Source: Oikopleura dioica
Taxonomy: Eukaryota > Animalia > Chordata
Direction of reading: 5' to 3'
Assembly: GCA_907165135.1 (NCBI GenBank)
Contig: OU015567.1
Location: forward strand, 1,922,001 to 1,986,000
DNA length: 64,000 nucleotides
Position numbers and translations under genes: made by a program. How positions within the stretch are numbered: position 1 is the first letter of the stretch; the number at the start of each line of letters is the position of its first letter. Positions 1 to 64,000 of this stretch are shown piece after piece. The notes beneath the pieces are model-generated. The model did not search any database, was not told where the DNA came from, and saw only the letters and a program-made list of their open reading frames with translations.

Positions 1-1032
1 AATTTCTGTTAACTTCCCCCCCTCCTGAATGATAAGTTGGTAATCAACTTATTTGCTAACTAAATAATAATATAATAACTTATGTATAATCTAAGCTATT
101 AGAACTAGAGATCCCAGTGCATCTTTTTTACATAATAAGTGAGTAGAGTATAATTACTTCTCGGGTATTACGTAGTTTTACATAAGAGGGAGAATATATA
201 TATAGTAGATTGGAGCTCCTAAGATCATGAAGCATGATAAGCATGCTTACACCGGACATTCAAGCCTCCTTTTTTGCCTTATTTGCCTTAAAAATCGTTA
301 AAAAGAACAGATAATTGTCCGGCTCGAAAAGTCATTTTTTTAGTCAATAAACCCTTCCTTCATTTCCCCTTCCTCCCTCTTGCTTTGCTGCAATTTGAGT
401 TTTTTGTTTGAAGGAAAAGACGTTCTGCTCTCGAATAGGTTTTCAATAATTACTGAAGCGATTTATTATTTTCAATAACTAGGTATCGCAGCTCTACTCA
501 GTCGTGACGAGTATTAAGTAAGAAAAGAAAATGGAACTGGTGAGAGTCTCGTTTATTCTTTCTATTTAAAACGACTGATACCAGGGGCTCATTTTTATTC
601 TTCCGCCAGAAGTTGAGGCTACTTTTCCACACCTTAGCATCAAAATTATTGATTTTATTCCCGACAATAGCTATTCTTTCGCTACTTTTCGCCGTTCGTT
701 TTATACTTCTGAGTCCGAAATATTTATCCGCCAATCAATTTTTTGATTATGAAATCAATGTATTTCGGTGATCGACAGGTACAGTTGTAACTTGCGATTA
801 AAGCTGATACTGTAACAACTGTGCATTATTAGCTCATCCTGCTCTCAAGCCGAGAATTTCACCCTGAGTGAGATACCTTCTACTTGGTGTCTAGGAAGGG
901 CTATAACACCGCCGCCGACGGAAAAAATAAGGCTGGCTCTCTGATTTGGCATTGAAGTCAGAGGTTGATTTTCGAAAGACCTGCCCTAAAAAAATCTAAT
1001 AAAATTTTCGAATTTTAGGAAATTATTTTTAA

Positions 1033-1565
1033 CCCCTATAAACGAAGTGTACAATTTTTGTCGATTTCGGGTTATTATCGCCTGCCAAACAGAACTGGTA
1101 AATCGGAACGATCTGAAAACTTAAATGAGTATTTGCACACGCATTACGCACCTCCCTAAAAAGTTTCAGCCTGATAAGACCCACGAGTACTGCGTGAGCA
1201 CCGTTTTTCTCACCTCCACCTGCGCGCTTCAAAGGAACAAAAATTTCTATTTATCTTTCAGGCGTCTCTGAGCTATTGTTTTTAACTTATTTAGAGGTTT
1301 TTAAGTATGGAGAATTCGAATCTGGGATCTTTGAAAAGATTGGATGAAGATTTTTAATAATTTCGACATAATTAATTATATAAGAAAAACAAATTCTAGT
1401 GCGTAGTATAGTTTTTTTAGAAAATCTAAAAGTGCAGTTTGAAAGAGAATGTTCGTTTATGTATAATTTGTGATTTTCAGGAGATTATCTCAAGAGGAAG
1501 GCCAAATCGACAAAAATTGTACACTTCGTCTAAGGGGGTTCTTTAGACTGCTTCGCTTATAGGGG
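1033..1565. mobile_element. piggyBac-like MITE (non-autonomous)
   Basis: TTAA at 1029-1032 and 1566-1569 flanks CCCCTATAAACGAAG...CTTCGCTTATAGGGG. A longer inverted copy of the left end (ACGAAGTGTACAATTTTTGTCGATTT, 1042-1067) sits at 1504-1529. No transposase ORF. Confidence 0.85.
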
Positions 1566-3458
1566 TTAAGAAATCTGATTTATTAAAAAATAAACGTTAG
1601 TATTTTCTCACCGGCTGCTGATCCATGTTTTCATCAGCGTTAATTTTTGTTTCTTATCTCTGATTCTCGAAGAGTCCTTTTTTGTCTTCTCTTTAACGCT
1701 GAAAGAGAGGGCCACATCCACTCACTCAAACTGTGAGAATTACTCAGCCCCCATTTTTTAATATCCATTTTAATGCACATTTTTGCGAGATTCACTGCCG
1801 GCTGAGCCGGCTCCCTGATTTTTCATGCGTTTCTGTCAAATTTCAGAAGAAAAAATAGAGAGCAAAAAAGAAGACTTCAACTCAAATTTATGATATTCAA
1901 TTAAATTTGGTTTCAATACCTTTTTTACTCTTTTTTCATGCTTTCAATTTCGAATTTGAGCATCTCTTTTTCTTAAAAATTGTCGGTTTGGCTGCTGTTT
2001 TTAGCAGATTTTCTGTGCTCAAAAAAGATATCAAGATCAGCGTCTGGTTAATGAAGTATTGATAGTAATTAAGCGAAAAAGGGATGAAACCCGTTTCATG
2101 TTGAATAGGCAGCCCGCTGCGTTACTCAAGCTTCGCTGATTATAATTATATTTTTTCTCTCCCTCGCCATTGCCAAAATTGATTTTAAGATTTGCTGTTT
2201 TTTGCAATCAAGGAAGACTTTTCTTGTTTAACTTCAAAAATTACCTTTTGCGTTTTTGTTCCTTGAATTCTGTTCTCTAAAAAACTCTGCTCAGATCTTA
2301 TTCTCTGCCAAGATTTTTGGCATATACATTTACTGAAGCTTAGCACCTTTCATTTTTTAAAATACTGACTTTCTCGCCCCTCAGGCAAGTTTTGGCTTCT
2401 ACCTTTAATAAACTCAAATGCTTTGAGTGAGAAGAAGTGCTCGCTGGTCCTCATTTTTGATGCTTATTTTTCGGGAGATGAAGAAGAAAAGGTTTTTGGT
2501 GTATTTGATGACACTTTTCCTATGCCTCGAAGGTTTGGATATTCTCGGCGCTGCTTTGGTGCTCTGATTTATTCATTTGCCCGTAGTGTCCCTCGAGGCA
2601 CACGAAAAAAATCAACAGCTGATCTGGGGATTCTAATCACTGCTTGGACTACGAGCCGATATCTGACATAGGACGGATTTCATAATGTCAAGAAATAACA
2701 GAAAATTAATTAAACAAAATCCAATTAAAACTTTAACTTCACTAAAAAACCACTCGGACTTTTGAAAGACGTGTAAATCGTTTTATCCTAAAACCAACCT
2801 TAAACTCTTATTTTCTCGCTGAAGTGCCCAAATTTATAAGATCTTTATGGTTTTCCAGATTAAATTTCCCAAAAGCCTTCGAAATAAAGAATCATTATCA
2901 ATAATTTATTTATTTAATCATCTTATCTTTAAAATCTAAAAGCATCTTTTTTGAAGCATTAAATTTACCTCACGCGCCATCGAAATATGCATTACCTTCA
3001 TTTGACTCAAATCATTTCGCTCTTCTGCTCTCATCTTCATTTTTTTTCTCGAATTGATTAATTTTCTCTTCTCTTCTTTTTTCGCCCTTTTTTTGAAAAA
3101 TGAACCCTTTCCGAATCTTACAAATCTGGGTTTTAAAAATAATCCATTTTCTCGATTTTATTTTCTCCCTTTTTCGCCCGCCGCTTACTCATGTAGCAAT
3201 CGGGCACGGGCCTCAGGGGACGACTTGCATATTGAGCCTTCGATTTCTTACAGGCGGGATGCCACACGCCCCAGGGTATTTAAAAAAGCGCGCGGAACAT
3301 ATGTCGAACTTGTCTTTCAAATTCGATGCACAGCTGATTTTGCTGGTCTTGAAATTGAGGAAAAAATTTTTGGACGAAAAATACATTTATTTTATTAAAC
3401 TTTTGATTTTGAACTTTTTCATTTACTCTCGTTTCTAACAGTGTCGGCTTATTTCAGC

Positions 3459-6233
3459 TCATTTCAGCGGCTAAAAATCAAAATTGACATTTTTCAAAGA
3501 TACTATGATTTACCGTTGTTTCAGCAGCTTGAACAAAGTCAAACTCTTCTCTTGCATCGGAGTTTGCTCGTCTTGATTTTTCGACGGCTCCTAAAGATGG
3601 GCCTACCGACGGTTTTCGTTGCTTTTGACTTTGTGAACCGAAGTTGGTGGGGAAAACAACCCCGGCGGAGTCTTTTTGGATTCTAGATTTGCCTCTGTCG
3701 GCGGAGGAGTCAGATGAGCTTGAGGAGCTTGAAGAACTTGAAGAACTGGATGAACTTGAAGAAACGGAAGATTTTCGGGAAAGAGAGTCCGGTATATTCG
3801 CGATGTTTTGCCCCTCTGAAAATTCCTTGCTGGTTTTAAGCTGTGTCCACCCTTACCTTCATAATCGACTTCGCCATTTTCCTTCTCGCATCGGAAATAT
3901 TCAGGATGTTTGTAAAGGAAATAGACGAGCGCGGCGGACAAAAAGATCGCCAAAAGCATAAAAATGATCCACCAGGGAAACTTGGGTTTGTAAAAAAACT
4001 GGCAGAATTCGAAATAATTTTCGAGCAGATCGTCGTGAATAAAGTCGTACTCAGAACCATTGTATTTTTGCGCGTCGATTTCATCCGCAAAGTCGTAGCA
4101 AATCTAAACAAATCAGCGATTTAATGCTCAAAAAAGTGGACTCACGATGTAGTGGCCTGGCTCTTCGGGCATCGGATCCATGACGACTTCGAATTCTCCA
4201 GTCTTTTCATCTTCCGACTCGATTTTGACGTCGTCAGAAATCTCCACGAGCTCTTTTCTTTCCTCGTCGTAAAAAAACGCCACCATAAAATCGATAAGTT
4301 GAGACGTTCGTCTTCGAGCACGTCCGGATCGCCAGTTGTCTAGCAGAGGCCTGAAAATTGATTAAATTGAGAGTAAGGAGAAAAACTTGCATTTTGGTGA
4401 AAGTGGCTTTGATTGGAAATTCTCCCTCTTCTTCTTCAATTTGCGCCTGTTGTCGAATGTTTCCGCCTGGCGGCGCATAATTATAAATTCGTCCGGTGTT
4501 TCCGTACGGATCGAGGACTTCCAGAATTGCAACAGTGTAAAGCAATTGATACTCTTAACAAAATCATTGCGTAAGATCTTCCAAAATATCCCTTTTCCTC
4601 ACCTTTTGAAACTTGCCGACTGATGTAGTGCTTGTGCCCTTCTTTCGTCGCTCTTCCTTGTTCGCAATTATCGAGCAGGTATTCGTACATACGTTCGTTT
4701 TCCTCGACTCCTTTCTTTCCTGATTCTGGCGGGGAGTTCTTGCAGCTGAAGACTTTTGTCATCAAATCCGCTTTGATCGGTTCGAAGGAGGCTTCAACGT
4801 TGACGAACATCCCATGATGCTCACTGGTAATCGTCGGTTCGGAAATTTCTAAAAAAAAATTTTCATGAATTTTGTTCTCTTAGACTTACTGGCTTTGACG
4901 AAGTCAAATTCTTGCACGATCCAATTTCCTTCATTCCTCCCATTTCTGGCTTTGCACCTGACTCGGATAAACCCTTTAGGCGGATCAAGTGGTTCCTCCA
5001 TCACAATATTTTCGCTATCGTTGTCGAATCCGTCCGAATCGCATGTCATTTTGGGAAGATCGTAGCTGATGTCAAGCACCGCAGCTTTAATCGACTCGCC
5101 ATTGACGAGGATTTCAACGGTTTTCACCGGATCTAGAATTTGTTCAACCGTTTTCATCCCCCTATTTCAGCTCTTACGTAATACTCGGACGAGCTCATCT
5201 CCTTTTGGCCACCTGGAAATCTCGACAAATTCCTCCAATTCGCCATCAATCGCTTCTTTGTAGTGCGCCTCACAGATAAAGTATGTTCGATCAAAACTAC
5301 TGGTCAGCCCGCTTCCATCTTCAGCGTCAAAAGCAAGTGGTAAAGTCGTTGTCTGCATTTTTCGCTTGTCTTTTTTGTCGATGCTCAAAAAATCTAAAAA
5401 AACAATCATCAAACTTATTTTTTCGAGCAAAAAATATCACCTGTCGTTTTGCCGCAAAAATTGCTGTCGCCAAATTCGGAATCGCTAACTTTGCAAGCGC
5501 CGAATTGATTACTGTCGCTGATGTTTCGGCCAAACTCATCGAAAGCTTTCCAGACGAGAACCGCTGGATCTGGCCCCGCCACTTTCGACTCGCATTCCGC
5601 GATGTTGTATTTTATATTTTCCTTGTACTGCTTTTTCCCCCGTTCGCCAAGTCTTTTGTCTAAATAAAAAATGATTTTTTGCAAATTAAAAAATTCTATT
5701 CGCTTGAACTTACGTCTGACTATCGGGCTTAAATTGTCCCTATCGAGCAAAAAATTCACCAGCAGTTTGTAGTTCGTCTCGATTATTTCCTCATCGTCTC
5801 TCATTACTACTCTGCATCTGTAAAAAGCAATGTCTTCCGGCGAAAATCCATCTTCTTTGAGCTCTTTTTTATTGATTTTCAATTCTCCTTTGAATCCAAT
5901 TTTGAAGCCAAGAATGTTCTCAGATATTTCTGCATCCCGACTTCCCCCGACTTCTCCAAGTTTGATTCCTTCCGCCTCTTGATCTTCTAGCTTGATTCTT
6001 CGCCAGCTAATTCGACTGACATCTCCGAGGGATCGAAGATTTCCGCAAGGGATAGTGGCGCTGGAGTCATAGTTGTTGACCCAAAATTCCGTCGCCTGAA
6101 TCTTACTCGCGAAAGCTAAAAAAATCTTTTATTTTTCAACGGCCATAAAAATAGTTTTGGAAGTCGTAAATTCCTTTTGACTCATTTTCGCTTTCAAAAA
6201 ATTACCAAAATTCGCTAACGCCAGCAGTCTCAT
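3459..6233 (-). CDS. Type I transmembrane immunoglobulin-superfamily protein (about 4-5 Ig-like domains, Ser-rich cytoplasmic tail), multi-exon
   Basis: Spliced N-terminus MRLLALANF|AFASKIQ (signal peptide). V-like domain IPC...ISWRRI...EDIAFYRCRV. Further C...W...C Ig patterns (AECESK..LVWK..FICEAHY; MTCDSDG..RCKARN). TM segment WWIIFMLLAIFLSAALVYFLY, then EVDYE|EGQNIA, a poly-Ser run, and ETT|PLK*. GT-AG introns of about 40-90 nt join the track ORFs 5415-5882, 5167-5430, 4849-5157, 4481-4810 and 3603-3959. Confidence 0.8.
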
Positions 6234-7306
6234 AATTGACCCTCCTCTATGTCTTCACCGATTTTCGTTTCTATCCTCTGGTTTTGCGGGAAAACAAAAG
6301 ATTATTTCTCCGGCTCGTTTATTATAAAAGCGAGAACCGCTCTTTCTGACAAACCTGAAAGACGAGAGCGCCTCATAACATTTTTACGGGTACATACCAT
6401 TTATCTGCTGAATTATGAACGAATTGAGAAATGAGAACTCAAGTTGCCAAAAATTGAAAGGTGCACTTTTGAATTTCATAAAAATTAGTTAATTACCTTC
6501 GTCATAAGCCTCCTTTTTAAATAAATTTTATTCAGTAAAATAAATTGGTTCTGCTCCTACCGGACCAGCAGGGCCGGTCCTTGTTATCTTCCCTCACAAA
6601 ATGAAGCACAGAAAGGAATCGAAATGATTTTTTATTTAAATTAATCACCATCAAAAATGCGAAAAACAAGCTCCGCGGCGGCTATCAAATCCGCAAATAA
6701 TAAAATTGAAAATGAGAAAAAAAAATTTACAGTTTTCGAAACTGAGTTTTGTCTTGATTTCGTTCAAGTGGCACTTTCGATCATCAAAAATGGCGTCGAG
6801 ACGGGTAGTTAAACTTTTTCGCACTAAAAATGATAAAAACCGTAGCGCTTAAAAACCACAAATAGACAAGGAAATCAACAAAATATGAAAAAACCTAATC
6901 AAGATCCTCATTATTGATGATGAAAATTTTTTAAGAGCAAAAGTCCTTGAAAAGCCCGAATCATCGAAAAAATCTGAAGGTCGTATCAGTTCTTCCGGCC
7001 CTCGACACCCTACTTCTGCTTGCAACCACAGTGACATTTGGCCAAGTGTGAGAATTATTTGAACATTACGTCAAAAATACATCTGAAAATTTTCCTATCC
7101 AAGGTCGCCATGGAATGATTTTCAAAATACAAGAAAACAAAGAAAATAAGTTTATTTAATATATTTTAGATAAAGTAATGTACAGGCTAAGCAGCGAACG
7201 AGTTTGATTGAAATTTTTTCTATCAAAAAAAAATTTAAAAAAGCAAGATAAAAAGAAAATTCTAGAATTGGAAATTTAAATAGCTGAACCGGCTCTATTT
7301 TTTACT

Positions 7307-8180
7307 TTACAAGTGATGGGCATCGTACCATCTTCTGAATCTTCTGTAGCTGTCGCGTTTGATCAATAAGAAAATGCTGTATTTGGCGTCGTCAAAGATA
7401 TTGGCGGCGGCGTGCCCCGAGGCGAGCGAATCGCGAATCTGGCTGATTAGGTTTGACTCGATGTTGACCTCGTCCGGAGCGCCGGGGGCGAGAAAACGAT
7501 TGAAGATTGACAGCGCTTTTGATAGATCTTCTTTTCTGAAAAAATTGGTAAGGAGATTGACTTTCGAAAACAATTGATTTCTTACCGATATCTATCAACA
7601 GCAACCCAAAACTCAAGATTTTCGGCCGAATGTTCTTTGGTCAAAAACGCCTTGAAAATTTGCCGGCAATTTTCGTCGTGAAGGAGGAGAGTAAGATTCC
7701 TGATCTTGGAGGCCTCTTCTACAGAGGGACTTTTTGGCAGTTGAGAGGATGAGCTTGAAGAGTTCACCAGCTGGTAGCAGTTCGGATGCGAAGCGGAAAA
7801 GTCGCGCACGAGGTTGACGCAGCTGGTGCGGCGCCGGGGTTTCGGACGGACGCCGATTTTTTCCAAGAGGAAGGTCTTTTTTCCTAAAATAAATAATTAT
7901 CACATGGAAGCGAAAAAAACAAGCTAACTCCTTTTTTCTGACTACTTTTCCTACTTTTTTGATGAAATTCAAAATCTCTGAAATTTTGTTGGGCAAAGAG
8001 AAAATCAAACATTTTTATTTTTCTTAAAAAAATCTCTTTTTTGAAAAAAAATTTTTTTTGAGTCGAGAATTTTTTAACTTGAACTTTTCGGAAAAAACCA
8101 TCTTTTTTGAAGTCAAGGGCCAAAAAATAGAGCAGATAAGCTAGCTAACCTTTCATACACTCTTGAACATGTCTACACAT
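7307..8180 (-). CDS. Regulator of G-protein signalling, R4-like (RGS4/5/16 type)
   Basis: RGS box LLLHDENCRQIFKAFLTKEHSAENLEFWVAVDRYR|KEDLSKALSIFNRFLAPGAPDEVNIES...IFDDAKYSIFLLIKRDSYRRF. Inferred exon 1 MCRHVQECMK|GKKTFLLEK (intron 7884-8149, GT-AG). Confidence 0.92.
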
Positions 8181-8641
8181 CTTTTTTTACTTTCAGATAG
8201 ATCTGGCCTTGTGACCTGTTTTAAATTTACTTACTTTCAATCATTAACGAATATCTTCTCAATTTGCTGCTTCTCGGCGTCTCTACGCTGCTCTGGTTTG
8301 GATTTATCATAATTTTTTTCTGTTTTCTCAAAAGTCTTTCCTTCCTATAAATAATTTTGTGGATCAATAAGAACTGTGGATATATGGGGATTTGAAGAAT
8401 TTTCTATTTTTATCCTGCCCGGCGCCAAACTTGACGGCGCTGCCGAGTCACAAGATCCAGAATCGGCAATTTGACCCGCGCCCTGTTGAACAAGAAGAAA
8501 AGAACACTGTATCAAACTGGATCAGATTTACTGTATGTACTGTTCAGAATTGATGAAAAGATGGGTGAATAGAAAGCATGTGCTTCTATAAAATTGAATT
8601 ATTTTTTGAAGTGATTTTCATGTATCTCTATTGGATTTTTC

Positions 8642-8868
8642 TTAGAATAAAATTCTTCATTTTGCCATTTTAAGAAACCATAAAATTGAGTCAAATTACT
8701 CATTTTTATAATTTAAATAAAATAGTAGCTCCGACAATAAAATCAAAGGATTTGTTTTAGAATAACATTATTCATTTTGTCATTTTAAGAAACCACAAAA
8801 TTGAGACTTATAACTTATTTTTATAATTTAAATAAAATTGTATCTCCGCCAATAAAATTAGAGATTTG
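8642..8868. repeat. Degenerate tandem duplication, 2 x about 115 bp, AT-rich
   Basis: TTAGAATAA...CATTTTAAGAAACCA.AAAATTGAG...TTTTTATAATTTAAATAAAAT...CTCCG.CAATAAAAT starts at both 8642 and 8757. Confidence 0.85.
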
Positions 8869-9888
8869 TAATGATTTACAGAGGCAATTCAGTAAAAGCA
8901 TTCACCTGATAATTAATATTTAAGTACAAAATAATACTGAAAAACGGTATTTTATGACGTCGGAATGAATTTCTTTTTTTTTTCCAAGAATCTTTTTGAA
9001 CCCAAAACAGCCCATGTTTCCTCCCTCCTTCTCAGCGGATTAGTACTCCCCTTTTATAACCCTTCAGAAGTCCGGATGTATCGAGTTTTCGAAGACTCTC
9101 GGAAACGCGTCGTGTTTATATAACGTCTTCTGACCTTTTTATCCACCGCAATGTCGGAAGTCGCCAATTTACTTACCACCAAAAATTTCTTTCGAGAAAA
9201 ACTTTCAATTTTGAATTTTTCAATGTTTCTTTTTTCCGCTGCTTGAAAAAGCAAGTCTTTCAGACTGGAAAAACAGCAAACAGCAAACAAGCAATGAGTG
9301 TCAGTTTCAGGTCAAAAGGTTTGATGCCATATCACGTGACATGTCAATAAGCCTGTAGTTCTTAGAAAAGTGAAACAAGCGACAACAAATCAGAAGAGAG
9401 ATCAGAGGAGGCCGACGGTAGAAATGGGGCAATTTTGGCACGCATCGATATTTATCATTTTCGGGGAAAGGCGTTTTAGGGATCAAAAGATGTCTTGATT
9501 ACCATCTGAAAGAATGGATATTTGTTTTTGCCAGCAAAAATGAGGTTTCTTTTTGACCAAAAAAAAGCAATTAGGTCCCGCTGAAACTCGCCCGAAGCCA
9601 ATTCTGATCTGGTTCGAATCCAAGTGCAGAAGTCACGTGTCACCTTATATCATCATTAACGCTAGTCCCTGAGTCCTTTCCATTGATCTCAATCAACTTG
9701 CTAGCGATCAATAACCTTCAATATATTCTGATGACGACAATTTTGCTCATCCGTCTCAAGTCGGTCAAATTGACATTCTATGACGATGCTTATTTTCAAT
9801 AACGCGATGGTAACAGAAGGCGGTCTCGCTTCCCATTAATAATATTCTCGGATGTCCAAATTCTCAATCAAATGAAAAAAACTAAGAA

Positions 9889-9979
9889 TCGAAAAGCCGC
9901 TTGCCGCTTCGAGCGAAAAAAAGCCGCGCTTCGTGCGGCTAAAATATAATTTAGCTCGAAGCCGCAAGCGGCTTCTCGA
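9889..9979. mobile_element. Short self-complementary AAGCCGC/GCGGCTT hairpin element, copy A
   Basis: Ends TCGAAAAGCCGCTTGCCGCTTCGAGC / GCTCGAAGCCGCAAGCGGCTTCTCGA are inverted repeats. Internal hairpin AAGCCGCGCTTCGTGCGGCT. Confidence 0.75.
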
Positions 9980-10861
9980 CTTTTGAGGAAGGAAATCGCT
10001 CGTGACTTCTGGTCCAGGATCAGATATGTTTGGTTAACCACTTGGTCACGTGACTAGTCGTTTCCGGTGTAATTTGCTAATCGGATATCGAGAACAAGCG
10101 GACACACTTGCTGCATCTGTTTGGATTACAAGGTTGCAGCTTTCTTTCCTGCAAGTGCTTTTCTTCAGTCAAGCCTAGTCGAACACGCGTGCTGCTTCTT
10201 TTTCATGCTTTGTTGGGTTCAGCTGATTTGAGTATTTTTCTCGAGAAAAAATCGGAAGTTAAATTTTCGGAGGTCGTAAATTTCATGATTGTTTATCATC
10301 CGATTCTGGCGAGAAAGTTCATCCCTTCATTTTCAAGCAGCTTCCGCCGAAATAAATCGGACATGCCAAATTTAACCCCTTTGCACAAATCGCGCAATTG
10401 TATATTTCGCCGCCTAAATAATCCATTTTCGTGAATGCCGCTAAAAATGCAAATGTCTTCCTCCTTCCCTGACCCAAAGAACACAGCGGGAAAAGGTCAA
10501 AATTTCAAATGGGGGTCAGGCATTGCTTTTTTGAATTCTTTCTTTTGGAGAAATCGAAAATAAAGATGGAATTTCACCTCTTCCGTCAAAAAAAATCCGA
10601 TCGGTCTTCAAAATTTGTTGTCATCTGACTTGAGACAAAAAATATCCATTTTAAGGCCACTTTTGAAATTCGATGTCATCCAAAAATCGGCCTTAAAAAT
10701 TCTTCATACTGTAACTTTAAACCATGCGATGATCAGCATGGTTTTCTAGCGCCGACCAGCAGCGGCGCTCCGAGTCGAAAGAAATAAAATCGAGAGTTTT
10801 CATGAATACGGGCAGATCTCAACGAGTCTCTTTTTCTGATAAAACATCAGGATAAAAAGAA

Positions 10862-11888
10862 ATGAAGGTAAAAATCAGAGATAATTTTTATGCGACATAA
10901 ATAAAAATTTATTTAGCTCATTATTGCATCCATTGCATCTGCCTCTGCATACTCGACCTCATACGCTAGTGCCGACTACGTCGATAATGATTTTCCAGCG
11001 GATGCAACGTGCGGCGGAATAATCACCGGGTCACAGCTACTCCTCCCTCCTCAGGATGAAAATGGTTTCTACTACAAAAACATGAACTGCGTCTGGAAAA
11101 TCCAATTCCCAGAATCGGTCACCAGCTTCCACATCTTTCCCAATAAGTTCGCCGTCGAGAAGTGCGATGAATGCCTTTGTGACGCGGTCATCCTCGACGA
11201 TGGCGCTGGAAACCAATCGAGCTACTGCGGCTGGGCATCGCGACGAAGGCGAGAGGCTGAGACCGCTCTCGGTCTGGAATCTCGCACCTCCCCTCCTAAC
11301 CACAGTAAAAGTGGCATGCCTGCGCAGACTATCAACGGAAACACCGGATCTATCAGCTTTGTCTCCGATGACTCATACGCTATGAGGGGTTTCGAAATCT
11401 GCATTTACGCTGATGGAGATGATATGGCCACGGTCTGCATCCCACCTGCACCAGCGGCTCCAGCTACTCTTTCTCCAGCCGAAGCTTGGGGCCAGATCGA
11501 AGCCGCTGCTGCTGCTTTGGGCACCGTCGTCAACGACTTCTACGCCGCTCTCCCTGGCCTAGGTGCCAACTCGGTCCTTGCATCCAAGAAGCTTGCTCGA
11601 TTCAACGATTTCTTCGCCAAGATGCAAAAGCTCAACTCCTTCTCTTCCGCCGATGCCTGCAACTTCCCTGCTGGCTCGAACGATCACTCAACTTTCGTCT
11701 CACCTATCGACTCTGCCGACGGTTGCGTGGAATTGCAAGGCCTTTTCGCCTCTCTCGCGTCCTTCACCGACTCCTACGTCTGCATGCCCGACGCCGAATA
11801 CAATCCAATCAAATTGACCAGACTCATACAGCGGCAGCATAACCAGATCGTCACCCGAAAGCTCAAGCAGATGAACTGCGGAAACTAA
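10862..11888 (+). CDS. Secreted CUB-domain protein with a C-terminal helical/Cys domain (oikosin-like candidate)
   Basis: MK|LIIASIASASAYS signal peptide (49-nt GT-AG intron, 10868-10916). CUB pattern CGGIIT...YYKNMNCVWKIQ...CDAVILDDG...YCG...SISFVSDDSYAMRGFEI. Open to the stop at 11888, with a strong C-ending codon bias. Confidence 0.85.
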
Positions 11889-12922
11889 GCGCCAAGAAAA
11901 ATGACGAATCGTTGTCAACAAATTCAAATTTAACTTTCTGATTTTTCTCTGTTTTTCATCAGAAAATACCTTCTTTGAATAAATCGCATCTGATTCGGAA
12001 AATGTTGTTTTTGTTATGAAAAAACTCATGTTATAAAAATTTTTTTAGTGTAAACTTTTATCGAGCAGTCAATGGAATATTTTCTCCTGAGTTTTGGCTT
12101 TCTTCCTATAATACAAAACCACAAACAAAGCAGCTTTTTGACAACACCACGCAGTTGTCGAAATGATTCCAACAATAATCAACCTATCCATATATAAGAA
12201 TTAAGAGAAATGACTATTTGTTTCTTTTTCTTTACCCCTAACCCAAGCTATATTTTCGCCGAGCCCGAATAAGCTTTCTTTTTTTGCATCTATCCTTGTG
12301 TAGTCTATAGCCTGAATTGGCTTGGCGAAGAATTTTTATGCAGAATTAGCAATAATTGATTTTATTCAAAGAAGAAATATTTTGGAAAGGTGCAAAAATA
12401 TAATTTTGCGGTCCATTCGAAAGTCTTTATTGATGAATATTTTCCCCCGATTCTTCGGATTCTTTTCCGTCTTTTTCTTTGTTGTCCGCAAGATCAGAGA
12501 CGTAGCAATCCCTGCAACATTTAAGTAGAAAAGCAACAATCAAGGTTGGCAAAACAAAGAAAACATTTTCATATACGAAGAAAAAGTGGCCTTAAAAGGG
12601 CCGGCCTTAAAATGGGTCATCATTGTAATTATCTCGCAGGTGTATTTTGGTAAATGTAACACTCGCGCGAAATGGCGGGATAAGGCTGGCTACTCTTTGT
12701 TTTCTTTGGGTTTACATCGAAAGCGGGCTCAAAAGTGCTGTCTGGTCGTGTTTCATTTAAAAATTGTAACTAAGTGGAATATTTAGCTTGAAACAACCAT
12801 CTAACGACATCTTTATCTGATTCATGGCATAAAACTTATTTATGGACGTCAACAATTTTGCCGAAAAAAGAAACAAAAAAAAAATATATTCAGAGGTGGT
12901 GAAAATTATTAACTTCTCAATA

Positions 12923-13310
12923 CACGTGGTCCAATCATTGGACCACGGCGACTTTGACCCCCTGTAATTCCAATTCTAGTAATCTTTTTGACCTGAATTT
13001 TGTAATGTGAGTTGACAGGACGGAAACGAACCACTGTGAGAAATTTCGAATGAAAACTCAAAAGTGGTGGCGTTTTGCGCCAGATTTCTCTTTCACTCTT
13101 TGGTGGAAAATCAGAGCTGATTTTTCGATTTGCAATTAAAAATTTTTATAAAAGAAGGTTCAAGCTTTCTAGCAATGAATTTACGAGCTTTTTTACTTGA
13201 CGGAAACGTCAATTAGAGCCAAAAGTCCTGAGCGCTATTTTTCACACTCTGAATTTGGCGCGCCGCGCGGGGCTGGATAATGCATTGTGGTCCAATAATT
13301 GGACCCCGTG
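12923..13310. mobile_element. MITE with self-palindromic TIRs
   Basis: CACGTGGTCCAATCATTGGACCAC (12923-12946) and GTGGTCCAATAATTGGACCCCGTG (13287-13310) are imperfect inverted repeats. Preceded by TA; the right flank is TT, so the TSD is imperfect. Confidence 0.6.
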
Positions 13311-14267
13311 TTTTGAGCGCTTAGTCGCGCGCCCGTGTAATGAGAAGTTAAGGATTTTTTTGTTTTTATGCTTTTTCGCAAGAATCATCTTTCATTTCGA
13401 GCGAAGAAAGTAAATATCAAATACATGTATTGGGACTTGATTCTTGACGATTTTTAAGATTTATGGCGCTATTTGGGAATCGCCTGGTAAATCGATGGTT
13501 TTTACGAATTTCGCGGCACCTGTGGTAAACTATCGGTAGGCTTATTTCCAACTATCGTTTTCACCAATCATTTCAGCAAGAAAATGAGCCGTAGATCTAT
13601 GATTTATGAGCAGATTTAACTTCGCTAATTCCAGGCAAAAAAGGACACCGTAAGATAAGATATCTGTGTCAGAATCTCCCCTTTCCAGCAATTTATCAAG
13701 AGAATGATTAATTTCCGAAAGTAGCGGAACCGCGACGAATTTTTCCATCTCATTGAGGCACGGACCGACGTCTTGAAGTTCGATCTTTTAATAGCTCCAC
13801 CGCTAAAAATAGGAAATCGGGGATAATTTTATTCTGACTGAATTGGGCGTATTTACTGTATTTTGAGAAGGTTATTATTGAGCCACTCAGCCCCGAAGAT
13901 CCGAAAATACTGCTCTTGATTCAGAATCGTTTCCTTCGAAATAGATGACTTTAAATTTGATGGGAATAAAAATGTAGCGCAAGAAATGTGGAAAATTGCA
14001 GCCCACTTATATTTTTCTCAAATTTTGCCAATGAGAAACTGCAATTAAAATTCTTCTGGAACTTCCGAGTACAATTTTTCGCATGGGAAAGCTTTGATTT
14101 ATTGAAGCGTGATGATGAAGAGCTCAAATAATGCTTTTTTTCTACAGGAAAATATGTTAATGGCCTTGATAAAAGTCAACTTTTACTGAGATTATTCTTT
14201 ATTTCGCTTGCTCATTATAAAAGGCAGTAGGAATCATAGCTCTTGATTTCAAGGGTAGGACTGAATT

Positions 14268-16374
14268 TCAGTACTTTAAGTAGAAGTTTCGAATAAGGGT
14301 ATCCTCAGCGGCGCTAATATCTCTATTCGAAGCCATAGCTTTGAATTCGCCAACCAGAACGTAGTCGGTATAGTAATCGTCAAAATGATAATATTCGCCG
14401 TCGCGACGAATAAAAACATCCGTCCATCGCGGATTATTTACATAAAGTCTTTGCATTAGTAAGAAAGTGAACCATTCGCCTGGAACGCACTCCCATGGAT
14501 ATGATCCACCATAATCTCCATTTGTGCCTCTGCTGAATGTGACAGTGATTTTGATCCTTTTGAGGTTGATCGCGAAGCATTGCCCTCTCCAGATTCATTC
14601 GTGATTTGCACGAGGTTGATAAAGTCGTCTGAATCTGCATGGGCGCAGCGCATATCAACAGATATGTCGTATTCAATTGTTTCCGCGGTAAGGTTGGCGA
14701 GTTGAAGGTTTTTGACGGGATTAATCGTGCAAGAATCAAAGAAAGTCACGCAGTTGTCTTTACCATCGCATGGGTCATCGCCAACGCAGGGTTCCAAAAA
14801 AATATCGTTTAGATGGGGCTGAATTTCTGATTTTATCCTACAATATAAGGGAAGGTCTGATAAAAGAAGATTCTGATAAGAGTGTCGTCAGCAGCGAGCC
14901 AATCTTTATTCGACGCGATCACTTTGAGTCAGAGTTGCAAATTTGCTGAGCTGAGTGAGCTGAGCTGGCTGAGTGAGCTGAGCAGCTCAGCTCAGCTTAG
15001 TGATTTTGGAAAATGATCTGATCTGCTCAGCTCAGCTCAGCTCAGACAATTTTCACTCAGCTGAGCTCAGCTGAGCTCAGCTCAGCTCAATTATTTTCGA
15101 ACATGATCTGTTCTGCTCAGCTCAGATCAGACGATTATCACTTAGCTCATCTTAGCTCAGCTCGATGATTTGAATACAATTTACTACCAAAAAACAGTAA
15201 AAAACAGCTCATCTCAGCTCAATCAGCTCAGCTAAGCTCTAATTAGGCTCTGCTCAGCTCAACTCTCTTGAACAAAAGGTCTGCTCAGCTCAGCTCCGCT
15301 CAATGACCTCTGAAAAAGGCCAGCTCAGCTCAGAATCCTCCAAAATAGGCCAGCTCAGCTCAGCTCAGCTCAGAGAAATTTTTACTTAGGTCAGCTCAGC
15401 TTAGCTCAGAAAAATTAATCAAAATTTCCAACCCTGCTTTGAGTTCTTCTCCTTCTAGAACTCTGGCGGTTCGAGTTGGTCTCTGGTAGATTACTTTTTC
15501 GTTGACTTTAACAATCATGTTGGTCACAGCATTGTTCGTTTCAATTTGTTTCTGCTCGAGTTTGATAGTGTACCATTCCCCTGGAACGCATTCGAATGGG
15601 TTAGTTCCTTAATAATATCGTGGAGCATCTGGATTGTTGAAAGAAACAGTCATTCTGTTATCAGGTTGGCGGCTAACAGCGAAGAAACGGTGTCCTGGAT
15701 GGATGGAGACTCGTTAGTGATCTGCACGAAGTTTTTGTATGATTCTGTATCGGAGTGAGAGCAGAGGACATCAACAGATGTGACGTGGTTGACCGAGGCT
15801 GTGATGTTGGTCAGTTGATTGTTTTTTATCGGGCGGACTTCACAGGAATCGAGAAAAGTCTCACAGTTTTCTATACCAAGGCATCGGTCGTCACCAACGC
15901 ATGAAGGGCAAATGGGGTTGTCGCAACCGACACATCCGTTAGGGCAATTTTCTCAACAAGGGCAATTGTCGAGGCAAACAAGAAATATTTCTCGTACTCG
16001 AATCTGTACTTTGAATCTTACTTGCGTATTCTCGTTCGCAAATAGATTGGCAATATTCTGTTTTACACAGAAGTCGACAGCGATTGTATTCAGCTCTGCA
16101 TAAGGCTTCGCATTCTTGTTTCAAATCGATATCGCTAAAAAATTTTTTGGAATTAAAAATCAGATGGTCTTGATTTCGGGTCTCTGGTTGGGAGAAAAGG
16201 GAAGCTGAAAGGATGTAAATACACTGACGGACAAGTCTCTTCCTGAGGGACGATAAGACCCCTGCCGGAGTAGATATTGAGCGGGTTTCCGAAACGATCC
16301 TCATCGAAATCACCCAATTGGCATGGTCGACCGCATTCACCTCCGAAAAATAGTAAAAACTGAAGAAAAATCAT
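14268..16374 (-). pseudogene. Disabled secreted protein gene: Cys-rich module + two tandem beta-rich domains (CVGDD.C...ITNES...ECVPGEW...ASN...LIR.F)
   Basis: Reconstructed as MIFLQFLLFFG...ETCP|DIDLKQECEALC...EREYA|ICLDNCPC*ENCPNGCVGCDNPICPSCVGDDRC.... It has an in-frame TGA and TAA, a -1 frameshift after ITNES in each domain copy, and a hAT MITE inserted in the first domain's coding sequence (EGEELK|VIASNKDW). Confidence 0.8.
14930..15436. mobile_element. hAT-type MITE filled with (GAGCT/AGCTC)n pentamer satellite
   Basis: Exact 8-bp TSD CTTTGAGT at 14922-14929 and 15437-15444. TIRs CAGAGTTGCAAATTT / AAATTTCCAACCCTG (13/15 match). The interior is dozens of CTCAG units that switch orientation near 14985. 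Confidence 0.92.
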
Positions 16375-16891
16375 CTTTCGCCTCAGATAGATGGTGGATA
16401 TGAAACTATAGCCGGAAAGGCATGCTACATGTAAGATAAATATCATGGGATCTAAACTCAGGCAATGCTTTTTACACGAACAAGTTTAAATTTTATTTAA
16501 CCGACCATGCCCTTATTTGGAAATAAGGAACATTTTCCAAAATGAGGAATAAAAGTTAACGAGGCTTTCATTTTTGGAAAGCCCTTATTTATCGTTGTCG
16601 AGACAGGCTCCCTTATTTGGGTGTTCATCAACAAGCCCCATCCACTTTTCACGAGATTTTTTTTCTTCTTCTTGGCACTTTGAGATTTCACTCGACACAT
16701 TTTTATTGCGACAAGAAAAAAAACTCAAAAACCCTTTTTTTATTTTCACTGTTTCACATTTTTGTTTCAAAGATGAGCTTGTTTACTCGAAGATTTGTTC
16801 AGGTATGAATTTTTAATTCTTATAAAAGACAATTTTGAAGACGATCTTTTATGAAGAAAAAATGTATAGTGATACCCTTATTCAAGATATA

Positions 16892-17465
16892 ATGAAATAC
16901 TCAACCCTAGTTTATGTCTTATCCCAATTTACGCCCATTTTTCTTCGATAGAATTTCATCACGAGCCAGTTCACACGACAGTTGTCAGTGACGCACAGAC
17001 ACTTTGGACTTTTGTTCACAGATGATCACGAGTGGGTCAAGGTCGACAACGGCGTTGCTCTGATTGGCATTTCTCAACACGCTGCTGATGCACTTGGTGA
17101 TATCGTTTACGTCGAACTGCCCGAAACTGGTGAAGAAGTTTCAAAAGGAGGTTTGAAGTAGGTTTTTTGATAGGATAAGAATTTTTGTTTTAGATGACAT
17201 CGGAGTCATCGAGTCCGTCAAATCCGTCGGAAACATCATCTCTCCAGTGAGCGGCGAAATAACTGAAATCAACGAAGAACTAGCTGATGATGCTGCTGTT
17301 GTCAACCGATATCCTTTCGAAGAAGGTATTCAGATGATTTAACTAGATTTTGAAGTAAAATTTTAAGGATGGCTTGTAAAAATCGTGATGTCAGACGAAA
17401 GCGAGCTGGAAGAATTGATGGATGAAGAGAAATATGCTGAATTCTGCGCGGAAGAAGCTGGCTAG
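16892..17465 (+). CDS. GCSH: Glycine cleavage system H protein, mitochondrial
   Basis: MKYSTL|[12 protein letters not shown] transit-like leader. [30 protein letters not shown]|[10 protein letters not shown] (lipoyl-Lys) ..[23 protein letters not shown]|GWLVKI. Three GT-AG introns of about 42 nt. Confidence 0.95.
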
Positions 17466-17720
17466 TAGCTGTTACAAACATGTTTTGATTGCATAATCGA
17501 ATCACCTTTTTGTCTGCCAAAAGTAAAATAGAATTTGAAAATAAATAAGTCTGTGAAAAAAATGTTGATCTTGAGCTTCCAAGGGCAATAAAAGCGTTTT
17601 ACAACGGTCCTTTGACTTCTGGTACGCTAGAGGATTAGTGGTGATAATTAGAAATTACTCATTACTTCAAAAAAAAATCTTCAAAAATCAAAGTACAAGA
17701 GAAACAAAGCAACAGGCAAG

Positions 17721-18520
17721 ATGGTGAGGCGAATGTCAACACAAGAAAAAAGGCTTGACTATGCAATTTACGAAGCAAAAGTCGAAAAGCGTCAGCAAAA
17801 TTATCTCCCTCCTGTTTACTCAAGCCCGCCCATGACAAAAATAGAAGACGCAAAACAAGCCCAAAAGATTTATGAAAACGGCGTGGCGGAGCTTTTGGAT
17901 CAGTACGAAGAAATGCTGGTCGAAGAAGGAGACTTTTTGGTTTTTGCGACTTTGTTGAATCCGCTGATGGCGATTCCGGCGAAGTGGGAGTTGGAGAAGG
18001 CGAAGGATATTTTCAATGAGGTGAATTTTGCGGCTGGAGCTGGGGTTGATTACGATGATTCTGTGAAAGTGGTAATGCTTCAGAAGAAGATGAAGAAGAT
18101 AAGGGATACTACAGGTATACCGGTGTATATACAGTGTATCTAACTATTTAGGCTCACCATAAAACAAGTCATATTCTAAATTTTCCGTAGAAAAAGCAAA
18201 GAAAGAATGCTATACAGCAATAATTGCTGTCCTCATTATGGCGTTTGCTTTTCTTGTCGTCGGCTGGTTCCATATCTTTGGAATTCTAGCGTTCCTCTTG
18301 ACAATCTTGTACATCGTTGGGGTGAGCATCTGGTTCATCTTCGGCAAAAAGCTCACTGACAAGAAACGAGACAAGAAGCAATTCGAAAAGGTAAGCAAAC
18401 ACCATAAATACCATAAAAATCATAACATTATTCTAGCGACAAGACTTGCTTCTCGAAATGATGGCGAACAGACTTGCTAGGCAGATTGAAGAAGATGTAA
18501 CTGATGAAAATTACTTGTAA
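17721..18520 (+). CDS. Uncharacterised membrane protein (about 2 TM near the C-terminus)
   Basis: The 140-aa ORF splices in frame (DTT|EKAKKECYTAIIAVLIMAFAFLVVGWFHIFGILAFLLTILYIVGVSIWFIFG...QFEK|RQDLLLEMMANRLARQIEEDVTDENYL*) through GT-AG introns. I recognise no family. Confidence 0.6.
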
Positions 18521-19267
18521 AATAAACGACCATTTATGAAAAAAATCATCTTGGAACGTAATCGAAGCTTCTTTTTGTTACGAAATTTTCGCTCAAGATG
18601 AAGTCTAAATGGCGAAAGTGACAAATTTCGTTCTTGTTCAATTTGCGTGTCTTAATATTCACGAATATAATCGGCTGCGAGAGGCATGTCTATGAAATTA
18701 TGTCGGTTTTGCTCGGTGGTGGTGGCGCCTCGTGGCCAGATCCAGCGCCGCGTTTAGGGAATGTTTTCTGTCTCGTGAAGTCCACATCCTGGTTGAAGGC
18801 GGACCACGAACTCACTAGCAACCGGGAGGTGAAAAAAATTGTAAAGAGAAAGAAGAGACTATTTGACTGATTTGGGATGAAACTGATTGGGTTTTGCTGG
18901 GCCCTTCTTGCGGCGAGGGCCCAGGCTTTCGGGCCGAATTTCTTTAGTCAATGGACTCAAAGGTCTACTTCAGGTAACTTGAGAACTTTTACTTATATGC
19001 TGACCTTGTCACTTATATAAAATTTATTACACCTTTCTTAATTGCTCAAGTTCTTGCGCTTCTGATCATAATTAGGTGGTGCAACTAATACCAATACAGC
19101 TAAAAATGGTTTTGTTCGAGACTCAAATGACTGTTCTATTAAAATTCTTATCTTGACAAAAATTGGTAGTATTATGGTTTTTAATAAAGACTCTATATAA
19201 TTTCCACCAAATGAGGTTTTCATATCATTTTTGCAAAAAAAAATCAAGTATCAGTGTAACGCTTTCT

Positions 19268-22200
19268 ATGAAAAATGTGACCTTTCCATTGACCGTGAAA
19301 ACGATTCCATATTCAGCACCTCATCTCAAAATTCTTTTCAGCAAAAAACTTCGCAGAGGCCAACACAGCGAATGGCCTCCTCCCTACGGGTCTTATCTGT
19401 CACGATACTGTACCTAACAGTGGTTCACGATTCATGGTCGAGCGGATCATCAACGGGACCACTGCTGGAACAAACTGGCCGTTTATCGTTAGAATCAAGG
19501 TCGACAAGATGTTTCTCTGCGGCGGAGCAATTTTGAACGAGCAGTGGATTGTGACTGCAGCGCATTGCTTGAGAAACATGAATCACGTGGTTGTAACGCT
19601 CGGGGATCGCTCAAAACTGTTCCAAGAAGAGGACGAGATTCAAGTCACTCCAGATCATTTCTTCATCCATCCGGACTTCAACCCTACCAGTATGGTCAAC
19701 GACGTCGCTCTGATAAAACTCAACAAAGCCGTCCCCTTCACCGAGAAAATTCAACCTGTTTGTTTGGCGAAAACAGTTCCAGCTCCTGGAACAAGCTGTT
19801 TTGTCGCTGGCTGGGGAGCGACAAGCCAAGGTGGAATGAGCTCGGAACGACTTTTGGAAGCGAAAGTAGAAACCATCCCAGATCACCATTGCTCGTCCAG
19901 CCAATCGTACGGAAGCTGGTACAAGAAAGAAACTATGCTTTGCGCTGGAAAATTCGATGAAGGAGGAACTGATTCTTGCCAAGGAGATTCTGGCGGGCCA
20001 TTGATTTGTGTCGAAGGAAATGTCCCAGTTTTGCAAGGAGTTGTCTCCTGGGGTGTCGGCTGTGCTCAGCCGAAGAAACCAGGAGTGTACAACAGAATTG
20101 CAAACTCCCGCCTTTGGATTGAAAAATCTGTCTGGCTAGGGCAGCCAGCTGATCCAGCGACGCTCGAGGATGAAATTATCATGCCCGAGCCAACTACGAC
20201 GCCAATGTTTACACCGCCGAAAAACGCGCCTCCAGCTACGATGCCGCCGATGAAAGGAGCTCTTTTTGCGCCGAACTTGCGCTGCAGTGCGAATACGATT
20301 GATGATCGATACGGCTCTCGGCTTTATAGAAGCATGATCACTGCAGGTCTCTTCGACCGGATCATTCTAGGGCAACAGGTCGACACTAACCACTGGAAGT
20401 GGATTGCCAGTCTTCAGGGAAATTGCGGAGTTACCTTGATTGCTGAACGGTGGGCTTTGAGCGCGGCCCATTGTTGCAGCCCAAGTGTGATTGGCAAGCC
20501 GATCACATTCGGAACGACAAAATTGGATGGAAGCGGAAAAGACACGAAGACGGTGACAATCGTTGATTTCCAGAACCACGAGCAATTTGGAAATGTAGGA
20601 GGGCATCGAGGAGCTTTTATCAATGATATTTGCTTGTTGCAGCTTTCTGATAATGTCAAGGTATGGCAATCCCTCTTGCTAGGATGAAAGATCATCAATT
20701 TTAGGCCAATGCTAACATCGGCCCCGCATGTCTTCCGAGCAAAAGAATCGACGAAAATTTCCAAGGTGAATGTTTCATCGCTGGTTGGGGAACCCTCGCC
20801 GAAGGAGAAATGATCCAGCCCGACACCCTTATGGAAGCCGCAGTTCCTCTCGTCAATCATGCGAAATGCTCGAAGATATTCAAAGCGTCCGTTCTCAAGG
20901 AGCACGAAATGATGTGCTTTGGCGGAAATCAAACTGACTCGTGCCAGGGAGACTCTGGTGGACCGCTGATTTGCATCGAAAATGGAGAACCAGTGCTGCA
21001 CGGAATCACGAGTTTTGGAAAGGGATGCGGCCGGGCTGGATTTCCAGGAATTTATGTTCGGTAAGTTCTATCAAAAAAAACTGCCCAATCATGATTTCAA
21101 AAAATTATTTTTTTATATTTAGGGTGTCGTCATATATCGACTGGATCGATTCTACTATCCAGCGTATGCTTGCCAGAACAAGTTGTGGAGCAGTTCGATC
21201 CGCATACCAGGTAAAATTAATCCTAAAATAGTAGACCCTCCATCAAAATACAGTGACGGACGTACAGTTAATCTAATTACCGCCCAGCTACTCCACTATA
21301 AATAATCGCTGGTTTCACTAATCACCTTTTATGTGGGAAGGTCCAACTAATGAGCAATTTTAAGGTTGTTGGTAATGATGTCAGAATCGACTGCGCTGCA
21401 AATAAGGATTGTGGTTTTAAATTTTCGAAAGTCGGAAAACAGAGAAAAATTTATAAAACCTGAACAGTGTACCTTCTCATGTACCTCTGCTGGAACGTCA
21501 CCAACAGTGAAGAAAGTCCGATGCATCAATCCCCGAAAGCAAAGATGGCTTCCTCCCTCGCCAAAAACCGGAGTCATCAGATGTGAGGATCTGACGAAGA
21601 AGAATGCTTGTGGACCGATTTCCTCCCTTTTCCCCGTAATATTTCTCGAGAACAGCTTGCGTGTCTTACGCTTTCCTTTTCTAGAGTATCGATCCTTTGG
21701 CAAGTGTCAGCTGCGACGGTGGAAAGTTCTGCGAGGTCAAGTGTCCGGAAGGAAGCGCTCCTAGCCACGAGAAGATCACGTGTGTAAAAGTCGCGATTCG
21801 AAAAACCTTCCCACCCGCTGTAAGTAAACACGACTTCTTCTCTTTCAGATTTTTCTCTTCAGGGGACACCGATCCAATGCATCAAGAACGCAAAACCAAA
21901 AGAAGAATCAACTGAAATCACGAAAGCGACGCAACATCCTCGTGATCAGCCGTTCACGAACGCTGAGAAGCCAAGAATGGGCTGTCGAAATATTCGAAAG
22001 CATCAAGCATTCAGGCAGTTTTTCAAGAAAAATCCCCACATTGGGGTCGATTGTCAGCCGAAATGCTCGAACGGAAGAGCTTGCAAGCGTCCTGATCAGT
22101 CTCACTGCTCGTAAGTCTTTAAAAATCAGTCCTTTTCCTCATTTTCTTTTAGATTTTTCTGTCTAAACGGCGCGTCAACAAATCCTCCCTTCATCGCTCG

Positions 22201-22273
22201 CTGCGAGAAGAACAAGAAGACCCGTCAATTCCAATTTGTCAATCGTCTCACCCAATTCAAGCCCCGATGTTAA
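19268..22273 (+). CDS. Tandem trypsin-like serine protease (two S1 domains + C-terminal Cys modules; ovochymase/polyserase-like); start codon uncertain
   Basis: Domain 1: R|IING, TAAHC, NDVALI, DSCQGDSGGP. Pro/Thr linker. Domain 2: R|IILG, SAAHC, NDICLL, DSCQGDSGGP. Both keep His-Asp-Ser and the S1 Asp. Then repeated C..K.C.F.C...P...V.C modules ending in FKPRC*. Confidence 0.92.
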
Positions 22274-22612
22274 ACATGAATCCAGCATGTTTCATCCCTT
22301 TTACACGCGCTGCTCAAAAGTGTGAGGTCACGATATTCTTGATCAACTTGATCGCACATTTTTGAACATTTTAAAAAGCAACATTTTCATGCCCGAAAAT
22401 TGAAAGTTGGATCTTGTGCTTCAAAATTGGCCATTTGAAGCACATTTGCCTTTTCAATTTGTTTTGTACTGTACATAAATATCCAAATAAATTATTAAGA
22501 CTTCTAATTATTCTTCTCGCCAAAAAGAAATCCCGCGAATATATTTTTGTAATCGAAGCAAATTGCTATTTTTGTGCAGATTTATTTACAACATTGTTTT
22601 ATCAAAAAATAT

Positions 22613-24375
22613 TCAACAGCTCCCCAGCGATCGAATCCGGCCATCACAGCATTTTCTCCTTTGAAATGAATCAATTTGAGCCCAGAGAGAATTCCTACCT
22701 GTCAGGATTGTACAGTTTCATATTTGGATAGTCCCCGCAGCACTTTGGCTCAGAAGGGATGAACGGTGTTGTCGGTGTTTTTGGAGTAGTTGGTGATGTT
22801 GCCGATGGTTTTTTAGGAAGCTCGATTTTGGGAGCAGAAAATGCTGATTTTAGCACCGGAGCATCCTCGATAAATTTCCCAAAGATTCTTGAGCTGCCAC
22901 CTTCAAAAAATAATAGAAAGATTTCCACTGATGATTTTTACCTGATGTCATTTTGATGGGTTTCGATCGCTCGTCCTTTCCCGTGACAGGGGGACTAGTA
23001 GCGGTCAGGCCATTGAAAAGATCCATCAGTTCTTCCATATCAATATTTAGGTCATCGTAGTTGAAGGGTTCCAAAGCCACCGTATTTGGCTCTGTTGTCG
23101 ACTTATGAGGATAAAAAGCAAATTCCTACAAAGTAAAACACCCTCTATTTGTATCCTGGCCTGATAATAATCTGGATTTGAGGAAAACGTCTCAAGATCA
23201 GCTGTTGTTGTTGAAATAGTCTCAGTTGTTGTGGAAGGAATAGTCGTTGTTGTTGTCATTTTCTGAGTCGGTATTTGATGACTTCCGTGCTGTGCTCGGC
23301 AAGATTCTTGCCGATCAAAACCCTAAATTGAAAGAATAAATACAGAAAAAGACCTTCAAGAGAGACAAATTTTAGACGGCGATGACACTTACATTGATTC
23401 CCGAATAAGATGGATTGAACAAGTGCGCCTTCTGCACCAGCTGCCGCGCCAGATCGGCTTCGCACTCGCATAAATTTCTTGAGCACGAGTTTAGAGGGTC
23501 TTTACAAGAAATGTCACGGGCGCCTTTATTCAAGGTCCATTCGTAAGAGGTTTCGGAGATGTTACACCCGTCGTAGCCTATTTAGCGGATTTCGAAGCTT
23601 TTTCGTTTCTCGTGGCTTAGGTTAAGCCCCGAAAATCGAGAGACAGCAAAAATGGTCAAATTTTTCGACATTAAAAATCCGGTAGCTAAGCAGCTCTTGC
23701 ATAATTGAAAATTCTTGCAAATTTCATCGAGCTCATCAACCGGCTGTCCATGAAGAATCTCTTTGTCTTGCTGATTTGGCAGACAGAAGCAGCCGTATTC
23801 CTTAAGAAAAAACGCATAAAGCCCATTTACCTGGTATTGAAATTCAAAGTCGTCTTGCATCTTTGAGTAGTCGTACAGAAGTGCGCGGATGTTGAGCTTT
23901 TTGAAAAGCGACAGGGCGCCCGGGATGTTTTTTGGAAGAATTCGCGAGTTTTTGGAGTCGAGTTTTGATCCAATCGAGGTGAATTCGTCGAATTCTGTTA
24001 GATGCTCGTATGGGAGAAATTGGAAGTTGTCGTTAAGATATCTATAAAATAAATATCGTCTTTTTTGAGGTCTTTTTTATTGAAAATTTGGGTCGGATGG
24101 GTTAATTTAAAATAAAGACCGATCAAATGTCAGCGTTTACTCGCTTGGCCAACCAGATTTCAGAAAAAATATCAAAAAATTTAAATATTTTGTCGATTTT
24201 TCTTATAATTCGAGCCACCACTCAAAAAAGTAGCAAGTAAGTTCCAAAGAGCTAAGTTACTAAACCTGTTAATTCCATCTCTAGAATTCTCAAAAGCAGT
24301 TCTCAGCTCTCTAACAGTAAGTTCCCCCACAACGAGTCCACAAAAAAGAGCGTTAGAAAAAAGGGCTGTTTTCAT
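22613..24375 (-). CDS. Secreted phospholipase A2-like-domain protein with a Thr/Pro-rich stalk and a C-terminal CCG.YP Cys module
   Basis: EYGCFCLPNQQDKEILHGQPVDELDEICKNFQLCKSC...CSRNLCECEADLA follows the sPLA2 Cys framework. TTTTTIPSTTTE stalk. EPKCCGDYPNMKLYNPDR|RKCCDGRIRSLGSC*. Assignment of exon 1 (MKTALFSNALFCGLVVG) is less certain. Confidence 0.75.
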
Positions 24376-25105
24376 GATTGAAAAATTTCTTGCTCAGAAA
24401 TCGCCAATCCTTTACTTTTTCTGCACTGTTTGAAAAACTGCGGCTTATAAAATCTTTTGCGGAAAGGAATCGCACGTGGCGCGCGCTATAACGGTGGCGC
24501 TAGTAATGATTTTTCATGATAAAATTTGTCAAAGCCCCTCGCAGTGGTTTTTAAAAGCCTCGAGTAAGGAAATTTTCGAAGAAGACGATTTTCTAACATG
24601 AGACTTTTCTTGTCTAATTTTGAAAAATTGCTTTTTTAGGTCTTATTGCAGTTTCAACTTTTATTTAAAAAATTCATCAGTACTTGCATTTCCCAAAAAA
24701 AGTATCCTTGAAGGGTACAATCTCCTCATTCTACAGAAAACTATCCCATTAAAACGAAAACTAAAGAAAACTACAGACATAAATGGATAAAAACGGTAAT
24801 TTTTCAATCAGGCATAAATGTGCAGTTATTCATAATCCAAACTAATGCGTTTATCTCCCACGAGCATTGACTAAGACCCTTCGATCCCTTATTCTTATCG
24901 TTTAAATAAGATAAGTCTGTCCGCCTGTTTTATCATTTATTTTTGACGTCTACGTACTCGGAAAAGACGATTTCCCCTCCTCTTTCAATTATTCATCATC
25001 TCCATAAATACGCTCTTTCAATTATTGAAGACCCTTTCTGGCGCTAGAATCGCCATTTAAAAGCAAGAAAACGCTTGCGATTCTCAACAAATCAGCGAGA
25101 ATCAA

Positions 25106-25588
25106 ATGGAGACACTTTCCGGCTCGAGAACTGCCAAGCGAGAGGGAAATCCTACAAATGTTGACCCTCGAAAGGTAAGGTCTATTTCTCAACCAACAAT
25201 CGACAAGCCATTCTAGAGCTATTTGCAAATGGGTTCTAGCAAGAAGATGAACTTCGAAACAACCTCTGGAGCCACAGCTAAATCTGGCACTGGACCTTCC
25301 AGCGTTTCTACGCCTAGAGGCCCCGCGGTAAATTAAAATCATGAATTTAGAAGTGAATATTTACGACTGTTTGTTTAGTCAAAGAGCTTGCGCCAGAAGT
25401 TCATGCAATCGAACATCTCTTTCGGCCAAGAGAAGACGACTTATCAACGGGACTCGCAGCAGCTTGGGCGACTTCCCCGATCGAATGAGAAAATCGCCAA
25501 CGATTTTAGACGCTCTCGTCGTTCTAATCACATTTCACCGTTTCTAGTGTTTAGCGTTTCTGTTTCTTGTTTTAAAAATCAGAAATAA
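25106..25588 (+). CDS. Hypothetical small spliced gene
   Basis: METLSGSRTAKREGNPTNVDPRK|SYLQMGSSKKMNFETT...PRGPA|SKSLRQKFMQSNISFGQEKTTYQRDSQ can be joined by two canonical short introns. No homology recognised. Confidence 0.35.
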
Positions 25589-26623
25589 AAACAAAATGGA
25601 AAAAACAAGCACTTCCTTTTTTAAGAACTTTCGACCAGTTAAAGTGGCAAATTTGAGATTTCAAAGGGATGAATCAAGAGCTAAAAGTGTGGGAAAGAAA
25701 GTTTTTTTCGAAAATGATGCTTTTTTGAGTGGTAATTTATGATTTCGAGAGTTCAAATTTTAAAGCGAAATTTTCGACTTGTTTTGTTGGTGACGAATTG
25801 AAGTCGTCACCGTGACGAAAAATAATTGAGAATTTTTTCAGGTGTTTTTTTTCGAAAATAACGCTTTTGTTTTTGAATTTTTCTCAGAAATTTTTGGGTA
25901 GAATGTACTTATAATTGATAAAACGCTTTTTATCATTCATAATCTGCTGCTCTTACATTTTTAAAACAAGATTGGAGAAGCCGCTTCTTGTTAGAATGTT
26001 CCTTACGGTTGGTATCTCTGCGCGTTACCCTCTGCGGGGGATTTGCCTGGCTGATAAACCTATCACCTTCTCAACGTTACCAAAACAACAAACTTCAACA
26101 ACAAAGAGTGCTGACTCTGGGTCAGATTGTAACGCTATCAGATTCGTCGGTAATTTTTCTGGTCTAAGCAGAAATCGCCACTCCACTCTTAGGTCTTGAA
26201 ATTTTTTCAAAAGGGTCTGATTCGCATGTTTACAAAGTGGAGGACCCTCAACTCGCAGATATCGTAATTAATCACCAGGGATTTTACCAGGCCTAGGTTT
26301 TAGACTCTTCGGGTTGTAGGGCTTCTGAGGGTTATTAAAAACATATTTGCTTTCGGAGAAAAAATGTTCAAATTTATGACGCAACAGAATAAATTCTGAA
26401 CTTCAAATTTTGATTCTGATTGATTGAAGTAAGCAAAAAGCCCTGAGTTCCAAATTTTCCTTTTGATCTATTCTAAATCTAAGTTTTATCAAACCATGTG
26501 GACCACATGATCTGGCTATCGAAAAGCTGCGTCTTTGAAAAGAATCATCAGCCGTAACGCTTTCTACTGATAAACTATCAGTAATTACGATGCTTCGATC
26601 CTTCGAGATCTGGTGTTTTAGAA

Positions 26624-27857
26624 ATGGAGGAGACGTTTTTGAGAGAGCTCTTTTTTCGGAAAAAATGGGTCTTGATTATCTTTAGCTTTGCTTTGACAAT
26701 GTAAGTTTATCTCGAAAAACCACCACTCAGAAAAGAATTTTAGATTGATGATGACCAAACCTGGTCTGAATTTGATTTCCAAAACCCGTTCTGCTCGTAA
26801 GTAAAAAATGAATTTGGCACAAATAAAATGAATTTGAAGTCTCTCCTGAATTGATGATGCAGCTTCCTGCTGGAAGTATTGACGAGTTCGATAGGCAATT
26901 TTTCGGACAAATAAATGTTAAACCATCTAAACAACACAAGCCAAAAACAATAACGGAGAAAGATATATCAAACATTACAGTCATGAATTTGAAGGGCCAG
27001 GTCTTCAAAGGCATAAAAGTTGATGATTGGTCCATGGTAACATATGATGAAGGAACAGGGACACTTTTATCGACGTCGTTGAATAGAGAAAATGAAATAC
27101 ATCCCTTTGAAGCAAAACAGTTCTGCGAAGAAAGAGGAGCAGTTTTGCCCTGGTTCGAACTTGCGAAATCAAACCTTCTTCCAACAAGACAGTTTTGGAT
27201 TGAATCGGAATGCAATTATTTTGATGAGACGATCCAAGCTTCCAACGAAATAAGGTGAACCAGTCACTTGATTATTTTTCGAATCGATTATTTTTCAGCA
27301 AAGCGTCTCTTGATAATCTTATGAAGAAATTTGTTCAAGAGTACCAAACGCTGATTTTAATCGAGAAAAATTCGGAAGCGGGGTTGTCTGCATGCCTCTG
27401 GCCAAATCAACAATCTTTGATTGACAGTAAGAGTGTTTAACGATGATGTTGGCCTATTGTTTTCCTAGATTTCCAGAAGCAGTATCTTTGCAAAAACACA
27501 ACTGACGAGTTAGGACGAGCAGTTCTTTACCAAAGTCAAGAAATCCTGTGCGATTTGCAGAAGATGAACATCACTCATATCCAAGACTATCATATCCTCG
27601 ATCGTAACTTCAAAGGCGGTCGGACTAAAACACTTGTTATTTTAATAAGAACCTAATTTTCAGAAACTTGGGTATCCAAAGTCATCGGTCCCGGAGCCTA
27701 TGCGAGGCTTGTATCTGGTTGGAAACTCTCTGACGACTTGACTGACTCGGGACTCAAATTGTGCAGCTATGCGGCACAGTGTCGTTTAGTTCAACGAGAG
27801 AGACTGGAGATCTTTCGACAGAGGAATGCGTGCACTCTTTGTATTTACAAAAACTGA
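26624..27857 (+). CDS. Type II membrane protein with a C-type-lectin-like domain
   Basis: MEETFLRELFFRKKWVLIIFSFALT|ILMMTK (N-terminal TM, two in-frame GT-AG introns), a stem, then EAKQFCEERGAVLP...FWI (CTL helix/WI motif). The 3' exons are only partly resolved. Confidence 0.55.
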
Positions 27858-27977
27858 TCTCTTTTCTTGTCGATTCAAATTGCCGAATAAAGTATCAATG
27901 CCAATCGTCTGTCTTTTCTCGAATCCTTTAAGAAGGGTAACAGTAGGTAGTACCTACTAGGTACACGGTAAAAAGTA

Positions 27978-28050
27978 AGCCTAATGCGGGGCTCGAACCC
28001 GCGACCGTTGGATTAAGAGTCCAACGCTCTACCGACTGAGCTAACCAGGC
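27978..28050 (-). tRNA. trnK-CTT: tRNA-Lys (CTT)
   Basis: GCCTGGTTAGCTCAGTCGGTAGAGCGTTGGACT-CTT-AATCCAACGGTCGCGGGTTCGAGCCCCGCATTAGGC. All four stems pair, followed by a TTTTT terminator. Confidence 0.97.
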
Positions 28051-28119
28051 TTGACGCCCTCTGATAAGTAATCATAACTCTGATTTTGGAATGTAAGTAG
28101 TTATATTATTTCAAGGGTG

Positions 28120-29478
28120 TTATTTGTCAGTATATCCGATGTTTTGAAGCCCGAACTCCTCATCTTCTATCTTCGCGATTCTTTTTCGAACCGCAGGTAT
28201 CCTCAAAATAGCGACGAGGACAATCCCGAAGACAATTTGAAACGCAACGGCGATTATCGGGAAGAAGAAAGTTTGAGCGTTTTCATACATCTTGGACGGG
28301 TCTTAAAAGCCTTGAATCCCTGCTCATATTGATCAGATAATACCGGAATAGAGAACCAAAGTGATCGCATTGACCATCCGTCCATTTTGTACGGCGGTTT
28401 CAACACCAATCGTGAGATGCTGGAGAGCTTCGATTTTGAAATTTTTTCCACATTTTCTTATCAACCAGACAACACTGAAACTCATGGTGGCAGCAACTGC
28501 GAAACCAACGTATGGAAGGAGAGCTGCGTAGACTAGCTGGGACTAAAAGAAGCGTTGAAATCAAGGAGAAGAGTGAGAAAAGGGGCTTTGGATGAATAAT
28601 AAGGGTGTTGTTTCGATAACTCGAGAAGCTGAGTACTTACGACGGTTATAATCGCGGTCAAGTAGTATTTGTAAATTCCAATGATGAGAATAGCGATGAG
28701 AGTAAGAGTAGTTCCAGCTGCAAGGAGGATATTTGAAATTCTAACTGCTTTTGAGAACTTGTAGCGCTAGAAAAAAGATAACAGTCAATTTTTTAAAAAA
28801 AGGCAAACCTTTCCAAGCCAGTTGATAAATGAGCCGATGAGCGCAGGTACAATAACTGCGGCTAGAGTAGTTCCAATTTCTGCGAAGGGAATTTTGATGG
28901 CATCTTCGGAATCAACCATGACGGGGACAACTTGGAGCCAAGCTGGAGTCAGTCCAAGAGCGAGGACACAGGAGAGCATTGTCATAGTGATGGAAAGATC
29001 CAAGTCGCCGCCCATGTAGTAGATGATGATATTACTGAAGGAGTAAAGGTAAATTCTAGAGCAGTTTCTACCTGATTCCGCCGCCAGGAGCACAACCGTA
29101 AAGCATGATGACCAGTGCTTCATAGGTGCCAATCTTCGCTGCGGAAAGAAAAATCATCGCAAGACATGGCATTATTACAAATTGACAGAGCATTCCGACA
29201 AGGGGCCCTACTGGCTTCTTGATATATTTGAACATTTGATGCGGGTCTGTTGCCAATCCCATCGCAAGCATTCCGATGACAAGGGTCCAAAAGGCTCCAT
29301 CACCAACTACAGAGTTTGGGATGTCGGAACCGGGTAATGTTCCGTTGTATTTGATCATCAGCTGCTGCAGATTGAGCATGAACTCAGTCCGATTCGGAGC
29401 TCTAGAAGAGAGATAAAGATCGCTCACTCTCCTTTTTTTGTTTTATTTTCAAATAACTTACGTTGCATAAATGGGCAT
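28120..29478 (-). CDS. SLC10 sodium/bile-acid symporter family protein (ASBT/NTCP-like)
   Basis: MPIYAT|APNRTEF... MLAMGLATD, PVGPLVGMLCQFVIMPCLA, LYGCAPGGGI|SNIIIYYMGGDLDLSITMTMLS, TIGVETAVQN, final TM PIIAVAFQIVFGIVLVAIL, ends GYTDK*. These are hallmark SBF motifs. Confidence 0.93.
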
Positions 29479-29849
29479 TTTTCTGATTCGTCGATTTTCT
29501 TTCGTTTTTCTCTCTTATATCGTGCAAAAAATGGTTCCACGTGACTAACAACTTTTATCCAGCAAGGGCGTTCTTATGACCGCGGGCGATTATTTAAGTG
29601 CGATTCAGATTCTCTCTCAGAGTTTCTTCTTTCATGCAAAATGGTCGAAATGGTCGAGTGCGTCCACTTTTATGAAGCTCTAGGTCACGCGTTATTCAGC
29701 CGATTTAGATTTATCACAGCTACAATCTACCTTAAACACCAGACTGCGGAATACTTTTACGACAAACAAGAATTTTATGCTACTTGAACATAATTCTCAG
29801 AAATGATTTTGTAAGGAGAAATTTGGAACGAAAGGGGTATTCTAAGGAG

Positions 29850-31492
29850 CTTTTGTTATTGAGACTTTCTGTACTCATTGTTGTCTATATATTCAAAAGG
29901 TAAGAAATTGAAAGCAGTTCCGGTTGAACGAGACTAACAAGATTGGCTTTGTGGTTTTTCGTTCTTTGTCATTCCTAAAGTATGACACTGTATCCATCTC
30001 AGAATGAGTTTTACGGTAAAATTTTTCCCATTTATTATCGGAGTGACAGGTTCATCGAAATTGAATTCACGAATATCATATTAATGACTCACTTCTGTAA
30101 GCTTTCTATTTGTTTTTCTGTGATATACCTGGGCGATATTTACTCTTGACTCACCATATATTTTAAAGCTTGAAATAATAAAAAGAAAAGAAAATTTTCA
30201 GTTTGTAATTTTTTATTCCGAATCAAGACCTTTTAAAAAGGTCATTAACTTGGCTGTTTCATTGCCCAAGGATTGTTGTCGTTGTTGTTGTCGTTGTAGT
30301 TGTAGTTGACGTTGTTGATGTCGTTGATGTTGTCGTTGTTGAATCAGTTGTCTTCGTTTCCATTGAGTCTCCAGTGTTTGTAGATAATGTTGAGTCGTCA
30401 GAGATGGTTGTTTGATCAATATCTACCACTGTTGTATCTGTAGATAGCGATTTCGTTATCACTTCTGTTAATAAAGTTGAAGCTTCTGTTAAGCCTTCAT
30501 CTGCCTAAAAAAAATTTAAAAAAAATCATAAAAATCAACAAGGCATCGAGCAAAACCGTTGTTTCTATCGAAGCTGTTGTCGAGCTATCTGCAGTTGCTT
30601 CCTCAGTGTCCATTATCAATGTCGTTGTTTTAGAAAGAAGGTTCGTTGTTGAGGAGTCAACCAGTAGAGTGGTTGTTTCCGACGAGTAAAGTTCAATCGT
30701 CTTTGAAAGTTTTTTTTTATAAGTCATAAAAGAAGATACCGAACCGTTGTTTCAACTGGTAATTCATTTATTGTTGATTGAAAATTCGGCTCTGTTATCA
30801 ATTCAGAAGGAAAAGTTTCTGGATTGATAGTTGAAGTTGTTGTCGATTTTGAGGGCATTATTGTTGTCGTCAGATCTCCGGAATCAGTGGCAGTTGTCGT
30901 CATGGTTGTCGTCGTTGAATTTAACCATTCGATGGTGGCAGTAAAAGAAATTGTCGAATCAATGACTCCAGTCTTTGTCAGAAAATTTAAGAATTAATAA
31001 AATTATTGTCGAACCGTGATTTCACCGGGAGTTGTCGCCGGTGAATTTCCAGTCGTTGTGTATGCCACTGAATAAGGTTAATCGATAACACATGATTTAA
31101 AAAAAATCGAAACTAACGAAGGAATGCCAGCCCAACAACAGAGCCCATTGCTAATACAACGGCAAAAGTAAACCAGAAATACTTCCAAAATCCGCTGCAA
31201 CATGCTCTTATGAAAGTTCCATGTTTCACCTTTGATCGAATTATTCACTATCAAAAAATAACATTCATACCGCGACATAGCTATCTCCAGAATCGCCCGA
31301 CCCGCCCGATCCACTTGACTTCGAGGAAATCGAGGAATTCGTTCTGGAATATCTACTTGATCCAATCGAGAAATTCTCCTCTAAATCGACCATCTCTCCG
31401 GTCATCTTTCCTACGATCTGATTCCACCCGCATTAATTCAGACCATTTATGCAATTTCTGCAAATACTAACGTCGGCTTACGAAAGAAACAT
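29850..31492 (-). CDS. Thr/Ser-rich mucin-like protein, multi-exon; boundaries approximate
   Basis: Several exons encode TTT-rich low-complexity sequence (STTTTSTTSTTSTTTTTTTTTT; SSETTTLLVDSSTT; TTGNSPATTPGE), separated by short T-rich introns. Confidence 0.55.
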
Positions 31493-32160
31493 GGCTCCGC
31501 GAACGATAAAGAAATGTTAATAGAATTTTTTATATGATGAGGGGAGCGATCTTGGCATTTATTGATGGAAGTTCTCGAGTGATTTGCCATCGCGACCGAG
31601 TAAGAATTTCAACTTATATCACCTTTCGCTTGCTATAAAGTCATTATAATTGAAATAAAAATAAATTAATTCTGATTCCCCATCTGAGATGGGCCATCTT
31701 AAAAAGCATTCTGACATCTAACGCAAAGCCAAAAGCAAATTTCTGTAGAGAGCGTAAATGTTTTCAAAATTTTCTAAAAAAAGTCTCTAGATAAATTGTT
31801 GTTATCAGAGCTCAAGAACAGAACTGCTCAGTCTTTGGATTTTTCCGGTCCGATAAGCAGAAAAAAGAGGTAAATTCTAAAAAATTTATTCTATTTTAGT
31901 ATGAATTGAATAATTTCTAGTGTCAAGGAATGCCAAGAATGGGCGAAGGTTTTTAGCAGCGGGCGATTTCTTCGGCATCGAGAAAGAAGAAGAATGGTTG
32001 GAGCCTGTCAACTGCCTGTCTAAATGAGTTTAAGCCTTCGCCTCATTCATTGTCCTGAATAAAATCAATTTCTTTCACAAAAACCCGCCTTGTCTTATTT
32101 TCTTGCATATATTTTCATATTTACATCAGGTTTAGTTATCAAATAAAATGATTGCAGATT

Positions 32161-32855
32161 TCACGCAGTAGAGCCACGGGCAATGAGGTATTTCCGCAGT
32201 CGATGATCGAGTGGTCTCGGCAGGAATTGTGAGGACTTCTGTCGTGCGCGGGTCTTGCATCCATTCCGCGCTCTCCCGCTGCGAGCTATCGCCAATCGAC
32301 AGGTGCGCGACTTGTAGTTTGAAATGGAAGTGTAGGTGTTGAAGAGATTCCGGGAAAGGCTTTCTGCGAACAGGCCATTTTTCGTTAGTTCCTTCTGAAA
32401 TTGAGTTGTTAGAAATGGAAGAGGGGGAGGAAGGACTTACTGTTCCGACGATTTCTCCTGATGCAGTCATGCTGAGATAGAGGCCAGTGTAGACGGATTG
32501 GATAGAGACGACTTGGTAGGCCATTACCTTGAATTCCATGATGCCTAGTAATAACGATTCAGTAACGTAAATGGGGTTTTATTCAAATTCGTTTTCTATT
32601 CAAATCGTACTTACTGTATCTACTCTCCGGCTCTCTTGTTCCCCTGATCGTTCCATCGGGCAAAATCTCCAAATGAAATCCAGTCTTGCAGTAGAGCTGC
32701 CTCAGCCGCGCTCTCGAGTAATTATACTCAATGTCGATAAAATGAAAGCTCTGGACAATCTGCTTCAATCTCGCCTTCTCCGTCTTCCTGATCCTCTTTG
32801 ATTCCAAAATACTCAGCAAAAATATAGAAAAGGATAAGATTTGGAGGATTCTCAT
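32161..32855 (-). CDS. Fgf9/16/20: Fibroblast growth factor, FGF9/16/20 subfamily
   Basis: [31 protein letters not shown]|SIMEF...[24 protein letters not shown]|[11 protein letters not shown]...FNTYTS...[28 protein letters not shown] matches the FGF9/16/20 core. Two GT-AG introns at typical FGF positions. Confidence 0.93.
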
Positions 32856-34117
32856 TTTATGAAATTTTTTGAAATTCGGAGTCGAAAAATTATATAAAAG
32901 CAAAGATGAGAGCGCCATCAGGTGAGACCGCCGACTTGGGAAGAGGGTTGATTTGGTCTCCCGCGGCGCGTAAAGAGCGCTACTTTTTTGCGCCAAATGG
33001 CCGCTTTGATATAGGCAGAATGGGGGACCAGGGGGTTAGTAAAGGGCTTCACGTTTGTTTTCGGTGGACTAATGAGGAACGCTTCTCTTTAGTAATAAGT
33101 TCGAATAGGCCTTCATTTAATAGAGCTTTCAAAATTCAGTTTAAGCGATCTAAATATAAGATTTTCTCTTTTTTAATGCTTCTTATCTTCGTGAAAAATG
33201 ACATTGTTTTGGGTCAAAGTCAAAACAGGTTTTCTTTTTAATCTTTTGTGAAAAATTTTGTTCGAAAAATCTCCAAATTGAGACTTAAAATAATAATTTT
33301 TGAAATTTCTCTCTTCATATTTCTTAATAGCTTTATATTCTCAATTATATTTCGCTAAAAAAACAGTTCGAAACTCAAGTTTCGATAAAATTGAAAGAAA
33401 ATTCTTTTAAAATTGAAGCTTTTACATTTTTTTGCTTCAAAAAGTACTCATCGAGCATATGTCGCCCCTTTTCTTTGAAAAAATCCATCTATCCATGTCT
33501 GATCGATGAGTTCTTTTGATAAACACAGGAGAGAGCTCAATATTCTTAAATGGATCGCCCAATATTAAAATACAAATCCAAAGCGGAAAGTGCCTTTTTG
33601 ATTCAAAATGTATGAAGTGGCGCTTCCGGCGACCTAAAAATTTCAAAATCCAGCTCAAGCCGAGGAAGTAGGTCGTTTCCGTGCGAATTGCTCGAGTGGC
33701 ATTTTCAAAATAAATGCGCAATAAGGAGTGCTTTAAGATTAGGCAGCTCTTTTCGCACACGCCTGAGGGATCAAAATCTTTCGTGAAATAACGAAGATGC
33801 CTCTTTTTTTATGGAGCTTTTTAACTAAAAATGAGCAGTCTCGAAATTCCGAGCGATAAAAGAGGGAGCTCCTACTGAGCTGACCCGTGCAGCGGATTTT
33901 GGACGAACCAGGTGCGAGAAATTTGCACTGACTGGATCAAAGATCTCTTCTCCGACAAGTCTTTTTACGCTTCATAAAACTAAAGCCTCCCTTGACAGAC
34001 GAAATAAACTTGATTTGATTGAGTGCATAATTGACCTTTTTATGATTTGAAATCAACGAAGATTATATTATTGAAAATAAATTGTATTCAGGATTTCTGG
34101 TTGGGATCCTGAGCAAA

Positions 34118-35775
34118 CTAGGGTTGAAAGCAGAAATCTTCAGTGCAAGGATATGCGCATTCATCTGGTTCGGATTTAAAAATAATCGGTGTGAAGCATA
34201 CTCCCTCGTGTTCAAAGAGTTTTCTTGTGGATGTGACTTCTGTTCCATTCCATTCTCCTCGCTCAACAGATTGATAATTTCTAATTGAAAAAATTAAGCG
34301 ATCTTATTTTTGCTCTCACTCTTTTTCTCCACCAAAAATAATAAAATGATCTTCCAGAAAGATTGCAGAACCTTGTCGAAACACCTCAAACTTATTTAAT
34401 TCTCAAAATGATTTTGCTTACATTTTGAAGTTGTCCAACGACGCTCCATTTTTCATCTCGTAAAAGATACACATCCTTTATGTCACTACTAACATAACCA
34501 CCAAGAGTAAGGATTCCGTCGGAAAGTGTGACGCAGGAATGGTATCGAATTGCTCCCGCTGGTTGAGGCTGTTCATGACACCAGCCACTAAAAATGATGA
34601 AAAACTATTGATAACTGATTACCTAACAGAAAAAACTTCGACTGATGCGGAACTTAAGCCGGCAATCATTACTGCTTGATTATTAATAAGTCCCATGCAT
34701 CCAATAGGATGCTGTTCTTGTAAATCTGGCATTTCGAATGTTTCCGTCAAAGCTTTGACAAGCTTTGTGCCCTTTTTCATAGCCACAGAGGACCACTTCT
34801 TCTTCGATTTCATTAACAGTAATCAACGATGCATGATAGGTTTCGAAATACTGAACAAGTTTCTTTCCAGTATCTGTTATCTCACAATCTGTGATCGTAG
34901 CGATCTAAATCACTTTCATAATAAAGATTTAAGTGAAATGTAATAAGTACTTTTCGACCATCTGAAATTCCACCAAATATATAATTGATTCCATTCAGTA
35001 ATGCTGTTCCCGCTTTAATTAAATACTTTGAATTCGTAGAAGGTGACTTATAATAACGATTTTCCTGTCATGAGTTAACATTGTTTCCTACTTGAATGAA
35101 ATATCACACTCGCTGACTCTTTCTGAAAGTGTCCATCACTTGCAATAATATAACTGAAATCGACATAATTTGTTGCTGAGCTCTGGCATAATGCGGTCAC
35201 ATAGGGTACACATTTGTGCCCCTCGGAACAGGGACATCCTGTTTCACATCCACTATTACAGGGACATTTCTTTGATTTTTCTTTGAACTCATTGTAGCAA
35301 TCATCATAACATGTAGCATCAGCAGGGCAATTCTCAAGACAAGTCATGAGCTCATTGCTGTTCTCCTTAATACATTGCTTGTAATATCCATTGTTGATTT
35401 GCGGGTCTTTGCAGCCACAAATCGAATTCGGGCACCCATCACAACCGGCCATACAATCATCGAAACATGGACAACCTCGGTAGCAATCTACATTATTATT
35501 ATGGCTGAATAATGAATAATAAATCAACCTGTATAAAGCGTCAAACAATGCCTCTCGCAGGATGAGCTTTCGCAAGCATCCTTACACTCGACAAACTCGG
35601 TGTAGCAATACGAGTCACAGAGCAGCCCCAGATCTTCATCCCTTATATGCTCATTATAATAATAAGAACATAAATCACAATTGCTTGGGACGGATACTTA
35701 CGGGCAAGTAGCATTCCGAACAGTGGGACGAAAAGCTTCAAGAAAAGTTATCCAGTAGATAATCAAGCGTAACAT
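34118..35775 (-). CDS. Secreted protein: two Cys-rich modules + kelch-like beta-propeller
   Basis: MLRLIIYWITFLEA signal. NATCP|DEDLGLLCDSYC...LYT|DCYRGCPCFDDCMAGCDGCPNSIC. Kelch-like repeats (HPIGCMGLINNQAVMIAG, RYHSCVTLSDGILTLGG, GSAIFLEDHFIIFGG). Ends CAYPCTEDFCFQP*. Confidence 0.8.
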
Positions 35776-36183
35776 GTCTCTTAGAATCTTTGATATCTTT
35801 GTCGGGGTATTGCTCCTTATTACTTTAATATTTGCAATGCCGTTAAATCCGCCGGCTAGCTCTCCTCCAGCTCATGCATCTCACCAAATAAGGAAATCAA
35901 GGAAGAAAACGATTTGTAACAGAAAGAATTAAAACTTTATTTGCAGGAAAGAATCATTAAGAAAAGTTGGCATTATATTAGTCATTGAGAGCTTATGTCT
36001 TCAAAATAAGCTGCAAGTCGAATGTGAGTGAAATATTTTTTTTATTTATTTTCTTCTTTTTCGAGCTTCGTATTTACAGTTTTTGTCATCTTCTGAGATA
36101 TTTACAAAAGTCTTGTTTAATTTAACTGCATTTTTTCTAAAAATTTATAAAAACAAGACCGATAATGACGAAAAACAACCATT

Positions 36184-37250
36184 TTAGAGCGTGATAACGT
36201 TCTGCCAATCTGCTGGCAAGTCGGACTGCCAAGAGCTGGCGCTAGAAATCTGAGTTGGTGACATCTGCTTCCTCTGGCGGCGTTTTCGTCGTTTCTGCGT
36301 CTTGTTGGCGTTGTTGTTTATTGTTTTGTGAGCATCTGGCGCGTCGGTGTCGATTTCATCGATCGTGTCTAAAGAGTTACCTGGTTGGCGAATGTCTTCC
36401 TTAATGTCGTTCATGAAACCGCCCCAGATTCGATCCATCGAAAGTCCTGAAAAATAAGTCATTTTTCGCCTCGAAAATTATTGTGAATAAGTTATGTTGT
36501 ATCAAACTAGGGTTGAGCTAGGCTTACTAATTGATAAGGGAAAAGTCGCAATTGATAAGAAAAGCGGAGAGCGCCGCGGGAGCCCGTTATCACCTGTTGT
36601 TTACATTTTCAACCCATATTTAGAACTTCTCACGTCAAAATAATTATCCAAAAAACGGGCTGGAACGAACTTTTTTAACATTTTTTTTAACACAAAAATC
36701 TTGACCGAGAAAGCCAAAAGCTACTTATTCGGCTTCGTTCTTTGTTGTCTTACCACTGAACCGGTCGTTCAATCGGAATTCTTCCACCATCACGTCGGTC
36801 AATTTCTTTCCATCAGATTTAAAAATCGCGGAGAATCTCGAAAAAGTAGACTCCGTTCTTTTGACTTTTGTCGAAACAGGCTTGGAGTAATGCGCCTTGA
36901 TTTGTTCATAAGTGATTCCATCTTCGAGTTTTGAGGAATTTTCGTTGTCGGACTTGTCGGAGTCGGATTTGTTTGATCGATTTGAGCCAACTCCCGAATC
37001 GCATTCGCTTGAAAAAGTGTTGAAAAGACGGGAAAAATTGAATTTTTACCTGTTTCCTTCGGAAGAAATACTTTTCCCGCCGAGAGACCCATTTTTTCCC
37101 CTTTTGAAATTCTCCGAATCGGAAACTCCCGAGTCCGAATTTGTGTTACAGTCGGTCTCAGTCTCGGCTTTGTAGACGAACCGGTTCAGATATCCCGGAA
37201 GCTGCTTGCCATTTGGACTCGTCACCACTTCGTTTTTAATTCCTAAACCT
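36184..37250 (-). CDS. Hypothetical low-complexity protein, about 3 exons
   Basis: Consecutive open stretches (GKQLPGYLNRFVYKAETETD...; ANAIRELAQIDQTNPTPTSPTTK...; LSMDRIWGGFMNDIKEDIRQ...KRRKRRQRK) separated by intron-like T-rich gaps. No domain recognised. Confidence 0.45.
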
Positions 37251-39217
37251 GAAAAATACCATTGACAATTTTTTTTCTAAAAAGCACGAGTTCATGCAAA
37301 AGGCATCAATTATGCATTTTAACGAAAGAGAGACGCTAGAACAAGAAAATTCTAAAAGACAAGACGTTTGCAACATTTCTGCGTTCATCATAATTACCAG
37401 CTGAGATTTTTCTTTTTCACGAATGCTGGCTAATTTGAGTTCGAGTTTTTAGATGGAGAGAAATTATCATAAAAATGATCTTCTAGGTCGAATTCCGATC
37501 GTTTTTAAATTAAAAATCATAAGAGAGACCAATCAGAATTCAGCCGGTTCGCCAATAAGATTTTAGAAAAAAAAATATTGCAAAAAATATTGATTTTTTT
37601 TTCAAAAAATGTTTTTTTCAATTTTGTTTTTGAAGCGCATTAGAAATTTTCAAAATCTAGACTTGTCGAAGAAAAAAAATTGAATCGGTAAATCCCTCGC
37701 GCTAGTAAAATCAGCATCCGACACGTACGTTAGAATGTTCATGCGCGCTTGTCAAAGTGAGAGTATCTACATCGAGATTTGCGTACGATGCATCTTTAAT
37801 CGTCTTTAATTTTATACAGTTCTTACCTAAACACTGCCTGGAAGCAGGCGGTTAGTCCAGTTCCAAACGAGAATTTCCACAAATTTCCACTGCCGCCATA
37901 AAGTTCAAAGAGCTTAAAAAGAGTTCAAAAAAGAAGGATTTTGTCAAAAAAGCAGAAAATACCGAACAATAAGGAACACCCGCAAAAGACGTGCTGAGTA
38001 TTTTTTTGAATAAAACTTGTGGGGAGAACAAAATTACAGAAATATACAAAAGAATTTTTTAAATAAAAAGTCTGCGAGTGAACAACTGTTGAACTTTTCT
38101 TTAGGGCTCTGCCTATCATAAATTTAAACTTTTCTTTTGCTTTGTTTTTGATGGCTTTCTTGAATTTTGTGGTATGATGATCATTGAAATCATGTTTGGC
38201 GGTCGGGAAATTCGGATAATGACACCTTGAGCTAGTTCAAAAAGGTCCCTGTTTCTTTTCCCCAATAAATGACCGCTTGGAACATCGACCTGTATGCCCT
38301 TTTCAGATGGAATAAACAGGGAGAAATTGGAAAGTCCCTTCTCGAGAACCCTCTTCTTCTTCCTTTTTCAATATTATTTATCAGCCAAAACCTAAGAGGA
38401 ACTCCAAGGATGACGCAATTTAGAAATCCACGAGTGTTGTCGGCTGCCATTTGAAACAACACTCGTTTGAAGCGCGAGTTTCCTTGGCAATTAATTTCCC
38501 ACCCGCTCGGCCAAATAATTATACACCCTCTCTTATCTAAAAAAAATTTTTCTTCTCAAAAAGTGTTCTAAAATGAGCGATGATACTCGAACAGCGGCGA
38601 GATAGAGAACCGTATTTGAGGTTAACGGTGTTACATTTTGAGGTTCAAAGTTAGATCAAAGTCACGTGGGTTCTTGAAATTGAAGACATCCGAAAATGTA
38701 CTGTTGAATTTGAAGAAACCGGATTTCAGGGGAAAAGTACCCTCCCGCAATTTGCTCCGTTGCGTCATGAAATAATTCCCATTCTGCTGGGAAATACCCT
38801 TCCATTCCATTCCTACACGGTTTAACGCATTCGCTCTATGATGCGCCGCATTCTTGCGACAAAGTTCCAGAATTAAGCTCGTTTTCAAGCTCCAAGACGT
38901 GTCCCGCCACGTTAAAAAACATATGACACAATAATAATAAACTCAGGGTTTTCAAAGAGAGCTATGAAAATCAAGCTCTTTTTTAAATATATTTTTTTCT
39001 TCAAAAATCATTCATGATGATTTTTCAAGACTTGGAGACTCTAATTATACATCGAAAATTTGACATATTGAAGGATATTATCTAATATTTGATTTATTGA
39101 TAGCTTGAAGTATCTTGAGAACATCTCTTCAAATAGCATTTGAGGATGATTTTAACTGGCTTGCTTAAAAATTTGACTTCGAGCTATAAGTCAAAGCCTT
39201 TAATTAGCTCTAGAATA

Positions 39218-39624
39218 CAGTTTTTTTCCTCTTTTGTGGACCCCCATTTTGTGGACATTTTCTTCATTATAAGGGGTTTTCGAGGGACACTTTTGCAAGG
39301 ATAATATTTCCCTTTTGTGGACATTTGTCCAGCCGAGAAAATTTAAGAGGAAGAAACAGGGTGTTATTTTTCTAAAATTTGGATGATTTTCAATTTTTTG
39401 GATGAAATCAATGGACTATAGAGTTTAACTGACCAAAAATGGTAAAAGAGGCGAAAATAAGGTGTTTCCTAGATAAAATTTGCCATTTTTCGAAGAAAAA
39501 TTTAACGAAGAAAAAATTTTAAGGCCCTACGGCGGGACATTTTTTTGAAGACTCTTGCCCACTTTTGTGGACAGTTTTATAAAAATTTGGGACAAAAAAT
39601 GTCCACAAAAGAGGAAAATAACTG
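39218..39624. mobile_element. Tc1/mariner (pogo-like) MITE
   Basis: TA-CAGTTTTTTTCCTCTTTTGTGGAC ... GTCCACAAAAGAGGAAAATAACTG-TA: 24-bp TIRs with one mismatch and a TA TSD. TTTTGTGGAC is repeated internally. Confidence 0.92.
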
Positions 39625-40700
39625 TACTAATAAACGAGCGCTTATTCTCAAAGAAAAGAGTAAAAACGGTTAAATATAATGGATAATCCGTCAAACATTT
39701 ACAAATTTATCATCTTTGCTAGAGAAGAAATTGTCTGAAGAATGTATATTTTAGGGATTTTCTACTTACTTATTGAATCGTTTCTAGTGAAAAAACGGTC
39801 ATTGAATTGAAAAAAGAAGGTCATTGATTGAAGAAGGAAGAATTTTTGGACGAAAATGGACCCTTTGGAATGTTTCGGTATTTTGTGCATTTTTGACGCG
39901 AGCGATTTGACCATCGACGATGTTTTCACAAAGTGGGTCTTGGTCGTGGGCCTTGATCCTTACCTTATGTGGTGGTATGCGGCGGCGCATTGCACAAGAA
40001 GTACCAAAACGCGTAAAAAATTACGCGCGCCAAGCTACATTTTTCATTTTTGGATCAATCGTTACCTAAAAAGATAAAGTCAGAAAAGATTTGAAATTAT
40101 TTTGAAATCGAATATTCATGATTCGCGTAATCCATCGCCAGGAAAACACCTGTATCTCTCCAAACAAACAAGTAAATCCGCCGTCAAACTGTAACAAGCT
40201 AAAATCCCCCTGTATCAGTTTCCGATAAAGCGTGAATCTCAGTCCCTTCCCCTCATCCTTCCAATCCGCTTTGACTATTTCTGGGTACTTGTTATCATGA
40301 CTTGGGTGCTCAGAGATATTTCGGCTTAGCCTTTTTGATTTCTGTTTTGACGCAACTCAGTTTTTCGGAGTGGTCAGTTTCTGACGCACTTGAAAAATAG
40401 TGTTAGAAAATTAAAAAAGAGGAGAGCCGTTTTGGAAATTTTGAATTTTGTTTTTTCAGTTCACGGCTAAATAAAATACCGTAATGCGTGTCTATTTGGT
40501 AAAAATGGGAAAAGAGGTCCTCAAGCAAAAAAGTCCTCCGGAGTCCTCCGAGATCACGTCGTTAAAATATTTCGTAAAAATGTTTACTATAAACTTTGGT
40601 CTTCCAGCAAAAAGAATCTTCCAGTAGAGGAGTCCTCCAAAAAAAAGGATCCTCGATGGTCATGTGTTCAAAATTTTTAACAAATATTTATTATAATAAA

Positions 40701-40796
40701 TCGAGAAGCCGTTTGCGGCTTCGAGCTTGAACGATTAAAAGCCGCGCGAGGCGAGGCTTCTTTTTTGATAGCTCGAAGCCGCAAGCGGCTTCTCGA
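40701..40796. mobile_element. AAGCCGC/GCGGCTT hairpin element, copy B
   Basis: TCGAGAAGCCGTTTGCGGCTTCGAGC...GCTCGAAGCCGCAAGCGGCTTCTCGA, the same termini as the 9889 copy. Confidence 0.8.
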
Positions 40797-43700
40797 TTAA
40801 CGTTAATTTTTGAGAGCGAGATCTTAAATTCTGGAGCGATCAACTAAATAGTGATTCGCGTTCTATCTCTTTCGATAAATTTGATTTGTCCGAGCTGCCC
40901 AGATGCCAGGATTAGCCGTGATGAAACCGAGCAAGGGTTGATCGCATCTCACGGAGTGCGAATTCAAGTACGTGGGAAAAACGCTGCTAATCTGTTGTAC
41001 GTATACGGACGCGTATTCTTAATCCGCTGACGTTCAACGAGACTGTCTTAGAGTCCATTTTTTAATTTGCGATAAGGAGCTGGAGGGGAAGGAAAGGGAG
41101 GCTTGAGTGGATAGTTTTAAGCCGATTAGGGGGCGAGATTGATTCGCTAGAAAATTCAATTTATTAGAGGATGAAAATTTCTGATACTGATAAATAAGGG
41201 TATAATCAGGCTTAGCGCTGTATCTTCGGATAAATAACCCTGTGTAGAAACCTGAGTCAGGGTCCTGAAAGAGCTGTAATGAAAGGCCTTTTTATTGAAC
41301 AAGGCCTTGGTTGTTTTTTCAACCAAAAACGTCATGTCTGAAAAAATCCGATTTGTGCTAATTCCAAAACTGCGTCATGTGACACCAACTTCAAATCTCA
41401 GAAATCCACTTTCATCCCAAGCTTGCGTATTAGACAACTACGTATCCACAGCTGGGTTCAGTGACTCACCCAGACGAGCGAAAAATTGAGTCACGTGAAA
41501 ACTCGGATTTTGAATTTTTGAAAAGTGAAATTATGAATATGGACCGGAACATGATGAGGCGGTATTTGGACGGTATCGCCTAAGTGCGCGTGACAAGGCA
41601 AAGGGAACACGTGACAGGACGCAAGATTTCAAGTTTTATTAAATTTAAGCTTTCTTATCTAAAAACACGGTCTTTCAATTTCTGTTCTTAAATTATCGAA
41701 AAGAAAGAAACGTGGCGGAGAGGAAGATTTAGCGGGACTCACCCCGGATGACCTAAAAAATGACCTCTGACGCGAGTGGATACCGTTTTTCGGAAGTAGA
41801 TTTCAGATTTCAAAATTTAAAATTCATTATCAAAGTCGAATTTTTACAGTTTTGGCAAAACTGAAGAAAAGGAAGTGCATTTTTGGAAGACCAATAAGAA
41901 AGCTGTATTCGGCCTTCCAGCCAATTAAAACCCAGATCCATAAAATCACTTACTTTTCTTGGTTTTGCCCCCCTTTTTGCTGTATTTACCTGGAGGTTAG
42001 CATTTGCCATGTGATTCTTCTATTTTACCTTGTTATTTTCAATATCTCCTTGTTTTCCGCCTTTCTGAAAGAGAGAAGTTAGAAATCATTTTTGTTGATC
42101 AAAATTATTTTGAAGAAAAAAATCATGTTCAAAAAAACCAAAATCCAATCTTCTTAAAACAGCAAAAATATGTCTACTGGCCTAACCCTCCTTCGTAATG
42201 GACATTTTTACGCGGCTGATTAGACAAACTTTTTTAAACACCATTTTTTTCGCCAATTTCTCGAGCAGTTTTTTATCATCACGATCAGGATTGAAATCAA
42301 AAAACCTTTGTTTATCCGTTGTTGGAGGGAGACTTAATGTTATTGCATTGGTTTATCTGCAGCTTTTCCTGCGCAACGTGGACACCTTCGAAAATAAATC
42401 GAGGCAAAATAGATCGGAAACAAAAAATAAGCTTTTGTTTGATAAACGCAATTTTCTCTTGCTCAAACAAAATTTATAAATTAAAGTGAAACCATTATAA
42501 TGGAAGTAACGAAGGTGCCCTTTTTGACCATGTTTCTGTGCCTTATTTTTAGGGGAAGAATCAAATAAATCATCAAATCAAATCAGTCAATATTAAATAT
42601 TAATAAACATTCCAACTCGGAAAAGCCCCGCCTTCCAAATCAAAAATATCAAATTTTATCATGTAATTTATTCACGTTTCTTTACACGTCTTGACTGGGT
42701 CCAGACTTTGCTCTTGAAATAAATGCAATTCTGAATTTCTGTCAGTTCGTGTTTACAAAAAAACAAGACTCAAAACGTGAAAAAAATGTCAATCTTACTA
42801 AGTAATATTTCGGAGACCATAAACAGCCAAAATTTTATTTTGGTAAATAAATTCTAGAGCTCAAGATCGCTGAAAACAAAATTATTTCGCTCTTCTTTCT
42901 TTCGCTCATCAATAGTTTCACAAAATTATTCTTCTATCGATAATTCTAAAATGCACTTTTCTAGTCTAAGTACTTATGAGTTATTATCTAATTAGCGCGA
43001 AATTATTGACTTACCGCAAGAGAACTGACCGCAACTTTGCGAAGCCTAATTTCTACCAAGACAAAAAATCTTCCCCAACGTGGGTCAGCTTATCCCCCAT
43101 TTTAAGCGCTAGAACTGACTTTCAAAACAGAAAAATCCCAAGAAAAACAACAAAAAGAAAACCCGAAATCTTCAAATTTTTCGACAGAATAAATCGGTCT
43201 TCTTTTTTGAGATTTCCACGAAAGAAATCGGCGGCTTTAGCAAAAGCAGCTGTGGAAACATCTGAGCTAATCTTTTGGCTAATCCATTCTGAGCCGGAAA
43301 CTGAAAGGTCGAAGCTCTCTTGGTGATAACCACTTTGGTTGTTTAGGCTTGGCAACGCGGCACTGCCTTTTGAGTTTTGCTTATTTTTCAAGGCAAATCC
43401 GATTCAAGGGCTTTTTGAACGATTTCTCGAGGAGGGATGATGTCATCAGTTTCTTCATCGAATTAACGAAGAAATTTAAGAAATTTTTTAATAAAAATAT
43501 TTTTTAAAAAATAACTTGTTAAAAATATAGCAGAAAAGAAAGCATCGGAAATCGTGCTCCATCAAAAAGAGCTGAGTATAATTTTCCGACTCAAAAAAGC
43601 AAGTCGTCAATCATGATTCTAGATTTCCGCGCCAAGCCCTTACACCTGTCTCCGGTCGGGCATCCGGGCGAGTTCAAAAAAGGGAGTTGCATAAAATGTC

Positions 43701-45587
43701 AAAAAAATATTCCGACAGGAAACATACATACTAGACAAAGAAGAGCTTCAAAGATCGGATTCTGAAAAAATAACATGAGAAAGTTGAATGTTGACCCGGC
43801 GGCGACTTCCGCTCATCTAAAATTTTCTTCAGCCGTCGTCTTAGAAAACTCAAATTTCAAATATTCAGAAATCATGACAAGAAAGAAGGAAGGGTCATCA
43901 AACAAACATACGTAAGAAAAATGTTCAAAAATGAAAGATTTCAGTAAAAAGAGACTTCTTCTCATACAGAGGAAGTCTTCTAGCAGGCGGGGTCCTCCGC
44001 TCTGCATGAAAAAACGAAATACCCTCACACGGTGTCGCTTATTCGAGCTTTTGTTCAGGGCAAACCCCTTCTTTGATCGGTATGTAATATTAAAGATAAT
44101 ACTGAAAAAAGGCTGTGAGAATTTTTGTTCAAAAATTATCAGATCGTCATTCCGCAAGATAAAAAGCCAAAGAATAACGGACGTGTTTCATTGCTCCAAA
44201 AATGTCTTTCTGACCAAAAACACGCCCGAGTTACAACTTTCTTACTCGTCATTTATACGTGCAGAGCTCATCCCTTTCCTTTGTTTAAAAACTCGAAACT
44301 CAATTTTATTTTATTTAACTTCAAAGAAGGTGTTAATACGACTCTTTCGCGTCGTTTTTGCGGTATCGATAGTGACACCCTTAAAAAACTCTCAACCGCG
44401 ATTACGTATGACTTTATTTGGCGACACCTGTTTCGCGGTCGCTTGAAAACAAATGCTTTCGAATTTGAAGAAGAGCCGCTTCCTAAAATGGCCAAATCCG
44501 ACCGATGTTTGAAGCTTGTGGCGAATTATTCAATCGATAGACTTTTGGAGATTTGAGGCGAGTTTTTCAGAATTGCCAATCAAAATTCAGAGTTTGCAAA
44601 AAACGTGAAGCAATTTTCGACTCAAAAAAGAACTCTTTAGAAACATTCTTCAAAATCTTAAAATTTTTAAATTATCCCCTAATCTCCCCCGATGCCCTTA
44701 TTTGTTCCCTGCTCCCACCTTATATAACCACCCTTAATCCATCAAGACTTGGACCAGGCTCATCATCTCCTCAAAGTTCTCGACCTGCTCTATTATGACC
44801 GCGCTGTTTTGCTCGTTAGGGCCCTCCCCTCTTTGTAATTACAGTTCTCAAGAAATAAAATTTCGAGTGCGGAAAGAAGAGGAATGAATATTCAAAAACC
44901 AAGATTTGGAACATGACAGATTCAAGTAAAAAACATCGCTTATCGATGAATATCTAGTGAAAGACAGCTCAGATGATAAGTCAAGTCAAGGGCGCTGTTC
45001 TTTGAATTTTAAGGGTACCCCCGTGGATTTATGGAAAGATTGATCTGGTTTAAGATTGATAAAAATTGATGAATTATTTTATCGGAGAACTTTTTTTCAA
45101 GAAAATTTTCTAGAGATGAAGAAACGATCTTTTTTTCCAAGAAAATTTATCAACGCAAGTGTTTACCGATCCCGTCTCTTTTGGTAATTTTCTCTTCTCA
45201 CAGGTTGCGGACTGATTCGATTTACGCGCACCTTTTGCTCTCCCGTAATTAGGTATCCACCGCCTGGCCGGTCCCTTATTCTCTGTTGAACTGTTTTCTT
45301 CTTTTTAGCAAAACGAGATTAGCACGTTGATCAGCAACATGTTTTGAGTATAAGTGGCATCAACAATCTGCTGATACAATCAGTACAAATTTAAGCAGGG
45401 TCGGCCTCTTATCATATTTTCTGTCCACGGCCGCGGATTGATCCAATTTTCAAAAACAAAATATTTCCAGTGAACGTAAAATGAAACCGGCGCTCCTTAT
45501 CGCCATTTTTTGGGAATTCAATTGTGTCGGATTTTGAATATTCGTCTTTTTTCTTCGAAGACCCTTTGTTTGGATTTCCACAGAAGA

Positions 45588-45861
45588 CCGAGAAGCCGCT
45601 TGCGGCTTCGAGCCAAAAACCCGGAGCCGCGCTTAGCGCGGCTTTTCCTGTACTTAATTCAATGATTAAATGATCATTCAAAAAATAACAGAAAAAGCCG
45701 CGCAAAGCGCGGCTACGCATTTTTCGACTCGAAGCCGCAAGCGGCTTCTCGATCTCCGGTGAAAATAAATGAAAAGGGTTTTCGATGAGAAAATTGGAGA
45801 TCCTAAGAGGCGATAAGGAGTGTTAGATATTTTTCGACTCGAAACCGCAAGCGGCTTCTCG
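45588..45861. mobile_element. AAGCCGC/GCGGCTT hairpin element, copy C (165 bp) plus a duplicated right end
   Basis: CGAGAAGCCGCTTGCGGCTTCGAGC (45589) to CTCGAAGCCGCAAGCGGCTTCTCGA (45752), with two internal hairpins AGCCGCGC..GCGCGGCT. The right end is repeated at 45831-45861. Confidence 0.8.
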
Positions 45862-46049
45862 CTAAGGACATCGAAAATGTTGAATCTGAGGATAAGCAGA
45901 AGGGATGAGCATTTTTTGAAGTCGTAAACGTGTAGTGGCTATTTCCTGGTTGCGATAAAACGCGATCGTGTATCGCCTCGCATGTGTCACTTTTCGCATT
46001 GGTCGGGGTATACATGTACGAAAAGTGGTGTAGAAACACACGTTTTCGG

Positions 46050-46073
46050 TTTGAGTCCGATTTCGCAACAGGT
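46050..46073 (+). other. Spliced-leader-like sequence fragment followed by a GT donor
   Basis: TTTGAGTCCGATTTCG-CAACAG|GT. The first 16 nt are identical to the middle of the O. dioica 40-nt SL as I recall it (...TTTTTGAGTCCGATTTCGATTGTCTAACAG), and the end AACAG matches. The comparison is from memory, not a search. Confidence 0.4.
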
Positions 46074-47152
46074 GCGGCAATAGGGCTACTCCGATTACTT
46101 TCGCTTGCTCAGCTGGGCGTATTAAGCCGCGAGATTCACTTTTCATGCGGATTATTGAAAATCATGGTTCATTGCTAGTATTTTCACTTAATTTTTTTCA
46201 ATGCCTCTAGAAAGCCTCTAAAAAGCCCTTAATTAGACTAACACATGTATGTATCTCACAGCTTTCTGTTCCACGTGTCGTAAACTAACACCTCGTAAGC
46301 ACTGGTAATCTTTTTGGGGTCATGAGCGGCTGGCAATTACTCTGCACCAAATTGCGTCTAAACTATTTTGAGTAGTTTCGTAAGCTTTTTCCTAATTTGC
46401 TGTTATGAAATTTGTTAAACGAAATTTTTTTTTTGCAAAAAGCGTTTTTGAACGTCTTTGGCAGAAAATGTCATTTTTCGCTTCTCAGAAGTCGAAAAAT
46501 ATTCATCAGAAAATTTGGCAAAGCAAAAAGGTCAGAACTCAAGAGTTACGTAAATTGCGAATGAATGGAGCCAGCCAGATAATCGATCTTCCATGGACAT
46601 GGGCTCACATTGTCGCCTCAAAAGCCGGATAAGGGTTGACATTTTTAAGAGGATTGAAATCACTTTTTCTTTGCTTATCTTTTTCTCAGAAGTTGACGCG
46701 GTTTTTTTACAAATTGAAAAAAAAAGAAAATTTTTCAAATAAAAAACTGTAATCTCATCATTTTCGTCCGAGGCCCTCGACGTGTTAGCGGGTTAAAAAT
46801 CAGGTTTTTCTTTCTGATCAAAAAGCCGAGCCCCCTTTCATCCTTTTAGCATAATCAAGATGCAAGGCGACTCGTCAAGAGGCGGCTTTTACGCCAAAGT
46901 ACAGCTTTCTTCTCTCTCAAATTGAGCACCTTGAAATTGATGACCACTACTCTCACGGGCGGCCAGGGAGGAGCTCCAAGGTGCTCGCGAGTTACTAATG
47001 GAACTCGCCGGCGTCACTTTATGACGCGAAAATCACCACTCACTGTGATCACACGCGGCACAGGAGCAAACACGAGTTTTTTCGTTAATGAGAAAAAACT
47101 CGCACGGGAATTTTAAATTCAGACTTTTATCACACTTAAAAGATCTTTATCG

Positions 47153-47281
47153 AAAAGTAGCGGCTTTTTTAAACAGAAAGCCGCGAAGCGGCTTTTCAAA
47201 ATTATTATTCAAGTCTAATTTCAAGTTGTTGCGAAGCCGCTTCGCGGCTTCGTTTTCAAAAAAGCCGCTCCGCGGCTTTTT
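47153..47281. repeat. Cluster of three AAGCCGC-N3/4-GCGGCTT hairpins (related to copies A-C)
   Basis: AAAGCCGCGAAGCGGCTTT (47177), GAAGCCGCTTCGCGGCTTC (47233), AAAAGCCGCTCCGCGGCTTTT (47260). Confidence 0.75.
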
Positions 47282-50200
47282 CATTGATGATTTTAAGGGT
47301 ACCACCTTCGATTTCCCAAATTTTTCGGTGATTTGGGAAATCGAAGGTATACCCTTAAGAAATGGAATTCTTAAAAATTTCAATCTTGTCCACCTTTTAA
47401 ATTAAGAATAAAACACATCATGATTATTGTTGAGCAGTTAGGTTGTAAGTACTTTGTTTTGAAACTCTCGGTGATGATGGAAAAATGTCAAGCCGCCGCA
47501 AAAAGAATAGAAAAAAAGCCACGGCGAATTTAAGCTCAAAGTGAATCCTCCGCGGGAGATGAGCTGTGTTGCGATAGGCAACATGCTAAAATCACGTGTC
47601 GGCCTCCTTTTTTTCTCTCATTAATAAACACTAACATTCTAAATTGCGGGGTTTTATGCTCCGCGTACATATGAAAAACCAGCGAGTTCTTAGATTCTAA
47701 GCAGTTACTCTTCGGCGATTTGAACGAATTAGAGCTTATTGAAAGCGGCTTAGAATGCATGAGAAGTCGTTAAGTTCACACTTGGGCGTTTTGGGTTTCA
47801 TAATAATAGCGCGGCGAAATTTAAGCCAAGAGTTTCCAGCTTCTTTTGTCGATTCTAGCGCCCTGGAAATTAGGTTCAAAGAAGAGGCAAAAATGAGAAG
47901 ACGCCCTTATTTTTTGATCTTCATCTTTTTGAACACAGCTCATTATCAGTTCGACTTTTCGCTAGAAAGCTCTATTTGTGCCAAATATCCTTATCTCTCC
48001 AAGAAAAAGGGAGTGGTGACTGGTCCGCCTGTATAAGCTCATCAATACAAAAGCCCCGAAAACCCTCAAAAAGAATGAGGGCAGTTGAGTTTTCCTTTGA
48101 ATTTGATTTCTATTATAATGGAAAACAGGCGCTTTTGATTGTGTTTTTAAAATGTGAAGTATTTGAGCCAGGTTTTCAAGAGATTTTTGCGGCTTTGAAA
48201 ACATGTTTTCTCATGATTCTGATCTCAATGATCTGATTAAGAGTCGTCAGTAATTACTGTTATGAAAAAAATTACAACCGTCTTGAGGAAGAATATTTTG
48301 AAAATTTGGCTTTGAAATGAACCGTTTTTTGAATTTTCCTTATTTTTTTTCTCTTACCTGTTTTAATTAAACAGAGAGCAGCAGATATGATCGTCCTTAA
48401 GGATGTGCGTGAGATAAGAGAGGGACAAATTGCGGTTACCTGTGGTTCTTTTGCGGGTTAGTCGCGATTTCCGCCGAGAAAATAGTAAAAGATCTACTCT
48501 TTATGCTTTAGGAAGTTTGATATTTTGAATGGAGTTTCAAATACAGATTAGAGGCTATTTTGGTTTTGATTTTGAGAAATTTTGATTATCAAATAGGAGA
48601 TGTACACCCTTAATCAAGAAATGAAGCAGCTTATTGAACATATAAAAGGAAACAAATAGTGAAAAGGATGAGACTCATTTGAAGAGTAAACTAAACGGCG
48701 CCGCAAAAATTTGTGCCTCGCGTTAACCCATCAACGCGGGCGCGGGCAATTATGGTCGGATAGTAACCTAGTTGTTATAATAGTGAAGATGACGCGGGCT
48801 GGCTTCTGAAGAGAGAAATTGTAATAGATTGGGTAAATAAAGAAGGGGTTTCTTACCTTCGTTTAGCCAGTTTTTCAGCAGCAGACGAAAATAAATGATA
48901 AGGGGGTTTTCTTAACACTGGGGGAAGAAAATAAATTGTTACAATTTTTCGACTCGAAAATGAACAGTTACTTTTTTATCGAGTTTTTTAGTACAGCAGC
49001 TCACTACAAATGAAAACGATCTTGAAAATGATCTAAGGGGAGACAGACGAAAACCGCACCGACCCGCGACTTGTGAAAATATTATGCCGAGCGTATACGA
49101 ATTTTTATTTTTCTTCAGAAACACGAAGAAGATCAAAAGACTTTTTCTAACGGTTCAAGCGAGAAGTCTCTTAAGTTTTGAGTTTTCACGAAACAACAGA
49201 TCTAGGATTTTGGTTTTGGGGTGGAAATAATTCATTTTTGATTGTTCGAATTCGAACGTATTTACGTTCAGTGAAACTTTCTTTGCTCTTATCATCAAAC
49301 TTCAAACATAAAGTCGATTTTTTCAGAACTTTAATTTTAAGAAAAAACAAATTTCATCCGAAAAAAATCTTTTTATGGTTTACAAAAACACAAAATTTTA
49401 AAGAGAGGCACGAATCGACAAAAAATTGAAACAATCAGAGTTTCGCGAGAATTTTTCCTAAAATCGGAATTGAGTAAAATTTGACAAAAATTTTGGTCAA
49501 AATTGTCGCTTTTTTTATCGCTTCCTCAGAAATTTACCGTTTTTACCAAGAATTATTTCTAGAGAAATACTCATCAAAAAATGTCTCGAAGACCGTTGTT
49601 TCTCGTTTTAAATTTTCATGTTGAGAATCAAACAAAATCTCAATATTTATAACGCGCGAAATATTCCTCTCGGAGCATTGGAAAATGCTCTTCATTCTTT
49701 TTCTAGGGGGACGCAGTGTTGAGAAAATTGCCCCTGATAAAAACCTGAATGTAGATCGCCAAATTGTCCATCTTTCTCTTCCTTCTGGAAATCTTCGCTA
49801 TCTCTACAGCAAAACCACGTTGCGAAAATCTGACCACATGAAAGTTTTTGAGCAGTCTCGGTCATTTTTCGTTGTTTTTTTTCTTTCTTGAGATTCTCGG
49901 TTTTTGAAAAAAAAAGAGCAAAGGAGTCAGAAAATTGTTACTTTTTCTGAAGCAAGCAAGGGTGAAAGAAGTTTCTTGAGAAAATTTTTCGTTTCAGGGA
50001 AGTTTCGAAAACGCGGTAGCGGGGAGCGCGCGCGGTCCGTGATGCGCCTTGGCTTGCGAGCGCCCTCGGAGAATTCTCGCAAAGGAAAATTTAATGGCTT
50101 TTTTTTACTGAAATTTATTAAGGGAGTTTTATATTTTTATTTATTTGGCAGTGCAGAAGCGTTATGAGAACATGTTTTTCGAAATGTTACAGTCATTATC

Positions 50201-50622
50201 TTACAGTAAGGCGTTAAGAATAGCTTTTTATCTTCTTGAGACTCTTGCCATGATTCGGTTTCTTGTTCGGGCCTTGTATTTGAGCTTGAAATCATCAGCT
50301 TTTTTCTTTTCTTCCGGAGCAATCTTTTTTATATCTTTGTAGTAGTAGACAAAGACTTTCAGAAGGATTCTTTAACTTTGAAAGAACAACACCTTAGAGT
50401 ACTCCTGTAGAGATACTACATTCTTCTCGTGCTATTTATCGTCGATCAAAAGATTATGAAAAGGAAAATTCATATTGATTGTTCAAATAGATATTTTCAT
50501 GATTTTCAGGCTTTTTATTGTTAATTTTTCTCCTCACAGCTGTTCTAGGGCTTTTTTTATCAAACAATTTTTGCGATCAATTTTTTGACAATCTTTGCGC
50601 TCTTTTCACTGTTTTTTTAATA

Positions 50623-52640
50623 TCAAAATCCGTGTCCTAGTAAAAGCAGAAGACAAAGCTGGAAGGCGATAATTGCGATGATCGTGCCCAGCGCGATAAC
50701 TTCTAACGGATTGAAACATCTAAACATAGCACGTGGTTATGTGGCGTAATCTAACCGTCAGCCGCTTACGAGTCAGAAAATGGTTTTGCTTTTGTTTGGA
50801 AACCGTCTTTGTTGGGTTCTACTGGGGCGCATCGAGAGGTGAATCTTAGAAATATTTTTTAGAAAAAAAAATTCTGAAAAATCAAACCTGATGTCAGTAA
50901 ACCAAGATTCATCAAGCATCATGCAAAACCAGTGTCTTTCAACTTCCGAAACAGCAGTTGTAAAAGTGTTGTTCTTCGCCACAATTGTTCCATCTGGCAA
51001 AACTCGATTCAACCTGCAAGCATTACAGTTACATAAAGAAAGAAAGATGTACCTCGGATCAAGGGCGGACTCGGATTTGATACAGATCGTTATGGCAGTG
51101 CAGCAGATAAACATGACTAAAATGAATGATTTTTTGACAGGAAGATTGAGGTCTTAGATGAGAAAACAAAGGATTATTATTTTTTCTCGAGAATAGAACT
51201 TCTAATTTTTTTTTTCTTGAAAATCATAAGATTCATGATATTTTCGTAAACTTTGATTTTTCTGACAAATTATTGACTGATAGATTTCTCTAACGAAAGG
51301 TTATCGTTCGATATAAAGTTGTGGTTTATCATCAATGATTCATCATATTTAGTAACCTGTCGAAAGAATAGTGCCAAAAGTACCAATAACTTCAGCAATA
51401 AACCTAATCCACCACTTTTCGTCCTTTTGCCCGCCGCCTTCCGCAAAATATTCGCGTACGCTGCCCACTATGCTGATTACAGCCGGAATAAAGGCCATCA
51501 AGAACTGAAATGTCGGAAGCCAAAAATTTGCAATTCCAACTTCTTTATCCGGCGCTTTTTTCCAGGTTGAAGTTTTGTTGATTCTTTTTCGTCTTGGAAT
51601 TTTTAAATTGGCTAAATTTAGAGATATCCTTAAAGTAGAACGGGATGAATTACGTGCCAGTTTTCGTGGAGGACCCTTAATTATGTTTTGGGATAAAAAT
51701 AAGGATGATTTGCTCATCCAATTAAGGGTGGGGCTAACGATTTATAAATGGCGAAAAATCAAGTAGAGCAGTTTTAAAATAGCCATATTAAAATATCATT
51801 TATGAATTAATAGCGCTAGAATTTTGAATAAAAGAAGATAATTTTGATAATTAAGGGTGTAGCGATCGATAATTGCTGCAATAATTAATACTATTTTGGG
51901 CTCAAATGTTCAAAATTTTGAGTACAAATTTGACATTTTCAACCCTTTCCTTGATATCGTGAAGAGTAAAAATATACAATAAAAGTATCGACTGAGTCGC
52001 ACATAATAAACGAAATAATCCCATGATCGAGAAAAATATCGTTGAGAATTGGGTAGTCGGCTATGAATTGCGTTTCCCGGTAGACTTGATCCATGAAGAA
52101 CAAATTGATCAGGTAAAGGTAGAGCTTGCAGACGGAAATGTAGATCATGCAGCTTCCGATGTCTTCGAGGGGGTCGGTGAAGAGGTTTTCGTTGACTCTG
52201 GCGGAGGATTTGTTGCGAAATTTTCAAATTTAGCGCGAAAAAGGGCGGAAAAAATGACTCATCTCTTCATCAGTACAGAACTCCTGACTCTGACGTGTAT
52301 TGATTTAGAATCTTAGGCTTCTTAAAATCATCTTGCGGAAGTTTTCGAATTCTCGATCCTCTATTCCTGTATTCAAACCACACGACGATGCTTGGATAAA
52401 CCCCCAAAATCGGCCAAATGTAGTCGAGTCCGATCGCAAAAGCCAGGTCCTTTTTAGATTCTTGCTCCGAGCGCGGCTTGTCCAGCCAGAATTCTATCTA
52501 ATGCCGGGATTACGAGAGTGCCGCTCGCGTTTGATTCATGACAATTCTAGAGGCGGAAATTCAACTGAACCCGGCGCCTTTGAGTAAGTAGCGTAACCGG
52601 CAGCGCAGGAACAAATTAAAAGAATGATGAGTTGCGTGAT
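50623..52640 (-). CDS. Multi-pass membrane domain (about 8 predicted TM); probably the 3' part of the EGF-repeat gene
   Basis: Hydrophobic segments: GAFITQLIILLICSCAAGY; LAFAIGLDYIWPILGVYPSIVVWF; IGSCMIYISVCKLYLYLINLFF; IFLDHGIISFIMCDSVDTFIVYFY; FWLPTFQFLMAFIPAVISIVGSV; WWIRFIAEVIGTFGTILST; SFILVMFICCTAITICI; LEVIALGTIIAIIAFQLCLLLLLG. They are joined in frame by short introns, including a GA-AG intron at 52498-52547. No usable start codon of its own was found. Confidence 0.65.
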
Positions 52641-55600
52641 AAAAGCGCCAGTTCCTTTTTATCGGTTTTGAATTTCAGCCTTTTTCGCAAAAAATACAGC
52701 ATAACTTCATGTTTATCTATAAATGATAAAAACCAAGTCCTGACGCCGTCGAAATAAGCGGTATTACGGAGCCCACAATATTGGCAGCTGCTTCGGCCAC
52801 CTCTTTTGAACGTGACGCTCCAGCATCAGCGGCACTTTGATTTTTAAATGTTGCGCCGACGGACATGCTCTGAAATTACTGTTGATTCTTTTGACACTTT
52901 CCAAATAGCACGTCAAAACTCTAAAGTCGAAATTATACCTTTGAAGAGCGCGCACGTTTAGATCTGCCATCAGATGATGATCCAAGCTCCGCCGAGGCTA
53001 GAATTTTGCAGGATATGAGCCCGTCGTCTTTGAATTTTTCGTAACAATTTTGGAGCATCACGAAATGGAGGGATCAAAAAACGGCTAAGAAAACAAAAGA
53101 TAAGGAGCAAAATACGCTATATTATATTATATTATATTATATTATATTATATTATATTATATTATATTATATTATATTATATTATATTATATTATATTAT
53201 ATTATATTATATTATATTATATTATATTATATTATATTATATTATATTATATTATATTATATTATATTATATTTAAAATATTTGTGATTTGATCCCATTT
53301 TCTTCACCAGTTCTAGCAAGAGTTTCATCCGTATCCACGACAAATTTCATTTTCGTCTGTTTTTCGAGTTTCTCAGTTCAATCTTTCGCACGTTTTTGTT
53401 TTCAACTTCAACCCATATTTACGACTTGTTCAAGTACCAGGCGTGGTGAACCTCTGTGGTCAGAGCTTGTTTGGAGAAACCCTTCCCTGAGCATAAGTGC
53501 GCTTTTCGGAATAAGAAGCTGTCAGCGATTTGCCGAAATCCTAACATTCTGGTTCTCACGTTGTTTTAGCTTGATTTTAAATGGATAAATAAGGGTATCA
53601 CTACGGTAATTTTTGAAGAAAATTTAATGTGAAAAAAAAGGGACTTCCTTCCGGGAAATTCTTCCGCCTTTCGTTTTTGAACCAGGCCTGCGAGGATTGG
53701 CTATAACACTCATCATCAATCATGTTTATGAACAAATCATTGCCCTGGCAAGTTTGATTGCACGGGCAAACGCTGATGTACGGCCGCTCGTTCACATCGG
53801 TCAAATCTGCAAGGAGAGCAACTTCGTATTTCGTGAAGCCTTTTACATCTCGGATTATTTGTGGGTCGGTTCTGGCTAAATCGTCGGAGCTGAAAACTTC
53901 CAAGCAGAGTGATTTCACTGTTCGATCGAAGAGTTCTTTTATAGAAAAACTCAAGAGGATATGTTTGAATAGCACGACCCCCTCTCTTACGTGGAACTGG
54001 GTCTCTAAAGCCTCAAATTTTATCTCCCTCGGTATCCTTAACCTATCGCTTCTGTAAATATATCCTGGCCTAAATTTGACGACTCCAAAGTCGCAAATGT
54101 CAACCGTTGCTTCTTCGCTGTCATCTGCGAGCTCGACGTCGTAAGGGTCGTCGTCAGAGACGCACTTGAATCCATCACCGATCAAATTCGATGGACAGGC
54201 GCAAGTGAACGAGCCCACCGTATTGGAGCAATTTCCACGGGGAGAGCAGTCGTGACTCGCAGTTGCGCACTCGTCTACGTCCACACAGTCGTAGGAATCA
54301 TCATCGTTGAAGAAGCCTTCATTACATTCGCAGTCAAACGATCCCAGCTGATTTAGGCACATTCCATTTAGACACGTTACCAGACCAGTTGAGCATTCAT
54401 CAATGTCCTGGCAGATGGGATTTTCTGAAATGGAGCTCTCTTAGATTTTTTTCTTCGCTAGGCTTTTTATGATTACACTATCTTTATGAGCGCAGTGAGT
54501 CGTTCGATAATTGTGGTCAGAAATCAAGTAGTACTTTAGCGAAGCTTTTCTAACTAAAAATGATAACGAGTGATAAAAAGTAGAATTTTCGAGCGTCTTT
54601 TTGAGAGCTCTTCCCTTTTGAATTTTCAAATCCTTCGTCACAAATGCACTCAAATCCGCCAAGAGTGTTCTCACAAGTTCCAAACTCGCCACATCTACCG
54701 GTATCTTCCTCCGCGCATTCGTCCACATCTTCGCAAAGAGAGCTCGTCATGTTCATCTGAAAGCCATCGATGCAAGAACAATCGTATGAGCCATCGTTGT
54801 TGTGACAAATTGAAAAGGGGCCACAAAACGTGGTGGTATTGAGGGAGCACTCATCAATATCTATGCAAATGAACTGATCGGTGGGATTATGGAAAGGGGA
54901 TTTTTCATAGCCAACGGAACAGGAGCAAGTGTAGGAGCCGACTGTATTTGTGCATTTCTTTTTCGAGATACGATTAATAAAATTGATGATTGGCCAAAAG
55001 TCACCAAATGTCTCCAAATGTCGCAAAATGTCGGAAAATGTCGAAATTTAAACATCGTGTCAAAGTTTCAAAACATGTTGTTATCAAAAAATTTTATCAC
55101 TATCTTAACTTAAATTTAAATCTATCGCGATATGGACTTTTTAACCAAGACCGAAATCTAGAAGATGTAATCAGGAAATTCGGAAATTCTCTTTTGTATC
55201 TGCATTCCTGGTTGGCACCGCAAGCCTGTTGCCCGGTTTCGTGCTGATCGCATTCGTCCACATCCGCGCACGTGGTGCCAAGATCGTTCTCTGATCGCGG
55301 CGGTTGAAATGAACATAAGTCAAGCTAGCTCTTACAGGAGGTTATGACCAATCTAATTGCCACCTCGTGACATCATCGAACATTTTTATTGCAAAGGCGA
55401 GAACGAGTTAACGGATCATTTAACATCAATTTAGAAAATAAGTATTTTTAAACCGAGCTCAAACTAACAGTATTAAAAATTTCACGCGAAAAAATGAACG
55501 GTCCTTATTTCTAGCTGTTCTCTCAAGAAAACTTGCTATATAAGGGTGAGATCCTTAAATTGAAGTGGTAGTTCTACGAATAAGTATCCATGCCCCAATT

Positions 55601-58600
55601 TAGAGTTGGAAAAGTAATCCGCTTATAAAAAAATTCCTGTGCGAGAAATTTCGGCAAAAACAATGATCAAAACTCTCCACTGCTCATTAATATTCAAGAC
55701 ACCCTTGAGCAAACGGGTCTACCCCAACCGCCCCATTTCCTGAATCAGCTGACCACATGAACCCTTGAGCACAAGAGCACTCAAATGAGCCATCTAAGTT
55801 TGAACACACTGTATTTGGAGTGTGACAGACATCTGTCATCGCGCACTCGTCGATGTCTATACATTTATTAGGCGGAAATTCTAGCGCCGAGTTTTCGGAA
55901 TCCAAATTGTCTTCGTATCCTGGAAGGCAGGGGCAAGAATAGAACCCAAAAGAATTGACGCATTTTGTTTTGACGGGACATTTTTTTTCCATTTCGCACT
56001 CTGAAATGATTCTAAAGGCCAATAATAGAAGAAATCTCTCACCATTGATATCAGCGCATTTTCCAGTACTCTCCCCTTCGGAAGATATTTCAAAACCATG
56101 TTTGCATATACACTCGTATGATCCCGCCAAATTCTGGCAAATTTGCGTGACCTCATCACATCGATTCTCGCCATTTGTGCATTCATTTATATCCTCGCAT
56201 ATTTTTGGTTCCCCAGGAGCAGAGGTCGACTCGTACCCAGAATTGCAGTGGCAGGCAAAATAAAGGGTTCGACAAGGTTTTTTTTTGTATAAAATGAACG
56301 GTTCCATTTTGTTGAAAAAATTGCCGAACCCGGAATCAAAGGAGCCAATGCTGTTTGTGCATTTTTGGTGCTCGCCGCAGGTGTTCTCTTCCAAACACTC
56401 GTCACTATCTTCACAGACGTTGCCCCCGATCTCAGCCAGTTTGTAACCTAAACACGCCGCCAAATAAACACTCCATCAACGAGCAGCCAGCGAGCAAGCG
56501 AGGTGATAAATAGCATTCATTTGTTGATAATTCAGTTACGTTACAAATAAATTCCGACAAAGTGAATTTTCAAATAATCATTATAAAATTATCAAGGTGA
56601 CATCAAAATTATTGCTTATTATCAACAACTGAACGAAAAAAAACAGAAAGTCTAAGTGGTTCGCAAGGAAAGAGCTCTTGAGCAACTTTACCTGGAAAGC
56701 AGGAGCAAGAAAAGCCAATAACTTCGTCGTTACAAACTTGGTCGCAATTATGGGTCTTTTGAACGCACTCATTAATTGGCTTCTTTTCGCATTTTCCACC
56801 TTCTTCTTTCATGAAATAGCCGCCGCGACATGCGCATTCATAGCTGCCGACTGTATTTGTACATCTCGCATTTTCATCACAAGGGTATTCCTCTCCCTGG
56901 CACTCGTTGATATCCTCACAGAAGCCATCCCTCTCTTCAAATCCTTCGAAGCATTCGCAGTGAGCGGAACCAATAGTGTTAACGCAAAAAGAATTGCTTG
57001 GACAAAGATGGGTCGAGGCGCATTCGTCGATATCTTCACACTGATCGTTTTTCAGAAAATAACCAGGTTTGCATTGACACTCGAAACTACCAACAGTATT
57101 GACGCAGGCTGAATTTTCGAGAATGCCGTCGCAGTAATCTTCGTCTCCAGATCTGAGGGCGCATTCGTCCATGTCATCGCAGACATCCCCGTCGCCGAGG
57201 AAACCTGGATTACACTGACAATTGAAGCTGTTTTTCGTATCTTTTGGGTAAAAAAGTCATCAAATTATCAAAAAACGGCCTTACCTATGCAATTAGCATT
57301 TTCGTCACAAGTATGCGTCCCCAAAAGACATTCATTGACAGCGCTGCTCTTGCAATTTCCATCCTTCAGCACAAACCCTGAAAAATCACTCGTTCTTATA
57401 AAAACAGGGGCAATTCTGCAAATCCATGACATTTTTCTACTCTTTCATCCTCTTTTCTTATTTTCTCTTTTTCAAAAGAAAAAAAGGGCGAGAATCGAGG
57501 TCTGCTCCAGAAGATACTTAGAAACCACTAAGTGGTTTTGTTTTGAGGTCCACAACAATCTATCAATTTTTAAGCCGGGCTGAGAAATGAAAGTGAAAGG
57601 CCATAATGAAAATAATTATTTTATGCGTTTCTTTTTTAATATACCCTGCTTAATCGAAGCAGTATTTTTAGATAAATCATTCTCAATAAGGATCTGATCG
57701 TGGACTCCTAAAATTACCTTCTAAGCATGAGCAAGAAAAACTTCCAGGAGAATTTTCGCAGATTGAATTTTCCCCACAAGCTTCTTCATTCTCCTCGCAC
57801 TCATCGATATCATAGCAAGGGGCATTTCGAGAACTTTGTTCATATCCTTCGTTGCACTCACAGAAGAAACTTCCTGATCAAAAATTTAATAATGAATGAA
57901 AACAGCGATTTTAAAATCGAAACACGAAAATCGACAATTCAAATAAAAAAGGCACCTTCAGTATTTGTACATTGCTGCTGACAAATACTGCTATTCATTT
58001 TGCACTCGTCAATGTCCTCACATCGCTTCCAATCAGAATTATACACAAATCCTTCGCTGCAGCCATTTATCTTCAAAATCCCTTTTAAAAACTCAACGAT
58101 AAAAATACTCCTCCGAGTATTTCGGCCATACTGGGACGCATATGTAGGAACCTTCGGAGTTCTGGCAAGACTCGCTTTTCAAATCGCAGTCGTGCATTCC
58201 GAATAAGCATTCGTTGATATCAATACACATAAGTTCGCGAGAGGAAGGGTCTGGGCTGAAACCATATTCGCATTCGCAGGTGGAGCCTTGGCAATAACTA
58301 TTTGCGGGACAGATTTTTGTACAGCGCGGGATTAGTCTTCCTTGATATCAAAAAGGTAGTAGAGGGTTATCGGAAAACAGTAGTTCTTCGAGCGGTCCCT
58401 TTTCCTCGACCCTGCCCAAAATTTTTCGTGATATCATTCCTGCTAAGAAAAGAGCTCCTCGTCGGATTCGTCTCAAAATCTTCCGTTTGGCAAATAAATC
58501 CAAAATATCTATTCTCTCTCTGATTGATAAACGACGAATCAAAGCAGTTTCTATAACGAAATTTGTCCGTTACTTCTCCATCCTTTCTTTTCTTCGTCTC

Positions 58601-58975
58601 AAGAATCGGGCAGAATTCACCTTTTGTTTGTCCTTCAAAAGACTCGATCCAGAACCAAGTGTTTTTGAGGCAAGGTTCGGAGGCGATTTTTCGAACGATG
58701 GGAGAGAGGATATTTCCTTGAGTGGAAATCAGGTGACCACCGGAAGAGTGGCATCGATCTGCTGCTTGAAACCATGAAAAACCGTGGGATCCAGAACTTG
58801 ATTAGGTTTTCAGAATGAAAGAGCTTCGAAAAATGAGCCGAAAATGAAAATTTCATTGTAAACCTCGACTGTGAACGTAGATGCCTCCGGTAACGTCGTA
58901 ACTTTCTTGACAACTTGTCTCTTTGAATTTCTCTGATGCTAAAAGTGGGATAAATAAAAAGAATATTCTTTTCAT
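52641..58975 (-). CDS. Large secreted/membrane protein: signal peptide + C-type lectin + about 18 (mostly Ca-binding) EGF modules + about 250-aa unknown domain; carries lesions (possible pseudogene or assembly errors)
   Basis: MKRIFFLFIPLLA signal. CTL SWFQAADRCHSSGGHL..FWI..FGFICQ. Repeated D(I/V)(D/N)EC...C.NT.GS(F/Y).C.C..G(F/Y) modules from 58300 to 54170. Lesions: a 1-nt frameshift at the A5 run 58777-58781, TAA TGA at 55684-55689, an 81-nt in-frame insertion at 56256-56340, and an unresolved exon near 53060. Confidence 0.8.
53118..53273. repeat. Perfect (ATTAT)n microsatellite, about 31 units, intronic
   Basis: Uninterrupted ATTAT units across 53121-53270. Confidence 0.98.
56260..56336. 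mobile_element. 77-nt mini-element with 11-bp TIRs and a 4-bp direct repeat, inserted in an EGF exon
   Basis: CAAA (56256-59) + ATAAA GGGTTCGACAA ... TTGCCGAACCC GGAAT + CAAA (56337-40). Removing 81 nt restores GSF-ACHC of a cbEGF. Confidence 0.75.
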
Positions 58976-59320
58976 GTCGGGAGGAAGAAACAGAATAAGA
59001 AATCGAGGACTAGTGATTTTTGGATTAGAAAAGAACTCATTTGATATTGAGCAGGATTACCAATTCATGAATCCATTGGAATAATACTTCTGCTTTCGAC
59101 CCTTCCGGATCGCGCAAAACACTCGGCAACGACTCAAAATTTCATGGAAGATATGGATTTTGATACTTTATTGGCAAGTTTAAGGGTGTCAACATCGATT
59201 TTGGCTTTATTTACTAGGCAAGCTTAGTTACTTTTCGTCATTTTATTCCGGCATTTTAATTTTTCTGAATATAATTTACTCGTTAACAGCCATAAAATTC
59301 TTAGTTTGAAATAAAATGTT

Positions 59321-60172
59321 TTATTTTTGATCATATTGAAACTGATTATAAGCAGGTCTAGTCGTGTCCGGAGCAAGCATTATTCGCTGGTTTCGAAGCC
59401 TCATGTTCGACAACGAATTGTTGAGATCATAAGTCACAGCTGAGGGAATGTCTGGGTGGCGGCGATTCGGAGCTGTTTGGCGAGGAAGCTTCCAATCTTC
59501 AAGAAAAAAACTTGGTTTTGAATTTAAATTTTGACGACTACCTTTGAAATGGCTCTGGTAATCTGATTTGCGAACATCTTCCTCAGCAGTCATCCTAGCC
59601 TTCTTTCGCTCCCAAAGTCCCCAGTTCAGGTGCCCCTTCGTTTCGCGCATGTCAGTCATTGCTGGTTCCGGGCCCCATTCGTTGTGGATGATTCGCCAAT
59701 TTCGCTCATCCCGAGACTTGAAAAGTAAGTTTTGAAATCAACAAAGACTCCTTCTACTTGTACCTTTCGCGGGCTGAAATCATAAGCATACGAAGTCGTC
59801 AAATCACAAGCGGGAGTCTTTGATCGAGTTTGACCTCGAGATCTTTCCATCAGAATTGCTTTCGTTTCATTATCGACCTGAAAAAGTGTCAGAAATAGAA
59901 AAGGGGATGAGGAGATACCGGAGCGATTTTTGGAAGAAAATCTCCCCCATAAATTGTTCGCGCGGACTTGTATGATCGAGTCGAAGGTCGGTAGTTGTGA
60001 CGATTTCGGTTTTCAACCCTGAAAATTTTTGACTTGAAAAATGCTTTTTGCATAATTCTTGAAGTCAAAAATCAAGATTTACTCGAATTAATTTTATATA
60101 TTTTTTGTCTTACCAATTTCCTACAAGCGTTTTGTCCCCATAAGTCCTCACTCCAGACTGACTAGCCAACAT
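59321..60172 (-). CDS. Ciliary microtubule inner protein with an NWE motif (CFAP107/CFAP95/CFAP68-like)
   Basis: Spliced MLASQSGVRTYGDKTLVGNW|VENR (Y...L.GNW.E.R seam-binding NWE motif), followed by Mn-like motifs TIYGGDF, TSYAYDF and SDYQSHF. Three GT-AG introns. Confidence 0.75.
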
Positions 60173-60510
60173 ATTCCCTGGTCAATCGCTGCCCACTGCT
60201 CTTATCTGGCTTATCTCTGGCTTATTGTCAGAAGTTGATCTCCAAAATAATTTCTAGCAGTGGCTTTTTTTCTTTGTGGAACAATGGATTGATGTTGACA
60301 CGCTGAACGAATCGACAAGCAACTCGTTGCCTTGGAGACATCAAGGACTCATTATTTGAGGTTTTTCAAATCAGAAGGACTTTCTCAATATTTGAAAAGG
60401 GAAGTTTTATGATTTCAATTTTGAAAGAAAAACTTGTTCTTGAGTCGGATCAATATTTTTTCAAATCTATTTTTATTGACATTTTTGTTTATTAACATTT
60501 TGAGATGGTT

Positions 60511-60693
60511 TCAACAAATCATTGCATTAGAAATTCCAAGTTTCTTGTCTAATTTTCTGCAACCGAAAGCAAGACCACAGCAGAATAAGATCATCGCGAT
60601 GAAGATGCAGAACATGATGATTCCTCCTTTGATATCTTGTTTTTTCTGATCACTCATGCCTTCTGTTGTCGTTGCTAGCAATATTTTTATCAT
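60511..60693 (-). CDS. Small single-TM protein (about 60 aa)
   Basis: ATG directly after a TTTTCTCAATACCAG acceptor. TM GGIIMFCIFIAMILFCCGLAFGC followed by basic RKLDKK. Confidence 0.5.
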   Translation of the reverse strand: MIKILLATTTEGMSDQKKQDIKGGIIMFCIFIAMILFCCGLAFGCRKLDKKLGISNAMIC

Positions 60694-60801
60694 CTGGTAT
60701 TGAGAAAAAAATTACTTTTCTTGTACGTCTCCGTTGTTGTTTTCACTGTCTTTGAAAAAAATTTTCAATGAAATATTCAAAAGAAAAAAAGATGAAAATT
60801 A

Positions 60802-61621
60802 TTATGAGAATCTTTCCGTTATCTCCAGTGAGCCTCTTTTACAAGTGCCCTCTTCCGCCCCAAAATCGAATCTGCATAAAAACGTATGGGGTTTATCACA
60901 AGCCGCAGATAGCCATTTTCCTCCGTCATGGCCATATCTGTGTGGGGGATGCAAGAACCATATGATTAATAAATGTAGTAAACTCCTTTTTCGCAAGCCC
61001 GATTGCTTGATTGGATAACAGCGCATTGATCTCCACTGCTAGTTCTGACGAAATCTTCGTACTTTTCTTTTTCATTTGTCACCGTTCTCCAAGTTGTCGA
61101 TGAGCTGGATTCTTTTCTGTATCCAATCCATTCATCGACCGGTTGATTATCAGCTGCCTGAGGAATTACGAAGATAATTGGCCATTAATTCTCCTCTCCT
61201 TACCTCTCTGTACATATCTTCTTCCCCTTGACTAGAAAAAAATGGAAGATTTCCTCCGGCTCTTTCGCACATTGCCTGCAAAGGGTTCTATTTCGTCAAA
61301 AATTCATCAAGAATATAATTAAGAATCCTGATCCTGGGCATCATAAAAACTTAGTTTTCCATCAGAAATTCTCCCAAATTCAACACATTTTAACTCCTCG
61401 GCCCCAAATAACTCATTAAAGATCTTTCCATAAATAATCTCTCTATTGAAAGCAACGATGACAAAAAACGCGATGACGATGAAAATGTTGATGAGAATCC
61501 AGCATCTCTCTGATGGATCTCGACACTTGTCCGAGCATTTATATTTCGAGCAAGACGTAAATGACGAGGAATAACAAGAGTTACACTTTTTGAAATAGTA
61601 ACTGCACAAATAACCACTCAT
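60802..61621 (-). CDS. Type II membrane C-type-lectin-domain protein with a Cys-rich cytoplasmic N-terminus
   Basis: TM WILINIFIVIAFFVIVAF. CTL LSFYDAQ|AMCERAGGNL...E|AADNQPVDEWIGYRK...DQCAVIQSSNR|YGHDGGKWLSAACDKPHTFLC. The introns are GA-AG (61276-61333), GT-AG and GG-AG (60938-60999). Confidence 0.85.
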
Positions 61622-61793
61622 TTTAAAATCGAGTTGTCACTTGAGAGAGCCAGTTTTCTTCTTTTCTATTTCAGCCTCGACATTTTGAATAATCTTTTTT
61701 ACGAGCGTAAAGTCAGTATACGTACCGTACGTATACGCTCTGAAGAATTCGACAAATCTAAGAATTGATATCTTCAATCGGGCTCGTAATTGT

Positions 61794-62625
61794 CAATTTA
61801 ATTGGCTTATAAGATGAAAACTTGGCCGATTTTTCTAGCTTAGTTTAGGGGTTATATGACACAGTTTTGGAAAGCCCAGAAGCTGAGCTTTCATTTGGGC
61901 ACCATATCAAGGGGTCTGGTTTATGCCCGCAAGGCAATTCATGAGACCGGAAGTTCCGAAATCGGCACTAGATCTCTTCAATCGAATTTTTTAGTACCGG
62001 TAGTCACTCGAAATGGCTTCAGAGTAAGCGCGTTAGAAAGCCCAGTGTCTGAGCTTTCCAAAACGCTAATAAAATCTAGCTGCCCTGCTACCTAGTGGCC
62101 GCTAGGGATGCTAGAAACTCAAATTTGGCACCGTAAATGGGATTTCTTGCACTAGAACTTGCTCATTTGGTCGAAATTAAAGGCTTAAATTTGTTAATAA
62201 AGACGTAAACATCTTAGAAATGATGTTTAACGGTGACAAAACCAACCGGTCGAGACCAGGATTATGCAGTTTTCTTCCTAGAAATCCTTAAAATTCACTA
62301 TTCTAGCGCCCCTAGCGGCCACTAGATAGCAGGGCAGCTAGATTTTATTAGCGTTTTGGAAAGCTCAGACACTGGGCTTTCTAACGCGCTTACTCTGAAG
62401 CCATTTCGAGTGACTACCGGTACTAAAAAATTCGATTGAAGAGATCTAGTGCCGATTTCGGAACTTCCGGTCTCATGAATTGCCTTGCGGGCATAAACCA
62501 GACCCCTTGATATGGTGCCCAAATGAAAGCTCAGCTTCTGAGCTTTCCAAAACTGTGTCATATAACCCCTAAACTTACTTATAAAGATGGGCCGAATTTT
62601 CATCTAATAAGCCAATTACTAATTG
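61794..62625. mobile_element. Foldback-type element with about 320-bp inverted arms
   Basis: 61842-62107 is a near-perfect reverse complement of 62310-62575, which is why the track shows the same MTQFWKAQK... ORF on both strands. More diverged similarity extends to about 61794/62625. The spacer is about 180 bp. Confidence 0.9.
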
Positions 62626-62702
62626 ATGTCAATCATTATTAAGTTAGTCTTCCTTGTTAATATCGATAAGGAGAGGATGTGTGAATCTGAGTCATTTGCG
62701 AG

Positions 62703-63379
62703 ATGACCCCTTTAGGAGAGACAGTACTTTTGCTCGTGGACAACAGTTGTTCTGGCCCCCCGACGATCAATTACTACTTGAAATGCCTTCATCAGAAAAA
62801 TGATCGGCTTGAAATTATGTTTGTCATTCCGCATGAAAATTGCTCAGGTAAACGTCAATCCCGACAAGAATAAGAAGGTTCAGAATATAAATCTCTTTTT
62901 GAAAAAGAAGAAAACGAGGAGCTTTTTCGAAAGAATGGGCAACAGCGAAATCGATGAAAAAGTATCTGATGAAGATGATGGAATGCGAAACCGTCGCATG
63001 GGAATTTATTCCTATCATAAGTTATGATTCATAACTCCTAAATCAAGTCCCGTCTCAGAGACAATTCTCGATCACGCGAAAAAGATCAACGCAAAGATTA
63101 TCATTTCTTCAACGAAATCGTCTGGCCAAGTCTTCGGGTCTTCCGAAAATCGATACGAAGTAGGATCGGGCTCGAGAAGGCTTTTTTTTTGAGAAAATTG
63201 ATAGCGTTGTTGAGCTAGAAAAAGGAGGAACATCGAATGATTTGTTGAGAAATAACACTACAGGAATACCAGTCGTCATTGTCCCGATGAAAGGAAGATT
63301 CTACGATGAACTTTTTCGGAATAATCGCACCATTGATTATAGGAAAGGATCAAAGCTTACCGTTGTTGATGTCAATTGA
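62703..63379 (+). CDS. Universal stress protein (UspA-like) domain protein
   Basis: MTPLGETVLLLVDNS..INYYLKCLHQKNDRLEIMFVIP...PVSETILDHAKKINAKIIISSTKSSG...GGTSNDLLRNNTTGIPVVIVP fits the USP beta1/D, helix-a3/liv and GS..LL...PV.VV pattern. The model needs three introns, one of them a 47-nt GG-AG. Confidence 0.65.
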
Positions 63380-63494
63380 TCAATTCTTGAATTCCTCCGA
63401 AAGAAATTACACAGTTAAGACAAAGAAATGCAACTCTTACTGATATGATTGAACAAGCATTGATTACAATACAGTTTGGTATGCTTGACATCGT

Positions 63495-63566
63495 GGTCTT
63501 ATGGTGTAACGGTTAGCACTCTGGACTCTGAATCCAGCGATCCGAGTTCAAATCTCGGTAGGACCT
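63495..63566 (+). tRNA. trnQ-CTG: tRNA-Gln (CTG)
   Basis: GGTCTTATGGTGTAACGGTTAGCACTCTGGACT-CTG-AATCCAGCGATCCGAGTTCAAATCTCGGTAGGACCT. Canonical cloverleaf. Confidence 0.97.
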
Positions 63567-63831
63567 CTCTTTTTCGTTATCACTAAAGTCTTATCAGTGA
63601 TAAGTTATCACTAAAGTACATCCGCAAAAAAATGATTTTTGAGACACCTCTTCAACCATTTTGCTTCATTTTTAAATTAAAAGCAAAGAACAAATCTTAA
63701 TCGAGGAAGAAGTCATGACTGATCGATTTCACTGGGATACTTTTATCAGAAATATGCAGAGATAGCTAGGCTGTATTGACGCCCTGAATTTTAACATGTG
63801 GTCTGTATGTCGGCTGTAGACTTCCCGTCAA

Positions 63832-63913
63832 GACTGGATGGCCGAGCGGTCTAAGGCGTTGGATTAAGGCTCCAATCTCTTCGGGGGCGTGGGTTCGAAT
63901 CCCACTTCAGTCA
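63832..63913 (+). tRNA. trnL-AAG: tRNA-Leu (AAG)
   Basis: GACTGGATGGCCGAGCGGTCTAAGGCGTTGGATT-AAG-GCTCCAATCTCTTCGGGGGCGTGGGTTCGAATCCCACTTCAGTCA. Long variable arm, paired acceptor stem, TTTTT downstream. Confidence 0.97.
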
Positions 63914-64000
63914 AATCTTTTTGGAAAGTTGTATTCTAGTTCTGTATTTACAGTAAGAGGAAGATATCTCAGACGAAGTGTTCGTATTCTGGTCTACTTT

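Follow-up and report, generated by a model that had tools for sequence, protein, structure and literature searches.

Gene structure and family

This locus of Oikopleura dioica raises the question of whether a lectin-EGF reading frame and the multipass exons that follow it belong to one gene and, if so, what kind of protein that gene encodes. The window, i.e. the whole stretch of DNA analysed, is 64,000 nucleotides long and all positions refer to it. Probably, a single minus-strand gene at 50623-58975 encodes a large membrane glycoprotein with a lectin-EGF ectodomain, an SEA-like stalk carrying an RSKR site and a seven-helix domain of no described family, and it is one member of a family with swappable ectodomains. 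The protein is read in the order signal peptide, C-type-lectin-like domain, 18 EGF modules, 170-aa domain, stalk with RSKR, multipass exons. The lectin, RSKR and multipass parts and roughly 18 EGF modules listed in the preliminary description were thus all located on the minus strand, and the EGF count was 18.

50623-58975, minus strand: whole gene (ATG 58975-58973, stop 50625-50623)
58864..58975, minus strand: exon 1, with the ATG, the signal peptide and the start of the C-type-lectin-like domain
58412..58796, minus strand: C-type-lectin-like domain exon (Pfam Lectin_C), then a 70-nt GT-AG intron
54155..58340, minus strand: EGF array, 18 modules (1 plain, 17 of calcium-binding type) in about 10 exons (Pfam EGF_CA, cEGF, EGF_3)
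53646..54154, minus strand: 170-aa domain after EGF17, sharing an ORF with EGF16-17
50514..50519, minus strand: first AATAAA 3' of the gene

The Lectin_C gathering score was exceeded marginally (22.9 bits vs the cut-off of 22.6, E 1.5e-4); the match spans profile positions 4-65 of 107, and the translation shows the C-terminal Cys pattern. The EGF modules were counted by eye on ORF translations, in which 17 calcium-binding D/N-x-D/N-E-C starts are found. In Pfam, seven ORF segments of the array scored 36.9 to 113 bits for EGF_CA, and three more were below the 27-bit EGF_CA cut-off or had no match. The 170-aa domain has no Pfam match, no paralogue elsewhere in the genome and no ESM Atlas lead; it is kept in the metagenome orthologue L020 (E 1e-8 and 7e-17).

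One design is common to five paralogues in the genome and about 60 relatives from marine metagenomes. A family profile search of 1.84 billion representatives returned 66 matches. The sources of 30 of these were looked up: one is O. dioica CBY10432 and 29 come from ENA, JGI and Logan assemblies. In the first search, the O. dioica OKI2018_I69 protein P0001 (gene model g4331) was returned for paralogue L005. On these sequence matches, the family has so far been seen only in Oikopleura dioica and in marine-metagenome contigs. Judged from the alignments, the stalk, basic site and membrane domain are constant in the family and the ectodomain is swapped: other members carry Thr-rich mucin, Sushi-like or other Cys-rich modules in place of the lectin and EGF modules found here. 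The proposal of a lineage-specific architecture is borne out by orthologues and paralogues, in which an adhesive ectodomain is joined to a polytopic domain and the furin-type site is conserved.

In two closer orthologues, L022 and L023, exon order and splice positions are kept and the introns are unalignable. Over 268 codons compared between the window and L022, dS is ~1.3, dN 0.069 and omega ~0.05.

State of the Okinawa allele

Four sites in the ectodomain lack canonical splicing as assembled: the exon 1/2 phase, EGF9, EGF13 and a TGA.

56256..56340, minus strand: in-frame insertion inside EGF9, adding about 28 residues between GSF and ACHC
54952..55201, minus strand: 250-nt insertion inside EGF13, flanked by near-duplicate AATGCA
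53074..53076, minus strand: in-frame TGA, shortly before the conserved coding block SL..VMLQNCYEKF

The exon 1 donor (58863) is phase 1 and the acceptor at 58797 requires phase 2, and therefore exon 1 and exon 2 have no in-frame G[TACG]-AG join as assembled. This search covered a set range, and a further acceptor, 58765, was found by reading the sequence. The EGF13 insertion has no GT-AG option, and its GA-AG options add RYKRK and an extra Cys (six residues); a 50-nt core of it is present at 5 further genome sites. At the position of the TGA, L022 and L023 align with AAA and their frame is open back to a TTTAG acceptor. No AG was found between the TGA and the SL..VMLQNCYEKF block. Another acceptor, at 53030/53029, occurs in the window but not in L022 or L023.

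The Okinawa allele may therefore be damaged in its ectodomain. The lesions suspected in the preliminary description are real as assembled, but they are confined to that part; the exons for the stalk and the membrane domain are undamaged and evolve under strong purifying selection. One possibility, though a rather doubtful one, is that this copy is an allele disabled not long ago, or a pseudogene, so that the family architecture is real and the full lectin-EGF protein is no longer made. Exon 1 without an in-frame join to the lectin exon, two insertions within EGF exons and a TGA found only in the window would fit such a history. However, the low omega of the intact stalk and membrane exons argues against it, and by our own reading both the exon 1/2 mismatch and the TGA have an in-frame canonical escape acceptor (58765 and 53030/53029, respectively). 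The EGF9 insertion reads through in frame, while for EGF13 the in-frame options are GA-AG only. A one-base homopolymer error could also account for the exon 1/2 mismatch, and the exon insertions could be unconventional introns.

Stalk and putative cleavage site

Between the ectodomain and the first membrane helix lies a stalk encoded by three exons.

53308..53371, minus strand: probably the first strand and the beginning of helix 1 (KMKFVVDTDETLART), canonical introns
52939..53073, minus strand: stalk exon A, with helix 1, strand 2 and the RSKR loop
52954-52965, minus strand: RSKR
52734..52869, minus strand: stalk exon B, after the putative cleavage site, with strand 3, helix 2 and strand 4 (..VGSVIPLISTASGL), preceded by a 69-nt GT-AG intron

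By eye, the KMKFVVDTDETLART exon resembles L020 ORF 756-1136, which reads ...QSKMKLSIDNEEV; BLAST of this exon against paralogue L003 gave no match. Stalk exon A is homologous to the L003 stalk (E 7e-4) and shares 86% amino-acid identity with L022 (dN 0.08, dS 0.42), and stalk exon B aligns with residues 36-50 of L020 ORF 1883-2311 (E 3e-5). The furin-type RSKR reported earlier was found within exon A, and its R-x-K/R-R column is kept in the family. Variants of the basic site (RSKR, RKRR, KRR, RKKR, RRRR, RRKR, RHRR) align about 50 to 60 residues before TM1, and the column is conserved across paralogues, orthologues and relatives.

The AF2 model of the stalk of a relative, P0021, shows a strand-helix-strand unit, a loop with RNRKRR and a strand-helix unit (strands 46-57, 85-96 and 123-134; helices 62-84 and 140-162) at pLDDT 77 to 90. 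The basic site is in the beta2-beta3 loop, where pLDDT is low, which fits an R-x-K/R-R convertase motif in an exposed loop on the luminal side. Foldseek matched this stalk to ferredoxin-like domains with probabilities of 0.96 to 1.0 (SEA domain 2e7v: 0.96) and weak E-values. VIA gave Z 7.0 to 8.4, including 7.5 for 2e7v, 7.3 for the TMPRSS6 SEA domain and 7.0 for MUC16 SEA5; in both searches, ferredoxin folds other than SEA score as high or higher. The stalk is thus predicted to fold as a ferredoxin-like sandwich of the SEA type whose beta2-beta3 loop holds the basic site, as modelled on P0021 and not on the window protein. Pfam SEA (PF01390) had no match at E up to 1, and no GSVVV-like autoproteolysis motif was found in the window stalk. 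The beta2-beta3 loop is the cut site in the SEA domains of MUC1, Notch2 and GPR126, the latter two being cut by furin (PMC6954182).

Membrane domain

52578..52654, minus strand: TM1 exon (GTGAFITQLIILLICSCAAGYATYSK)
52498..52577, minus strand: GC-AG intron, 80 nt, phase 0
52367..52497, minus strand: TM2 exon, with the family motif P..P....WFEY at its end
52198..52366, minus strand: GA-AG intron, 169 nt, phase 2
51944..52197, minus strand: TM3 and TM4 exon, with a conserved Lys in TM3 and YFY..R ending TM4
51357..51554, minus strand: TM5 and the first part of TM6
51053..51116, minus strand: second part of TM6 (VMFICCTAITICI...)
50888..51013, minus strand: probable outside loop that carries a Cys and an NNT sequon, preceded by a 39-nt GT-AG intron
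50623..50719, minus strand: last exon, TM7 and stop

The TM1 exon aligns to L020 residues 53-74 (E 3e-7) and differs from L022 by 9 synonymous changes and 1 non-synonymous change. Against the family profile it ranks third among 2125 window ORFs. For the TM2 exon, the profile E-value is 2.8e-7 to 3.8e-8, from a profile made without window rows, and identity to L022 is 93%. Both unusual introns have counterparts in L022 and L023, which keep the AAG|GC donor of the first and the donor of the second; across the GA-AG junction P0026, P0023 and P0037 read WFEY-K-VNEKLF with equal spacing. The TM3 and TM4 exon (profile E 8e-21) served as the query that found the paralogues. The TM5 exon has a profile E of 9e-4. 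TM4 and TM5 are joined in P0034 and P0040, and in L021 TM4 through the loop lie in one ORF. P0046 and L021 are continuous over the TM6 junction (...LS(A/T)(L/V)MF(I/V)CC..), and L021 is also continuous across the 39-nt intron and has the same last exon. In relatives the outside loop bears 2 to 4 Cys and N-x-T sites.

About eight transmembrane segments had been expected. Use of the proximal acceptor (51117), which P0046 and L021 support, merges the sixth and seventh hydrophobic stretches into one 32-aa segment, and therefore the count is seven helices, not eight. The AF2 model shows seven long helices, with low confidence in the C-terminal half, and hydropathy agrees. By our own reading, K/R-rich loops are inside and Cys-rich, N-x-T-bearing loops outside. 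The predicted topology is seven helices, N-out and C-in, with a tail of a few residues after TM7.

As had been noted from the sequence, there is no GPS motif: Pfam searches of the window exons and family members found no GPS, GAIN or 7tm_2. Among 16 proteins or ORFs of the family, none matched a Pfam family above its cut-off, the PDB sequence profile search of the domain was empty, Foldseek gave nothing below E 0.35, and a wide VIA search gave generic helical matches (Z <=8.6), with no GPCR or XK chain among the top 50. In the Pfam, PDB-sequence and fold searches the domain is thus not recognisable as belonging, on its own, to a known membrane family. These results also weigh against the domain being a highly divergent representative of a known family (XK-related scramblase, GPCR class or other transporter) in which only the domain combination is new, a reading that we consider unlikely. 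Seven N-out helices do resemble a GPCR outline, and the best ESM Atlas feature match is an XK-related cluster with a score of 0.78, but this score is within the tool's stated chance range. XK-related (PF09815) was rejected as a candidate, the Atlas score being its only signal, with no Pfam match and no XK fold match.

One gene or two

52655..52733, minus strand: key intron between stalk and TM1, 79 nt, GT-AG, phase 1, junction ...STASGL-G-TGAFITQL...

The key intron forms the same junction and is GT-AG as first described, but its size is 79 and not 77 nt and it lies at 52655-52733, about 15 nt from the earlier placement (52641-52717). Its donor and acceptor positions are kept in L022 and L023, where the intron is ~190 nt and unalignable. 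It is absent from the 5-kb contig of L020, in which a single ORF runs from the end of stalk exon B through TM1 into the start of TM2; P0026 has TM1 to TM3 within one ORF, and in paralogues L004 to L007 one ORF extends from the ectodomain end through the basic site, the stalk and TM1 up to TM4. No Met was found in the frames of the TM1 or TM2 exons, and the multipass exons therefore have no start of their own, in agreement with the earlier observation. Orthologues and paralogues thus show directly the fusion that had been proposed from the splice junction. The link between the EGF part and the stalk is based on the window's own ORF and L020, and the orthologue contigs stop short of the EGF array.

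Intron retention could in principle give a second isoform, with a shed or lipid-anchored ectodomain made beside the multipass form, and the unspliced form does stop shortly after the stalk. This is improbable: the GPI-like tail suggested earlier reads GFYHL before its stop in the window but is not conserved, with a stop after one codon in L022 and L023, and VIPLISTASGLGFYHL is, by our own reading, weakly hydrophobic as a GPI signal. It is very unlikely that there are two adjacent genes, one for a lectin-EGF protein that is secreted, GPI-anchored or single-pass and stops at the TAG following GLGFYHL or at the TGA following TM1, the other for a separate multipass protein: retention of the 79-nt or 80-nt intron would give in-frame stops, but the missing Met codons, the uninterrupted coding of L020 and P0026 through stalk, TM1, TM2 and TM3, the unconserved read-through tail, the absence of AATAAA on the minus strand between 55385 and 50519, and the collinear profile matches of TM1, TM2 and TM3-4 all argue against it.

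Comparison with known receptors and possible function

Adhesion GPCRs (GPR126/ADGRG6, EGF-TM7 group) have a large modular adhesive ectodomain, a cut juxtamembrane module and seven N-out helices, features that the predicted single-gene product would share. In GPR126, furin cuts (R/K)-X-K-R in the beta2-beta3 loop of the SEA domain (PMC6954182). Unlike in adhesion GPCRs, there is no GAIN/GPS, HormR or 7tm_2 match and no GPCR fold match here, and the SEA-like stalk adjoins TM1 directly. Class B2 identity was rejected on GAIN/GPS and 7tm_2 (Pfam, Foldseek, VIA) and on the predicted ferredoxin-like stalk as the neighbour of TM1.

Notch carries LNR repeats, crosses the membrane with one helix and has an intracellular domain that contains ankyrin. 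In common with the predicted protein it has a long calcium-binding EGF array followed by an SEA-like domain; in Notch this heterodimerisation domain is cut by furin in a loop and the halves remain associated (PMC6954182). Here, in contrast, seven helices follow the stalk and there is almost no cytoplasmic tail; with no LNR or ankyrin Pfam domains, Notch identity was rejected.

The SEA domains of membrane mucins (MUC1, MUC16) self-cleave at G|SVVV, and one helix comes after them. Thr-rich mucin tracts before a putatively cleavable stalk occur likewise in the paralogues, whereas the site here is dibasic, the anchor polytopic and Pfam SEA without a match. Polycystin-1 and PKD1-like proteins combine a huge adhesive ectodomain, which includes a C-type lectin domain, with a polytopic domain and a juxtamembrane module that is cleaved; the predicted protein would share all of these. 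PKD1 itself has GAIN/GPS autoproteolysis, 11 helices and a TRP-like channel part; no GAIN/GPS or TRP-like part was detected here (Pfam, Foldseek, VIA).

A furin-type convertase would cut the stalk in the secretory pathway, and non-covalent contacts would keep the halves together, as they do in SEA domains, Notch and GPR126. Pull on the adhesive ectodomain, or its shedding, could then alter the state of the seven-helix domain. The protein may act as a mechanosensory receptor or channel, a role proposed in the preliminary description. Beyond the architecture described earlier, the analysis points to an SEA-like ferredoxin fold around the site and to a whole family with swappable ectodomains.

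Gene structure and the ectodomain-membrane junction

The gene occupies 50623-58975 of the minus strand, running from a signal peptide through a modular ectodomain and a juxtamembrane stalk to the membrane exons.

Features of the gene in reading order
58975, minus strand: ATG with a signal-peptide-like start (translation of 50400-59200)
After the signal peptide, minus strand: C-type-lectin-like domain (Pfam Lectin_C, 22.9 bits; cut-off 22.6)
Next, minus strand: 18 EGF modules, 17 with a calcium-binding start (EGF_CA, up to 113 bits per ORF segment)
Same ORF as EGF16-17, minus strand: 170-aa stretch with no Pfam match
52954-52965, minus strand: RSKR in a short region
Up to the stop at 50623-50625, minus strand: hydrophobic exons

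Stalk exon B ends at 52734 (..STASGL, phase 1) and is directly followed by a 79-nt GT-AG intron (52733-52655). The next exon starts at 52654, reading G-TGAFITQLIILL. The junction claimed in the preliminary description, a 77-nt GT-AG intron joining the EGF gene to the membrane exons, does exist, although its coordinates had been placed about 15 nt off.

Directly upstream of the EGF gene, on the same strand, lies an ORF of 112 aa (ATG to stop, 59321-59659, minus strand), separated from it by AATAAA at 59167-59172. An identical product was looked for among recorded proteins and none is on record.

The fusion of the ectodomain to the multipass exons is real, as several independent lines of evidence show: the frames and AATAAA positions of the window itself, paralogue ORFs, profile matches, orthologues, and selection. 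No Met occurs in frame in either the TM1 or the TM2 exon. On the minus strand AATAAA occurs only at 59172, 55869, 55390, and 50519, so the first signal past the EGF part is downstream of the last membrane exon. A genome search with the TM3-4 exon uncovered five paralogues, four of which have a single ORF (273-386 aa) containing the ectodomain end, basic site, stalk, and TM1 to TM4 consecutively. When a family profile built without the window sequence was run against all 2125 window ORFs, the three best matches were the TM3-4 exon (E 1.6e-17), the TM2 exon (2.8e-7), and the TM1 exon (0.8). Their profile positions (233-320, 198-233, and 165-184, respectively) are collinear, and a second profile run was similar.

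Environmental sequences join the same exons. In P0026, an orthologue on a 785-nt Tara contig, TM1, TM2, and TM3 share one ORF, and in the orthologue contig L021 one ORF runs from the end of TM4 through TM5 and TM6 into the loop. The decisive orthologue is L020, a 4969-nt JGI contig. Residues 36-50 of its ORF 1883-2311 align to the end of stalk exon B (E 3e-5) and residues 53-74 to the TM1 exon (E 3e-7); the two alignments are separated by just two residues, and the 79-nt intron is absent. The single-ORF paralogues and the orthologues directly display the fusion to the membrane exons that the preliminary description proposed.

The link between the EGF array and the stalk is drawn from L020 and from the window's own ORF, which runs from EGF16-17 into the 170-aa domain; no orthologue contig extends to the EGF array. 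In L020 the end of the 170-aa domain was matched (E 1e-8 and 7e-17) and shares one ORF with the presumed first stalk strand, recognised by eye. The 170-aa domain gave no lead in the ESM Atlas. All searches, folds, and selection tests were run exon by exon or on natural single-ORF relatives.

Close orthologues and selection

The environmental contigs L022 and L023 carry close orthologues (89% amino-acid identity), and in both the exons follow the order stalk A, stalk B, TM1, TM2, TM3-4, TM5. Compared with the window, exons are conserved and splice positions identical; introns are unalignable and differ in length. Over 268 codons, compared exon by exon with L022, dS was ~1.3 and dN 0.069 (omega ~0.05), and the TM1 exon alone carries 9 synonymous changes and 1 non-synonymous change. 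Two introns are non-canonical, a GC-AG intron of 80 nt (52577-52498, minus strand) and a GA-AG intron of 169 nt (52366-52198, minus strand), and the donor dinucleotide and position of each are the same in L022 and L023. Splicing both of them reproduces the spacing WFEY-R/K-VNE(N/K)LF of intron-less relatives.

In L021, a thioredoxin/PDI-like ORF (..APWCGHCK..) was observed at 1031-1192, after the orthologue's last exon and on the same strand.

The stalk and its predicted cleavage site

AlphaFold2 was run on the relative P0021 with the family alignment (mean pLDDT 74.6). The model consists of a strand (residues 46-57), a helix (62-84), a strand (85-96), a loop, a strand (123-134), a helix (140-162), and TM1, with the basic site RNRKRR (111-116) in the low-confidence loop between strands 85-96 and 123-134. 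Foldseek matched this stalk to ferredoxin-like domains with probabilities of 0.96 to 1.0 and weak E-values of 0.01 to 0.3, among them 2e7v, the SEA domain of a transmembrane protease. VIA matched it to ferredoxin-fold domains of PheRS and MscS (Z 7.0 to 8.4, rmsd 2.4 to 3.4 A) and to the SEA domains 2e7v, MUC16 SEA5, and TMPRSS6 (Z 7.0 to 7.5). Both sets of matches place the modelled stalk in the fold class of SEA. Membership in the SEA family itself is not claimed, because Pfam SEA did not match the stalk. Pfam scans of every window exon and of 16 proteins or ORFs of the family also returned no family for the stalk, and it contains no G|SVVV motif.

According to PMC6954182, MUC1, Notch2, and GPR126 each have a SEA domain that is cleaved in the loop joining strands 2 and 3; in Notch2 and GPR126 furin makes the cut at (R/K)-X-K-R, and the cut halves remain associated until separated by force. 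On the P0021 model, the family's basic site sits in the equivalent loop. The corresponding elements of the window were assigned by eye.

Stalk elements of the window (minus strand, assigned by eye)
Strand 1: KMKFVVDTDE
Helix 1: ..NCYEKFKDDG
Strand 2: LISCKILASAE
Loop: SSDGRSKR|ARSSK
Strand 3: SMSVGATFKN
Helix 2: SKEVAEAAANIVG
Strand 4: SVIPLIS

BLAST found no match between the window exon with the first stalk strand and the paralogue locus L003, nor between stalk exon A and P0058, a marine-metagenome relative. A literature search on Oikopleura with furin and transmembrane found nothing relevant.

The membrane domain

The AlphaFold2 model of P0006, another relative, has seven long helices (mean pLDDT 70; 85 or above for TM1 to TM4, lower in the C-terminal half). 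Once the exons are correctly joined, the sixth hydrophobic stretch measures 32 aa in the window gene and 35 to 39 aa in relatives, and it forms one helix in the model. From the distribution of residues we infer a topology of seven helices with the N-terminus outside. This would put the loops TM1-2, TM3-4, and TM5-6, which are rich in K/R, on the inside; the WYEY loop, which is acidic, the PG..VS loop, and the Cys-rich N-x-T loop before the last helix would be on the outside.

The preliminary description had taken the membrane part to be something other than a standalone member of a known family, and this stands. The Pfam scans of every window exon and of 16 proteins or ORFs of the family left the membrane domain unassigned, and a PDB sequence search with the family profile gave no match. 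Foldseek on the model returned nothing below E 0.35, and a wide VIA search only generic helical bundles (Z at most 8.6), with no GPCR or XK chain. The ESM Atlas gave a weak lead to XK-related proteins, with a score of 0.78 that is within the tool's stated chance range.

A family with varied ectodomains

The same architecture underlies a whole family, whose members have been seen only in Oikopleura and on marine-metagenome contigs without an organism name. Profile A2, run against 1.84 billion cluster representatives (E up to 0.001), found 66 proteins, each 487 aa or shorter. The sources of 30 of these were looked up: one was O. dioica CBY10432 and the other 29 came from ENA, JGI, and Logan assemblies without an organism name. 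The relatives' contigs that were fetched belong to Tara Oceans and JGI marine metagenomes.

Several features are constant in the family. A site of two or four basic residues (RKRR, KRR, RKKR, RRRR, RRKR, RHRR) lies 50 to 60 residues ahead of TM1, and the motif ..IIP..(6-10)..YF..Q leads into TM1. TM2 ends in P..P...WY(E/D)Y, TM3 contains a Lys, and TM4 ends in YFY..R. The window retains all of these, with two conservative changes.

The ectodomains vary. Thr-rich mucin tracts are present in the paralogue loci L005, L007, and also L004; translations read by eye further contain a Sushi-like module in L004 and Cys-rich and CUB-like regions in L003. Upstream of P0058 on Tara contig k119_927438 (L016, 6754-9468), ORFs carry repeated Cys patterns (..CYKCKS.., ..CYQCKG..) that look Ly6/uPAR-like, another kind of ectodomain on the same membrane module. 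Pfam on the paralogue and relative ectodomains gave no Sushi, CUB, or Ly6/uPAR match, and these names rest on translations read by eye.

One paralogue product is identical (100%, aligned part) to the NCBI protein Oidioi.mRNA.OKI2018_I69.chr2.g4331, which identifies the genome, 64.3 Mb in 19 contigs, as the Okinawa assembly of O. dioica. This gene model (P0001, 321 aa; L012, G000:C5:1686000-1695999) has its start at an internal Met immediately downstream of the basic site and ends by running into an intron, so that the mucin ectodomain and the last exon with the last helix are missing. With at least this paralogue defectively modelled, the family looks under-annotated.

An astacin-type metalloprotease motif (HEFFHALGFLHEHQRPDRD) and a Cys-rich module of LDLa-like appearance precede paralogue L003 on its strand (L010, 8000-9750; G000:C4, about 3.180 Mb).

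Anomalous sites in the ectodomain

The preliminary description suspected lesions in this allele. As assembled, four ectodomain sites do resist canonical splicing; in the stalk and membrane exons no defect was seen.

Anomalous ectodomain sites (minus strand)
58864 and 58797: exon 1 ends at 58864 in phase 1; the acceptor at 58797 needs phase 2
56256-56340: in-frame insertion in EGF9
54952-55201: 250-nt insertion in EGF13, with near-duplicate AATGCA on its flanks
53074-53076: in-frame TGA immediately before the conserved block SL..VMLQNCYEKF

At the first site, 58797 is the sole acceptor ahead of the conserved lectin motif. The in-frame alternative at 58765 would lose SGSHGFSWFQ, and a one-base homopolymer error would also account for the mismatch. 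The insertion in EGF13 splits ..ANQEC from TNTVGSY and has a 50-nt core of GACATTTT-like repeats that is also present at 5 further sites in the genome. The insertion may be what remains of a transposon, or else an intron of an unconventional kind. The TGA is window-specific, as L022 and L023 have AAA at this position, open back to an acceptor, and the more distant L020 has LARTGEIVLQNCY without any intron. In the intron upstream of the TGA, interrupting stalk helix 1, lies an (ATATA)n microsatellite of about 155 nt (53118-53272). A G found only in the window gives rise to another acceptor at 53030/53029, with which the frame would hold and the first Cys of helix 1 would be lost. These four sites suggest that the allele may be damaged, or unusually spliced, in its ectodomain.

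Relation to known receptor systems

Notch, adhesion GPCRs, polycystins, and membrane mucins are cleaved tethered adhesion receptors central to mechanosensing and cell contact. To our knowledge, such receptors use only a few membrane modules. The systems closest to the window gene are adhesion GPCRs (above all GPR126), Notch, and SEA mucins, with which it shares a modular ectodomain on a stalk with a cut, here predicted, in the beta2-beta3 loop. However, unlike adhesion GPCRs it has no 7tm_2 domain and no GAIN/GPS, in agreement with the preliminary description, which saw no GPS motif. In contrast to Notch it lacks LNR repeats, a single helix, and an ankyrin domain, and in contrast to SEA mucins it lacks a SEA profile match and the G|SVVV motif. 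The gene therefore fails the defining tests of all three. Cleavage and tethering, like any signalling or channel role, are putative.

A bolder reading, possible though on balance doubtful, is that these proteins form a larvacean class of their own, adhesion-type seven-helix surface receptors that are not GPCRs. A furin-cut, SEA-like stalk would connect interchangeable adhesive ectodomains (EGF, mucin, Sushi-like, or other Cys-rich) with a signalling or transport domain of a new kind, and the class would have arisen convergently to adhesion GPCRs and Notch. The house-secreting epithelium might use such receptors for sensing the extracellular house or for holding on to it.

The logic of the known tethered receptors, a modular ectodomain on a SEA-type stalk with a cut, here predicted, between strands 2 and 3, is in this gene joined to a seven-helix domain without a detectable relative, and this membrane domain offers a new fold for structure determination. 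A family with shuffled ectodomains has expanded within one compact chordate genome, and it represents a natural experiment on receptor assembly by exon shuffling.
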